A DNA stretch of 64,000 bases, taken from assembly GCA_977030845.1 (NCBI GenBank), contig OZ365112.1, positions 21,018,001-21,082,000 on the forward strand, in the 5' to 3' direction. Within the stretch, counting starts at the first letter, position 1; the number at the start of each line of letters is the position of its first letter. This document shows, piece after piece, positions 1 through 64,000 of this stretch. This DNA is from Fimbriosthenelais zetlandica. Taxonomy: Eukaryota. The notes under the pieces are model-generated. The model was not told the DNA's origin. It saw only the letters and a program-made list of their open reading frames with translations, and did not search any database. A program made the position numbers and the translations under genes.

Positions 1-1371
1 AACAAGGGTTAGATGAGACAATGGGGACAAAGCTTTACTTGCTTAGACAGCAGCTTATAAATCTCTACCACATTACCAGAAATTCTCAATCATTTACACA
101 TAAGCAAAAGCATATATTTCAGCAGTCAAACAATTATTACATACATATGTAATAGCAAATATGATATTCGTTGGCATCAATTATTATTAATTATTTTACA
201 TTATAAAATATTACTTTAGAAGTTGTTGTTTTGATTAACACTAATATTTTTCATTATTCTTGCAAAAAAATATGTTGATTGCTTCTAAACTCTAATTACT
301 TAGGTATTGATTCATGTCTACAATAGTTATTTCTTTCGTAAACCCACTTTGTCACATTAGTGATCATCACCCATTGAGAATCAAAGCTAGAAAATTGCCA
401 AACTTAAGGAGAAAAGTGTAGGGGAAATTGCCAACAGAACATAATTTGCTAATAAACTGAAGCCATGCCAAGCCATGCAGTATCCAGAAGTTGATTAGGG
501 TTTTTGGGCGGTGCTAGGGTGGTGAATTCTGCCATTTTCACCTATGGAGCTCTAAGTGAAACACTGTGACTAATAATAAATAATAATACATTGGGTAATG
601 ACAATGAGAATCTACTGATTACATATATAACTAAATATTCTCTTTGTTATGTTCATTTTTCATGCATAAGAACACCTTTTTTCTCAGCAACTACAACACC
701 CTTTTTTCTCAGAAACAACTATGAGACACTGTACAGCTAGTCGATATACAGTAACTACTTTGTTATTTAGTTATTTCTTTAACATGGGGCGACTTCCATA
801 ACAATAATGGGACCCCACTGGGACTCTCCAGTGTACGGAGTACGGAAACTGTGCCGACACCTTTCTGTGAGAAGGTACCTGGGTCATCATTGGAATTATA
901 ATTAAGCAAGCGGCCCACAATGCTGTGTGGGAGAAACTTCGTCTACAATTACCAACTTCTGAGTGAACACTACCAGTAACAATGTATACGTCATTCCTTC
1001 TACAACTTCTGTTTTCTACAGTGCAAGGTGAAATCCAACAAGTGTAAAATGTGAACAATGCCGGTCTGACAGGTTATGTCCGTGTGTTTTAGATTACAAG
1101 CTGTGTTAACATGTGTCTGGGTGGGTGAGTGAGAGTAAGTGGGTGCGTCATTTGACTTCTGGCATCAATTGCTAAAGCGATGTGATCCAATGAGGAAGCA
1201 AGAGAACTACGCATCATGTCTTTCCTCTGCTCTTTGTGTTTCCACTGTGTGATGACTTAGACAAGCTAGAAGATGATCCCCTTAGCTTGTGCTCAACACT
1301 TTCTGCTGCTATCTACAGAAGTGCATGAAGACAGTGTGATAGGATAGAAGGCAATGTTGAGACAGACTTAC

Positions 1372-4300
1372 CTTCACGCTCCAGTGCTTCTGCAGGCGTC
1401 TGGGTTTCCTTGTTGTAAGCGACCAACTCTCTTGGCGCGATGTTAGTTTGCGTCACCTTCGATACCCCAAGACTGATTTTCTTAGCTCTGCAAATTGCCA
1501 AACGTTATATCAAATGATAATAGAATCTGAAGTTCCTAATACTTCTAAAATAATCATTTCAAATCAAATTAAAAGCAGCAGCCTACCTGGTCGTTGCAGC
1601 TTGTGTAGGGCCAGTTTCTTGTGGAGAGGCAATTGTCTCGGCACTGGCAGGAGTAGTCGAGGATGCCGTAGACTGTGGTGAAACTGGGAGAAAAAAGGTC
1701 CAAGTTATCATAAACAGGAATTAGAGAAACCTGGTTTATTGACGGTTTTAGCCTTAGACGTGTATCGTAATTACTTGATTCAGAGTATCAATCCGATCTT
1801 TTATTTAAATCAAACTTTTATATAAATAGAAACTATCCTTTATGCCTACCAGCTGGGGGGATGCCAAGGTCCTGAAGCATCTTGTCAGTCTCCGAACGGA
1901 GATCGCTGGGTCGGGTAACGACATCCTCCTACGATCAAAAACAACATGTTCTCATCCAGATCCACAGAGTGCTTTAATTAATTAACTTGGCACAATCAAG
2001 ACGTGTTAGTGATTTGAAATTCAAATCAATTGGCTGTGCTCAATAATTAGTTAACTTGGCTTTTCAAGTGCAATAGGAAGAGACACCTACATTTACCTCC
2101 ACAATATAAGTTCATAAGTCATCGAGACATACAGGCTAATAAAAAAACGAGGTGCACATGTAGTTCACTCCATATCTTATATATACAAAAGATGCGGAAG
2201 AGTAAAATCATCTATTAATACTAAAATGGTTTTGCATATAAAAATCGGTTTTTAACGTTTCAACCCACGTCAATAAGAAGTGATTCCATGCAGTGAGTTA
2301 CAGAGGAGGTAAGAATAAATATTTACAATTTTAGATTTTAAATTCACCAAAGCATGAGGTTACCATGATTAAATACATGCTTCTACAGGCTTTTGTACAG
2401 GGGAATGTAATAACTCTGCAGCCTCGCTACAAAATGAACGTAGCCAAATTAAGGAGGCTAAGTTGGGGCTTAAACTCAAAGCTACACTGACCTATGTATT
2501 TGAGGAAGCGTTACAATTTCAATGGGGTTAAGTATTGAAAGTATGGAAAAATAAACACAAAATCAAAGGATTTTAAAACTTCCACATTGAGAATATTTTC
2601 TGAAATATGCTACGTTTATGGTTAATTACCCATAACAAGGGAGGAAACCTGGCGATTCCAAAAATATAAGATTTTTAATTATTATTAAATCCTTCATTCA
2701 ATAATTGTGTCTTCAGAGCTTGGCCAACCCCTGACCAAATATTTTACCTCATAATTATAATTCATATTGATATAATGTGACAATTTCTGCAGTTTTTTTT
2801 AAGTCTTTCCCTTTCATGCATTATAGACATGAATCCTACACTATAATAGTCTATGTGTCATATGCCTACCTTTACAAGGATGTGCACAGTACACAGTACA
2901 AGTGAAAGGTGAGAAATAAAAGACCTATTAACCTTGACAAACTGAAATATTTATAAATACTGAATAGTATTTTTAACAAGGATGGAATACAAAATTATCA
3001 ACATGCAGTAACTAAAGCAGAAAATTAATTAATATCTATATATACAACTTCTTGCTATCAAATCAAAGTAATAAATTCCCAACTCCCTTTGAATCTACCG
3101 GTACATAAGTTTAAGTTTAAAAAAATAAAGGAATAAATTATTTTATCATGATCAATTATCGGAGATCACTAAGCTTAATCACTCGATATAAAAATGTATG
3201 ATTCTAGATGAGTGTTCTAATTACAGTTATATCTCATTATTTGCTTACTAACTTTATGCACATTTAGTTTATGTAAAATTGCATATTTAAATAGTTAAGC
3301 ATCTTACATTTGATATAGTAGGTTCAATATGTTCCGTGTGGTGTAACCAAACAAAAGAGTTGTATATAATGTGCATGTGTCAATAAAAGGTGACCCTTTG
3401 CTCAGTAAAAGTAAGGCTGTATCTGAGTGAATGTGCGACAAATATCTGCAATAAGATACTGCGATCTCAGCAGCAACACAAGGATAAAAATATTGCACAC
3501 GACAGAAGCTGGACAAGAGGGAGAGCTTTATCTTCTCTTACCTTCCCAATTTTAAGTCCAAAATTTCTAGAGAAATCCTGGAGTTGCGAGGGTCTCTCGC
3601 CCTCCTAGAAAATAGAGGAATTTAAGCATTTTTCCATACTCTAAATTTCTATTGAGTGCAACTTATGAGCGGAAGGGCATAAAGAAAAGTATGGCTTGAA
3701 ATTAGTTGGATGGAAAAAGCTGACATTTGAGATGGGTGAAAATAAAGAATATATGTAATGTCTGTCATAAAGGTAACCATCACTTGACAATTGAGTTTCT
3801 GAGGGTATACGGTCCCGGTAGTTATAATAAAAATATAATCTGTCAATATAGGCAATTACAAAATCCATCTAGGAGCAATGTTAACCATCCGTGTCTGGGT
3901 GGGGTGTGTACAGTTTGGGTGTGACTTTATATCTCAATTTGATTCTGTACCGGTCGCTTTATAATACTAATAAATCAATACATAAAAGATATTGTGGGTA
4001 TTGGAGTGCCTCAGGAGACGACTTTAGTTCAAGCACAGTTGTACTTGACATGGAATCTGTGTTTAAATCATCATTTTATGTTTACTGGATTCTTGTATAT
4101 ATTAAAACTACCTTATGAGAGGAAAAACCTGAAATTTCTTTTTAATTATATCTTCAAAAGTGTCAATTCCTTCCCACATAAAAATAAATGATAAAAACCA
4201 TCCTCAATACATGAACAAACGTTAAAGTCTCCAACAGGTCATGATATAAGTAAACCAGGACACGCGATTAAAACATAGTAAGGTTAATTGGTAACAAATG

Positions 4301-6712
4301 ATGGACATGTTGGGACTTGACAATGACAATGCACGGTTACAGTCATGGCAGAGGCTCTGTGAATGATGGTACAAATGTATTTGTAAATACCATTATTTAT
4401 CACTTAAATCTCCCCTTCACAATTCAACATTTTGATGATACATTTTCCTCATGATCTATAGAAATCCATCTAATTTCTTGTGGCATGATCAATGTACAAT
4501 TCTTCACAGGGCCTAAGACATTTTCATGCATTAAATAAGACCGAGGGGTAAGACGTATCCTTAGCAAAATATATCAGTCACATTATAATTGCAGGAGACA
4601 CACCATCTCTTATCAGATGCACACATGCCATGGTTAAACGTTAATAACCAGCCAAGATCTGCATAGAAGAGGCCATTCATGCAAGCAGGTGCCTCATGAA
4701 CCAGCTTCATAATATGAATTCCAGGAATCAGAATAGTATAACGCTCATCTTAGCACATTGTAAATGGACACTGGACTTTACTCTTTAGTGTAAGCAGTAG
4801 CATTTATCATATTAATTTGATTTCACTCTGTTAAATTAAGGCAGGGGGAAGAATATCTCTTGTAATATCTCCAAATAATTGGAAGGATTTCATTAACCCA
4901 TTACAGCATGTGTATTAGCCTTATTAGTTTTTTTGTATTTAAAAAAATAATCAATACACTGAAGAAAAATGTGAAAAAAATAGGGATATAAACCACCACC
5001 TTCTGACTTATTTACCTGGTTTGCAGCTTTTCCAGCCTGAAAAGTTATTCAAGACAGTGTGAAACAACTGAATATTACAAACCAGTTGTTAGGCCAAGAC
5101 AAGAACTCCGAAAGGAGTACCGGTAATTCTCTTTACAATCCCTACTTGATCCTTGCTGCATTCCTTTGGAACAGGTCAACTACGGTACCTGTGACGGCTA
5201 TCTATAAGTACGGTACCACTACCACTACCGGTAGGCCTACTTACTTTCTTCACCTTGTAATATTTTATACCAATAACCGACATGCTTTACATTGTAAAGG
5301 TAGAGACTACTATGACAATGAAATGAGATAGTTACGGTAACTTACATTTACACTGGTTGGAACCGAAGAAATTACCACAATTACTAAAGTGGCCTAAATA
5401 CACTAATACTAGGCCTACGGCCCCTACTGCCTAAAACCGGCATAGAATTTAATTCGTTAAATTATATCTATATTGATTGAATCAATCGTGTCACTCACTC
5501 AGTTGTACTAATTTTCGATCAATAACCAGCTGTGCCAGCCAAAATAATGCCTACGTTTACAGACATATTTACACAGATGTAGGCCTAAATGTTTAGGCCT
5601 AAGCAGGTGTTCAGGCTTGAGGTGATTCAACACCACATTATTTAGGCTACCAAGTACCATACCGGTACTACAGTTAACTCACTCACGAATAGTACCTTAT
5701 GATTTGATTTTAACTCTTTTTTTTATCTTAAACAATTGACAGAATGATCCTGCTATTATCTGCAAATTATTATAGCTGCAATCTGTGTCCCTGAATCTGA
5801 TGGCTGTCAATTATTATGGTAGGCATAGGCCTAATTATCCTAATTCTTTGGCTGTCCTACATTTTTATTCATTAATCATTTTAGAATTACCGTACCGGTA
5901 CCGGTACTTTAGAGTCTAGGGAATAATCTTATCTAGGCCTAAATGCCCTAATGATGGTAGGCCTACCGGTAGGCCTACAATACACAAACAATTTTACACA
6001 CCATATTGACACTGGGTAGAGTTGACCCAATGGTTCCATACACTAGCCATTAACAGTGTGAGAGAGAAGACTTGTATTTAAACCATCTGACTTCCTATTG
6101 ATGTTTTAGATTTGTCATAGTCTGATATAGGTATCACCAGGCATGACATCATCGTTCTGCAGCAATGGGGCCACCATTATAAACATGACAGACAGGCAAA
6201 CCCTGCTGTCAGGCGTTAATCTATCCATCCTCACCTATCTCAAAACACTTCACACCATCTTGTCGTATACACTTACCGATGTTTGGTGGCATTAACAGTG
6301 ATTAAGACTACCAGAATTGTTAAGAAACTCTAATTTAAAGCATTATTTGATTAAAAACCACAGGGGTAGTCTGCATTATTAATGCAACTGACATTTCCCT
6401 ACCCTCGTTCAGGGCCTCTAGGCCACCGGCAAACATATTCTACATTTATACAATATGTAACACCAAATTATCAACAGAAATGTAACATGGGGGGGATAAT
6501 AACAATATGCAACTATTAGGGCATCCACCACAGACAGGAAATTAAAAGTTCCACGCTGGCATATTTAGATTCCAACTGTCAAGTTCTGGCAGTAAAATAA
6601 TAGAAACACTCACCTCGCGTCGTCGTCGGTCCTCCTCCTTCCTCTTCTTCTCCTCGCGCATGGCCTGAAGTCTGGCCTTCTTGCGCTCTAATTCTGCTTT
6701 CCTGTCACTCAT
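1372..6712 (-). CDS. DYNC1I: Cytoplasmic dynein-1 intermediate chain, 5' portion (gene continues beyond the left edge)
   Basis: Hand-spliced exons (minus strand, GT-AG, phases consistent): 6712-6614 MSDRKAELERKKARLQAMREEKKRKEEDRRRRE (classic DIC N-terminal p150/NudE-binding helix); candidate cassettes 5036-5016 (AGKAANQ) and 3604-3542 (EGERPSQLQDFSRNFGLKIGK); 1928-1850 EDVVTRPSDLRSETDKMLQDLGIPPA; 1683-1587 Ser/Thr/Pro-rich; 1487-1372 RAKKISLGVSKVTQTNIAPRELVAYNKETQTP, containing the Tctex-binding region and the LC8-binding KETQTP motif. WD40 exons not found in the window. Confidence 0.93.
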
Positions 6713-6834
6713 AGTGCTTCGATAAAATCGCCACGGAAACGAAACGTGAAAAAGAAAAGGCGTAAAGGGTGAATTTTCGCTCAGTGTTTCCCCTGTCTTC
6801 CCATGTCGGAAATCAATATGGTTAATGATACGAG

Positions 6835-6920
6835 TGGCGCCCTCTACGGCAAGTGGCTGAAGCTGTAGACTGTAGTGCGGCGTGTTGGTGAGAGAGGGCG
6901 CGCGTGTTCCTACTTCCGGT
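6835..6920 (-). promoter_or_regulatory. Dynein IC proximal promoter region: CTCF-like motif and Ets motif
   Basis: About 120-210 bp upstream of the ATG, in a CpG-rich patch: minus-strand GCCGTAGAGGGCGCCAC (partial CTCF consensus, 6835-6851) and ACTTCCGGT (Ets/GABP consensus, 6912-6920). TSS not mapped. Confidence 0.5.
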
Positions 6921-7222
6921 ATCTACAGAGATTTCCCGCCACAGAAGAACCCTACTTTCCAGTTTCCTTCAGGAAACTTTGATCTCCCCGCACAACGTGC
7001 CACCAAAGTCGTTCCATGAATGCAGAAGAGGGCAATATCTCAATTTCATGATATAGGCTCAGAACACAGAGGACAATTGTTCTCAATGAAATGGCAGGGG
7101 TGCAGTAGCCTAGATCATAAGCTAGTAGGCATAGGCCTATAGGCCCAGTCCATTATCTTATGGCCTAGCCTATAGACATAGACATTTAAAATCTGATGTC
7201 TCAATTTTAACAGATGGTTCAA

Positions 7223-7288
<66 letters not shown>
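7223..7288. repeat. (TAG)22 microsatellite
   Basis: 66 nt of uninterrupted TAG repeats, read directly. Confidence 0.98.
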
Positions 7289-10204
7289 CTATAGGCTACT
7301 CCTTAAGCTAGAGTAGACCGATATAATGTGTGTTTTACTGTAGGCTAGGCTAATATAAGTGTGATAAATCAAGCTACGGCTACGGGATCATCGACATGTG
7401 GTTTTTATCGCGGGATGTGAGGGACGTTTATAAGGAAACGATTGTCTCCTTCCTTCACCATCGACAATCAATATGCAAGCCAACAAAAGAGATATGCAAA
7501 CCACGACATAAAGGAGGTGCCGAACTACCGTTAATTGCCGCGGGCAACACGATTGACACCCGATATATCATAGTCTTGTCGATCTAACTCTGGTCATTTG
7601 GTATACTCGGACCACCTCCGATATTTGTTTAAATACGATTTATGTGCATTCCGGATTTGTGTGATTTAAAACGGGGAATATTTGGTGACATTATAACATT
7701 TCAAGAATGTTGCTAAATCCCATTTTCGCAACGATTTACCACTTATATACCGGTGCATTGTATTTCGATGTTTATAGGCCTAAATGGCGTTTGACTATTC
7801 TATTGGATCGTTGGTAATTTACGTCAATAATAAAATGTCACACACATCAATCAAATATCAAACCAACAAAAAAACCTCATCATAATAATACATGCAACCG
7901 CCCCTGATGAAGCTTCATTTAAGCCGCAATATTATATTATTGGTGAGAAAATTACCCTGACAAGATTCATGATTACTGAAAGAGGTCCTTCTCATGGTGT
8001 TTAAACCTCCATGGGCGACCGTCATTAATCACACCTTATACTAATACATTCACAACTATTTCTGAACGTAAAAGCCGACGAAAATACTGCGCTTTGATTA
8101 TCAATTATCATCCTATTTTCATGAATTATAATTTCCCGTTCCCGTTTTGATGTGACATGCATGGGCCTATATATGATCATTGGACGTGGGTTTATGGATA
8201 AAATAATACCAGAAATATTTACAATCATGGGATCACGCCATTTATTTTGGAAACCCAATACCATTGAATCATACATGAAGACAATATCTTCGTGAGAATT
8301 ATGTCGTCTTTCTTTTTAGTCTCTGACCCAAATGTCATGTGGCCAGGGTGCCCTGTCTCATCATCACTCGCATCTAAACATAAAAATTGCAACCGTGTGC
8401 ACATTGTTGAAAAGCCATAAAACCAGAAAATTTAGATTTTCTCGTTTCAAAATGTATGATTAACTGGCAGATGTCAGTCCCCTGTATGTAATCCCATTGA
8501 CATATGAGGCATTTGTTGTCGGGAATAATCTGGGTAAACAGTACTCAGAACTGTAAAATGATCAATCAAAAGCTGTAGGCTGATTCACGTTCTCAATGAC
8601 CTTTAAAGATCATAAAATTCAGGTTAATAAGACGATAATTATATGGGTATAGCGCGCGGGGCATGCCCTTCCGATCAGCCTGCTCAGATTTTGTGGAAAT
8701 CTGAGCGAGCCCTGAGGAGATCATGTATAGAGGAAGCAATTAGATTGGACTCATCTCAATGTCTTTAAGCAGCATTCATGATTAATTTGATTTTGCATGA
8801 TGTAAGTGATGATTCCGGTAAATGATCCCCAAAGACCTTATCACATCATATATGTAAATGTTATAAGGCAAAATGAAAAATTAAATCCATAATACATGTA
8901 TAAGTAATCAAGTCATAGAGCTCATTGTAATTATATTGTAGCTGTGACTAAAATGCATGTAGTGAGGCATTTCATCGTGTTTTTGGGTGATAATCACTAT
9001 CAGACTGGCGTCAAACTGCGGTCAGACCCGTTAATCATGGCTCTCATGACAGCTATATGGTATCACTCCAGAAATATTATTGATGATAAATGATTAATGG
9101 TGGTTGTCATTCGTTTTACGAAACAAAATAAGCTCTTAAAATCATGATGAGAGAGCCATGAGTAGAAAAGTATCACTGATGATTATGATTATATATTGGG
9201 TTATCCAACAGGGTTCGAACCCCACCCACAACCCCACCCAACACTTCCCTTAAACCTTTCTACCTTTTCTATGCCAGCCCTATAACCAGTCATTCTCGCT
9301 CCCTTCATCCCTCTCCCCTCTGATCTGATTGTGAACAGTTGATAGCACTAACACTAACAACATATGACTGTGGTGAGAAAGGAGGGGGTTACATGTTATA
9401 AGTATTGACATCACGACTGGGAAATTATGATTTAAAGCTGCCTTATCCTAGGCAGTATAGACAGTTTCTTTCCTACGGCTTTGTATTGTAATATCATTCA
9501 TATATGTATAGTATTATTACAACAATAATAGCAAAAAGTATTTATGGGGCCGAAAAAAACACAATAAGCTTAAAGGTTATATGTACACACATGACTAGTT
9601 AAAACGCAGCTTTGAACTATACCAATGGGATATTGGGAAAAGTCGATTCGTCATCTAAAATGTCCATCAATCAAGGAAGAGGGATGAATTTACGACTTTA
9701 TAATCTATGCATTTTTACCTTTTGTTTCTGACCCACGAAGGACTAACAAGGATGTGAGAATGTAATACCTTGTGATGGACCGCCTGTTTCATTCATCCCA
9801 TTAACATCGAGTGTCAGTTAAGATACATACAGTATCTTCGGAAGCTCCTGTCATTGTTTATGCCTGAACTTAATTAATTAGCTATATTTCTAATAAAATT
9901 ATGAATAACAATATTTATGGCAGATAATACCATATGTGGTCTCGCACTGGAAAACTTTTGCTATATAGAACAATATATGGGGACAAAATTTCTACTTGGC
10001 TTTTCTACTTGTAAGCTAAAGTGTTATTGGGTTTCAAGGAAATTTGAAGCTTTGGTCATGTGGAAACTGGCCACATGCATGACATGTTAATGAAGTGTTG
10101 GCTACCCAACCGTCCTGCTTCTCTATCTAAAAGTAAAATTATTAGATTTATGATGGGAAGATATCAGAAAGAAAATGTAGATCTATGTAGCTTACAATAG
10201 AATG

Positions 10205-10470
10205 GTTGTCGGTTCGAACCGCGGCTGGGTCAAACCAAAGACTGAAAAAATTGGAACGAGTGGCTCTCTCGCTTGGCACTCAGCAATAAGCGGACAACAC
10301 TAGGACTGGTCGGCCTGGTGTCAGAATTATGTGACTGGGTGAGGTATCATTTCGTAGGCACATATGGCAAGAGGCATCACTGTACAAGAGAGCATAGGGT
10401 TCACTATCACAAGTAGGCACCCTCATGATATTAAAATTGTTAAAAGTGACGTTAAACAACCATACAATAC
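10205..10470 (+). mobile_element. 5'-truncated tRNA-derived SINE
   Basis: Pol III B-box GGTTCGAACC at the 5' end followed by GGGTCAAACCAAAGACT, a central ...GGACTGGTCGGCCTGGTGTCAG...ATGTGACTGGGTG... core and a 3' end ...TTGTTAAAAGTGACGTTAAACAACCATACAATAC with a short tandem tail. This resembles the organisation of mollusc/lophotrochozoan SINEs as I recall them; not searched. Confidence 0.7.
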
Positions 10471-11189
10471 ATTACTGTAGTTCACAGGTTCATTGTCTTG
10501 ATTAGAATTCACACCTGGTGAGTTTTCTACCACGTTTAGTTATCCTTTTTAGAAAAGCAAAAAAGGGGAAAAAATTACCCCATTGTATGCAAGTTATTAG
10601 TAGAAATGCAACAAAGCATGTCGATTCGCTAACACCTTGAACCTGTCATCTGCGTAAAATTTGTTTACTTTCAAACAATGATTGCTTTGCATCTTAGAAT
10701 GTTGTAGTTGATCTTTTTTTACCCTCTGGGAAAACAAAGTGACATGATTAATCCATATCACGTGTTCATTGACATCAGAGTGATTGACTTAACCTGGTGT
10801 ACAGGTGTCTGCATGGATAGTGTCCCGTGAAATAATGCCCCATGACAATTGACCATATCCCATAATGGTCATGATTTTTTCCCGCAATTGACAGATTTTG
10901 TTATAAATGAATTTGATGAAATTAATACTTTAATCCGCTGACCACCCCAGAAACACACGTGACCCATGTCATTTCAGTTTTATCCAGGGTAGAAATCAAA
11001 TCAAAGCCTTAGAGCAACATGGAAAACATTAATTTCTGGCTCATCTTTGCATAAATTAATATATGGACACCTCAATAGGAGGGCATAATTTGATGGGAGA
11101 CCATCACTCTTTAGTATGTACCATAGCAGACAATAGCCACACCTGTGAACGGCCCAGGCATCCCCCTCCTGGTCCAGTGGTTGGAAGGA

Positions 11190-11196
11190 TATAAAA
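11190..11196 (+). promoter_or_regulatory. TATA box of the Gly/His-rich secreted protein gene
   Basis: TATAAAA about 150 nt upstream of ATG 11344. Confidence 0.6.
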
Positions 11197-11343
11197 CGTA
11201 GCCTGTATCGGTCTACAGCCAGTCTCCAACCATCCACCTCCAGGACACCACTGGACCCAAGAGGATTACAGACGGTGACTGAAAGCTAAGCCAGAGGTGT
11301 CTCACCTCTTGTAAGATAGAAGAAGGAGGAAAGAACGTGAAGC

Positions 11344-14300
11344 ATGGCTCGGATCTTGTTTCTTGCTCTTGCTCTGGCCCTTTGTGTGGCCATAGTTAGG
11401 TCCACCGAAGAAACTACTGTTACAGAAACTACATCGGATAAGGATGGTGACCGTAAGTTTTATCTTATTTGTATTGGTAATCGATTAATTTATTTCTTCT
11501 GAAGATAAATTATAATGTTTTTGGTTGAAAGATAAAGTTGATACTTCCTTTGAATAGAGAGACAAATCACCTTTGATGAAGGGTTGGATGAAGCCGAAAC
11601 AATTGATTAAAACTTTATCAAATTGTTGATCAGAGTTCGTATGGGTAATTCAAAAGTTCGTAATAGCGATACCAGAAGAATACTCTGAATGTGTGCAAAA
11701 GTTCTAATAATTTCGTCAAAACTATAAGGACGAAAATGGCTTAAATTAATAATATAAATGTTTTTTGTACATAAATGGCGTAATTATAGTACAAAAGCAT
11801 CATTTTTTAATAGCACAGATTAAGTAAAAAAGGTAGTTAAGTTCTGTATTAGCAAATCCTTCCCACTTAATATTATATAGAAGGTCACGTTATTCACGCA
11901 TTGAACTTTAATAGCACATTGCTTTCAATGTTAATAATAGTAAAGTACTTCGGATCACCAGGTATGTGACGATTTAATGAGCGCCCGGATTGCTTGTCAC
12001 CAAGTGACACAACTTTCGACTATAGGCTATGATTCCATCATTACATTTGGTGTTAATGAGGCTGAACAACTGGTTCAGAGGCATTTAAATATATTAATAC
12101 CAACTAATGTGCCTGTGAAATCGGCTGAGCAAAGCCATGGATCTAATATAAATATGAAAAGTTCAGCAATATCATTGCACTCGATTATTAGTAAAGGAAT
12201 AATTAAACGATGCACGCCATTATGTTATCGGCGCTTGTGATGATCCATGATTGGAACATTTAAAATGACACCCCCAAGTTATGAAAACCTATAAGAGAAG
12301 CAAACAAGAAAATTTAGATAAGGACTGTAAAATATAATGACGTGACACTTGCAGAGCATTGATAGTTGTCCTATTATAAATCAAACTACTGCGCGATGGT
12401 CGCGCTGTCTTGAGAACCATGATTCCACTCGGATGACTCGCTCATAAGAATAATGAAGTTTTATGACATAGAAAAGTTCACAAATTGAACTTCATCATGA
12501 GTGGCCTCTAAGGTTATGGGGCGGGAAAGATACATGTCCGCCATTTCAATCTCGCCTCAGGCGTGAAAATCCGTGGTCATGTCGATCACCTCTCACTTAC
12601 ACGTGCTCGACATACCGGAAGTTAATAATATGGCGATTATCACTACGTATATATATATATCGAAGTGATGTATCCCACCATGGCAGATACGTGACAGTAG
12701 TAATGATGCATCGTAATTACCATCCAATATTCAACATACATCTATGCTTAAAGCAACACTTTTAAAGAAAGTTTCAGCGTTTACGATTATCTTGATATCA
12801 TCTCGACTGAAGTTGATGGGAATGGATAAAAAATAAATTGTGAAGTTTTGCAGTCTTAGGAATAGCCTATGGAAAGTTATTAAAACAGAGGTCAACTTGT
12901 GTATGTGCTTGAATACATAAGTTCACACTACCGGCGTATAATTAATGCAAGACCCATTCCAGGAACTCTTATTCGAGTTCAGCATCTGTCTATTGTTCAC
13001 CAAAAGCTAACCCTTAGATCATTTATGTAATTCGATATGACTTATCACCTTTTCTCAACCTAACGGTATATACATTCTGGAAGAATTCATGCCTAGCAGC
13101 CTCAGCGTCTCGCGCACATTGATTTAAATCTAGCTTGCGCCTCAAGGTATATACAGCGACTATAGATGCATCCCCCTACGGCCATCCCAGCCATCGCTGT
13201 TGGTCATGTGACCGGACAGGTAATGAGTGAAGGAATGTGAATAGACATGCACATATATGGACATGAATGAGAGATCAATTGCCCGATAAATAGATGTCTC
13301 AATTCAGCGTAGCATTATTTCCTATAATGTCACAACGCCTTATTACTTCAAATGGGCCAACCATTATTGTTTTATAGATGCTCATCTTATTGCCTCTCGG
13401 ACATTGCTGTCCTCGAGGCACATATACTTCATGCATCAATATGAAAAATTTCTAGGCATTATTATTTGCAAACTGAATTTCTGCAAAGAGATTAATCGTC
13501 GATGAGGTACTTTGATTCTGCTGGCTTAAACACTCAATGGAATCAAGGAACTTATAAACTTTATTTGACGATATTTCCCATCAGACCTACACATTACTTT
13601 CCCACCAAGTCACCGGTACAGACAGGAAGTGGCTCATTGCTCGACCACCAGAGGTGGGAGAGGAGGGGATATAGCTGTCCTGCTGAGAGAGGCGGCGATT
13701 AAATGAATGTGTACCAGTTAGTTGAAGTGGTTATGTCTCCATAGCTTTCACAGACATACACGGTCACTGGTCGCTCAGAGTCAGGGAATATCCCCGACAT
13801 TTACATGCTATTATTGATATACGTGCACTCCCACACGAGCCACACATTTACTCATACTCTGGTCTAGACAGGTGTGAATGCCAAGTTTGATGGACAGGTT
13901 CATTTGACCTACCGGTATATATTGTTTTCATTTGTATGTAACAATTATTAAATTTTCAATGTAATTTTGTGACACAAGACATGCACACATTGCCAAAAGC
14001 ACATTTCAGTTTTATATATTGCCACACCGGAAATATAATGATTAAATCAAAGAATAAAACAACGTCTAAATGATATGTAAACTATTTTTCTTTTCAGATA
14101 AATCAATTCTCATTACGCAACATAAAGGCATGGATGATAAAGATGAAGAGGAAATGGAAAAGTATCGCCTTTATCAATACTACCGTTACCTCAGCAAATG
14201 GGCTGACATGGGAGAGAAATACCCCTCTCTGTCTCCCGCTCAGCTCTTCAACAAGGTGAGCAATGACAACGAGAATGAGATCCACAGCCGTTCCAAGAGA

Positions 14301-15149
14301 GACACATCAGGGTGGGGAAATACTGACGGTTACGACTCTTATAAAGAGTCCTATCCAGAACCATCTTATCAAGAAAATACTTATCAAGACAACAATGTCG
14401 CCGATAATCCATACATTACTAAATATCAGCAGCAGGCAGCAGAGGAACCACAACAAAGATACGAAGAGGAACAGCCTGAAGCAAAGTCATACCGTCTCGA
14501 TGATGGATATGGACATGGTGGGCATGGACATGGTGGACATGGTCACGGTGGTGGTGGTCATGGTCACGGCGGTGGTGGTCATCACGGAGGCGGCGGTTAC
14601 GGAGGACATGGAGGTGGTCATCATCAAGGTCATGGAGGTGGTCATCATGGTGGTGGTGGATATAGTAGTGGTGGTGGCGGCTACAGTGGTGGACACAGTG
14701 GCAATACGCACGGAAGTGATCATGGAGGATATGACTTTGGTGTGTCCGGGCAGGGTGACCATGGTGGTGAGGGCTCTCACCAAGGAGGCGGTCACTTTGA
14801 AGGGGGTGTAAAATGGCATGGAGGTCACCATGGTCAGGCTAGCGGTAAGGTTGGTGATCATGGACACTTCGGCAAACACTGGAAAGGTCAAAGCCAGGAT
14901 GGCTTCAAGAAGTCCGGACATGACAGCTACAAGCATCACGGACACAAAATCAAGACCTACTCCTACGGTGGACATGGTTGGTACAAGGAGCACCACCATG
15001 GAGAGATTCAAGGCCAGGGAGGCGCTGGTGGACACGGTCAGGGACACTCTGCTGGTCACAAACAGGGCAAGCACCATCACGAGTCCCACCCACACTCACA
15101 GCACCATGGCAGCTCTGGTGGCTGGAAGAAGTACAACGGATGGGATTAA
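11344..15149 (+). CDS. Secreted Gly/His-rich prepro-protein (386 aa; uncharacterised)
   Basis: Exon 1 11344-11452 (MARILFLALALALCVAIVRS signal peptide, then TEETTVTETTSDKDGD, donor C|gtaagt, phase 1). Exon 2 14098-15149 (acceptor tttttcttttcag, phase matches, stop TAA). Furin site RSKR at 14289-14300; GHGGHGHGG... domain from 14511; AATAAA at 15594. Confidence 0.88.
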
Positions 15150-15593
15150 ACTTGCTGTTCGCACGCTCGCTCCTGATCGCCACGACCCCGGCCTATGACT
15201 GAAGGAGAAACATCTCCTCGGATGGCCGGCATTCCTTTAGCAAGCAAATGTACATAAGATATCTCCACTCTATTTTTGTGATGCCATATTGAGCCCCAGT
15301 TGTATGCTTGACGAAGTAATTATGAGGATGAGTGATAATTAAGTAAAAATTGGATGTGCCACAAAAGCTCTGGGATCAAATCGAAACATATCATACATTA
15401 TGATTATTGATACAGTGGTTATTCATAGCTATATCCTTTAGATGAAAAAAGCTAAAATATTGAGAGTACAAAAATCAGGCCTCGTTTGAACAAGAAGGAC
15501 AAATTAGTATCCACTGTCTCATGAGTCTTACAGGCGCATTTTGTAGCATCCACCCTAACATTCTGATATGATGTAATCCTGTTATTTTGTTGA

Positions 15594-15599
15594 AATAAA
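15594..15599 (+). other. Polyadenylation signal of the Gly/His-rich gene
   Basis: AATAAA about 445 nt after the stop, followed by a GT-rich tract (tgttgtttttggtgt). Confidence 0.5.
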
Positions 15600-17031
15600 A
15601 AGGTTAGTGGAACTCCACTGTTGTTTTTGGTGTCATCTAAAATAAGTTATTCGGCATATATATTATTACATAGGCCTATTAATATATATATGAGGTATTT
15701 AAGCAGAGAGGGTCAATTCTGAATTATTTAGAGTCATGTAATTTAAATGTTGATGCAATGACTTTGTCACTAATTGAGATATTTGGTTTCCATAAGCTGT
15801 TAAAAATAAACTTACTCGTTGTGAACTCATATCATAAATTGGTAGTTGTCTTAATAATCTTTCAATTCTCCCTCATTTGTTCTATTTTGGATTATCAGAG
15901 AACATTAATTAGGCCTCATCTATTTGGCATTGCACAAAAAAATAGCATGAAAATATAGAAAGGCAAGAATAGACCTACTAGGACAGAAATGCAAGTAGTA
16001 TGAAAAGTGTGGAATATGTTCTGGCAACTAACGAAAGAAACCCGGATTGCCTGACTAAATCCACTGATGTTCAATCTACAGCCAAAGAAGACACTGCCAT
16101 ACTCCCCATGATCAGAGAAAGGCAAGAGAAGCCTTATTAGAACGCAGATCAATAAGCGAAACGTGCAGAATGAGTGATGCTCGCCCATGACCCAGCATGC
16201 ACGAAACGTCCAATGAATGTCAGTGAAACGTATACAAGGCAATACAAAGGTCGTGTAGGACGATTATATGCTGCCGGAAATCGGGAATTGTAGCTGAAAA
16301 TGTATCCAGGAAAAAAATGGGAAATTGATATGACAAATAATTTATGAGGTAATGAAGTATCCATGTCATTCATAGCTGTTATATGGTACATTTGAGAAAC
16401 GCGCTGTGTTGATTGGGTATACCTCGCATCACATGACTGGGTTCGGCAAGTACAGCCTCCATGAAATATTCAGCCAGTGCTGCAGACAGGTCTCAGAACA
16501 CCCATTCTCTCCATTCGTATTAAATATCAAGACCTGAATCAAAAAAGACTCATCCATTGAAATATACAGGATGATCAGCACTAATATACAGAAAACACCT
16601 CAGATGTGAAATCTCTGATTATTGACCCGACTTAGGCCTATTTCTGACAGACTGGATATCACATAGAGTGTAAACTCTAACAGAAACACTGTATCGAGAC
16701 CTGAAGCAGGAGGCTTTCAATGAAGAAGGGTGTATGCTTAGATTATCGAAGGAAGTGGTAAAGGATTAAGGCTGACTCATTAGATACACCTATATAGCAT
16801 CAATATTGCAGGTAGGTTCATATATCAAACAGCCATGCATGTCTAAGGTAGAAGTTAGTTCCAAACTTCATATTCATTCTCAAGCTAAAATTGCTATACA
16901 TGTACATTACTGAACAATTGCTAAAATAGTTGTTATAATGTGAAGCATGAACTATTCCAATGATATTGCTAGTAAAATACATATGAAAAAAAATCCCCTT
17001 TCTAAGGATAGATCCAGTGAGGTATATCAAC

Positions 17032-19059
17032 ATGGATGTTAAGGATGGAGACAAAGCTATGGCCACAAGGAGACCCAGCTCCCCGGCTAAGAGGAAAATT
17101 TCACCAGGCGGCAGATCAGCATCACCAGCGAAAAGGAATGTAACTCCAGTACAAAGGTTAGAGCCATTACCGTACCATACCGTACATGTGAGAGCTATAT
17201 TGGAATCAAGAGCAGTTATATTTAATATTAGAGAATTTAAATTGAATTTTGATTGCAGAAAAACATACGAAATTCACCAATATTCGTTATGAATGATGAA
17301 TATTATTATATACTTTTCATATAGGGTCTCATCACCAGGGGCAAGGAGAGCATCACCCACTTTCAGAATGCCACCAAGTTCTGTCATTAAAAGAAGCTCA
17401 GCAGCAGAATCACAAGAGCATCGGAGAAGCTCATGGGCTGACTTTACCCTGCTTCAGGAGATGCAAGCTGTAGCAGACCTAAACGCAACAGCCTTGGCTA
17501 AATATGAATATCTTGAAACTTTGGCAACCAATGTAGAACAGGTGTGCATCAATCTGGCAACAAAGAGGGAATCTCTGGAACGAGAACTGCTTGACTGGAA
17601 AAACATGCTCGTACAGAAAGTAGAAGGGTGCTACACACAGGTACTCAGCCAGTTGCTCGAAACTTTCGGCACGCTGGAAGATGAAGCACATCTTAACCAA
17701 GAGTACACCTCCAATATGCTCTGGTCCTCACACCAACTTTTTCAGACGGTTAAGGAGTCTCTGAACTCTCCTGATATAGATACACTTGAGTTACTAAGAA
17801 ACAGATTAAATAAGAAAATAACACAAATTGATGCTATAGACGAAGAAGAAATGATCATTCGGGACGAGACTGAGGATTGGAGGTATGTAAAACCTCATAT
17901 AGGTGATGATGATATTTGGATGCTCATCGGGCACTTTGATATGGGGATGAACAAATGTGATTCAACTGCAACTACTCCAGTGTCAACACCTTGTCTGGAT
18001 GCTGACTTACTTTCTATGTTTCAACCAGAGGAAAAAGCTTCAAACCTCAATATACTGAAACCAAGGAACCTTCCCGTTGTCAGCTTTGCAGTCAACAATG
18101 CTATTGATGAGAATTTAAATATTGGTCGGCCAGATATGAAAGTAGGCCTACAGGAGAGTCCATCAGCTCCACAGCTGGTGACATCTTTCCAAACTAGGTC
18201 CAAAAACGACACAAACAGATGTCATCCTTTATCCCTTGCTGTCAGTGCCGATGGAGACATTATTGTGCCAGACAAACACAACAAAAAGGTGAAGGTGTTT
18301 GATATGGATGGTGAACTGGTGAGGGAAATCACACATGAAAATCTTCATTCCCCAACGTATGTAGCCATCACACCTGATAATGACATTGCAGTCTGTGACA
18401 GAAAAGCCGGGGACATTAAACTTTTCAATATCCAAGGGATACTGTTGTCCACTGTTTCTAAACTGTTCAAATCTCCAGCGGGTATAGCATTCACATCGTC
18501 GGGAGATCTCCTCGTGGCTGACACAGGCAGAAAGGCCATCCACGTGGTTTCAATTCAGGCAGCCACTATCAAATCTACCATTAAGCACTTCACAACCCCA
18601 GTGCCCGGATCAAGGTGCATGGAAGAGGAATTGAGTCAGATGCAATGGCCCCATTGCATCAGTGTCAGCTCTGATGATGTCATCATTGCCTCAGACCGAT
18701 CTGGTGACATAATCCAGATGCTAGATCTTTCTGGAAGGGCCCTTGGACGTTATGGGGCAACTGGGACTGGAAGGAAAGGGCGGTTCCAGGGCCCATATGG
18801 CACTGTGGTGAGAGACAATGGTGAATTGTATGTGTGCGACTATGGCAATCACTGTTTGCAAGTGCTGTCACCTGGTGGTCAATGGAGAGAGCCATTGCTA
18901 ACAACCGATCATGGTTTACAGCATCCATCGGCTGTACAGTGGTTGGGAGCCAATAGACTTGCTATTTGTGAATATTATAGCGGACTGGTAAAGATATACC
19001 AGCTTCCAGACCAGAGATATGGTAGACATATTTCAAGGCCATCATCACCTGTCTATTAA
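17032..19059 (+). CDS. Coiled-coil + NHL-repeat (TRIM2/3/71-like) protein without RING or B-box (about 619 aa)
   Basis: Exon 17032-17156 (donor AG|gttaga, phase 2) joined to exon 17325-19059 (acceptor ttttcatatag). Helical coiled-coil region (about aa 75-220) and about six NHL blades, e.g. HPLSLAVSADGDIIVPDKHNKKVKVFD, SPTYVAITPDNDIAVCD, SPAGIAFTSSGDLLVADTG, GPYGTVVRDNGELYVCDYGNHCLQV. AATAAA at 19155. The start codon could be 17059 instead. Confidence 0.85.
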
Positions 19060-21237
19060 ATTCTATTCATATATGCCAATATTATTGTGGCACAAGACTG
19101 GAGCTATAGTCCATAAGCTTTGATTGTAGGTAGTAATATTTTTTTTTAAAGAAGAATAAAAAAAATAGAGAACTGGTAAAATGAGGCCGTAATCAAAAGG
19201 AACCATGTCAGCAGACAGATTTTACTATGTTGCTATGTTAATTAATATTGCATGCATGTAATATTAAAATGCTGAATTTTGTATACATACGCTATTAACT
19301 TATGGGCATATTCTTCCCTATCATGCTTAACATACCGGTACATCTATATGCCTATAGCTACACAAAAAGCAGCTTAGATGTGATTCACGGATACTTGGAC
19401 AAATCACTCAAATTAATTATCTTAATTGTAGCATTTTAAATAGTACCAGCTATGATTGTCATGGCTAAACTACAGTCCTTTTCTGCTAGCCTACAATAAT
19501 TATTATGTAACCTACCATATATCTATAGGCTCTTTATTATAATAGGCCTATACCGTAGGCCTACAGGGTCTTCTTAATTGGGTAGATTTCACTTTAGTTT
19601 GCCTTTTTTATTTTTAAATTAGGCCTACTTTAACGCGTGTAAAATATTAATAAAAGAATGCATAAATATTGTACGTATCAATCTTTAGCCTAGATAAATT
19701 TCATTATCATCGGCATAGTGACTATAATAGGACCTAGGAATAGGCCCTACCCGGAGATTTAAGGCGTTTCTTTTGATAGACCATATAACTATATAGGATA
19801 TTATAGTTTTATGGATAGAGCAATAGGCCTATAATTACCAACAAAGTTATTTTTTCATTTTTGACTGGGGTGTAGGGCCCCTAACTGTTCTCTAAACATC
19901 GTCTAAATGGGGCGGCGGGAAAATGTGAAAGCTATCCGGTTGCGCAACATTTGGTGTTTTTCTGTTAGGCCTAAACGTCTATTTCTGAAACCCCTATGTT
20001 CAACTTTTGTGTTAGAAGGGGGTAGCCTAAAGTACTGCAGAACTGTCCATGATTTGTCATTTTGAAATAAACATATATGTGAAAGAAATTTTGATTTCCT
20101 ATTGTGAAATTTGGTGCGCTCCTTGCAACAGTCGGCTTGCTCGACCGACTGAAGGCCATGTTAGATTGTGAGCCGTTTCTTGTCGTTACGCCCCAGGACT
20201 GAATTTTTAAATCAACCCCCATCGAAAAGGGTCCACAGGAAAAATCCCAATTTTCAGAAACAGAAACTTTATCTAATTTCTCAATGATTTAGCATGTGTT
20301 CAAAAAATGTCATCTTATTTATTTAATATGAGAAGATGTGAAATCACATGTATCCAAGGTGTACTGACAGTAAATAGAATCGCCAGAGCTGGGAGAAGCG
20401 AGAGGCTCCAGGCGGGGGGGATTGCTCACAACCAGAGAAGAAGTCCAGAACTACAATTATGGACTACCGGGTAGCCTAATTATATTCCTCTTGGCACAAT
20501 CAAATGCTATTGAAGTATAAGCATATATATGGGGTTTGTTTTTTTTTATTATTTTTTTTTTTTTTTTTATTATTATTGAAGTATGGAATTTAATCAGCAA
20601 AAGTGATCTTTTTCCCAAAGGTAGGGTACGTATAGGCTACAGGCCTAGCCGACTTCTGACAAGGATTAGCTAGGTCTAGGCCTATGCATAGGCCTAGGCT
20701 ACTCATGGTTATATGAAAGCAGTTTAAGATAAGGCTATATAGGCCTATGAAAGACGTTTAAGATAAAAATCAAAGCAAAGTAGGCCTAAGCGGCGTATAG
20801 TGATGTTTTGTTGTGGCTAGAATATATATGCGTTGAGGGAAATCGGCTTTGGCCTTAGGCCTTAGGCCTATGTTTTCCCGGGATAGTTTGTGTTAATAGC
20901 TAGGCATAGGCTAGCTTACATTGTTAGCCTAGCCCTACATAGTTGCCACAAATTAGGCCTACGGTAGGCCTAGTCTAAATGTGGTTGCCCAAATTCCCTG
21001 ACTTTTTAAAAATTTAATCACAAAATTCTCTGACATTGAAAATAACTTTTCCGCAATTTTTCCATCGCCTGTGTCGAGCCATTCGCATTAAAAAGTGCTA
21101 GGCCCTAGTAATAATATAGGCCTAAAGCCTAGGAAGTCTCTAAACTCTGGTTATAAAAGCTGTCAAACAGAGAATTAAAACCACACTTCACTTAAGGCAA
21201 TGTAGGCCTAACCTGTTTTTGAACCTTTTATGAATTT

Positions 21238-21305
21238 TTTCAATGGATAAAACGAAACCAGGCAGGCCGAAATATTTCAATGGATAAAACGAAACCAGGC
21301 AGGCC
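21238..21305. repeat. 37-bp period tandem duplication upstream of KANSL1
   Basis: TTTCAATGGATAAAACGAAACCAGGCAGGCC occurs at 21238 and 21275. Confidence 0.95.
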
Positions 21306-21374
21306 CCGCATTGGTAACTTAGCGGAAATCCCCTCGGTGCCTCTCGCTTCAATACCTGGTAGAGGGGGTACCGA

Positions 21375-21462
21375 CCAATTGACGCAATCCGTATTTAAAT
21401 GAGGTCGGCCCGCATTTTTGTTTTGTGGTCGCCCGACCAGCTAGCGCTTAGTGTCCGCCATT
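21375..21462 (+). promoter_or_regulatory. Probable KANSL1 promoter / first non-coding exon start
   Basis: CpG-rich patch with CCAAT (21375), TGACGCAA CRE/CEBP-like site (21380) and YY1-like CCGCCATT (21455). The coding exon has an acceptor at 21952 (ttttcccttacag), implying an upstream UTR exon. Confidence 0.45.
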
Positions 21463-22091
21463 ACGAAGAAAATTGTTTTCCTTCTATTCTCATCAACTAT
21501 GGACCAGAACCACCTTGAAATGGCCAGAGAAGAGACATAACTGGATGGATTTTCTCCACTATGAAATACAGGACTTGAAATTACATAGGAACTTAAGGAG
21601 AAGCGTCTAAAGAAAAGCAGGAATTGGGCGAGCCAGACCCTGTTTGTTGGTACGAGGGACGTGGCCCTATCACGTGGTACGTCAAGCTTTACTAATTTTT
21701 TGCGCATAAATGAGCTATTTCTCAAAATCAACCCCCCGATACAGACTATTTGGTGTATTACCTTTCCTAGAAGGCCGTTGTTGTGTCGTTAAGTGTCCGT
21801 CGTAGTTTGCATTTAGTGTGGAAATCTCCCATTGACTCCCCTCCCTGTCTCTTGGATTTATGTGGCCATTGAAGCCAGTCACGTGATTTAGTATTGTACT
21901 CATTTTGCGATATATCTATACTATCATACTGATTTTATTTTTTCCCTTACAGACCGGGTTGTCCCGGGCGGGTGACAGGCTACGTGAATAAAACCCCACC
22001 GTTTGGCAAAAGGTTTTGTGGAATGTGTTTAGTCGGGTTTGATTCCTGGTGCTAATGCATGTTCACTCCACAGCCGCTAAGGCTATGGTGC

Positions 22092-25000
22092 ATGGCAGCT
22101 ATGGCACCCGCTCTTACCGAAGCGGCAACTCAAGTTCGGGCTAAGTTGCCGACAGTAGGACAGACAAACGGACGATTTTCCGGCAGAGATAGTCCTTCAA
22201 CCTCTCCAGATCCAACGGATACCCTGGCCCCTTCCCGCCCCTCCCTGGGAACGCAGGGGCTGTCATCGCCTGGAGAGGCGGGCAAACCTCAGTCGCATTT
22301 GTTGACCTTGTCTACTACAAGCAAGCAGCCAGACATCTCCCCATCTTACACCATTGCCCATCTCAAGCCAGCCAGTTTCAAGGAAAACTCAAATACCATT
22401 GCTCAGTCTTTTCTTGTGAGAAGTGTGAATAAATTGACAACTCCTCCACCAGCCCTGTCATCGCCTGTAAAACACCACGGCCTTTTGACAGCTGCTGATC
22501 ATCTGACCAAGTCAGCTAAAGTCCTGGGTCATTTAAATAGGGCAAGTGACCAGCCCCCTATTACAACACATGCAAGCCGGATGAACCAACCAAAGATCAC
22601 CCTACCCAGTCCTTCTTCCTCAAGTACAACAGACAACCCTACAAATAGCCTGTCTGGCAGTATAAAAATGCCCCATACTGCAGCAGCTCCCAACCTTCAA
22701 GCCAAAAAAACTACAAATAACATGGGTTATATTTTCAAGACAAATACTTCCACGGACAATTCTCAGACAAACAGTTCTCTGCCACGTTCTGGGGAAGGGG
22801 TCAGTTCTGGTGGTAATGATATGATGATGGAGGCTACCCCACAACAGACAGAACTGGAGGCTGATGGTGTGAGTAGTTTACAAGCCGTGGAGGATGTGAC
22901 ATCAGTTACCCATATAGATGTCTCCTCTACATCCAACACTGGCATGGCTGATGTGGGTATTTTGAACAATCTTGATCGTGTGGCTGAGACATCAAAACGA
23001 CAGAGAGATCTGGAGCGTCAAGCTGACCGACTCCTACGAAGGATACGCAGAATACAAAGCAGACAGACTATAGTTCATGTTCAACAACAGTTGAGTGGTT
23101 TTGTGGATCACCAACATAAAAATTTACAAACCATTGCCAGGGCCATGAAGCCCCAGCCTTCTAGTAATGTGGACCTGAAAACAGAACTATTTCACAGTGA
23201 AGATGTGAAAAGTTTATCTACAGCAGCCCTTGTTAGTCTAGTCAGAAGATTGCAAACCTCACAACAGGCAATGACATTGCGGCAAAGGTTGGCTAATGCC
23301 AACCAGCCTCCTTGTGACAGTGGTACTAGTGTGCTGCGGTTGGACGAAGATCTTTGTACAGAAATGAACCGGGTATCCAGTACTTTGCAGAAGGATCTGA
23401 AACATCTAGAATCTGCTATGGATTCAGATGCCACTGAGAGTAGTTCAGGGGGCGAGAGCTGTGATGAGGACTTTGACTATGACGAGGAAAAGATGCCCAA
23501 AACCTACCTGTAAGTCTCCTAGTCAATTGAATCGTTAATTATAAAATGGTAATCAACCCATTTAAAACTATAGGAAAAGTGCATGGTCAGTCATTGACAA
23601 TGGATTCCCCTTCATCCCTGTACATCATTATACCGGTATTCAACTTATATAAGACTGCCCATAATAAGAGCTGTTTTGCTGTTTTATAATAATAATTATT
23701 AGTAGAATTTTAGTTGTTTCAGAAATTGAGTAGTAATATTCAATAGAATTCTTGAAAAGAAAATTTTACTTTAAATTAAGCTAAAAATAAATTTTTCATC
23801 AACAGAATTAAACTTTAACAATAAAAGAACTAATTAAAGGAACATGAATTTTGTGCACTTTTGATGTAAGAAAGCAAAATGTAAAGTATTCGTTGAACAA
23901 GACGATAAATTTAAAAGGTTTTAAAGTAGATTAGTAAATAGTTATTTAAAGGATTTCTTCCCTCTCGGGCTGTTAACTGTGTGCCCATACATAAGAAAGA
24001 TAAAAGCCTAAAAGGTTTTTAGGTCAAATTCCAGTGACTTTGATAGTGACTTATGCTATAAAGGGAGAGGAAAACATGGTTATCAGCAGCTCTGTTCTAG
24101 ATAATCTAACAGGGTGTAATATTCTGTCAGTGACAAGGTAGTACTGGTTATACACTGGTAAAGGTTCAGTATATCATATCTAAAACACCAAGTCATAGAG
24201 CAATAGGCTTAAATTATAGCTCATTATAATGGCAAGGCTCACACCAGGTCACTTCTGTCAGCACTTTTGGTGCATCCTTTGAGAACTTTTTCTCCCTGCC
24301 TTGTCATTACTAGTCTTAGACGAGTGACATTCCTAGTTAAAAGCATTTGGCTGATAATTCTCATACATATCAGTACTGTATGTATAGGTCATGGGTTCAG
24401 GTGAATAATTCTGATCCAAGTATTAGGGAAATAATATTTTCTGGGGACAAAATGACCTTAGGGCCAAGGTTTCTTCCAGGATACTGTCTAGATAACTGCC
24501 CATTCCCTTGGCCTAGTACATGTAATGAAATTTATTGAATTGACAATTTGTTTTTAGACGTCGACGAGCAGAGTGGAAGTGGGCCACCGAACGTGCTGCA
24601 GTTGCTGCCAAGTGGACGTGGCTGCAAGCACAGGTCTCAGACCTTGAGTACAGGATCAGACAGCAAAGTGACATCTACCGCCAGATCCGGGCAGCCAAGG
24701 GGGCAGTAGTGCTGGGAGAGGCCGTACCACCTGAAGACATTCTCTCCAAATTCAGGAACAACAGGGCAGGCCGGCGCTTATCTCCACTCGAAGAAAAAAT
24801 TGCCAGTCTAGAGAGAAAGAACGAAATGTCTCCATGCAACCTTTCCACCCTGTTGTCTAATGTGGACAAACAGTCGATGCGGCTGACCCAGCAATTGGGA
24901 AATGTCCTCTCACCAGCAGACAGTCCATTACTAAATAACAGCAAGCCTCAGACTGCACCATCAACTCCCCCTAAAACACCCAACACACCTAATGGTTACC

Positions 25001-28000
25001 TTAACCCTGCCAGTTCCCGTAGTGACAGTGGTACTACACCCTGTGCCAACACGAGTAGTGCTGGTCAGACTGACGCTAATGACAGTAAGAGTAAGCGATT
25101 AAGGACTGATGGACCGCTCTCATTGTCGTTTGATCCCCCTTCTCCTGCTGCAGACAATACTTGCCAGTCTGCCAGGTGTCGACCTGTGAGGAGCTATGGT
25201 AAACGTAAACTGTTATATACTAGTGGGCTGTATCAGCTCAGCCGTAAGGCGGCCAGACTGTCATCTGTACCGTGTTACTGTTACCCTCCTGCTGTACCCT
25301 GTGCCATGTGTGGTGGCAGGTACAACAACATGCAGACTGTCAATCCTGTTAGCATGCCTACTGGGGAGAGAATAGCCCTGCTAGATCCTTCCTATCATCA
25401 AGTCCTATCATTTCCACAAGGTGAGTTACTGAATTTAGGAGTTATTCTAAAGGGTTCTTCTTTCCAGCTCAATTAGAAAATTCTTTGAAAATTTTTAGCA
25501 TCTGCCACAGCCGATTCTTTTTACTGCTGGGTTTAGGTTTATAGAATTGTCTTGACATTTGTCCTAACTGTTTTATCTTATCTTCTCAGATACACCTTTA
25601 CCCATACACTTTGATAATCTACTACGATCTGGAGAGTGGCAACACAAACCCTTACCTACTAAACCTTTACGAGCCTTAGCTGGAGGAAAGGGGTGAGTAG
25701 AGCTAAGTCAATCATGTGCCTTCCTGGATTTTATCTGGCTATCTTAATGACATCTTTTTTCAAAATTATATTTTGACTTTGTCAGGTATTTCTTTTCCGA
25801 AATAATAATCTTTATCCATAATATTCTTTTCAAGGAAACAAAAGCTCTCTGCCGGTGAACGAAAGTACAAGAAACTAGCCAAGAACTCTTCAGCCATTAT
25901 CCTATCTTCTGCGAGTAAGTACCAAGTTATTTGAGTATCTTCAGTATGAGAATAGTGTGGAAATATTACCAGGGGAACATTAGGAACACACCCACGAAAA
26001 ATATTGTAAATCTGACATTCTTAAAACATGACAAGTACAGGTATCTAGACCAACTGAAATAGGGCATAAACCTAAAAAAAATGGAACAGTCAGTACAGCA
26101 AAATGTCCCGTTCCTACCCCACCCTCCCTATTTCTTAATTTTGTATCCACAAATAAAGTATTTGATTAAACGAATTTTTATCTTGAGATAACTATAAAAT
26201 ATTTTTTGTTGCAGAAATCCGAAATAAATATGACATGAAGCAAATAAGCAGAAATAATGGTTCAATGCCCAGTTCCCCCAGTAAATCGGTTACATCCCCA
26301 GCTAGAACTAGTGGATCGCGTAAACGTACCGCAGAAACGAAAGGGAAGAAAAGAAAGTCTTCATTATCCGGTTTAAAAAGTGTGCGGGGTAAGGCGATAG
26401 AAGTCACTCATTTTGCTAAAATAATTTGCAGTTTAGTTTTACATAAATCCTGGCATTCAATCTCTTATGCTAAGATCACTTTCTACATAATCATCAAATC
26501 TCATAGATTAATGATAAAAAATACTGAGTTCCTTCAAATTTAAGCTGCAGGCAAATTATTTCAATTAAGCTGAACAGTGATAAGAATTATGAATATATCC
26601 TGTTCTCTTAAATAGGGGACAAATCCCCAAAATCTAATTTACAACCATCTTGTACTTAACCTTTGAAAGGACATAAGTTTTACGGAGAAATGACACATTG
26701 GAAATGAAAATAAATATGTTCACTTGATTTTGTGATCCATATTTTGACGGAAATATATATTATTTCCAGATGGCAGTAGGAAAAAGCGTTCTTTGTCGAA
26801 CCCTGTCTCTATGGCACATTCCGTTGTGTCTCCATCTTCAACGAGTGCCTCGCCTCGGGACACACCGTCACCTTTGTCTCACTCGTGTTCCTCAGCTACA
26901 ATGAGAGACCTGAAGGAGGCCCAGAGGAGGCGTAGAGGGGAGAGTGCGTTTGACATCAATAACATTGTGATACCCTACAGCATGGCTGCTTCAACTAGAG
27001 TAGAGAAGCTGCTCTATAAAGAAATCATCACTCCAAAGTAAGTGGAGACGCCTTACAATTCATTTATCACTCCCCTAGATCAAACTGTGATTTAGTTCAG
27101 CAGTTGGACACCAGAGTGCAGCACAAAATCAGCTGATTCAGTCTAAATGATTCATTGATTTCCTATGCCTTTAGTCCTACTTGAAACAACTGGTTAAAAA
27201 TAACTTTGAATTTTCAGGTGGCGAGAAATCACGGAGGATGAAAAGAAAACTATAGCAGAGCTGGCAGCCTTGTCCCTACCTACGCCTAAAAACACACCCG
27301 AGCAACTGACAGAGCCAGAGAAAGAACCAGAGATGAGTACCAACCCGCCTGTACAAATAGTGAACGGACCAGTACAAGATATTGAAGCGCCCTCTCAGAG
27401 TACGAACGGTCCCACTGAACCCACTGAGACGACGACCCCAGAAGAGATGAGCATAGACAGCAAGTTACCAGAAGATAACGTCAGTCCGGTTAATGGTGGT
27501 AACGGACTGGTAAAAACTGCCATGGTTGACACTCCAACTGAAGAGGACGAAGATTCAGCTATTGTAAGATCATTCATTTAAATCATTAATTGAATCCAAA
27601 GTATGATGTCCATTGGCCTTGTCATAATAGGCTGTCTTTCTTGATGAATATCCGAACAAATTCGGAAAATTAAGCTTTAAGTTGTTAGTTCTCTATCCAT
27701 TCCTGTGATTAGTCCATATCGATGATTGTTGAAACATTTCTCCTTTAATAAACGATGTGATATTGTATTCCAGGAGGATTTATCTGATGAGCTGTATGCC
27801 ACACGCCACATGAGATGTGAGATCAGAGAGAAGAAGCGATACACGTCTGTCATCAAGAAGAAATCTCGTGGTGGTCGCTCAGACAGCATCGGTCTACCTG
27901 AAGATGAGTCCATTGAACTATCGTCTCAGCTTCCCTCAACCCCGCCTGGCACGCCCGCCACTCCCGTCACTCCAGCCCAGGCAGCAAGCATCCCTAACAT

Positions 28001-28505
28001 CCCAGCAGCTGCCCCTCAACTGACAGCTCTCATTGATGAAGAGTTAGAGCTGAATGGAGGGCGGAGACGATCTGGCTCCTGCTCATCCCATGAGGACTCC
28101 TCTCTAGGTCTACGTAGACGGTCCTTGTCAGGCCGGTTACGCTCCAGGGTCTACTCCAGCAATGCTCTAAGTGCAGAAGACCAGGACGAATACTCGGGTG
28201 TTGATCCCTGGATGCTGAGGACATTCCCCCTCTGTGATGAGGAATACACTAACTTGTTTCTAGAGAGTCCTTCAGGACCGTCTAGTACAATGACTGTGAC
28301 TCGTGGTTCATCAGCTACCACTCGTGGTGGCTACACCTACAACACCACCACACCTGAGAACAGTAACCCAACATCTCCTATACCTAGTAGCTCCAATAGC
28401 TCGGTCATAGATGATGATCCCAATGATCCGGAATGGACAGTGGTTGACGGGGCTGAGAAACCGGTACAACCACCAGGCCTGGTACTTAAACTAGCCAAGA
28501 GGTAG
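22092..28505 (+). CDS. KANSL1: KAT8 regulatory NSL complex subunit 1 (KANSL1/NSL1), 1327 aa
   Basis: Exons 22092-23509, 24558-25420, 25590-25692, 25835-25914, 26215-26388, 26770-27037, 27218-27563, 27774-28505 (sum 3984 nt, all GT-AG, phases consistent). N-terminus [12 protein letters not shown] matches human [12 protein letters not shown]; conserved [13 protein letters not shown]; [25 protein letters not shown] coiled coil; WDR5-binding WIN-like TCQSARCRP (about 25160-25185); PEHE domain [32 protein letters not shown]...[12 protein letters not shown]. Confidence 0.96.
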
Positions 28506-31500
28506 AGCAGAGCATGAGCTTGATGGCTTGGTACTTGTAGCTAGCGGTGGGCTGGTTGTCTCAGACTCGTCTCCTCACTGACCATGTGTTCAGAGTGAGA
28601 CGTGTGCCCCGGGTCGGAGCTCCCGTGAGAGAAGGTTGTGAGTGTCCAACTCGCCTCAGATGGTGTTCACACAGAGAGGCCTGGCTTGAGAAAAAGAAGC
28701 CAGAAATATAGCCCCTCCACCACGAGTAGGCACCCACCCGATAAAAATGATGCTAATTATGCTTACTGTCACCTAATGGTCATGATTTGTTGTCTGTTTT
28801 TATATGTGCTTATTGGAAGATCCTCACCTAACTTACTATTGGTGCTATCAGGGGAAGTTACATAGGAAAGATCATGTTGCAGAAAGTCCTGGAAAAAATG
28901 TGTTTATTTGAGCATTTCTCTATTTCTCGAAATGAAAATAACTGGTTTTTACTAAGCTGTGTCTGAGATAGGAGTTGCTCTTCCTAAATGAGTGAGTTTC
29001 GATGACAAAGCTAGCACTGATATAAGATGTAGAATCCATGTCTAAACTCATGTATCGAAGATTAAGTTAAAACATTTTTAAAAAATCACATAATTTAGGT
29101 AGTTTGTTCTCTTTTCCCCAAATTTTCTCAAAATATGATTTCAATTCTGACTGATAGATTTACTCCAAACCCGAGGGGTTGATGTAATTGATGGAAAATA
29201 ACAGATTGGAAAATAAGAAAAAAAAATTGTCTATGTTTGATTTACTTGCATTTTTGGTCATCCGGTAGCCTTGGGAATAATGTACCCATTGTTAAGATAC
29301 CGATGACATTGTAAATGTTCACTTTTGAGTGCAGCACTTGGAATTCATATAATAAGCCAAGAATGTGTACAAGTGGGATAACCACTCATAGTGTTATCAT
29401 AGTGGTATAAAGCGATGGCATCATTAAATACAGGTTAATGGGAAGGATAAGTCTGTGAGCTGTCTTTAATGGTGAAGCTCCCTTCTTCTTGCTCGTCTAT
29501 AATACTATGTCAGTTCACTTGTCTAGTTGCTACCTTCAGCAGATTTACAACGTGCTGCTTCCACCCACACCTATTTTATACCCACACCCACATACAGACA
29601 GTCACACACCTAATAGGTGTGCTTTCATTATCACCATTCCAGACCCGATGGAAATTAAAATGAACAAAAATGATGCGAGAAAGAATGGTGTTGCTATTTT
29701 GTTAACATCTTGTTAAAGAATGCTAGTGTGCGACTCCCCCTTGTCTCCTGTTGCACTTCTTGTTAGCTTTTCCTGTTTTCTTTTTGACACAGTGTCAGAG
29801 GTACAGAGAAAATGTATGTAAATTGAGAAAAAAGATTTTGGGGTCATGTACATACATAGGTAGAGAACATTTTTTGCTGTAAAGAGAGTGAGAGAAAGGT
29901 GGGGAATAGAGTTTTGTTGTATTGTTAATTCACACCTTATTATTACTTGAAAAAAAATGCCGACACAAATTAACCAGAAGAACCGAACAGTGACTTCATA
30001 TCTTACTGTCACTCGTAAGATTTTCCTTTCGCAGATCCTAGATGTGATATCATCTGAGGATAATTATGTATGGTTGGCGTAGCGGCCAATAAAACGAAAG
30101 TAGGTTCGATCTATATTTGTTCACTTAAAACGCCAAGTTGGTCGTTTTAGAGTAAATATTGTAAAAAATATAGCACTGACTGAAATGGGTAGAAGTACAA
30201 TTTGTTTGATCAGACCAAAATCTCATCATTTTAAGTTGTTTGTGACGGTAGAAGCCGGTGGGTGTATGTCGTATGTGAAAATGAGCGAAAAAAAGTTTAC
30301 ATTGAAGCTGTAAATATGGAGTTGTATATAGTGTATGTCGATTTATGCCATCCACTCGCTAAGGTAAAATACGTGGACAAATTGGGTTTGTTATGCAATA
30401 TCCAGAAAACAAATACTTAGCATAAGCGACGCCTGGCTAGTCGCTCTTCTATCATGCACTTCATACATGGTATTCCCTACATATTTTCTCATAGTTTTTT
30501 GGAAAATAGAAATTAAAGTTATTACTTGTTAATTTTTCACTTGTGATTGATCATTATAATAGATATGGACTTTTTATTCTGTTTAGAGAAGGTTAAATCA
30601 CGTGGTAAAATTTCTGGCAATGATGAATTTGTTTAAAATCATTGTAAACTGGTTCTGTCTAATAGATTTGCTTAGGAGCGTAGATGGCGCCATTTGTTGA
30701 GATATTTTGTGTAAATATACATGGAGAAATGGGAGGAAGAAGAGAGGGGACTTGAGGAGGGAGAAGCTCGTGATCAGGAATCTTCCTCTAGTCCAGTGCT
30801 CCCAACTTCTTGATTCTCCATGTTAGAACAAAAAAAATATGTAAAAAATAAGCATTACTTTTTCCTCTCTTGGATAAGAAAAAACATGTAACTGCTCTTG
30901 TGATAATCCATTGAGAAATAAAAAAAAATTGAGTTGCCTAAAAGCAAAATGTCTTTTGTTACATTCGTGGTAGGGAAAAATACCGATGTGACCATGACTA
31001 GGCCCCACCAGTGACTTAATCTCAATTTGATCACCCAACCACCTGATTCAGTATATTGCCACGTGGTGTCAGTACTGTTGGAACCACAGGTAGACTGAGC
31101 CTGAGCCCCGCGCGCAGCGCCACATAAGCGTAGTGGTAGCTCGGGGAACCAGGGTAGAACCACAGCAGGCATGGTAGTTACCACCCCGTCCACTGGCGGC
31201 GCTACTGAAGGGCAGGGTTCATTTGGTTATCACTTCACGGAATGGAGGAATGCATCATATCAAATTCAAAATTGCATTAAACCAAATGCAGATCTATTAT
31301 ATTGATTTATTCACAAAGATTACATTATATTTTCCTCCTAAACAGAACATTTAATGTGTATCCTTTATCATACAAAATTACAATCAAGAGTGAATCCATA
31401 TTCACAAGATCAAAAATACAATTTGACATAAGCAACATCCTACGTACTTTTCATCCATTGAATCTCTAGTGCTATCTAACTTTATGATAATTTACAGCGT

Positions 31501-32249
31501 TACTCGTACTTGTAGAATTAACCTCAATTACTGTAACATTTCAATCAATATTTACATTAATATACAATGCATGTAATATATGGCTGCACTGCAATCTGCA
31601 GTACAGACAAAGAATTGTCTGTATACGCGAATTCGCCTTTTTTCGTTGGGAATAGAAGTGTTGAGGAATGCTATGTTGTGCACAATGGTTGGAAAAGGAC
31701 CACATCAACACAATGTACCTTTGCAATAACATGTAAATCTATTCTCTCTCTGTATACATTTCCCTCACACCTTCATAATTATGGTTAATATGTTTTGGTG
31801 TTTTGGGAAGAAGACGATGAACAACAATTAGGCAATAGAGACAAACTGGATGAGTGTGCACACTGATTTCATTCTGTTTATAGCAATATATGATACATGA
31901 TTTCTAAATGCAAACTGATACTAATTTATACACAAATCTGAATTATTATTAATTATTTACATCTAAATATCATCAGTATAATTATATATAATGTATCTTG
32001 GAATCCCACATCATATACATTATATGTAGTTGCAAATAGCACCCAAACGCTAGATAGCCGTTGGCCATGGGCACCATTTGATATTATAGGCATTAATTAA
32101 CTATACATGTAAGCCAGTCAGACTAATCTGGCAATAACAGGAACGCCCATCTCTTGTATAGGCCTACATGTATCCTCATAAGGATAACAGCTCAATAAAT
32201 ATGTACATGGATGAATGTCATATTCCCTGGATATTGAAGGGGGAGCCAT

Positions 32250-40234
<7,985 letters not shown>

Positions 40235-40424
40235 CCTTCTATTGACGCAGCACACCTATTTGTCTCCTCCTCTATCCCTTTTCAAATTAGGAAGACAATA
40301 GAGAGAGGGTCCCCTGATGTGAGTCTATGGAATATCCAGTGTATGTGTCGTTATGGGGAGGGAATGCCCGTTTGTATAGTGTCCTTCTTCTGTAAGGGTC
40401 TCCCTCAAACTAAGAAGAGGCGCG

Positions 40425-40434
40425 CTTTTATATA
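40425..40434 (-). promoter_or_regulatory. TATA box of Nedx
   Basis: Minus-strand TATATAAAAG flanked by GC-rich GCGCG, about 190 nt upstream of ATG 40234. Confidence 0.65.
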
Positions 40435-43400
40435 AGTGATGCTTTTAGCGACTGCTGGTAAACTTTTATGGTGCACAGGCGCCACCATAAGAATCTAGGT
40501 GTTAAATGTCTTAGATAGCTTTTAAGATCTTATTTACCACGTGTGAAGTTAGCTTTCTTTTCTTCCCGGCTGTCCTGGACGGAGGTCATCCTCTTTACGA
40601 CGGCAGGAGTGAAGTGGTCCCAATTTATCCAGCGAAAGCAGAGAAAAGCTTTTGTCTGTCTTCAGTAGATATCGTTTTATAGTTGGTCCATGCTGATCTC
40701 TGGCATTAGAATCTCCTGCTTCCTACTATGTCACTGTCGAAGAGGCGCGTCCGAGAGCTGCACGAGCACTGAGTCCCAAGCCATGGGCATGGATCAATTA
40801 AAGACACTAATTCATTAATATGTTCATTTCAGACCAGAATTAATCATAATAGCATGTCCAACCACTTTTCCTGTACGACCCTGGTGCGATCCGAACCTCC
40901 CCTAGCGAATGTTCATGAAACCAAGGCTGGCGGACCAATCAGAGCCTGCCTTTCTTTTCTCCAGCAATCTGCAGCACTGCCCCTCCCCATCATCTCTGCC
41001 TCCTCTTCACCCCTCTCCCCTCCCCCTCCATCTTGCCCCCACCCCGAGTGACTCGCGCCCTCACGTTAAGTGATTTGTTGTAAACGATGCTTTATTTAAA
41101 CGGGTTGTTGAGAGCCAGCGCACGTGACTCGGTGGTGGGTTGCATAATTTATCCACAACTGTTAAGTTGTTGGCAAGTGTGTCTTGTTTTGATTTGACAG
41201 CCTGCTGTGAAGGACTGTTGAGTAAATGAACCTGGCGATTACTAGTGACTTTATCGCTCTGTGGCCTGGCGTTTGGAGTGTTCCCCACCCTGACAGGTTT
41301 ACTTCATCAATACCTCCTCGCATAGCCCACCGGCAACGCCAATAAACAGTTTGAACGATAAACAAATTAGCTAAGCACTTGTATCGAATCGATTCTTGGC
41401 GATATATTTCAGCAGAGCACGTGTTCTTTTCCCATTGTCCACAGCCGCATTAATGTTGTTCGCGGGCCGTCCAGCGAGGGCGAGCTTTGGCTAGTCATTA
41501 AATATCCCTAATGGGAAATATAATATCCGGTCGCAGCCCTGCCGGATGACATTGAAAGCATGGCCGGTCGAATCTTTGTCATATTCAACATGGATGAGCC
41601 TCTCCGAGCATGCACAACTGATTCCAGGCAAATATTGGGCCATCATTTCCTGTCCAGACACAAATGTCGTCTGTAACCTGATCCTTGGCGGCAATAGGCT
41701 GAAGTCGGATGAAGGCGCGTTATTGAGGAGGAAAGATGGAAGGAGGGGGGTAGAGAAAGATTCAATGTGTAGGTGTGAAGAAGAGCGAGACCAAAATAAA
41801 ATCAAACAGTCGTTTTAAAGTTTGACATAGAGGGCCCACTTTGCCTCATTTTTCGCGTCATGACGTCACTCCTGGTCGCAGCCAATTGTCATTCAGCACA
41901 CGCCGCGGGTCTCGGATAACCACGTGAAATGTCGCGCGCTGCGTCCCAACTCACCACCCCAGCACACGAAACAAATTAGGCGACCGCATGTCGGCGGTTT
42001 TATTGTATATAATTTAGGCGACAGAACTGCTGGAAAATGGGAAGGCCTGAGAATTGTCCGGCTGCTGCTGCTGAGACTCCCCACTTCTCCTATCATCGCG
42101 CGGCATAAATATCATTTTCTGCAGTGGAAAAGGGTGATGGGCACTCAGCCGAGGAGGAGAGGGGGAACGCATCCCTCTCTGTGTCCAAGACAATGGGATG
42201 ATTCGGAGGATGGCAGTGACGTAGAGTGGAGGCAGACGACATCAGGTACATGCTAATTGTTAAGGGGCATTAAATCGCGGCCACCAGAGCTTCTATTTGT
42301 TATGAATCTGGTGGGAATAAAACATCCGTTCAGCTATCAATTAAATATTTGGAAACGACGAATTATATCAAACAAACCGGGTGTTTGGCTGGAAAAACGG
42401 ATAATTAAGATATACACGCCCTATTCGACATCTATATCAATATCAAATAACCCGTTTAAATTTAAAAAACAATAATTGTTATAAAAGGCTTGGTTTAAAA
42501 AGGATGGGATGTTTGGGCACAACGAAATGAAAGTAATTGTAAAAAGAAGCAATTATATGTCGTATATAGATTTCTTAGGAAAAATCGTTAGCACACTATA
42601 ATGAAATTGAGTCGAAAGTAGAAAAATACCTTAGAGGCATGATTGCAGAACAAGAGTGCTCTGAGTATATCCGCAAAAACAAAAATACATGTAATATTAT
42701 TAAAGAGAAACCATATAGGTTCTTTTGCTCTTCTGCGCCATCTCTTCCCTCTCCTCAACCACGATCTATCTTGACTACCTCTAATATTTGTCCTGCCAAT
42801 TATGCTAATCTCAGCTATTAATTAACCAGTGGGGGATTAAGTGGCGAGTTTGTCTAATACTTAATGGCAGTGCTTAATGGTGTCAGGCGGAGGTCGGTGA
42901 AGGAGGAGGTATTGAAGGTACCGTGCAGGTGCTGGGTGGGTGGGTGTCAGAGGGCGGGAGGGGGCAGCGTGAGTGGGTGAGAAATGAGGAGGTTATGGCA
43001 CTCTGGCCCTATCTCGGCACAAAGGATGATAGGTATTTACGGGAATGACACAGGTGTCAAATGGGACAGTTGGAGACGAGAGATTCTCCATGAAAAACAC
43101 CCTCTTTCCCCCATTATATCTCCTCCCAGATAAGAATGCCTCACTGCCACTAAGTTCACGCTTTTGCTCGCCCATGCACTCAATCTCTCGTCTGCTAATG
43201 CAGACGGCATTTTAGCTTGAATGTGAAACAGACATTTAGGACAATAGGCCCATGCGAAGCCATCCGGCATGTAGCAGTGATAGTGACACAGTCAGAAGTC
43301 ACATTTCCTCCCAGGTTGAAGCCTTTCATCTAGTGTTGTACATGTAGTGCACCACGCGTCTGATTTCAACAGCGCCCCCACATATCTTGATACATCAATC

Positions 43401-45968
43401 TACAACACTGATTTGATTGATCTCGTTCTAGACGTGTTTCTATAGCACTTTCCAGGCCACAAGGCAGAGCCCCCTCATCTGGAAACCTTTTCAGAGGGTT
43501 TTTATTCTATTGTTTTAAGATAAGTGATCTAAAATTGCACCTATCTACACACAAGGCTATTTTAACATACCGTAAAATTCAGGTCTGCAATGCTTTAAAT
43601 TGTCCATCCTGAGCAAGCCTGACATAGATTTAAATTCTGACCATAATGAAAAGTAAAACTTTCCTTGCCATCCATCTTAAGAGCATCACCTGCTCCGGGG
43701 ACAGGACTCTATTACTGGTGGGCTCATTTTTTGTGCTCACAGTTATTTTAACAATTACCAGGGAGCTGCTGAGGACTGCTGCTTGACTGATCAACATTAA
43801 AGCCAAGTTATCCCCCTGCCCCTTGCCAGACGACCCTCTCTTTTGTTCCCCGAGTTTTGCGCACCATTGTATTTTGTCAAACACTCATTCATCTAATTTA
43901 CTTGCTGGAGCAGCACGCTTTTTGACACAGGGTAAATGCCTCGCGTTTGATTTGCCTTGACTGAGAAGCAGTAGAGTGGGGCGGGAGACTGGATGGAGAG
44001 TGGGAGGCCAAATCGACCCTGTCTGCTATCGTCATTGACCTATAGGACCAGTGATTGTCTTTGAAGTGATGTGTTTTCAGTACGTGGAGTCCCACCATGT
44101 GTTCTCTCCTCCACCTTGCACGTGTTTTCTCAATGCACGCAGCGATGCACGCGCGTGCATGTGCGTCTATTTTCTCGTCATCCATTCTCGACGCGAACGC
44201 GACCGGCAAGAGGTTTGTGGCATGCCGATTGGACGACAAGCATTTAATGACGGGGGAGGATATTCAGGGATCAAGTGACGGGAGTTTGCATCAACAGCAG
44301 AGATTTGCTCACTTTGCCAACTTTGCACGAGGTGCTGAAATATGAACCTCTATAATCATTTACACGTGACATTATCTACAGGCGGCAAGGACTGAGCATA
44401 ACATTAACAGAAAAACCACCAGCAAAAGTCTTAAGCCATTTTTGCATTAAACAAATAGTTTTTGTGCCCCTTTTGCCATTAGAAGTGATTTTGCGATAAG
44501 GGCAGGTCTTTGATATGCCATCATCCTTGCCAACATAAAAGGAGGATCTATACAGAATCTGAGTTTATCTCAGTAACACGGCATAGCTTTTTGGGGAAGT
44601 TTTTGCTCAGATGCCACTAAATAATATAATTAAGTATATATGGTTGATGGAAGCATATAAGTAAAACAGTACTGATATGTTCCCAACGCGAGGGGCAATT
44701 AAGGGGCAGTGATGCAAGTTAACACTTCCCAATATATACCATCATTGGGGTAATTTACCAGAATTCCAAATTCAAAGCACACGGGCCAGTATAGAGAAGA
44801 GAGAAAGTAAAATTCTCATATTCATAACGGGGGCCTTTTTTCATACTGACATGCTGGTTTGACAGACTGTCAGGTTGATTTGTAAGATGACGCCGACCCA
44901 GCATGATTGTCCATCCAGTGAGGAGGCAGCAGAAGAATGTCTATGAATCTCTTGCCATATAAAACAATTCCCTCTTCTATTGACTCCTATCACTGGAGGA
45001 TTTGTGCCTGCATAATAGCCCTGTGTGTATGTGTGCCCTGCCCTCCCCGCCTCCTCTGTCTCCCCCTCCTCCTGGCTACTAATGCTTCTCCCGGGCCTGC
45101 CCGGAGAGGCCTTTTCCCTTTCCTCCTGTCAATATACACATCAATAATGTATTAATACCCGTGCGCCCGCACCTCACGTAATGTTGGCCGTGTTATTACG
45201 GAAAACACCATCTAATGCTCGCTCTCTTATCACCAGCACTTACCCCGCGTGTCCCGGGCTATAGCGAGCGTTCACAGATTCCCCATAGCTCCGTGTTCTC
45301 CACACCTCTTCAGGCGCTCCCAGCTTTAATGGAAAACAACGATTTGTATTCACCATCCCTGCCTGAGCCGCCCACTTTCAGTCTACTTACAACATGGCTT
45401 CACATCAGTATGGCATCATGAGCCCATTGCTTTCCTAGTGGTCTAGGAAGTATATGCGCAGCCTGAACATTTTTGTCGATATAAACTTCAAGTGAGATTG
45501 TTAATTTCCTCCCTATTTATGACTAACCCAGGAGCAAATATCTTGCCTCTTCACTATTATGTTTTATAAACCTGATTTCCATATACTACTCACTCTCGAT
45601 GCTGGTGGCTCTGTGTAAGTAGTATATGGAAGCGGTACATTATGGTAGGCGATTCTATAGTGACTACAAATGGGTTGGTTTGGGGATATATAAGTACATG
45701 CATGAAGGTAAAAAATTGATAATAAAGATTTAATTTAAGAACCATACTGAGGATTAAAAGGACACATTTAGGGCCTTTGTGACGTGGTATCGATAATGAT
45801 ATACATACTCATTCCAGCTGGATTTACCTCTAAATTATTGGAATTTCAGCCTTTTGAAATAAGATTTTAAGGCCGGATCTCCTGGGGTCTCGTATAATGT
45901 GAGTTTGGAGGTGTTTGAAGCCGTCCATTTTGTCAGTTGTTGACGTGGGTGTGAGGATGGCCGTGGAA

Positions 45969-45986
45969 GGCGCCATCTTGCGGCCA
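45969..45986 (-). promoter_or_regulatory. CTCF-like / YY1 overlapping motif
   Basis: Minus-strand TGGCCGCAAGATGGCGCC, close to the CTCF core CCASYAGRKGGCRS and containing the YY1 consensus CAAGATGGCG. Confidence 0.5.
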
Positions 45987-48483
45987 GGTGTGTAAATACC
46001 CCCGGGACTTTCCCACATCTATGACAGACTGGGGCTGTAACCAGGCCTGATTTGGCCAATAACCGCCACTAAAGGTAGAACCCACTCACCAACCATACCC
46101 TGCTTAAATATCACCCAGTGGTTCTCATTTGAAATCCTCATCAAGAATCAGAATCTTGGTAGGTTTTATGGGTTTTAAATCATCAAAATAATGATGGAAT
46201 TGAACAACACTTTTGCATACATTCTCATAGCCAAAAAATTGTTAAAATATATTATTATATGGCTTAAGGATTTACTTTCGTATATTCAAGATATATTCAT
46301 ATATTCTTCACACATCGTTGATGCAGCCTTTCATTTCTCTATGAAATAAGCAATTGATATTTTCTTGCTTGGCAAAGTTCATTGTCGCCACAAGTCTATT
46401 TGCTTGCATTACATCCTGTCTTACTTTCATTTAGATCTTTTCATCTCTCTGCAAGACGAATTGTATGTACTGCAATTGGCGTCGATCCATTTCCACTTAA
46501 TACCTGCCTCTTTCTATCTGGCCTTCTACTTACTCGGTAATGTAATGCACTCGTCATATCAATATCAATTAAACAGACCGCTTCTCCCTCTATACATACA
46601 GATCTCACCACGCGCCTATTCCTTCCTTCCCGGCTCATCTTCTCCATCCTACAACACTGAGATTATGGGGTTGGATGGCGGTGGGGAGGGATGCAGGAGA
46701 AAAACACTTAATTGATTTTTACCTGCATATTAGAGTGCGAGACGCCCACTGCAAGTTTCCTTAAAGATCAACTATGTCAAAAAAGGGGGGACGAAGGGGC
46801 GAAGGGAGGGAGGGAGCTAGAGGGAAAAACTTTAGTTGGACAAATGCACAGTACTTATCCACCGGTTCAATGTCAATACAGCTGTTGAGAGGTAATGGCT
46901 AATGGAAAAGTGGCATGCTTTACTAGCCTCAGCCAAATTACTGTACAGTTAACAGATATAATATTCATTTGTGCCATTCTCTCGATCTCTATGTCTATCG
47001 TATTCCAGTTAAAGGTTTCTTGGTCTTTCTTATAGTGAATGTAAACACATTACTGCAGCTAAACGGAGAAGGAAGGAAGAGAAATAAATTGTCATCTCTC
47101 CCCATTCCGATTCTATATATTTCTGTTTAGTTATTCATTAGATTCAAGAGGAGGTTAAAAATATATATTTTGAATTTCTTGATATCCGTAATGTTTCTAT
47201 GCAGTCATTATAAAAAGTACACGTTTGGAAATGTATAAAGTAAATAGCTTCTCTGGGAAATGCTTATTTTACAAAGACAAACATTGGATCAATTGAACAT
47301 TTCCAAATTTCATGTTCCACTGTAATACATTACAAAAAGCAAAGCTGTGTACAAGTGAACACTAACACGAAGGTTAAGAAGATACTGTGAGAAATTTACA
47401 AATGTTGAAAGAAGTGCAGTCACATGTACCTAACCTCTGAATAGACGATGCTCTTTAACATGCGTCATTGAAATCATTATATGGGGATTTAAATTGAGAC
47501 ATCACATTCACATATTGATTGTGGATGAATTATTGGTACTGGATTGAGGAGGAAAGTACATGAAGATGGAAGGCACATCTCAAGAGACATGAGATAGGAC
47601 CATGAAATTCAGTAAAACGATGTATAGACGATCTCAAAGAGGTTCTTCAAACATATATGGGCAGATATATATCGAATGGGAGGCAGGACTGAACTTAAGT
47701 CTCTGACAATAAATCTTAAATTCTAAACTTTATCCACCCACCTCAGAAATAGCATTTCAATAGAACCCGAATTCAATCATCCAACACACAAAAACTATTT
47801 TGCTTTACAGTGATTATCCATCTTTCATTACACGAGGAAAACCAGAAATTTATTCATATCGGGAGCTGCGACATCTCCAGTTACCCCGCGCGGCCCGCGT
47901 ACTGCATACAAAACCAAGCCAATCTAAACAGAAGAGACTATTAAAGCAGAGGGGCGGCGAGATGCGGGGAATTCCACAGCCGGCTGGTATTTGAAAAATC
48001 CATCATTAGATTATCCATTGACCATTTAGTAGCGCCTGTCTGCTGCCTTTTCTTGTCCCTAACAAACACCGATTACATGTCCGTTCATACACAGGGCCCT
48101 TAATAGCAAGCTCCAGTGCTTGTGGAGCTTACTTGACATTGCCTTTCAGGTCCCGCTCCTCCGAGCGTCAACGCTTGATTAATTCCATTTGGATAAGGAT
48201 CTGGTTGACTGAAAAGAGCACACTATTAGGACAATGCCAATCGACCACAGTGACCCCGGCTTTGTTCCCAGCCACCCGACACCAGTCCTTTATGTACCAT
48301 GGACATTAATTTTTAAAAATTCCATGGGGATTACTTGGGATTTGGGGTTAAGGATACGTTACTTTTGTATTGTTGACAGATCCCTTAAGCTAGCAGAGTA
48401 AAAGAACTGAAGGAACATTGATTTTCCCCCTTGCCTATAATTCACTTGGTGTTAATGATGGGGATGGGGTGTAGGGAGTGTTT

Positions 48484-48506
48484 GGGGGGGGGGGGGGGGG
48501 GGGGGG
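48484..48506. repeat. Poly-G tract (G23); a second G15 tract at 48642-48656
   Basis: Read directly; homopolymer length may be affected by sequencing error. Confidence 0.9.
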
Positions 48507-50795
48507 AGTTTGTGGGGTGGTTAAATAGGGCGTTAGGTGACATGGTGGGAAGATAAAGGGTGGAAGATGCCTGCTGTTATAGTAGGGGCTCCATGTAATG
48601 AGACCTACCCAGGAATGACTGCAGTATGTGGGGATGAGGTCGGGGGGGGGGGGGGGACATAAGGGGTGTATAGGGGATTCTATGATATCATGGTGTTATC
48701 AAATGATATCATATGATTATGTCATTATTTCACAAGCTCAATTTCAGTCTGGGAACTTTCAGACATATGAAATCAGTCATTCTGCTCCTCCATTTGCCTT
48801 CGTCTTAGAAGCAGACAGTCAGGACGTGCAATGAATGAATATGGGTTTTTACCAACATAAATTGTTAATGTTTCAAAGAAGGTTTGTTTTGCATCCATTA
48901 GAAATCATTATCTTTACAATCACCATTGTAATAAGAAGAAAAAAGGGGCTTAAACCCCGTGAAAGATCATAATTATTTTTTCTGTCCACAATAAAGACAT
49001 GATTCGTGCTCAAGGCATGCACGCGTAATAGGGGCCTAGAAGTGGAGAAGGCTGCACGAGGGTTGGTCGGGGCTATAGTTGGCGCTCAGTTGGGGGAAGT
49101 TGGTTGTATTTTGCCCCGCGCCTTGGCAGGTGTCAATATTCCCACCAGGGGGAGTGATGATCTCACACCATTTGGTTATTATAAAACATGCTACTAGGGG
49201 GCGCGATTAAATGTGGGGGCAGTCTTTTATGTGGGTAGAAGGAAAGCTGGATATATTTTGCCTATAGATCTGTGCACATTTCATTTCATTTCGTACAGAG
49301 CAATTGTAGTTAGTTACACCCACTATCACCAAAACCCTATCACTATAAAACATGGATGCTTCATAATTAATTTCGAGCCTTTAAATAATTTGATCATTTG
49401 ATCAAGTCCCAAATCCACTAATCAAGGTACATGTATACGTTTATATAAAGGCGGGCAACTTTCTCTTTGGCAAGTCTTCATACAATGGTGTTTACTTATT
49501 CAAATATCTATTTTTAAATGAATGTAGCTTTCAATAAGGCCTTTTTTGTCTTAAGGAGGGCTTATAGTTGATGGATCAGCAGCCTTAGTTGCCATTGATT
49601 CATGAATTCAGCAATGGAGATAAGATAGCTATTGTTATAGATCAGGTTGTGCTTCTGTCTTGTGCACAAAGGACATAAATCCACAACTGCACTTAAAATT
49701 TGGCCAACTTTTCCAGTATCCAGCAACAATCAGAACATAATTTCTTAAGTGTTCTCTGGAACAATTACATACCTTCATGTGGAAATAATGCCCTCGCTAA
49801 TGCTTTCATAAGATTTTCCAACACTCATTATCTCGGCAAATGGAAAATGTTTTCTTTTTTTGAATATATTTGCCTATGCAATGCTTTCATTCACAGATGC
49901 ACACACAAATGGCCTAACGACGATGGCAGGGTGCCACTCGACAGTGCATCGAGTTAATTGATTGCAGCAAATTCCCATATTCAAGTTCATTTTGAATTGA
50001 GAAAGGCACGCCTTTAAAAAAGAAAGATCCATCTCTCTCTCGCTCTCTGTCTGCCTCACTGTGTTGGAAACAGCAGGCCATTTCAGAGAGCACTTAGCGT
50101 CAGCTTAAGAAAGTGAGAAGCACTTAAGCTTAGGCTTAAGTCTTGATGTGTGAAAACGCGGGCTTCAATTACTGCCACTGCAATCTGTGAATGACTTGCA
50201 TGGAGGGAAGATGGATATGGAACTAATAGGTTTAATTGAATGGTGCTGGCCTTCTCAGGACGAGTCTGCTTCCTTGCCACACGAACCCTCCACTTCGCTA
50301 GGAAAGCACAGGACAAACTTCAATAAGCAACTAAGAATCCTTACTTTCAATATTTTAGCTTTATGAAATGGCAAAGGCTTTGGCGAAGCGGATGAAATAT
50401 CATCCCATTAATTCAAAATTGAAGTCTTCCACGCACGAGTGAAATATTGGTGATTGTCTTACTTAAAACACAAGGGGCGTGGTGTGCATTTAATGTCAGA
50501 TGGAACTGAGTCCCCCGTATAAATACTATAGCCACTAATTGATGGAAAGTTCTGTTTTCAATGGTGATAACGTGCAGGGAATTGCAGAGATTTTATTTTG
50601 AGTGTAGTCGCTCTTAATGCTAGTGAAGGCATTAAAGTTTCAGAATGGGGGAAAATGAGAATTCCTATATGGGATTTTTGTATTATAATGCTTAATTTTA
50701 GATGGTTTAACCCATTCTGAGTGGAATTAAAATCATAATCAGGTAGTTATGGGTATTGTATTACACATACCTACATAGATTTGCTAGGGTTCCAA

Positions 50796-50858
50796 CATCT
50801 GAAAAGCAAAAAGCATCTGAAAAGCAAGCATCTGAAAAGCAAGAATCTGAAAAGAAAG
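50796..50858. repeat. Four-copy ~15-bp minisatellite (CATCTGAAAAGCAAG)
   Basis: Units start at 50796, 50814, 50829 and 50844 (the last is degenerate). Confidence 0.92.
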
Positions 50859-53800
50859 CAAGTAGTTCAAATACTGTACATGTACATACCGATCTTAACA
50901 TCTTAATATTACAGAATGCATGCAGCCAAGTGAAAACGTACTTACCCCCGCCACAATAATCGCTGGAGAAAACACACACAAAAGACAATTAGTATTTATG
51001 TCTGAACGAAGTGGGTATATGACTTTAAAAGTAGTCTAATTTAATTTGATTATACATGAATTTGTGATGATTTTATTCTGAAATTATCAAGCATGTCAAA
51101 GAATAAATGACTGGATCCACTTCGCCTGTTGACAACCAATCGCCCACCCTCCATTTCACTCCACGGATCCACGCCGTGGAAGTAAATCACCATCAAGCGA
51201 CTGTCGCGGGCGCGGATTTTGTCGCAGATGATTTCCTAATTAAATCTTGATGATGAGGACCCCCTCGAGCAGCGGATTTCCTCTAACCACGCCACTCAGC
51301 TGGCCAAACACGGCTTCATTCTCTCAACGCCCCAACACCCGCTTTGTCGCCGACCCATCGCGCGACCCCTCCCCGGTCAACAGACGAAATCATCAGCTAG
51401 GCAAACAGGGCCCTGACAGAAAGAGTTTGAAGCGCTTGAAGAAACAGATTTTAGCCAAAGGCGTGCCCTCGCCTCTCTACCTGTCTTAATAGGATAAGTC
51501 TTCATTTCTGCAGGTTGGATTTAGGTGGCGGGGACCTGAACACTGCCTCAATCCACATGCATGGATTTAAGAAGATGAAGAGAGCGTTCATTATTCTATC
51601 TCTCCAACAGTCGCCTTCTCACACACAATTGTTAGTATTATTAGCTTAGCCAGGAATTCATCCTCTCTCCCACATTTCCATCTTTCTTATAAGGATTGGG
51701 CAATCAAAGAAGATTAAAAGCTGCACGCTAGTGTTACAATCATGATTAAATCTTGTTAATATCAATTCCATCAGCTTGGAACAATGTAAGACACTCGGGG
51801 CGTGGCTTGTTAGCAACGACAAAATTTCAGGCTCAAAAACATACAATTAGAGCTGGGGGAGCGCAGCCAAGTGATTCCCCCTATAAAAAGAGAGGTAGGA
51901 AACAGAGTAGATGCCAATGCACTTGAAAAGGTAATTCGATTCATCAGCCTGCTTAATGTAGCATCGCGGCATAACAGTAAATGATTTTGTTATCCACAAG
52001 TTTTGCTATTAATGAAAAGCGATGGAAGTGCCTTGAGCGTCTCTAACTCAGTGCGATAATCTAATCACGAGTACTTTGAGCGCCTCCCAGTGGCCAATGA
52101 AACGTAAACAGGGAGAGGCGGCATCCATGCAGCATTCTGGCACCATCCAGACGATACTTCTCTCTCTCTGATACCCGGATGGGCAGGGAAAAGATTTTCC
52201 TTCCATCCTTGAGCGGCTTATAGGAGCGACGCCTGCCGGGAACGCCCACAACTTGGTTACAAAAGCACATTAAACGACCCCCACAAACGAGGAAATGTCA
52301 GCGCCACCCCCGAGCAAGCCTGGGCTCTTTTTCCTAAGCATTAAATTCGTCCGTTTCTTTCCCTCCTCTTCCTCATCGCCCTTTCTTTGGACTGTTTTTA
52401 CATTTGCCAGATCTTCTCGTGGGGTGGCGCCCATCCCGCGGGACAAAGTGAAGCTCCTTGACACGTGCACCCCCTCGGAAACAAATGTCAATTACGACAA
52501 GCAGGCAAGTAACCATGATTTCGGATCAAAGGGAGACAAAATGAGATCTGAATGCACTCGTGACGCGGTTGATCCTTGTGTCTTATTCTTCCGACAGAGT
52601 GATCACAAGAAAAATAGGAAAGCTCCCGCGTCAGGTATAGGCCTTTGAGGGCTCACACGCATTAGCTTTCAAGTCCTCTTTCAAACACTTTCAAGAAGCA
52701 TCGCCCCTTTGGTTTAAAGTTACTCGACTTCGACTTTTGCTATTTGCAAAGGCTCAATCAAAAGTGTCGCCCCATCAGGCCCATTGTTACGGTGGGGAAA
52801 GTCCATCTGCTTTCATAAATACAATTGGGGGGCATTTCAATTTGAGAATGTAACCATTAACAGATAAGTGGTCGCTCCCAAGTCATCAATACCCGGTTTC
52901 TGAGTACATTTCTGAAGAAAGTATATCCTCCTCAAAAGATGCTGATCCTCCAAATTGATGGATGCATTGAACTGCCTATTATCTATGTGGGTTATTTTAA
53001 TGTATCTTATGAGTTTAATAAAGGGGAAATTGAAATAAACAAAGGCTTCGATTGCAATAATTATCGTTCAGTCAAAAGAGTCGCAGGAAAAGTAGTAACA
53101 CCATTTGGTCTTGATAATATTTCTAAAAGACGCTGTATGAATTTACAAAAATACATGGGGCTTCCCTATAGTCTGCTACAATCCTTTAAAACGGAAGAGA
53201 TAGCCTAAACATCAGAGCGAGCGACGCCCATTTTCCTATAAAGTCCCATCCAAGTGTAGTATAAACTCTTCCTGCCACTCCTCGCATGCTAAGTGCCGAT
53301 CCTTTATACATCCGCCGACTCTTCTAAACGCATTTTGATGGTGCGCCGAGATGCGCAAAAGACTATGATATCGAGCGGCCTGCCTCACACCCCAAAGTTT
53401 GGGAGGAGATTAATCACAGCCGCAGCTGCAACTTTCACAGACACTGGCCACCGCTGCTATAGGTGTGGGTCAGGCGGGCGGCCAACGCCACAACCAGGGC
53501 CATGGCGACACCGCGATCTCTCGCTGACACGCGACAAATCCCGAGAGGCGCGCCCACCCCATCAGGCAAAGGGAAAGGGAGCGGCAGAGGCAGAGAAAGA
53601 GGAGCCGATGGGCAATTGTCGTATAGGTCGTTCTGATATTTACGGATTCTCCATGCATTGCTCCCACGTATATTGTTGGCGGGTCTTTTCCATGGAGAAT
53701 AAAGCTTTTGTTACAAGTATCATTGTCGTCGTTCCGTTTTCTGGTGCGGGGATGGGAAAGATGAAGATTGCTGCAGATGCGCCAATTTATTTGGCGCTGT

Positions 53801-56800
53801 TTTCCCTCGGCCATAGAGCGCCATTGGAGGTGACGTTTTCGTCAGTATAAACGCTGCTCCAGCCTCCATTTTTCTCATATGCCCATCATTTCACTGTATT
53901 GAGTGCCACAAAGAAGTAATGATAGCACAGAAGCTTTATTCAGGCATGTACAAGGGACATACACCGAGGACAATTAAAGTGGTGGGGCATTCGCTAACCC
54001 TCATCTTCAATGACTGTGCACAAATCATGGTGTTTTCCATTCACGCCAGGCACAGATGAAAAAACTTCTGTGTTTTTCCCACACACTTGTGTAGATGGCA
54101 TATTGTTTTCTCTAATGGGAGACTAATTGAACGATAGCTGTGACAGATGTCACTCTTTGTCTACATGGGTGGGACTTTGGGAATCATGTAACATGCTAAC
54201 GGGGCGCATGCCAATCAAAGTATTCTCCTTCCATTAATTGTCAATAAAGCAACTTTTAAGGATCTTTTAAATCAATAAAAGTAAGTAGACCCCACAGGAG
54301 AAAAGACATTTATAAAAGAGCTTCTCTAGATTTCTTCGAACTCCATGATACTACTAGATCATGGCTCCATAATTTATATCGATAACAACCCCATAATAAT
54401 CATGACTCCATATACATTTTTATCTCTACCAACTCTAAATTACATGTATACATATGTAAAAAAAGAAAAAAAAGAGGAATTATGTTGCTTACCAGCTGGA
54501 CTAATCAACAGAATCATCCAGATAGACATAGACAAGGAAAAGTCAGGGTCCAAGAATATTACCCTGTGGGACCCCTGTCTTGAGTAGTATCCTGTCAGAG
54601 AAATCCATGAGAGGATGGTTGCATTGGAGGATGGCCACCAGGCTAAGCTTGTCAATCAGTGTTTTCGTAATATATGCTCATTTTCGCAACGATTTCATGG
54701 ACCCCTCCATCGGCCACATAATTTATTGAGGCATTTCCACACTAGTTCTTTACGATAGAAAATACTATCCATATAATATATACTTTCCGGTTGTATTGCA
54801 CCAGCCAATACGGCAGACTTTTCTTTGGTTAATGATCTGATATTGGTCCAGGACACCATGCAGTAAAAGGGAGCGATTGCAGTGCCACATGTTGTCTTCA
54901 TAGCGGCTTATTTTGCAACCAACAGCCTTCAGGTTTAATCAGCAGGTGGCAGCCATGTACAGCTTTTCCTGCAGTGTTCCCATGCAATGCTAAAAGATGT
55001 CCATCCTTTTTCATTATATTGAGATCTCATAGAAGTTAAAGCATCACTCTGGCAATGAAAAATCGAAGGACTCAATTGGGTGATCCACATTCTAGGATAA
55101 GGCCCACGAACCCCCTAGAAGACCCCAATGGAAGCCTTGTGAAGTCTCTCCCCATGGAAGCGTCACCCCCGCCCCCCCCCCCCCCACGCCCACCAACCCA
55201 CACCACCGACAGTTCTGACATCTATGGAGTGACAGTGAACCGAGGGCACACTCCCGAGGAATCTACAGATGGCGCCACTTTATCTTAATTTGACAAATTT
55301 TCAGGCAGCTTCTGGATTTTCCTGCTAGGGCATGTATTGTGCATGTTGTACCTCATAAACTTGATATTGTTCTTTTATTGTTCTCCTTTTAACCATGTAA
55401 TTCAAATTCTACAAGGTTGTGGATTTTTAAAATATATGCAAATAAGCCTACTCAAGAGATGTACGAATTAATCGAGTACTTTAAGGTTGTGTCAGCAGGA
55501 ACCCCTATTAACAAAGGTAAAGCAAAACCAGAACATTTCCCCATGCATGGGAAAAAATGTTGGTATACTTGGGGTGGGGTAATACATACGGCCCCAGCTA
55601 CTCAAACAGACGGGGCATATAGAAGCTTAGACAAAACCTTGGCACTGCCTCTTAGTTTTTTCAGCCTGATTAGACAAGCATAATATCCCAGTAAAGGTGG
55701 GCCTGGGCTTTATTTGCTGGGCGCAGAAGGCTGGAGAGCGAGGGGGAAGGTGGTGTAATCTTTCTATGGGTCATTGTGCATTTTTGGCAGGTTTAGAACG
55801 CAGTCATGTTGAGTACTATTGGCGCTGCCGTTTCCTGCCTATACCAGAGAGTTCTTAGACAAGTTTCTCAGTGAAAAAAATATATAAAAATGTGAAAAGA
55901 AAGAAACAGCATTTGGAAATTTCAAATATCGGAGACTCAATAAAATCCATGTTACATGCGACCTTTATTGTGGTGCTGACGTTAGCATAATGTGGTGAGG
56001 GGAGGGTTTTGGCTAGGTCAAACTTTAGTGGGAAGGGCATTGGACGCAGGTGATATCATATCATGTTCAGGCAATAAGATTTTTTATGAATAATAACCGC
56101 ATTAGGAGATGGAGAAGATATAGACATCATAAAAAGAATAATTGCATGAGAAGTAGGTCACATACATGTACTATATATGAATGTTATACAATGCTCGCTT
56201 AAAACTCTAAACTTGAGACAAAGTGCTAACAGATTTACAAGAATAAAACTCAAAAATTAAGTATCACGTAACAGCACTTGAATCCTTTGCACTGTGACGA
56301 ACCAATTGCATGTGTCATGTATCTAAGCCATGACTGCAGTCAGCTAATGAAATGTTTCTGCAGACTAAGATAATATATGAATCCGAATGTATGTATACAT
56401 GTACATCAAACCATCCTCGTAACGTCCTATATAAATTCGTAACCATTCACTGTGAACTCTTTTCAAAGTTGCTGAAGTTTGTTATAATTGTTGCATTGAG
56501 GCAAGTATCCACTTTTGCCTCGTATGGCAAGGACCCAACATTTCTCATACACCAGTCTATAGAGATTTAATCATATGAGTACATAGAGCCTATGTGCCAG
56601 GCTTCATTTCACCTGCATGAAAAATCTACTCGTGAAATTCTCCTCATAAAAGTCCTGTACATCGTGAAAAGTATGATGTGCTCAGGAGTGAAATCCTTGT
56701 TTTCTAAGTAATGGAATTCACATGGGACGTAAGAACTAGGCATTGGCTATTTTATAATTTTAAAACCAAGAATTTTTGCACCCAACTTACTGGATGAAGG

Positions 56801-57122
56801 GTGGAACATTATTTGTACTAGCGGGGTTCGTCAGGCCAAGATGTTTCCAATTCATTCTAGTTGGGGAATGATTCAGTGCAATTTTCTGTGCAAGGTTTTG
56901 CATGTACATGTAGTACTCGAACAGTATACGTACGTGCTATAGATGAACGATAATATTAGAGTCTGGTGGGTCTTTTGATACATTTTCTTCCTTTGAGTGC
57001 AATGATTCTGATTCATTAAGTTGGTTTAATACGCATACAAAGCCCTTTTCATGTTAGCATACAAGGGTGAACATGCTCACAGAAAACTCTAGGCAAAAAG
57101 TTATGTCATGAATATGGACTTC

Positions 57123-57155
57123 ATCTATACGATCCATGGATCTATACGATCCATG
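57123..57155. repeat. 17-bp period tandem duplication ATCTATACGATCCATG
   Basis: Identical 16-mers at 57123 and 57140. Confidence 0.9.
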
Positions 57156-60100
57156 TAAGTTCCATTTTATATTTTGGTTCATCAGCATTATCTGTGAATA
57201 TGATATGATTATTTGCGTAAAACTTTCAGTTTTGTGATCACTTCAATTGCAGTGATCCATTGAGGGTGGGACAATCCGCCCCAGTTGCTCGCACTTTGGC
57301 AGACTATGTTTTAACATGGTGAGTGACCATGCAGTGGAGGTGGTATATATCCCACATTACCCTCTCCTTCGCACTTGACCTACAGTGACCCCTTTAGGAC
57401 GTGATATATACATACCTCATGTCTGGCTTAACCCCTCTTAACACGCCAAGAACCCATGTACTGTGTAAACCTTCCAGTGGCGCGACTGTCAATGAAAGCG
57501 ACCAAAGCCACGATTTTGAAAGCCACGACTCTGATCGTAGAAAGATGGGTTTTCTTTGAGTGCTACATGGTTACCCATGCAGCAGAAATCGAGGGAGAGT
57601 CGATCCTCAATGCTTTAATTCTGAGTCGCTCGTTTTGATGATTTCGCACAAGACACTATGCTCAAGTAAAATTTAATGTAAGAAAACGGGTCCAATAATT
57701 CGATTCATCCACCCAGATCTCAAGATTTCTAAGTTTTGCGTCCAGTTGCTGCTAATGAAATACTTTGTTGATCTATGAAAGGCTTTTGACTCAATTGATA
57801 GGGAAAGGCTAATCAGTCTTTACAGTCCAACCAGAAGCTTAGTTCAGAAGCTATGTCATTGGGCACTCTCAATTATCAAGTAGGCCTAGGGGTAAATCTT
57901 TGGTGTACCTCAGGGTAGTGTTCTTGGCCAAGTCCTGTCCAACCTCATGTTGGCAAATGATAGTGTTATTGGCGGAATATATAGCCTTGGAAAACCAGGA
58001 TCTCGAATGTAAGTCCCGATCTACACTATATTCATGGTGGGCGTGGGCTAAGTTTTATCAGTCAGGCCAGATAGAAGTACTGCGGTGAATTCTGCACCTA
58101 CACAATGATATGCCTGATCTTTTTGAGAAGCCCAATGTAATGTAATGCCATGGCAATATTGTCAGAGCTGCCTCATTTACATAAATAATGAGACTGACCA
58201 AAATTATGAATCTCTTCTAGTATATAGTTTGGTGGCATCACATTACCCATAAGTAATGTCAATGAGAAGCATTTTTCTCACATCCAAAACTCATTTAAAG
58301 TTGTGTTTCCACACATGACCATGCATGGAGCAGCACCCAACATAGCGTTGGTTTAGACGAGGCGCCCGCTTCAGTACGTCGTGCAAATGCCATTGGAGAC
58401 ATCGGGAGCGGTGCCAATTTCAAGCCCCTTCCACAGCTAGTAATCATTCAATGGAACAAACAGCCATAGAGCGGAATTATTTCAGCTTGCTGCTCCAGCA
58501 TACGCCATGGCGGAATGGAGAGAACGAGGAGAGAAATGCCCCATAATATCAGCCCCGACCCTCTAACCACTAATTCCTCTTTGATGTGGATGGAGGTTGC
58601 AAGGTGCATATGCTTCCCAATTGACGGGCTAAACACGGCCCAAATTGATAGCTAACATTTTGGTGCTTTATTTACTTATTAAGGTGATTACAACAATTGG
58701 GGGGACGCGCCCGTCACAGTGCATTTTGTCGGATCGTGCCTAAATGATAGCCTGGGGCTTTCCGATCCAAAATGTCACATTATTCGCCTTCGGTCCACAC
58801 CCAATTTAATATTTTTCCTTGCTCGGATTTAGAGGGGCTTGGCTGGTTTGAAAATCCCGATGCGGGACATTTTAGTTCGGCGAGAAAAGTCGAGCCGCTT
58901 TAACATTCCACGCTGGCTGACAATGCTATATATTACCACCAGGAGAGTCGCTATTTTAATGTACTTAAAATGTATTACTCCCATTGACATTTACATCCTA
59001 CTCTCCACTCATCAGCTATTTCAGGCAATTTCGCCAGCGCACAACCCAACAACGTTCCCTATAACACTCTGAAATATATTTCAAATATTTACTTCAATTA
59101 TTCCAACAGCTTTTATAACCGCATGTCTCTGCTTATAGACGTTGCATTCATACATCAAAATAGATAAGAATGAGAAGAAAGCGAGGGTTTTTTTCTGCCA
59201 GCTCAGGAATGGCCATATTTTCTCAATAACCTGAACTATATAGGGGTATAGCACATTCCCTTAGGTGGGAATCCTGCTGCTGTATGATCTTTGGCTGCAT
59301 GACTTCGTACCTAACTTGGCACTATCCTAAAGTTTCCATGAAAGTACAGAGCTCCCCTACACCTTTGATCCTGTGCAAGAAATCACCAGGGGATGCGTAC
59401 CTGAGGCATGAGGAGGGGCTCTATGTCGGACAGAACCTTGGGAAAGGTGCAAGAGATTAACACCCTTTAAACTTATTCTTTGGTAAATCACTTGTGGGAC
59501 CAAAATTCCTGAAGACTTTATGCAGCTTATCAGCTATGGGCTATATGCTTTGTTTCATCTTCATTGAATTCCCCTTCAAAAGTCAATCTACAATAAATTA
59601 TTGCCCATGGGCCGAATGATACCAACATCCCTAGACATGTAATAAACTTATGTATATATGTATTCTGTACTATCTGAGAGCCCAATAAACTGAGCGTAGG
59701 GGAATACCTAAATAAAGGCAAGTAGCTAATAATAAAGTCTGACATATATCTAATGTAGACATAGCTTTGACATGTTTGCAAGTGATGGAATGGAGGGCCT
59801 GGATGTTGGATTTTGTGGATTGGGGTGGAAGGAGGGAGGGTTTGGAGGGAGGAGGGTGGAAGTATTGGCCTCTAGCCGTCGCCGGCAGCCATAATGCACC
59901 TAGTCACACCGCCGCTATTTTACGCTACATTGCGCACTTCGACATCTACTCGGCAGGAGACGCGGCCAATAGTCAGCCAATAGTCAGGTCTGCCTGCCAT
60001 GACGTCACAAACAGCACTGCCATGGCTCATATCCCCTCACTGCCAGTTACTCCCCGCCCTCCCCCTCCATACACCCCCTGCCTTTCCTCCCCTAACCCCC

Positions 60101-63100
60101 CTTCCTTTCCACCGCCACCTATCAAGCCATAATAAACGCAGGTGGATGGAAAATAGTAGGGGATCATTTCCAATCATCTGTTTTACATCTCATTCCATTA
60201 ACTGAGACTGTTGGTTTTGGCGCCAATTTTCTGGTCTTGCCCAGCCTCAGAACCTGATAGAAATCAAGAGTAGCATTGTCACAGTTTGCTCCTTTTCCTT
60301 CTCCGGAAATAGTGTTCCCCTTTGACATGCGTACATGTCCTCCTTATACCAGTTAGGGGGCTGTTTTTGAAGTCAAGGACGCTGGCGTCGGTGGCAGCGT
60401 CTCAAATCTAACAGCGACAAAAGTCTCACATGACGAGTTCATAGCAGCATTACGTTTCTTAACGGTGGAAGAGCAACTCGCACTTGTTTCGATCAAAAAA
60501 CCACAAGCGGCACAGACGAAAACGTATCAAACACATACATGTACAAAGGACTCTATCCTGTATTTCCCAATATTCAAAACGACACCTGAAATCCTCTGAG
60601 TCAGCCAGACCCCTTTCTCCTCACCGAACAATAGAACGTGAATTGGCATCGACGAATCCAGGGCGTTTGGGTGGTTTCAAGCAATGGACATTGCAAGGAC
60701 ATCACATGTCCTGCATGCATATGGTTTTCTCGGATAAAAGGTAAGTGTGACCCCATTCGTTTATAACGTTAGCATGAGTTAGCATTGATAATGATATTTT
60801 TTTTGCAATATATACCAACTTTTCGGTTGGCAAGGTTAAATTCGACATGGAGGGAGCTGTTCAGGATGGGTATTTTGTGCTAGGCTGTAGGAGTGTCCAG
60901 AGTGACCTTATTTAATCTCTTGATCCAGGACTTTCCTTCAGCACTCAGCAATCCTCTCCTGATTTAACCAGTATTGACACGGACTTTACACTCCCAGTAA
61001 TTGATACTCCATTAGGAGTTGTCCAAACCCTGACTTTCAACCAGAAACTATGCTATATTTCCATGTCATTATATATGCAGGTCAACAGGTGAAATCATTT
61101 GGTTTTCAATTTACGTATATGTATACAGGACATTAAAGCAGTGCACTGAAAGCCAGGATATACTGAGTATATTTCTCTGATTTCTCTGGGTCCCAGATGT
61201 GTCATCATTTCATGGTGTTGTAGATCCGTCAGAGGATTATGGCCCATACACACACCTCTTCTATAACCTCTTATGTCTTTGATCATATATAATGAGATCC
61301 AGCACATGAGGTAGGGACAGGAGCAATGCGCTTCTTTGATCTAAAAGGCCAGAAGAGCCTTATATAAATAAATTAAAATTCAACTGATCATATTCCGGCA
61401 TTTCAATTATACCAGCGCACAAGTACGCGAATATGTACCAAAAGTATGACAACCACGAATAATATAATCCCAACGATAATATTTGACACATCTTGTGTCC
61501 CAATTTAATGGCCATTATTGGGAAAATAACGCGGCAAAAAAAATGTTTATGCCGCAATTTGCCCTAAATTTAATTTGACTAAAACCACTGCCAGTGATGA
61601 CACAGTGATGACCATTGGTGAATCTGCCAGGAAGCCTGGTCTTAGATAGCACCAGTTGACCCCAGCAAGAATCAATAGGCTGGTCTAGACAATAGAGGGG
61701 ACTCAGCGAGTCTCAGCGAGGGAGCTGCTCATCTGAGAGCTACTAGAGCACCTCGCCTTTGGAAGGAGGGCCTCCAGGTGCAAATCAATATGTAATATAT
61801 AAAGCATGGTACAGTGTTGGCTCTAGATGCTGCACTAGATACTCATGATGTACAGATCTGTATACATATGTAATGTCACCATACACTCCATTCCTCCTAT
61901 TACAGCAGTTATATTTACATAGGTCACATTAAATATTACCAATGAGTAAAACAAATGAGCCATACATCCATAAAGATGTACTATGAATCTCAGAGAACAT
62001 AATAGTGACAATGTCAGTGTAAAAGTGTAAAAAAAAACCCCAGAAAGGGTTGGATTTCAATGTTAACATCTGATGCGCACGGTGGTTGGGTGGCAGTAAT
62101 GAACAGTAAATGGGTGTAAAATGCACGTGTACATTGGTATGAAGATGGAAGGCATGAAGGCTGTAAACTGACCGATTATGAGATATGTCAGGTATGCTTC
62201 CCACCTTTAACTGACCTCCTGGAGGTCAGAGGCAAGTCTGCGTCTCAGATTAGAGGGTCAGTCCAGGCGCGAAATTCACTTCAACACGCCACCCCTTTTA
62301 CATATGAGTGCCTCAGTAGTTACTAGTCTCTTAACCAAAAGCTAGTAACTGAGGGACCCCTTTATGAAAGTAAAACATGAGATTTTCAGATGAAGATCTG
62401 TTCCATGTCTACCATATACCACAAAAAGGAATTATAATTCTATGTAACATGAGAATAATTAAGCCTAATTTTCTGAACAATTTTGAGGGTTACAATACTT
62501 ATATTTAAAAAACCAATGTCAATTAATTAATATTATGTATAGTCTATGCCCTTAAACGAATGTCATTGGGCATATAATAGATCACAGGTTGTAAATTTTT
62601 CAAGAGTCGATGTTTTATTCCCAAACGTGTGTACGTAGAGTGTGATCCGATACACACAACATACGCACACACCAAGATAAACATTCCCTCTCTTTCACTC
62701 TCCCAACAACTTCCATCCATGGACTAAGTGAAAACTACCGACTTGAAGAATTAGTCCCGGTTTTCCGGTCAATGAATACCTGGGCGCCCCTCACGTGTGA
62801 GGCTACCGCGGCTTCCGCCCGATTACCGATGACCGGCACTGAGGCCGCCAGAGAAAGTAGTCCGTCCGACCCCGACTTTTCGGGTGCAACAGGCGGTCTG
62901 TTGGGACCTATATGTTGGGAGTGAGGGTGTCCTTTCTAGCCTTTGTGATATTGTGGGGCCTGAGGCAGCAATTTCATTCCCTGTTCGACAGATGTCTACG
63001 TGTAATGACCAGCATATTAATGTATAGTTATCGTTCATGCCACTTGATGGTGCACTGATACTTATGTACCATTAACCAGTAGGACATTAAATCGACATAG

Positions 63101-64000
63101 AAATGAGTGTGTTTCCCATACAAAAGAGACCAGTAAGGTCCCTATCCAAAACCATTACTTGCTTATCATAAATACTGGCATATACCCATGCGTCCTTATT
63201 TGCAATTTTCATGAAAAAACATGACCAAGAGTGAAATAATTGGTCGGCCATAATTACGCCGACAAATGAATAAATAAGACCCCCAAAGAATCCCGGGCAA
63301 AGAATGTATTCTGCCCTTATGTCTCTGGTCTTGTTATAGAAAATCTAGCGCATTTGTTGTACACATTTGTTTTCGCTTCAAGGCAAAACTGCATTAGTAT
63401 AATAAGAAGTATATACTGGCGAAATTCTACATTGTACTCAACGTGCGTGACTCTCGTCTCAGTGGATGATATTTGATGTTATATAAACGAAGCATTGCAG
63501 GGCATGGATTAGAAAGACCAATATTTTTTCTTGCGAACAAAGGCCAGATTACCTCATAAGTTCCTCCTGTCTAAGCCAGGCGAGTCCTCCTGTCTAGTGA
63601 AGCACGCACACAGCTTGGTCCAGGTCGCCATCTTGTCGGTGACATGCGTGATATTAACCCAGGAAGTCTTTACCACAAAGTCCTATCAATGTACACCATA
63701 CCTGCCAACATAAATCACATATAATTGATTAGATAATATATCCTGACGTACCGTACACAAATTGTTTGGATGGAAAAAGTACATTCAAGGGAAAAAGAAT
63801 GAATGAAAGAAAGGGAAACGAATAGACGTGGGAATAGAGGGAAGAATGTAGCCAGTAAAAGTTATATATAAACAAGGGTTCATAAACAAGGTATCATGTC
63901 GTGACGACCTATCGCCTTGATTATCTAATAAATGGTGATGGCCATCATTGATTACCGGTAACTAAATATTGGACAAATTGGCTTAAATTAAGTTTATTGC

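What the first reader, a model, noticed from the sequence alone, without database searches (positions are those of the whole stretch)
11344..15149. Unrecognised secreted Gly/His-rich protein: candidate metal-binding structural (jaw/chaeta/cuticle/radula-type) or antimicrobial protein
Seen: signal peptide, a Cys-free mature chain, and a long GHGG/GGH/GGGY low-complexity block from 14511, also rich in Tyr, Trp and Lys. Established: similar Gly/His-rich secreted proteins harden invertebrate tissues by Zn/Cu coordination and catechol cross-linking (Nereis jaw protein Nvjp-1, Glycera jaw protein, Dosidicus beak His-rich proteins), and Gly/His-rich peptides are also insect antifungals (tenecin-3, holotricin-3). 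Inference: a lineage-specific biomaterial precursor with its own TATA promoter, inserted among conserved housekeeping genes. This is the most novel gene in the window.
Basis: partly seen in the sequence, partly recalled or inferred. Interest (0 to 1): 0.75.

Follow-up and report, generated by a model that had tools for sequence, protein, structure and literature searches.

The report
Secreted histidine-glycine-rich protein, new conserved family
This is an intact two-exon gene for a secreted, mostly floppy protein rich in glycine and histidine; its tail is strictly conserved in relatives from other animals, so it founds an undescribed family that probably builds or hardens some outer material, although its tissue and job are untested.

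Summary
Exon 1 (11344-11452) and exon 2 (14098-15149) join in phase through GT..AG into a 386-aa protein. It has a signal peptide, its only Cys lies inside that peptide, and it is 23% Gly, 12% His and 6.5% Tyr.

It is not an orphan. Exhaustive and profile searches found relatives at about five other loci in environmental or host-derived assemblies. They share a signal-peptide-only first exon with a phase-1 intron, a single R-x-K-R site, an acidic head, an LDDGYG start, a variable Gly/His/Tyr block and a ~125-aa basic His/Lys/Trp/Tyr tail.

The parts before R-x-K-R are unrelated between species; the parts after it are collinear. The tail is under very strong purifying selection (31 synonymous against 2 non-synonymous changes, dN/dS about 0.01).

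There is no Pfam or PDB match. There is no homology to Nereis jaw protein Nvjp-1 beyond composition.

My best reading is a furin-processed, pH- and metal-responsive structural precursor (confidence 0.5).

The scan has noted other Gly/His/Tyr-rich secreted genes elsewhere in this genome.

The parts
11190..11195 (+). TATA box (TATAAA)
   Evidence: It lies 31 nt upstream of the Inr-like A at 11221. Sequence inference only.
11219..11225 (+). Initiator-like element CCAGTCT, with the predicted transcription start at A 11221
   Evidence: Read. It matches YYANWYY at canonical spacing from the TATA box. No transcript data.
11344..11452 (+). Exon 1 coding part: signal peptide (11344-11403) plus a short Thr/Glu-rich stretch, ending in phase 1
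   Evidence: The relative L001 has the same layout: a signal-peptide-only exon followed by a phase-1 intron.
11453..14097 (+). Intron of 2645 nt, GTAAGT...TTTTCAG, phase 1
   Evidence: No Rfam family in it. The junction is not verified by RNA.
14098..15149 (+). Exon 2 coding part (residues 37-386 plus the stop codon)
14133..14306 (+). Predicted helical hairpin of the pro-piece (residues 49-76 and 82-106)
   Evidence: AlphaFold2 gives pLDDT 80-94 for exon-2 residues 13-70. No homologues cover this part.
14289..14300 (+). RSKR, a furin-type R-x-K-R site (residues 101-104), the only one in the protein
   Evidence: chance of p 0.007 in shuffles. The equivalent sites are RTKR in L001 and RQKR in L008, in both cases just before the conserved part.
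14301..14498 (+). Acidic Tyr/Glu/Gln-rich head of the predicted mature chain (residues 105-170, pI 4.07)
   Evidence: The L001 counterpart has pI 4.05.
14499..14774 (+). Gly/His/Tyr low-complexity block (residues 171-262), opened by the conserved LDDGYG (14496-14513)
   Evidence: The DNA repeats are imperfect, with periods of 15-24 nt. The block's length varies among relatives.
14775..15146 (+). Conserved basic C-terminal module (residues 263-386, pI 9.55; 27% Gly, 21% His, 11% Lys, 4% Trp)
   Evidence: Alignments A2 and A5. z 13 against shuffles. dN/dS about 0.01 between L005 and L007.
14919..14990 (+). Most conserved core, HDSYKHHGHKIKTYSYGGHGWYKE (residues 311-334)
   Evidence: 21 of 24 residues identical to L005. 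L001 against L002 over the 25 codons from 14931 (KHHGHKIK onward): 15 synonymous against 1 non-synonymous difference. A weak beta-hairpin prediction, pLDDT 65-68, in one of two AF2 runs.
15594..15599 (+). Poly(A) signal AATAAA, giving a 3' UTR of about 460 nt
   Evidence: Sequence inference only.

Best explanation
The gene encodes the precursor of a secreted, largely disordered His/Gly/Tyr-rich protein of a previously undescribed family.

Steps supported by sequence:
1. A signal peptide sends the chain into the secretory pathway.
2. A furin-type convertase cuts after RSKR (residue 104). This removes an 84-residue acidic pro-piece with a predicted helical hairpin and releases a 282-residue, roughly 29.5-kDa chain.
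3. The released chain has three blocks: an acidic Tyr-rich head (pI 4.1), a Gly/His/Tyr spacer, and a basic His/Lys/Trp/Tyr tail (pI 9.6).

Steps inferred by analogy with His-rich structural proteins (Nvjp-1, Glycera MTP, squid beak HBPs):
4. In acidic secretory granules the 45 His of the released chain are protonated. Calculated net charge is about +26 at pH 5.5, which would keep the chain soluble.
5. On release at neutral or seawater pH the charge flips to about -5 to -10. Head and tail can then attract each other and Tyr/Trp/His contacts form, so the protein condenses or coacervates.
6. Deprotonated imidazoles then bind Zn or Cu, and Tyr may be oxidised, hardening an extracellular material such as chaeta, jaw, cuticle, tube lining or egg coat.
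7. The strictly conserved tail is the sequence-specific part. It serves assembly, metal binding or binding to a scaffold.
For: Gene model and signal peptide.

Family: the exhaustive phmmer search found three true relatives of the tail. The profile search and the metagenome scan added more.

Shared gene layout: a seven-exon, all GT/AG, Cys-free, 927-aa model in L001 has the same signal-peptide-only exon 1 and phase-1 intron.

Processing site: R-x-K-R occurs once in each of the two assembled models (window and L001; chance p 0.007 and 0.10). L008 has RQKR at the matching place. The chains after the site are collinear between species. The chains before it are unrelated (z -1.4).

Constraint on the tail:
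- L005 against L007: 31 synonymous and 2 non-synonymous differences, dS 0.66, dN 0.0066.
- L001 against L005: pS 0.87, pN 0.17.
- Only the exons align at DNA level.

Charge switch and block pI values.

Disorder outside the pro-piece.

Composition and behaviour of known His-rich materials, including pH-induced phase separation and Zn- or Cu-induced assembly: PMC9999432 and PMC13120676.

Language-model neighbours are cuticle- or matrix-type proteins, but their scores are below the reliable range.
Against: There is no transcript, tissue or protein evidence of any kind.

There is no homology to any characterised structural protein.

His content (16% of the processed chain) is below that of Nvjp-1 (27%) and Glycera MTP (40%).

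A dN/dS of about 0.01 is unusually strict for a bulk material protein. It points to a specific partner or ligand rather than a purely compositional role.

Cleavage at RSKR, the pH switch and metal binding are calculated or inferred, not measured.

The organism and its hard parts are not identified. The neighbouring gene only points to a lophotrochozoan; 'annelid' rests on earlier unchecked notes.
Confidence: 0.5

Rival explanations
1. Host-defence protein. In this reading it is a furin-processed Gly/His-rich antimicrobial or antifungal effector, in the manner of insect attacins and gloverins, tenecin-3 and holotricin-3, or nematode Gly/Tyr-rich NLP/CNC peptides. His protonation would give activity at acidic pH.
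For: It has a signal peptide, an acidic pro-piece, a dibasic convertase site and a Gly/His-rich product. The two-exon layout with the leader in exon 1 recalls sea-urchin SpTrf genes (abstract of PMC5491942, seen). The basic tail has pI 9.55.
Against: The released chain is 282 residues and carries net -5 at pH 7 because the acidic head stays attached. No further R-x-K/R-R site exists that would free the basic tail. The tail evolves under dN/dS of about 0.01, whereas immune effectors usually evolve fast (general knowledge). There is no sequence match to any named antimicrobial family. There is no RGD motif.
Confidence: 0.12
2. Soluble metal-handling protein. In this reading it is a secreted His-rich buffer, carrier or store for Zn, Cu or Ni in body fluid or gut, not built into a solid. 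The conserved tail would form defined metal sites. GGHGW, HFGGW and SSGGW loosely recall the Cu-binding HGGGW unit of the prion octarepeat; that comparison is from memory and is a lead only.
For: There are 48 His in the whole protein, 26 of them in the 124-residue tail, with many HH, HxH and GHG units. Strict conservation of His, Trp and Gly positions in the tail fits defined sites better than bulk composition does.
Against: The layout of acidic head, Gly/Tyr spacer and basic tail, the Tyr richness and the disorder are typical of condensing material proteins. No known metal-binding domain was detected.
Confidence: 0.13
3. Scaffold-binding or assembly protein. In this reading the conserved aromatic/His tail binds a partner sequence-specifically, for example beta-chitin of chaetae or a matrix protein, while the Gly/His block is only a flexible spacer. 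It would be a matrix organiser rather than the bulk hardening phase.
For: Conserved aromatic positions (W, F, Y, Y-x-Y, W-Y, W) are spaced through the tail. A weak beta-hairpin is predicted at the core. dN/dS is about 0.01. The spacer's length is highly variable and it is absent in P0001.
Against: No match to any chitin-binding family. The hairpin is not reproduced when the tail is folded alone. No binding data.
Confidence: 0.15
4. Not a working gene: an untranscribed or decaying open frame kept open by low-complexity sequence.
For: There is no RNA evidence. The other frames of the GH block are also open. One relative, L004, shows frame breaks in its last exon, though on a contig of only 2x coverage.
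Against: The non-repetitive 135 codons before the GH block and the 124 after it are also open. The signal-peptide exon, splice phase, promoter and poly(A) signals are coherent. The window copy keeps every conserved family feature, and relatives are under strong purifying selection.
Confidence: 0.05

Closest known systems
Nvjp-1 and Nvjp-1-like His-rich jaw proteins of Nereis/Alitta (including Nai11527)
   Same: Both are secreted proteins of roughly 30-50 kDa and are predicted or known to be disordered. Both are rich in Gly, His, Tyr and Asp/Glu and contain GGH, (GH)n, GYGHG and GYGGH motifs. In both, a His-rich low-complexity part is combined with Lys/Tyr/His-containing less repetitive parts.
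   Different: There is no detectable homology. The family motifs GHGWY, GGWK, KWHGG, HGHFG and DDGYG are absent from the Nereis sequences. Alignment to their conserved modules scores z 0.6 against shuffles. Nvjp-1 is not among the exhaustive phmmer hits. His content is 16% here against 27%. An R-x-K-R-delimited pro-piece and an acidic head are present here. Jaw localisation and Zn binding are unknown here.
Squid beak His-rich proteins (HBP-1 to -3)
   Same: Gly 20-35% and His 10-16% with Tyr. The published mechanism is soluble when His is protonated and self-coacervating near neutral pH. The calculated charge switch here goes in the same direction.
   Different: HBPs are built of tandem GHGxY and GAGFA pentapeptides and are Ala-rich (16-19%). 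Here there is a single GHGWY, no pentapeptide array and 3.6% Ala. No sequence similarity was found.
Glycera jaw multi-tasking protein (MTP)
   Same: A secreted Gly/His-dominated protein of about 30 kDa; metal-triggered phase separation is published for it.
   Different: MTP is 49% Gly and 40% His, and the review lists no aromatic residue among the rest. The present protein is far more diverse, with Tyr/Trp/Lys and a conserved non-repetitive tail.
Sabellariid cement proteins (Pc-1/2 Gly-rich basic, Pc-3 poly-Ser, Pc-4/5 His-rich basic)
   Same: A basic His/Lys/Gly/Tyr-rich component is paired with an acidic component; condensation in granules by charge pairing is published. The long-form relatives L001 and L008 carry a ~330-residue Ser/Tyr-rich stretch before the R-x-K-R site, which is loosely Pc-3-like.
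   Different: Here the acidic and basic parts lie in one chain. Ser content is far below that of Pc-3.
Pfam DUF4779 (PF16009), arthropod 'histidine-rich glycoprotein-like' proteins
   Same: They are the nearest clusters by language-model features (score 0.82).
   Different: The score is below the 0.9 that the tool names as the limit for more than a lead. hmmscan against Pfam finds no match even at E 10.
Sea-urchin SpTrf (Sp185/333) proteins
   Same: Two exons, with the leader in the first and the whole mature chain in the second. A Gly-rich region is followed by a His-rich region. They are secreted (abstract of PMC5491942; further details from memory).
   Different: No RGD motif here, no sequence similarity, a single copy in the window rather than a cluster, and slow rather than diversifying evolution.

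Membership tests
Nvjp-1 family (Nereis jaw His-rich proteins) | Sequence homology to the conserved non-repetitive modules (KF-x-SHY-x-YKGYD ... GHGGYVKVV / GHGAYNEY) | tested here: not met
   The motifs are absent. Smith-Waterman against 2000 shuffles gives z 0.66 and 0.63. Nvjp-1 is not recovered by exhaustive phmmer.
Nvjp-1 family (Nereis jaw His-rich proteins) | Secreted, with Gly about 36% and His about 27%, and GGH/(GH)n/GYGHG motifs | tested here: inconclusive
   It is secreted and the motifs are present, but Gly is 30.5% and His 16% in the processed chain.
Nvjp-1 family (Nereis jaw His-rich proteins) | Located in the jaw tip and binds Zn | not testable with these tools
   No expression or proteome data. 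The species and its anatomy are unknown.
Squid beak HBPs | Tandem GHGxY / GAGFA pentapeptide repeats, Ala-rich | tested here: not met
   One GHGWY only, 3.6% Ala, and no period-15 protein repeat of that type.
Pfam DUF4779 (PF16009) | Match to the family HMM | tested here: not met
   hmmscan found 0 families at E up to 10.
Small Gly/His-rich antimicrobial peptides (tenecin-3, holotricin-3 type) | Short cationic mature peptide (under about 100 residues) | tested here: not met
   The product after the only R-x-K-R site is 282 residues with net -5 at pH 7. The features of the reference peptides are from memory.
SpTrf (Sp185/333) | RGD motif between the Gly-rich and His-rich regions; clustered multigene family | tested here: not met
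   No RGD. No second copy in the 64-kb window. No sequence hits.
Furin/proprotein-convertase substrates | A luminal R-x-K/R-R site after a signal peptide, conserved in relatives | tested here: met
   RSKR (window), RTKR (L001) and RQKR (L008) each lie just before the conserved chain. Actual cleavage is not testable here.
New family defined here (R-x-K-R, acidic head, LDDGYG, Gly/His/Tyr block, basic KW-GG...KTY-x-YGGHGWYKE...GGWK tail) | Collinear post-R-x-K-R chain with the conserved C-terminal module ending the protein | tested here: met
   Alignments. z 13 against shuffles. E 3e-8 to 5e-5 in a library of 1.8 billion proteins.
New family defined here | Signal-peptide-only first exon followed by a phase-1 intron; no Cys in the mature chain | tested here: met
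   Window and L001. L004 keeps the same first exon at 97% identity.

The most novel reading that the evidence does not exclude
Two linked claims. First, the ~125-residue His/Gly/Lys/Trp/Tyr tail is a new kind of sequence-specific module that looks disordered but is as constrained as a core housekeeping protein. It would be a defined Cu/Zn-binding or scaffold (chitin)-binding and assembly switch. Second, in the long-form relatives one precursor is cut at R-x-K-R into a Ser/Tyr-rich polyanion-like chain and this His-rich chain. That would make a one-gene, two-component condensing system for building an annelid material.
Probability: 0.15. Interest if true: 0.75.

Novelty: new variant of a known kind. 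Interest (0 to 1): 0.5.

Why it matters
His-rich secreted proteins are the basis of metal-hardened, mineral-free biomaterials such as worm jaws, squid beaks and mussel coatings, and they are models for pH-triggered phase separation.

Only a few unrelated families are known, and most were found by starting from the material. Here a further family is defined from genomes alone. It has three features that the known ones are not reported to have:
- a conserved convertase site that separates a variable pro-part from a conserved product;
- a built-in acidic-head and basic-tail polarity;
- a low-complexity-looking tail under extreme purifying selection.

That last point matters beyond this gene. It gives a clean test case for what sequence-specific constraint means in a disordered, His/Gly-rich region. 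If the tissue is found, the protein would be a ready candidate for recombinant material, metal-binding and coacervation work.

Tried and rejected

2. Word-index protein searches with the N part and the C part at full-length size range found nothing. Relatives came only from the exhaustive search, a profile of the tail and the metagenome scan.

3. Known families and structures gave no match: Pfam for the window protein and for relatives, and PDB by sequence and by profile.

4. Nvjp-1 kinship. By eye, GHGAYNEY against GHGWYKEH looked suggestive, but the shuffle-controlled test rejected it. For that test two ~60-residue modules were copied from the supplement read.

5. Structure. AF2 gives a confident helical hairpin only in the non-conserved pro-piece. 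The core beta-hairpin is weak and not reproduced. I ran no fold search because the model is mostly below pLDDT 50.

6. Synteny. No shared flanking genes between L001 and the window. The long-form N-terminal domain is absent from the window.

7. Literature. The family motifs occur in no indexed paper. The metagenome accessions occur in none either. Searches on annelid chaetae and tube proteins found nothing matching.

8. Atlas feature searches stayed below the reliable score.

9. Rfam found nothing in the window.

10. The prokaryotic promoter/terminator scan is irrelevant for this eukaryotic gene.
Full report
**1. What is in the sequence**

The region holds a coherent two-exon gene on the + strand.
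- The ATG is at 11344 in a strong context (A at -3, G at +4).
- The first 20 codons give a classical signal peptide.
- Exon 1 ends at 11452 before GTAAGT.
- Exon 2 begins at 14098 after a pyrimidine-rich tract and CAG.
- The intron is phase 1.
- The joined CDS of 1161 nt gives 386 residues and a TAA at 15147-15149.

TATAAA at 11190 lies 31 nt before an initiator-like CCAGTCT (A at 11221). The predicted 123-nt leader has no ATG. AATAAA follows at 15594.

I scanned every ATG-started ORF from 8001 to 14097 for a hydrophobic leader plus a phase-1 GT donor. That scan found this exon and one much weaker candidate at 9158.

The protein is 23.1% Gly, 12.4% His, 8.0% Ser, 6.7% Lys, 6.5% Tyr and 1.8% Trp. 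Its only Cys is residue 14, inside the signal peptide.

**2. Anatomy of the protein**

| Residues | Part | Properties |
|---|---|---|
| 1-20 | Signal peptide | |
| 21-104 | Acidic pro-piece | pI 5.1; ends in RSKR, the only R-x-[KR]-R in the chain (p 0.007 in 20,000 shuffles) |
| 105-170 | Tyr/Glu/Gln-rich head | Very acidic, pI 4.07 |
| 171-262 | Gly/His block | Opened by LDDGYG; 54% Gly, 21% His; imperfect DNA repeats of 15-24 nt |
| 263-386 | Basic tail | pI 9.55; 27% Gly, 21% His, 11% Lys, 4% Trp |

There is no N-glycosylation sequon and no RGD.

The chain after RSKR has 282 residues and a mass of 29.5 kDa. Its calculated net charge is +26 at pH 5.5, -5 at pH 7 and -10 at pH 8.1.

AlphaFold2 predicts a confident helical hairpin in the pro-piece (pLDDT 80-94). 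It gives less than 50 almost everywhere else. The exception is a weak hairpin at KIKTYSY-GGHG-WYKEHH (pLDDT 65-68), and this hairpin was not reproduced when the tail was folded alone.

**3. The gene is not an orphan**

Word-indexed searches found nothing. An exhaustive phmmer run over 1.8 billion representative proteins gave seven hits. Four of them are low-complexity matches. Three (P0001, P0002, P0003) align with the last 70-180 residues right up to their own C-termini.

Against composition-preserving shuffles, these three score z of about 13. A profile search and a metagenome scan added P0008/L004, L005, L007 and L008.

All these relatives come from assemblies labelled as metagenomes (ENA ERZ25069580, ERZ26222911, ERZ26051807; NCBI JAAUXT, JAAUXW, JAAUYA, JAAUYG). 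The contigs are AT-rich and intron-containing, so they are animal DNA. I could not identify the animals.

For the window itself, the neighbouring NHL protein has its nearest clusters in molluscs and brachiopods. Earlier unchecked notes of this scan call the genome annelid.

**4. Comparative anatomy**

In L001 I could assemble a seven-exon model with canonical GT/AG at every junction and no stop codon. It gives 927 residues and no Cys at all.
- Exon 1 encodes only the signal peptide plus ten residues.
- Exon 1 ends in phase 1, as in the window.
- A long unique and Ser/Tyr-rich part ends in RTKR, the only such site (p 0.10 by shuffling).
- What follows RTKR is collinear with the window's post-RSKR chain. 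It has an acidic head (pI 4.05 against 4.07), LDDGYG, a GGY/GGH block, KW-[YH]-GG, GHF-x-KH, [FY]KK...D-x-YKHHG-x-K-x-KTY-x-YGGHGWYKE, and a GGWK...G-x-[ND] end.

The parts before the site are unrelated between the two (local alignment z -1.4).

L008 is a second long form.
- It aligns with L001 at 31% identity over about 865 aligned positions.
- It shares conserved blocks with L001.
- It has RQKR followed by AAS...LLDDPG at the same place.

The window has no trace of the long-form N-terminal domain, so it is a short form.

The Gly/His block varies greatly in length. In P0001 the Gly runs are replaced by a His/Asp/Lys-rich stretch. Intron positions also differ. The tail is one exon in the window, L005 and L007. 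It is split after ...HYK in L001, and split again after KEQTHG in L008.

**5. Selection**

Between L005 and L007 only the exon and about 120 nt after it align at DNA level. Within the 125 codons of the tail there are 31 synonymous and 2 non-synonymous differences (dS 0.66, dN 0.0066, ratio about 0.01).

Between L001 and L005 synonymous sites are saturated (pS 0.87), while pN is 0.17.

Between L001 and L002, the first 25 codons of the last exon (the conserved core from KHHG onward) show 15 synonymous and 1 non-synonymous difference.

This proves that the frame is coding. It also shows that the tail, although it looks like low-complexity disorder, has a sequence-specific job.

The conserved position of R-x-K-R, at the border between a freely changing part and a conserved part, is good indirect evidence that the site is used.

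**6. Comparison with known proteins**

There is no Pfam family even at E 10 and no PDB sequence match.

Language-model neighbours are arthropod DUF4779 'histidine-rich glycoprotein-like', prisilkin-like, pro-resilin-like and cuticle proteins. Their scores are 0.6-0.8, below the tool's reliable range.

The closest described proteins by composition are the Nereis jaw proteins. The 2026 paper on Nereis aibuhitensis lists Nvjp-1-like sequences. None of the family motifs occurs in them. Their two conserved modules align with the window tail no better than shuffled versions do (z 0.66 and 0.63). So the likeness is convergent composition, including shared short motifs such as GYGHG and GYGGH, and not kinship.

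Squid beak HBPs need tandem GHGxY/GAGFA repeats and Ala richness, which are absent here. Glycera MTP is far more extreme in Gly and His.

**7. Mechanism**

Shown by sequence and comparison: a secretory leader; a conserved convertase-type site; a conserved three-block product; disorder; a large calculated His-driven charge switch between pH 5.5 and 8.

Inferred by analogy with HBPs, Nvjp-1 and MTP: the chain is stored soluble in acidic granules; it condenses on release when His loses its charge and the acidic head can pair with the basic tail; it is then stabilised by His-metal bonds and Tyr chemistry.

The extreme constraint on the tail suggests it is more than filler. It may be a metal site, an assembly nucleus or a scaffold-binding piece. 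I give the structural-precursor reading 0.5.

The rivals are:
- a scaffold-binding organiser (0.15);
- a soluble metal-handling protein (0.13);
- a defence protein (0.12), weakened by the size and negative charge of the product and by slow evolution;
- a non-functional frame (0.05).

**8. Limits**

- The species of the window and of the relatives are not identified.
- P0001 could not be inspected as DNA.
- The L004 copy has frame breaks in its last exon on a 2x contig, which may be assembly error.

**9. Verdict**

The scan has noted other secreted Gly/His/Tyr-rich genes on other pieces of this genome (s1-210709, s1-223631, s1-191757). Those were reported as orphans. Whether they are related to this gene could not be tested here.

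Noticed in passing
L001:2583-8519 and L008:1507-6288: These long-form relatives are about 930 aa. Before the R-x-K-R site they carry a ~280-residue unique part with conserved blocks (ISYPSHILSVGTEE, VQNDYNEYG, GYVV-x-x-KPGFD) and a ~330-residue Ser/Tyr/Pro-rich stretch. Cleavage would give two very different secreted chains from one gene. No Pfam match.
   Followed up: partly
L004:8880-9300 and L004:3214-3347 (minus strand): L004 is a close relative of L001, from another ENA assembly at 2x coverage. Its last exon reads in three different frames and lacks the KTYTYGGHGW core. A fragment of the Gly/His exon is duplicated on the other strand upstream. This is either assembly error or a decaying copy.
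   Followed up: partly
window 14775-15146 compared with L001:7780-8519, L005:800-1174 and L008:5330-6288: Intron positions inside the conserved tail differ among relatives: none in the window, L005 and L007; one in L001; at least two in L008. This implies repeated intron gain or loss in a short conserved region.
   Followed up: no
L002, L003/L006, L005, L007, L008 (NCBI JAAUYG, JAAUXW, JAAUYA, JAAUXT) and the ENA ERZ assemblies: Assemblies filed as metagenomes hold intron-containing animal genes. The protein databases therefore list prokaryote-style ORF calls (P0001-P0003, P0008) that run from intron into exon.
   Followed up: no
window 17293-19056: A 588-aa open frame with NHL repeats (Pfam E 6e-25) lies 2 kb downstream. 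Its nearest feature clusters are mollusc and brachiopod TRIM-NHL-like proteins.
   Followed up: no
window 22059-23513 and 27726-28505: The first is a 484-aa Ser/Thr/Pro-rich open frame with a coiled, charged C-terminal part and no Pfam match. The second, 4 kb further on, is an open frame with a PEHE domain (below Pfam's cut-off, E 4e-7). Together they may be exons of one MSL1-like gene.
   Followed up: no
window 39095-40255 (minus strand): A 386-aa Ser/Pro-rich open frame without a Pfam match, probably a large exon of a nuclear regulatory protein.
   Followed up: no
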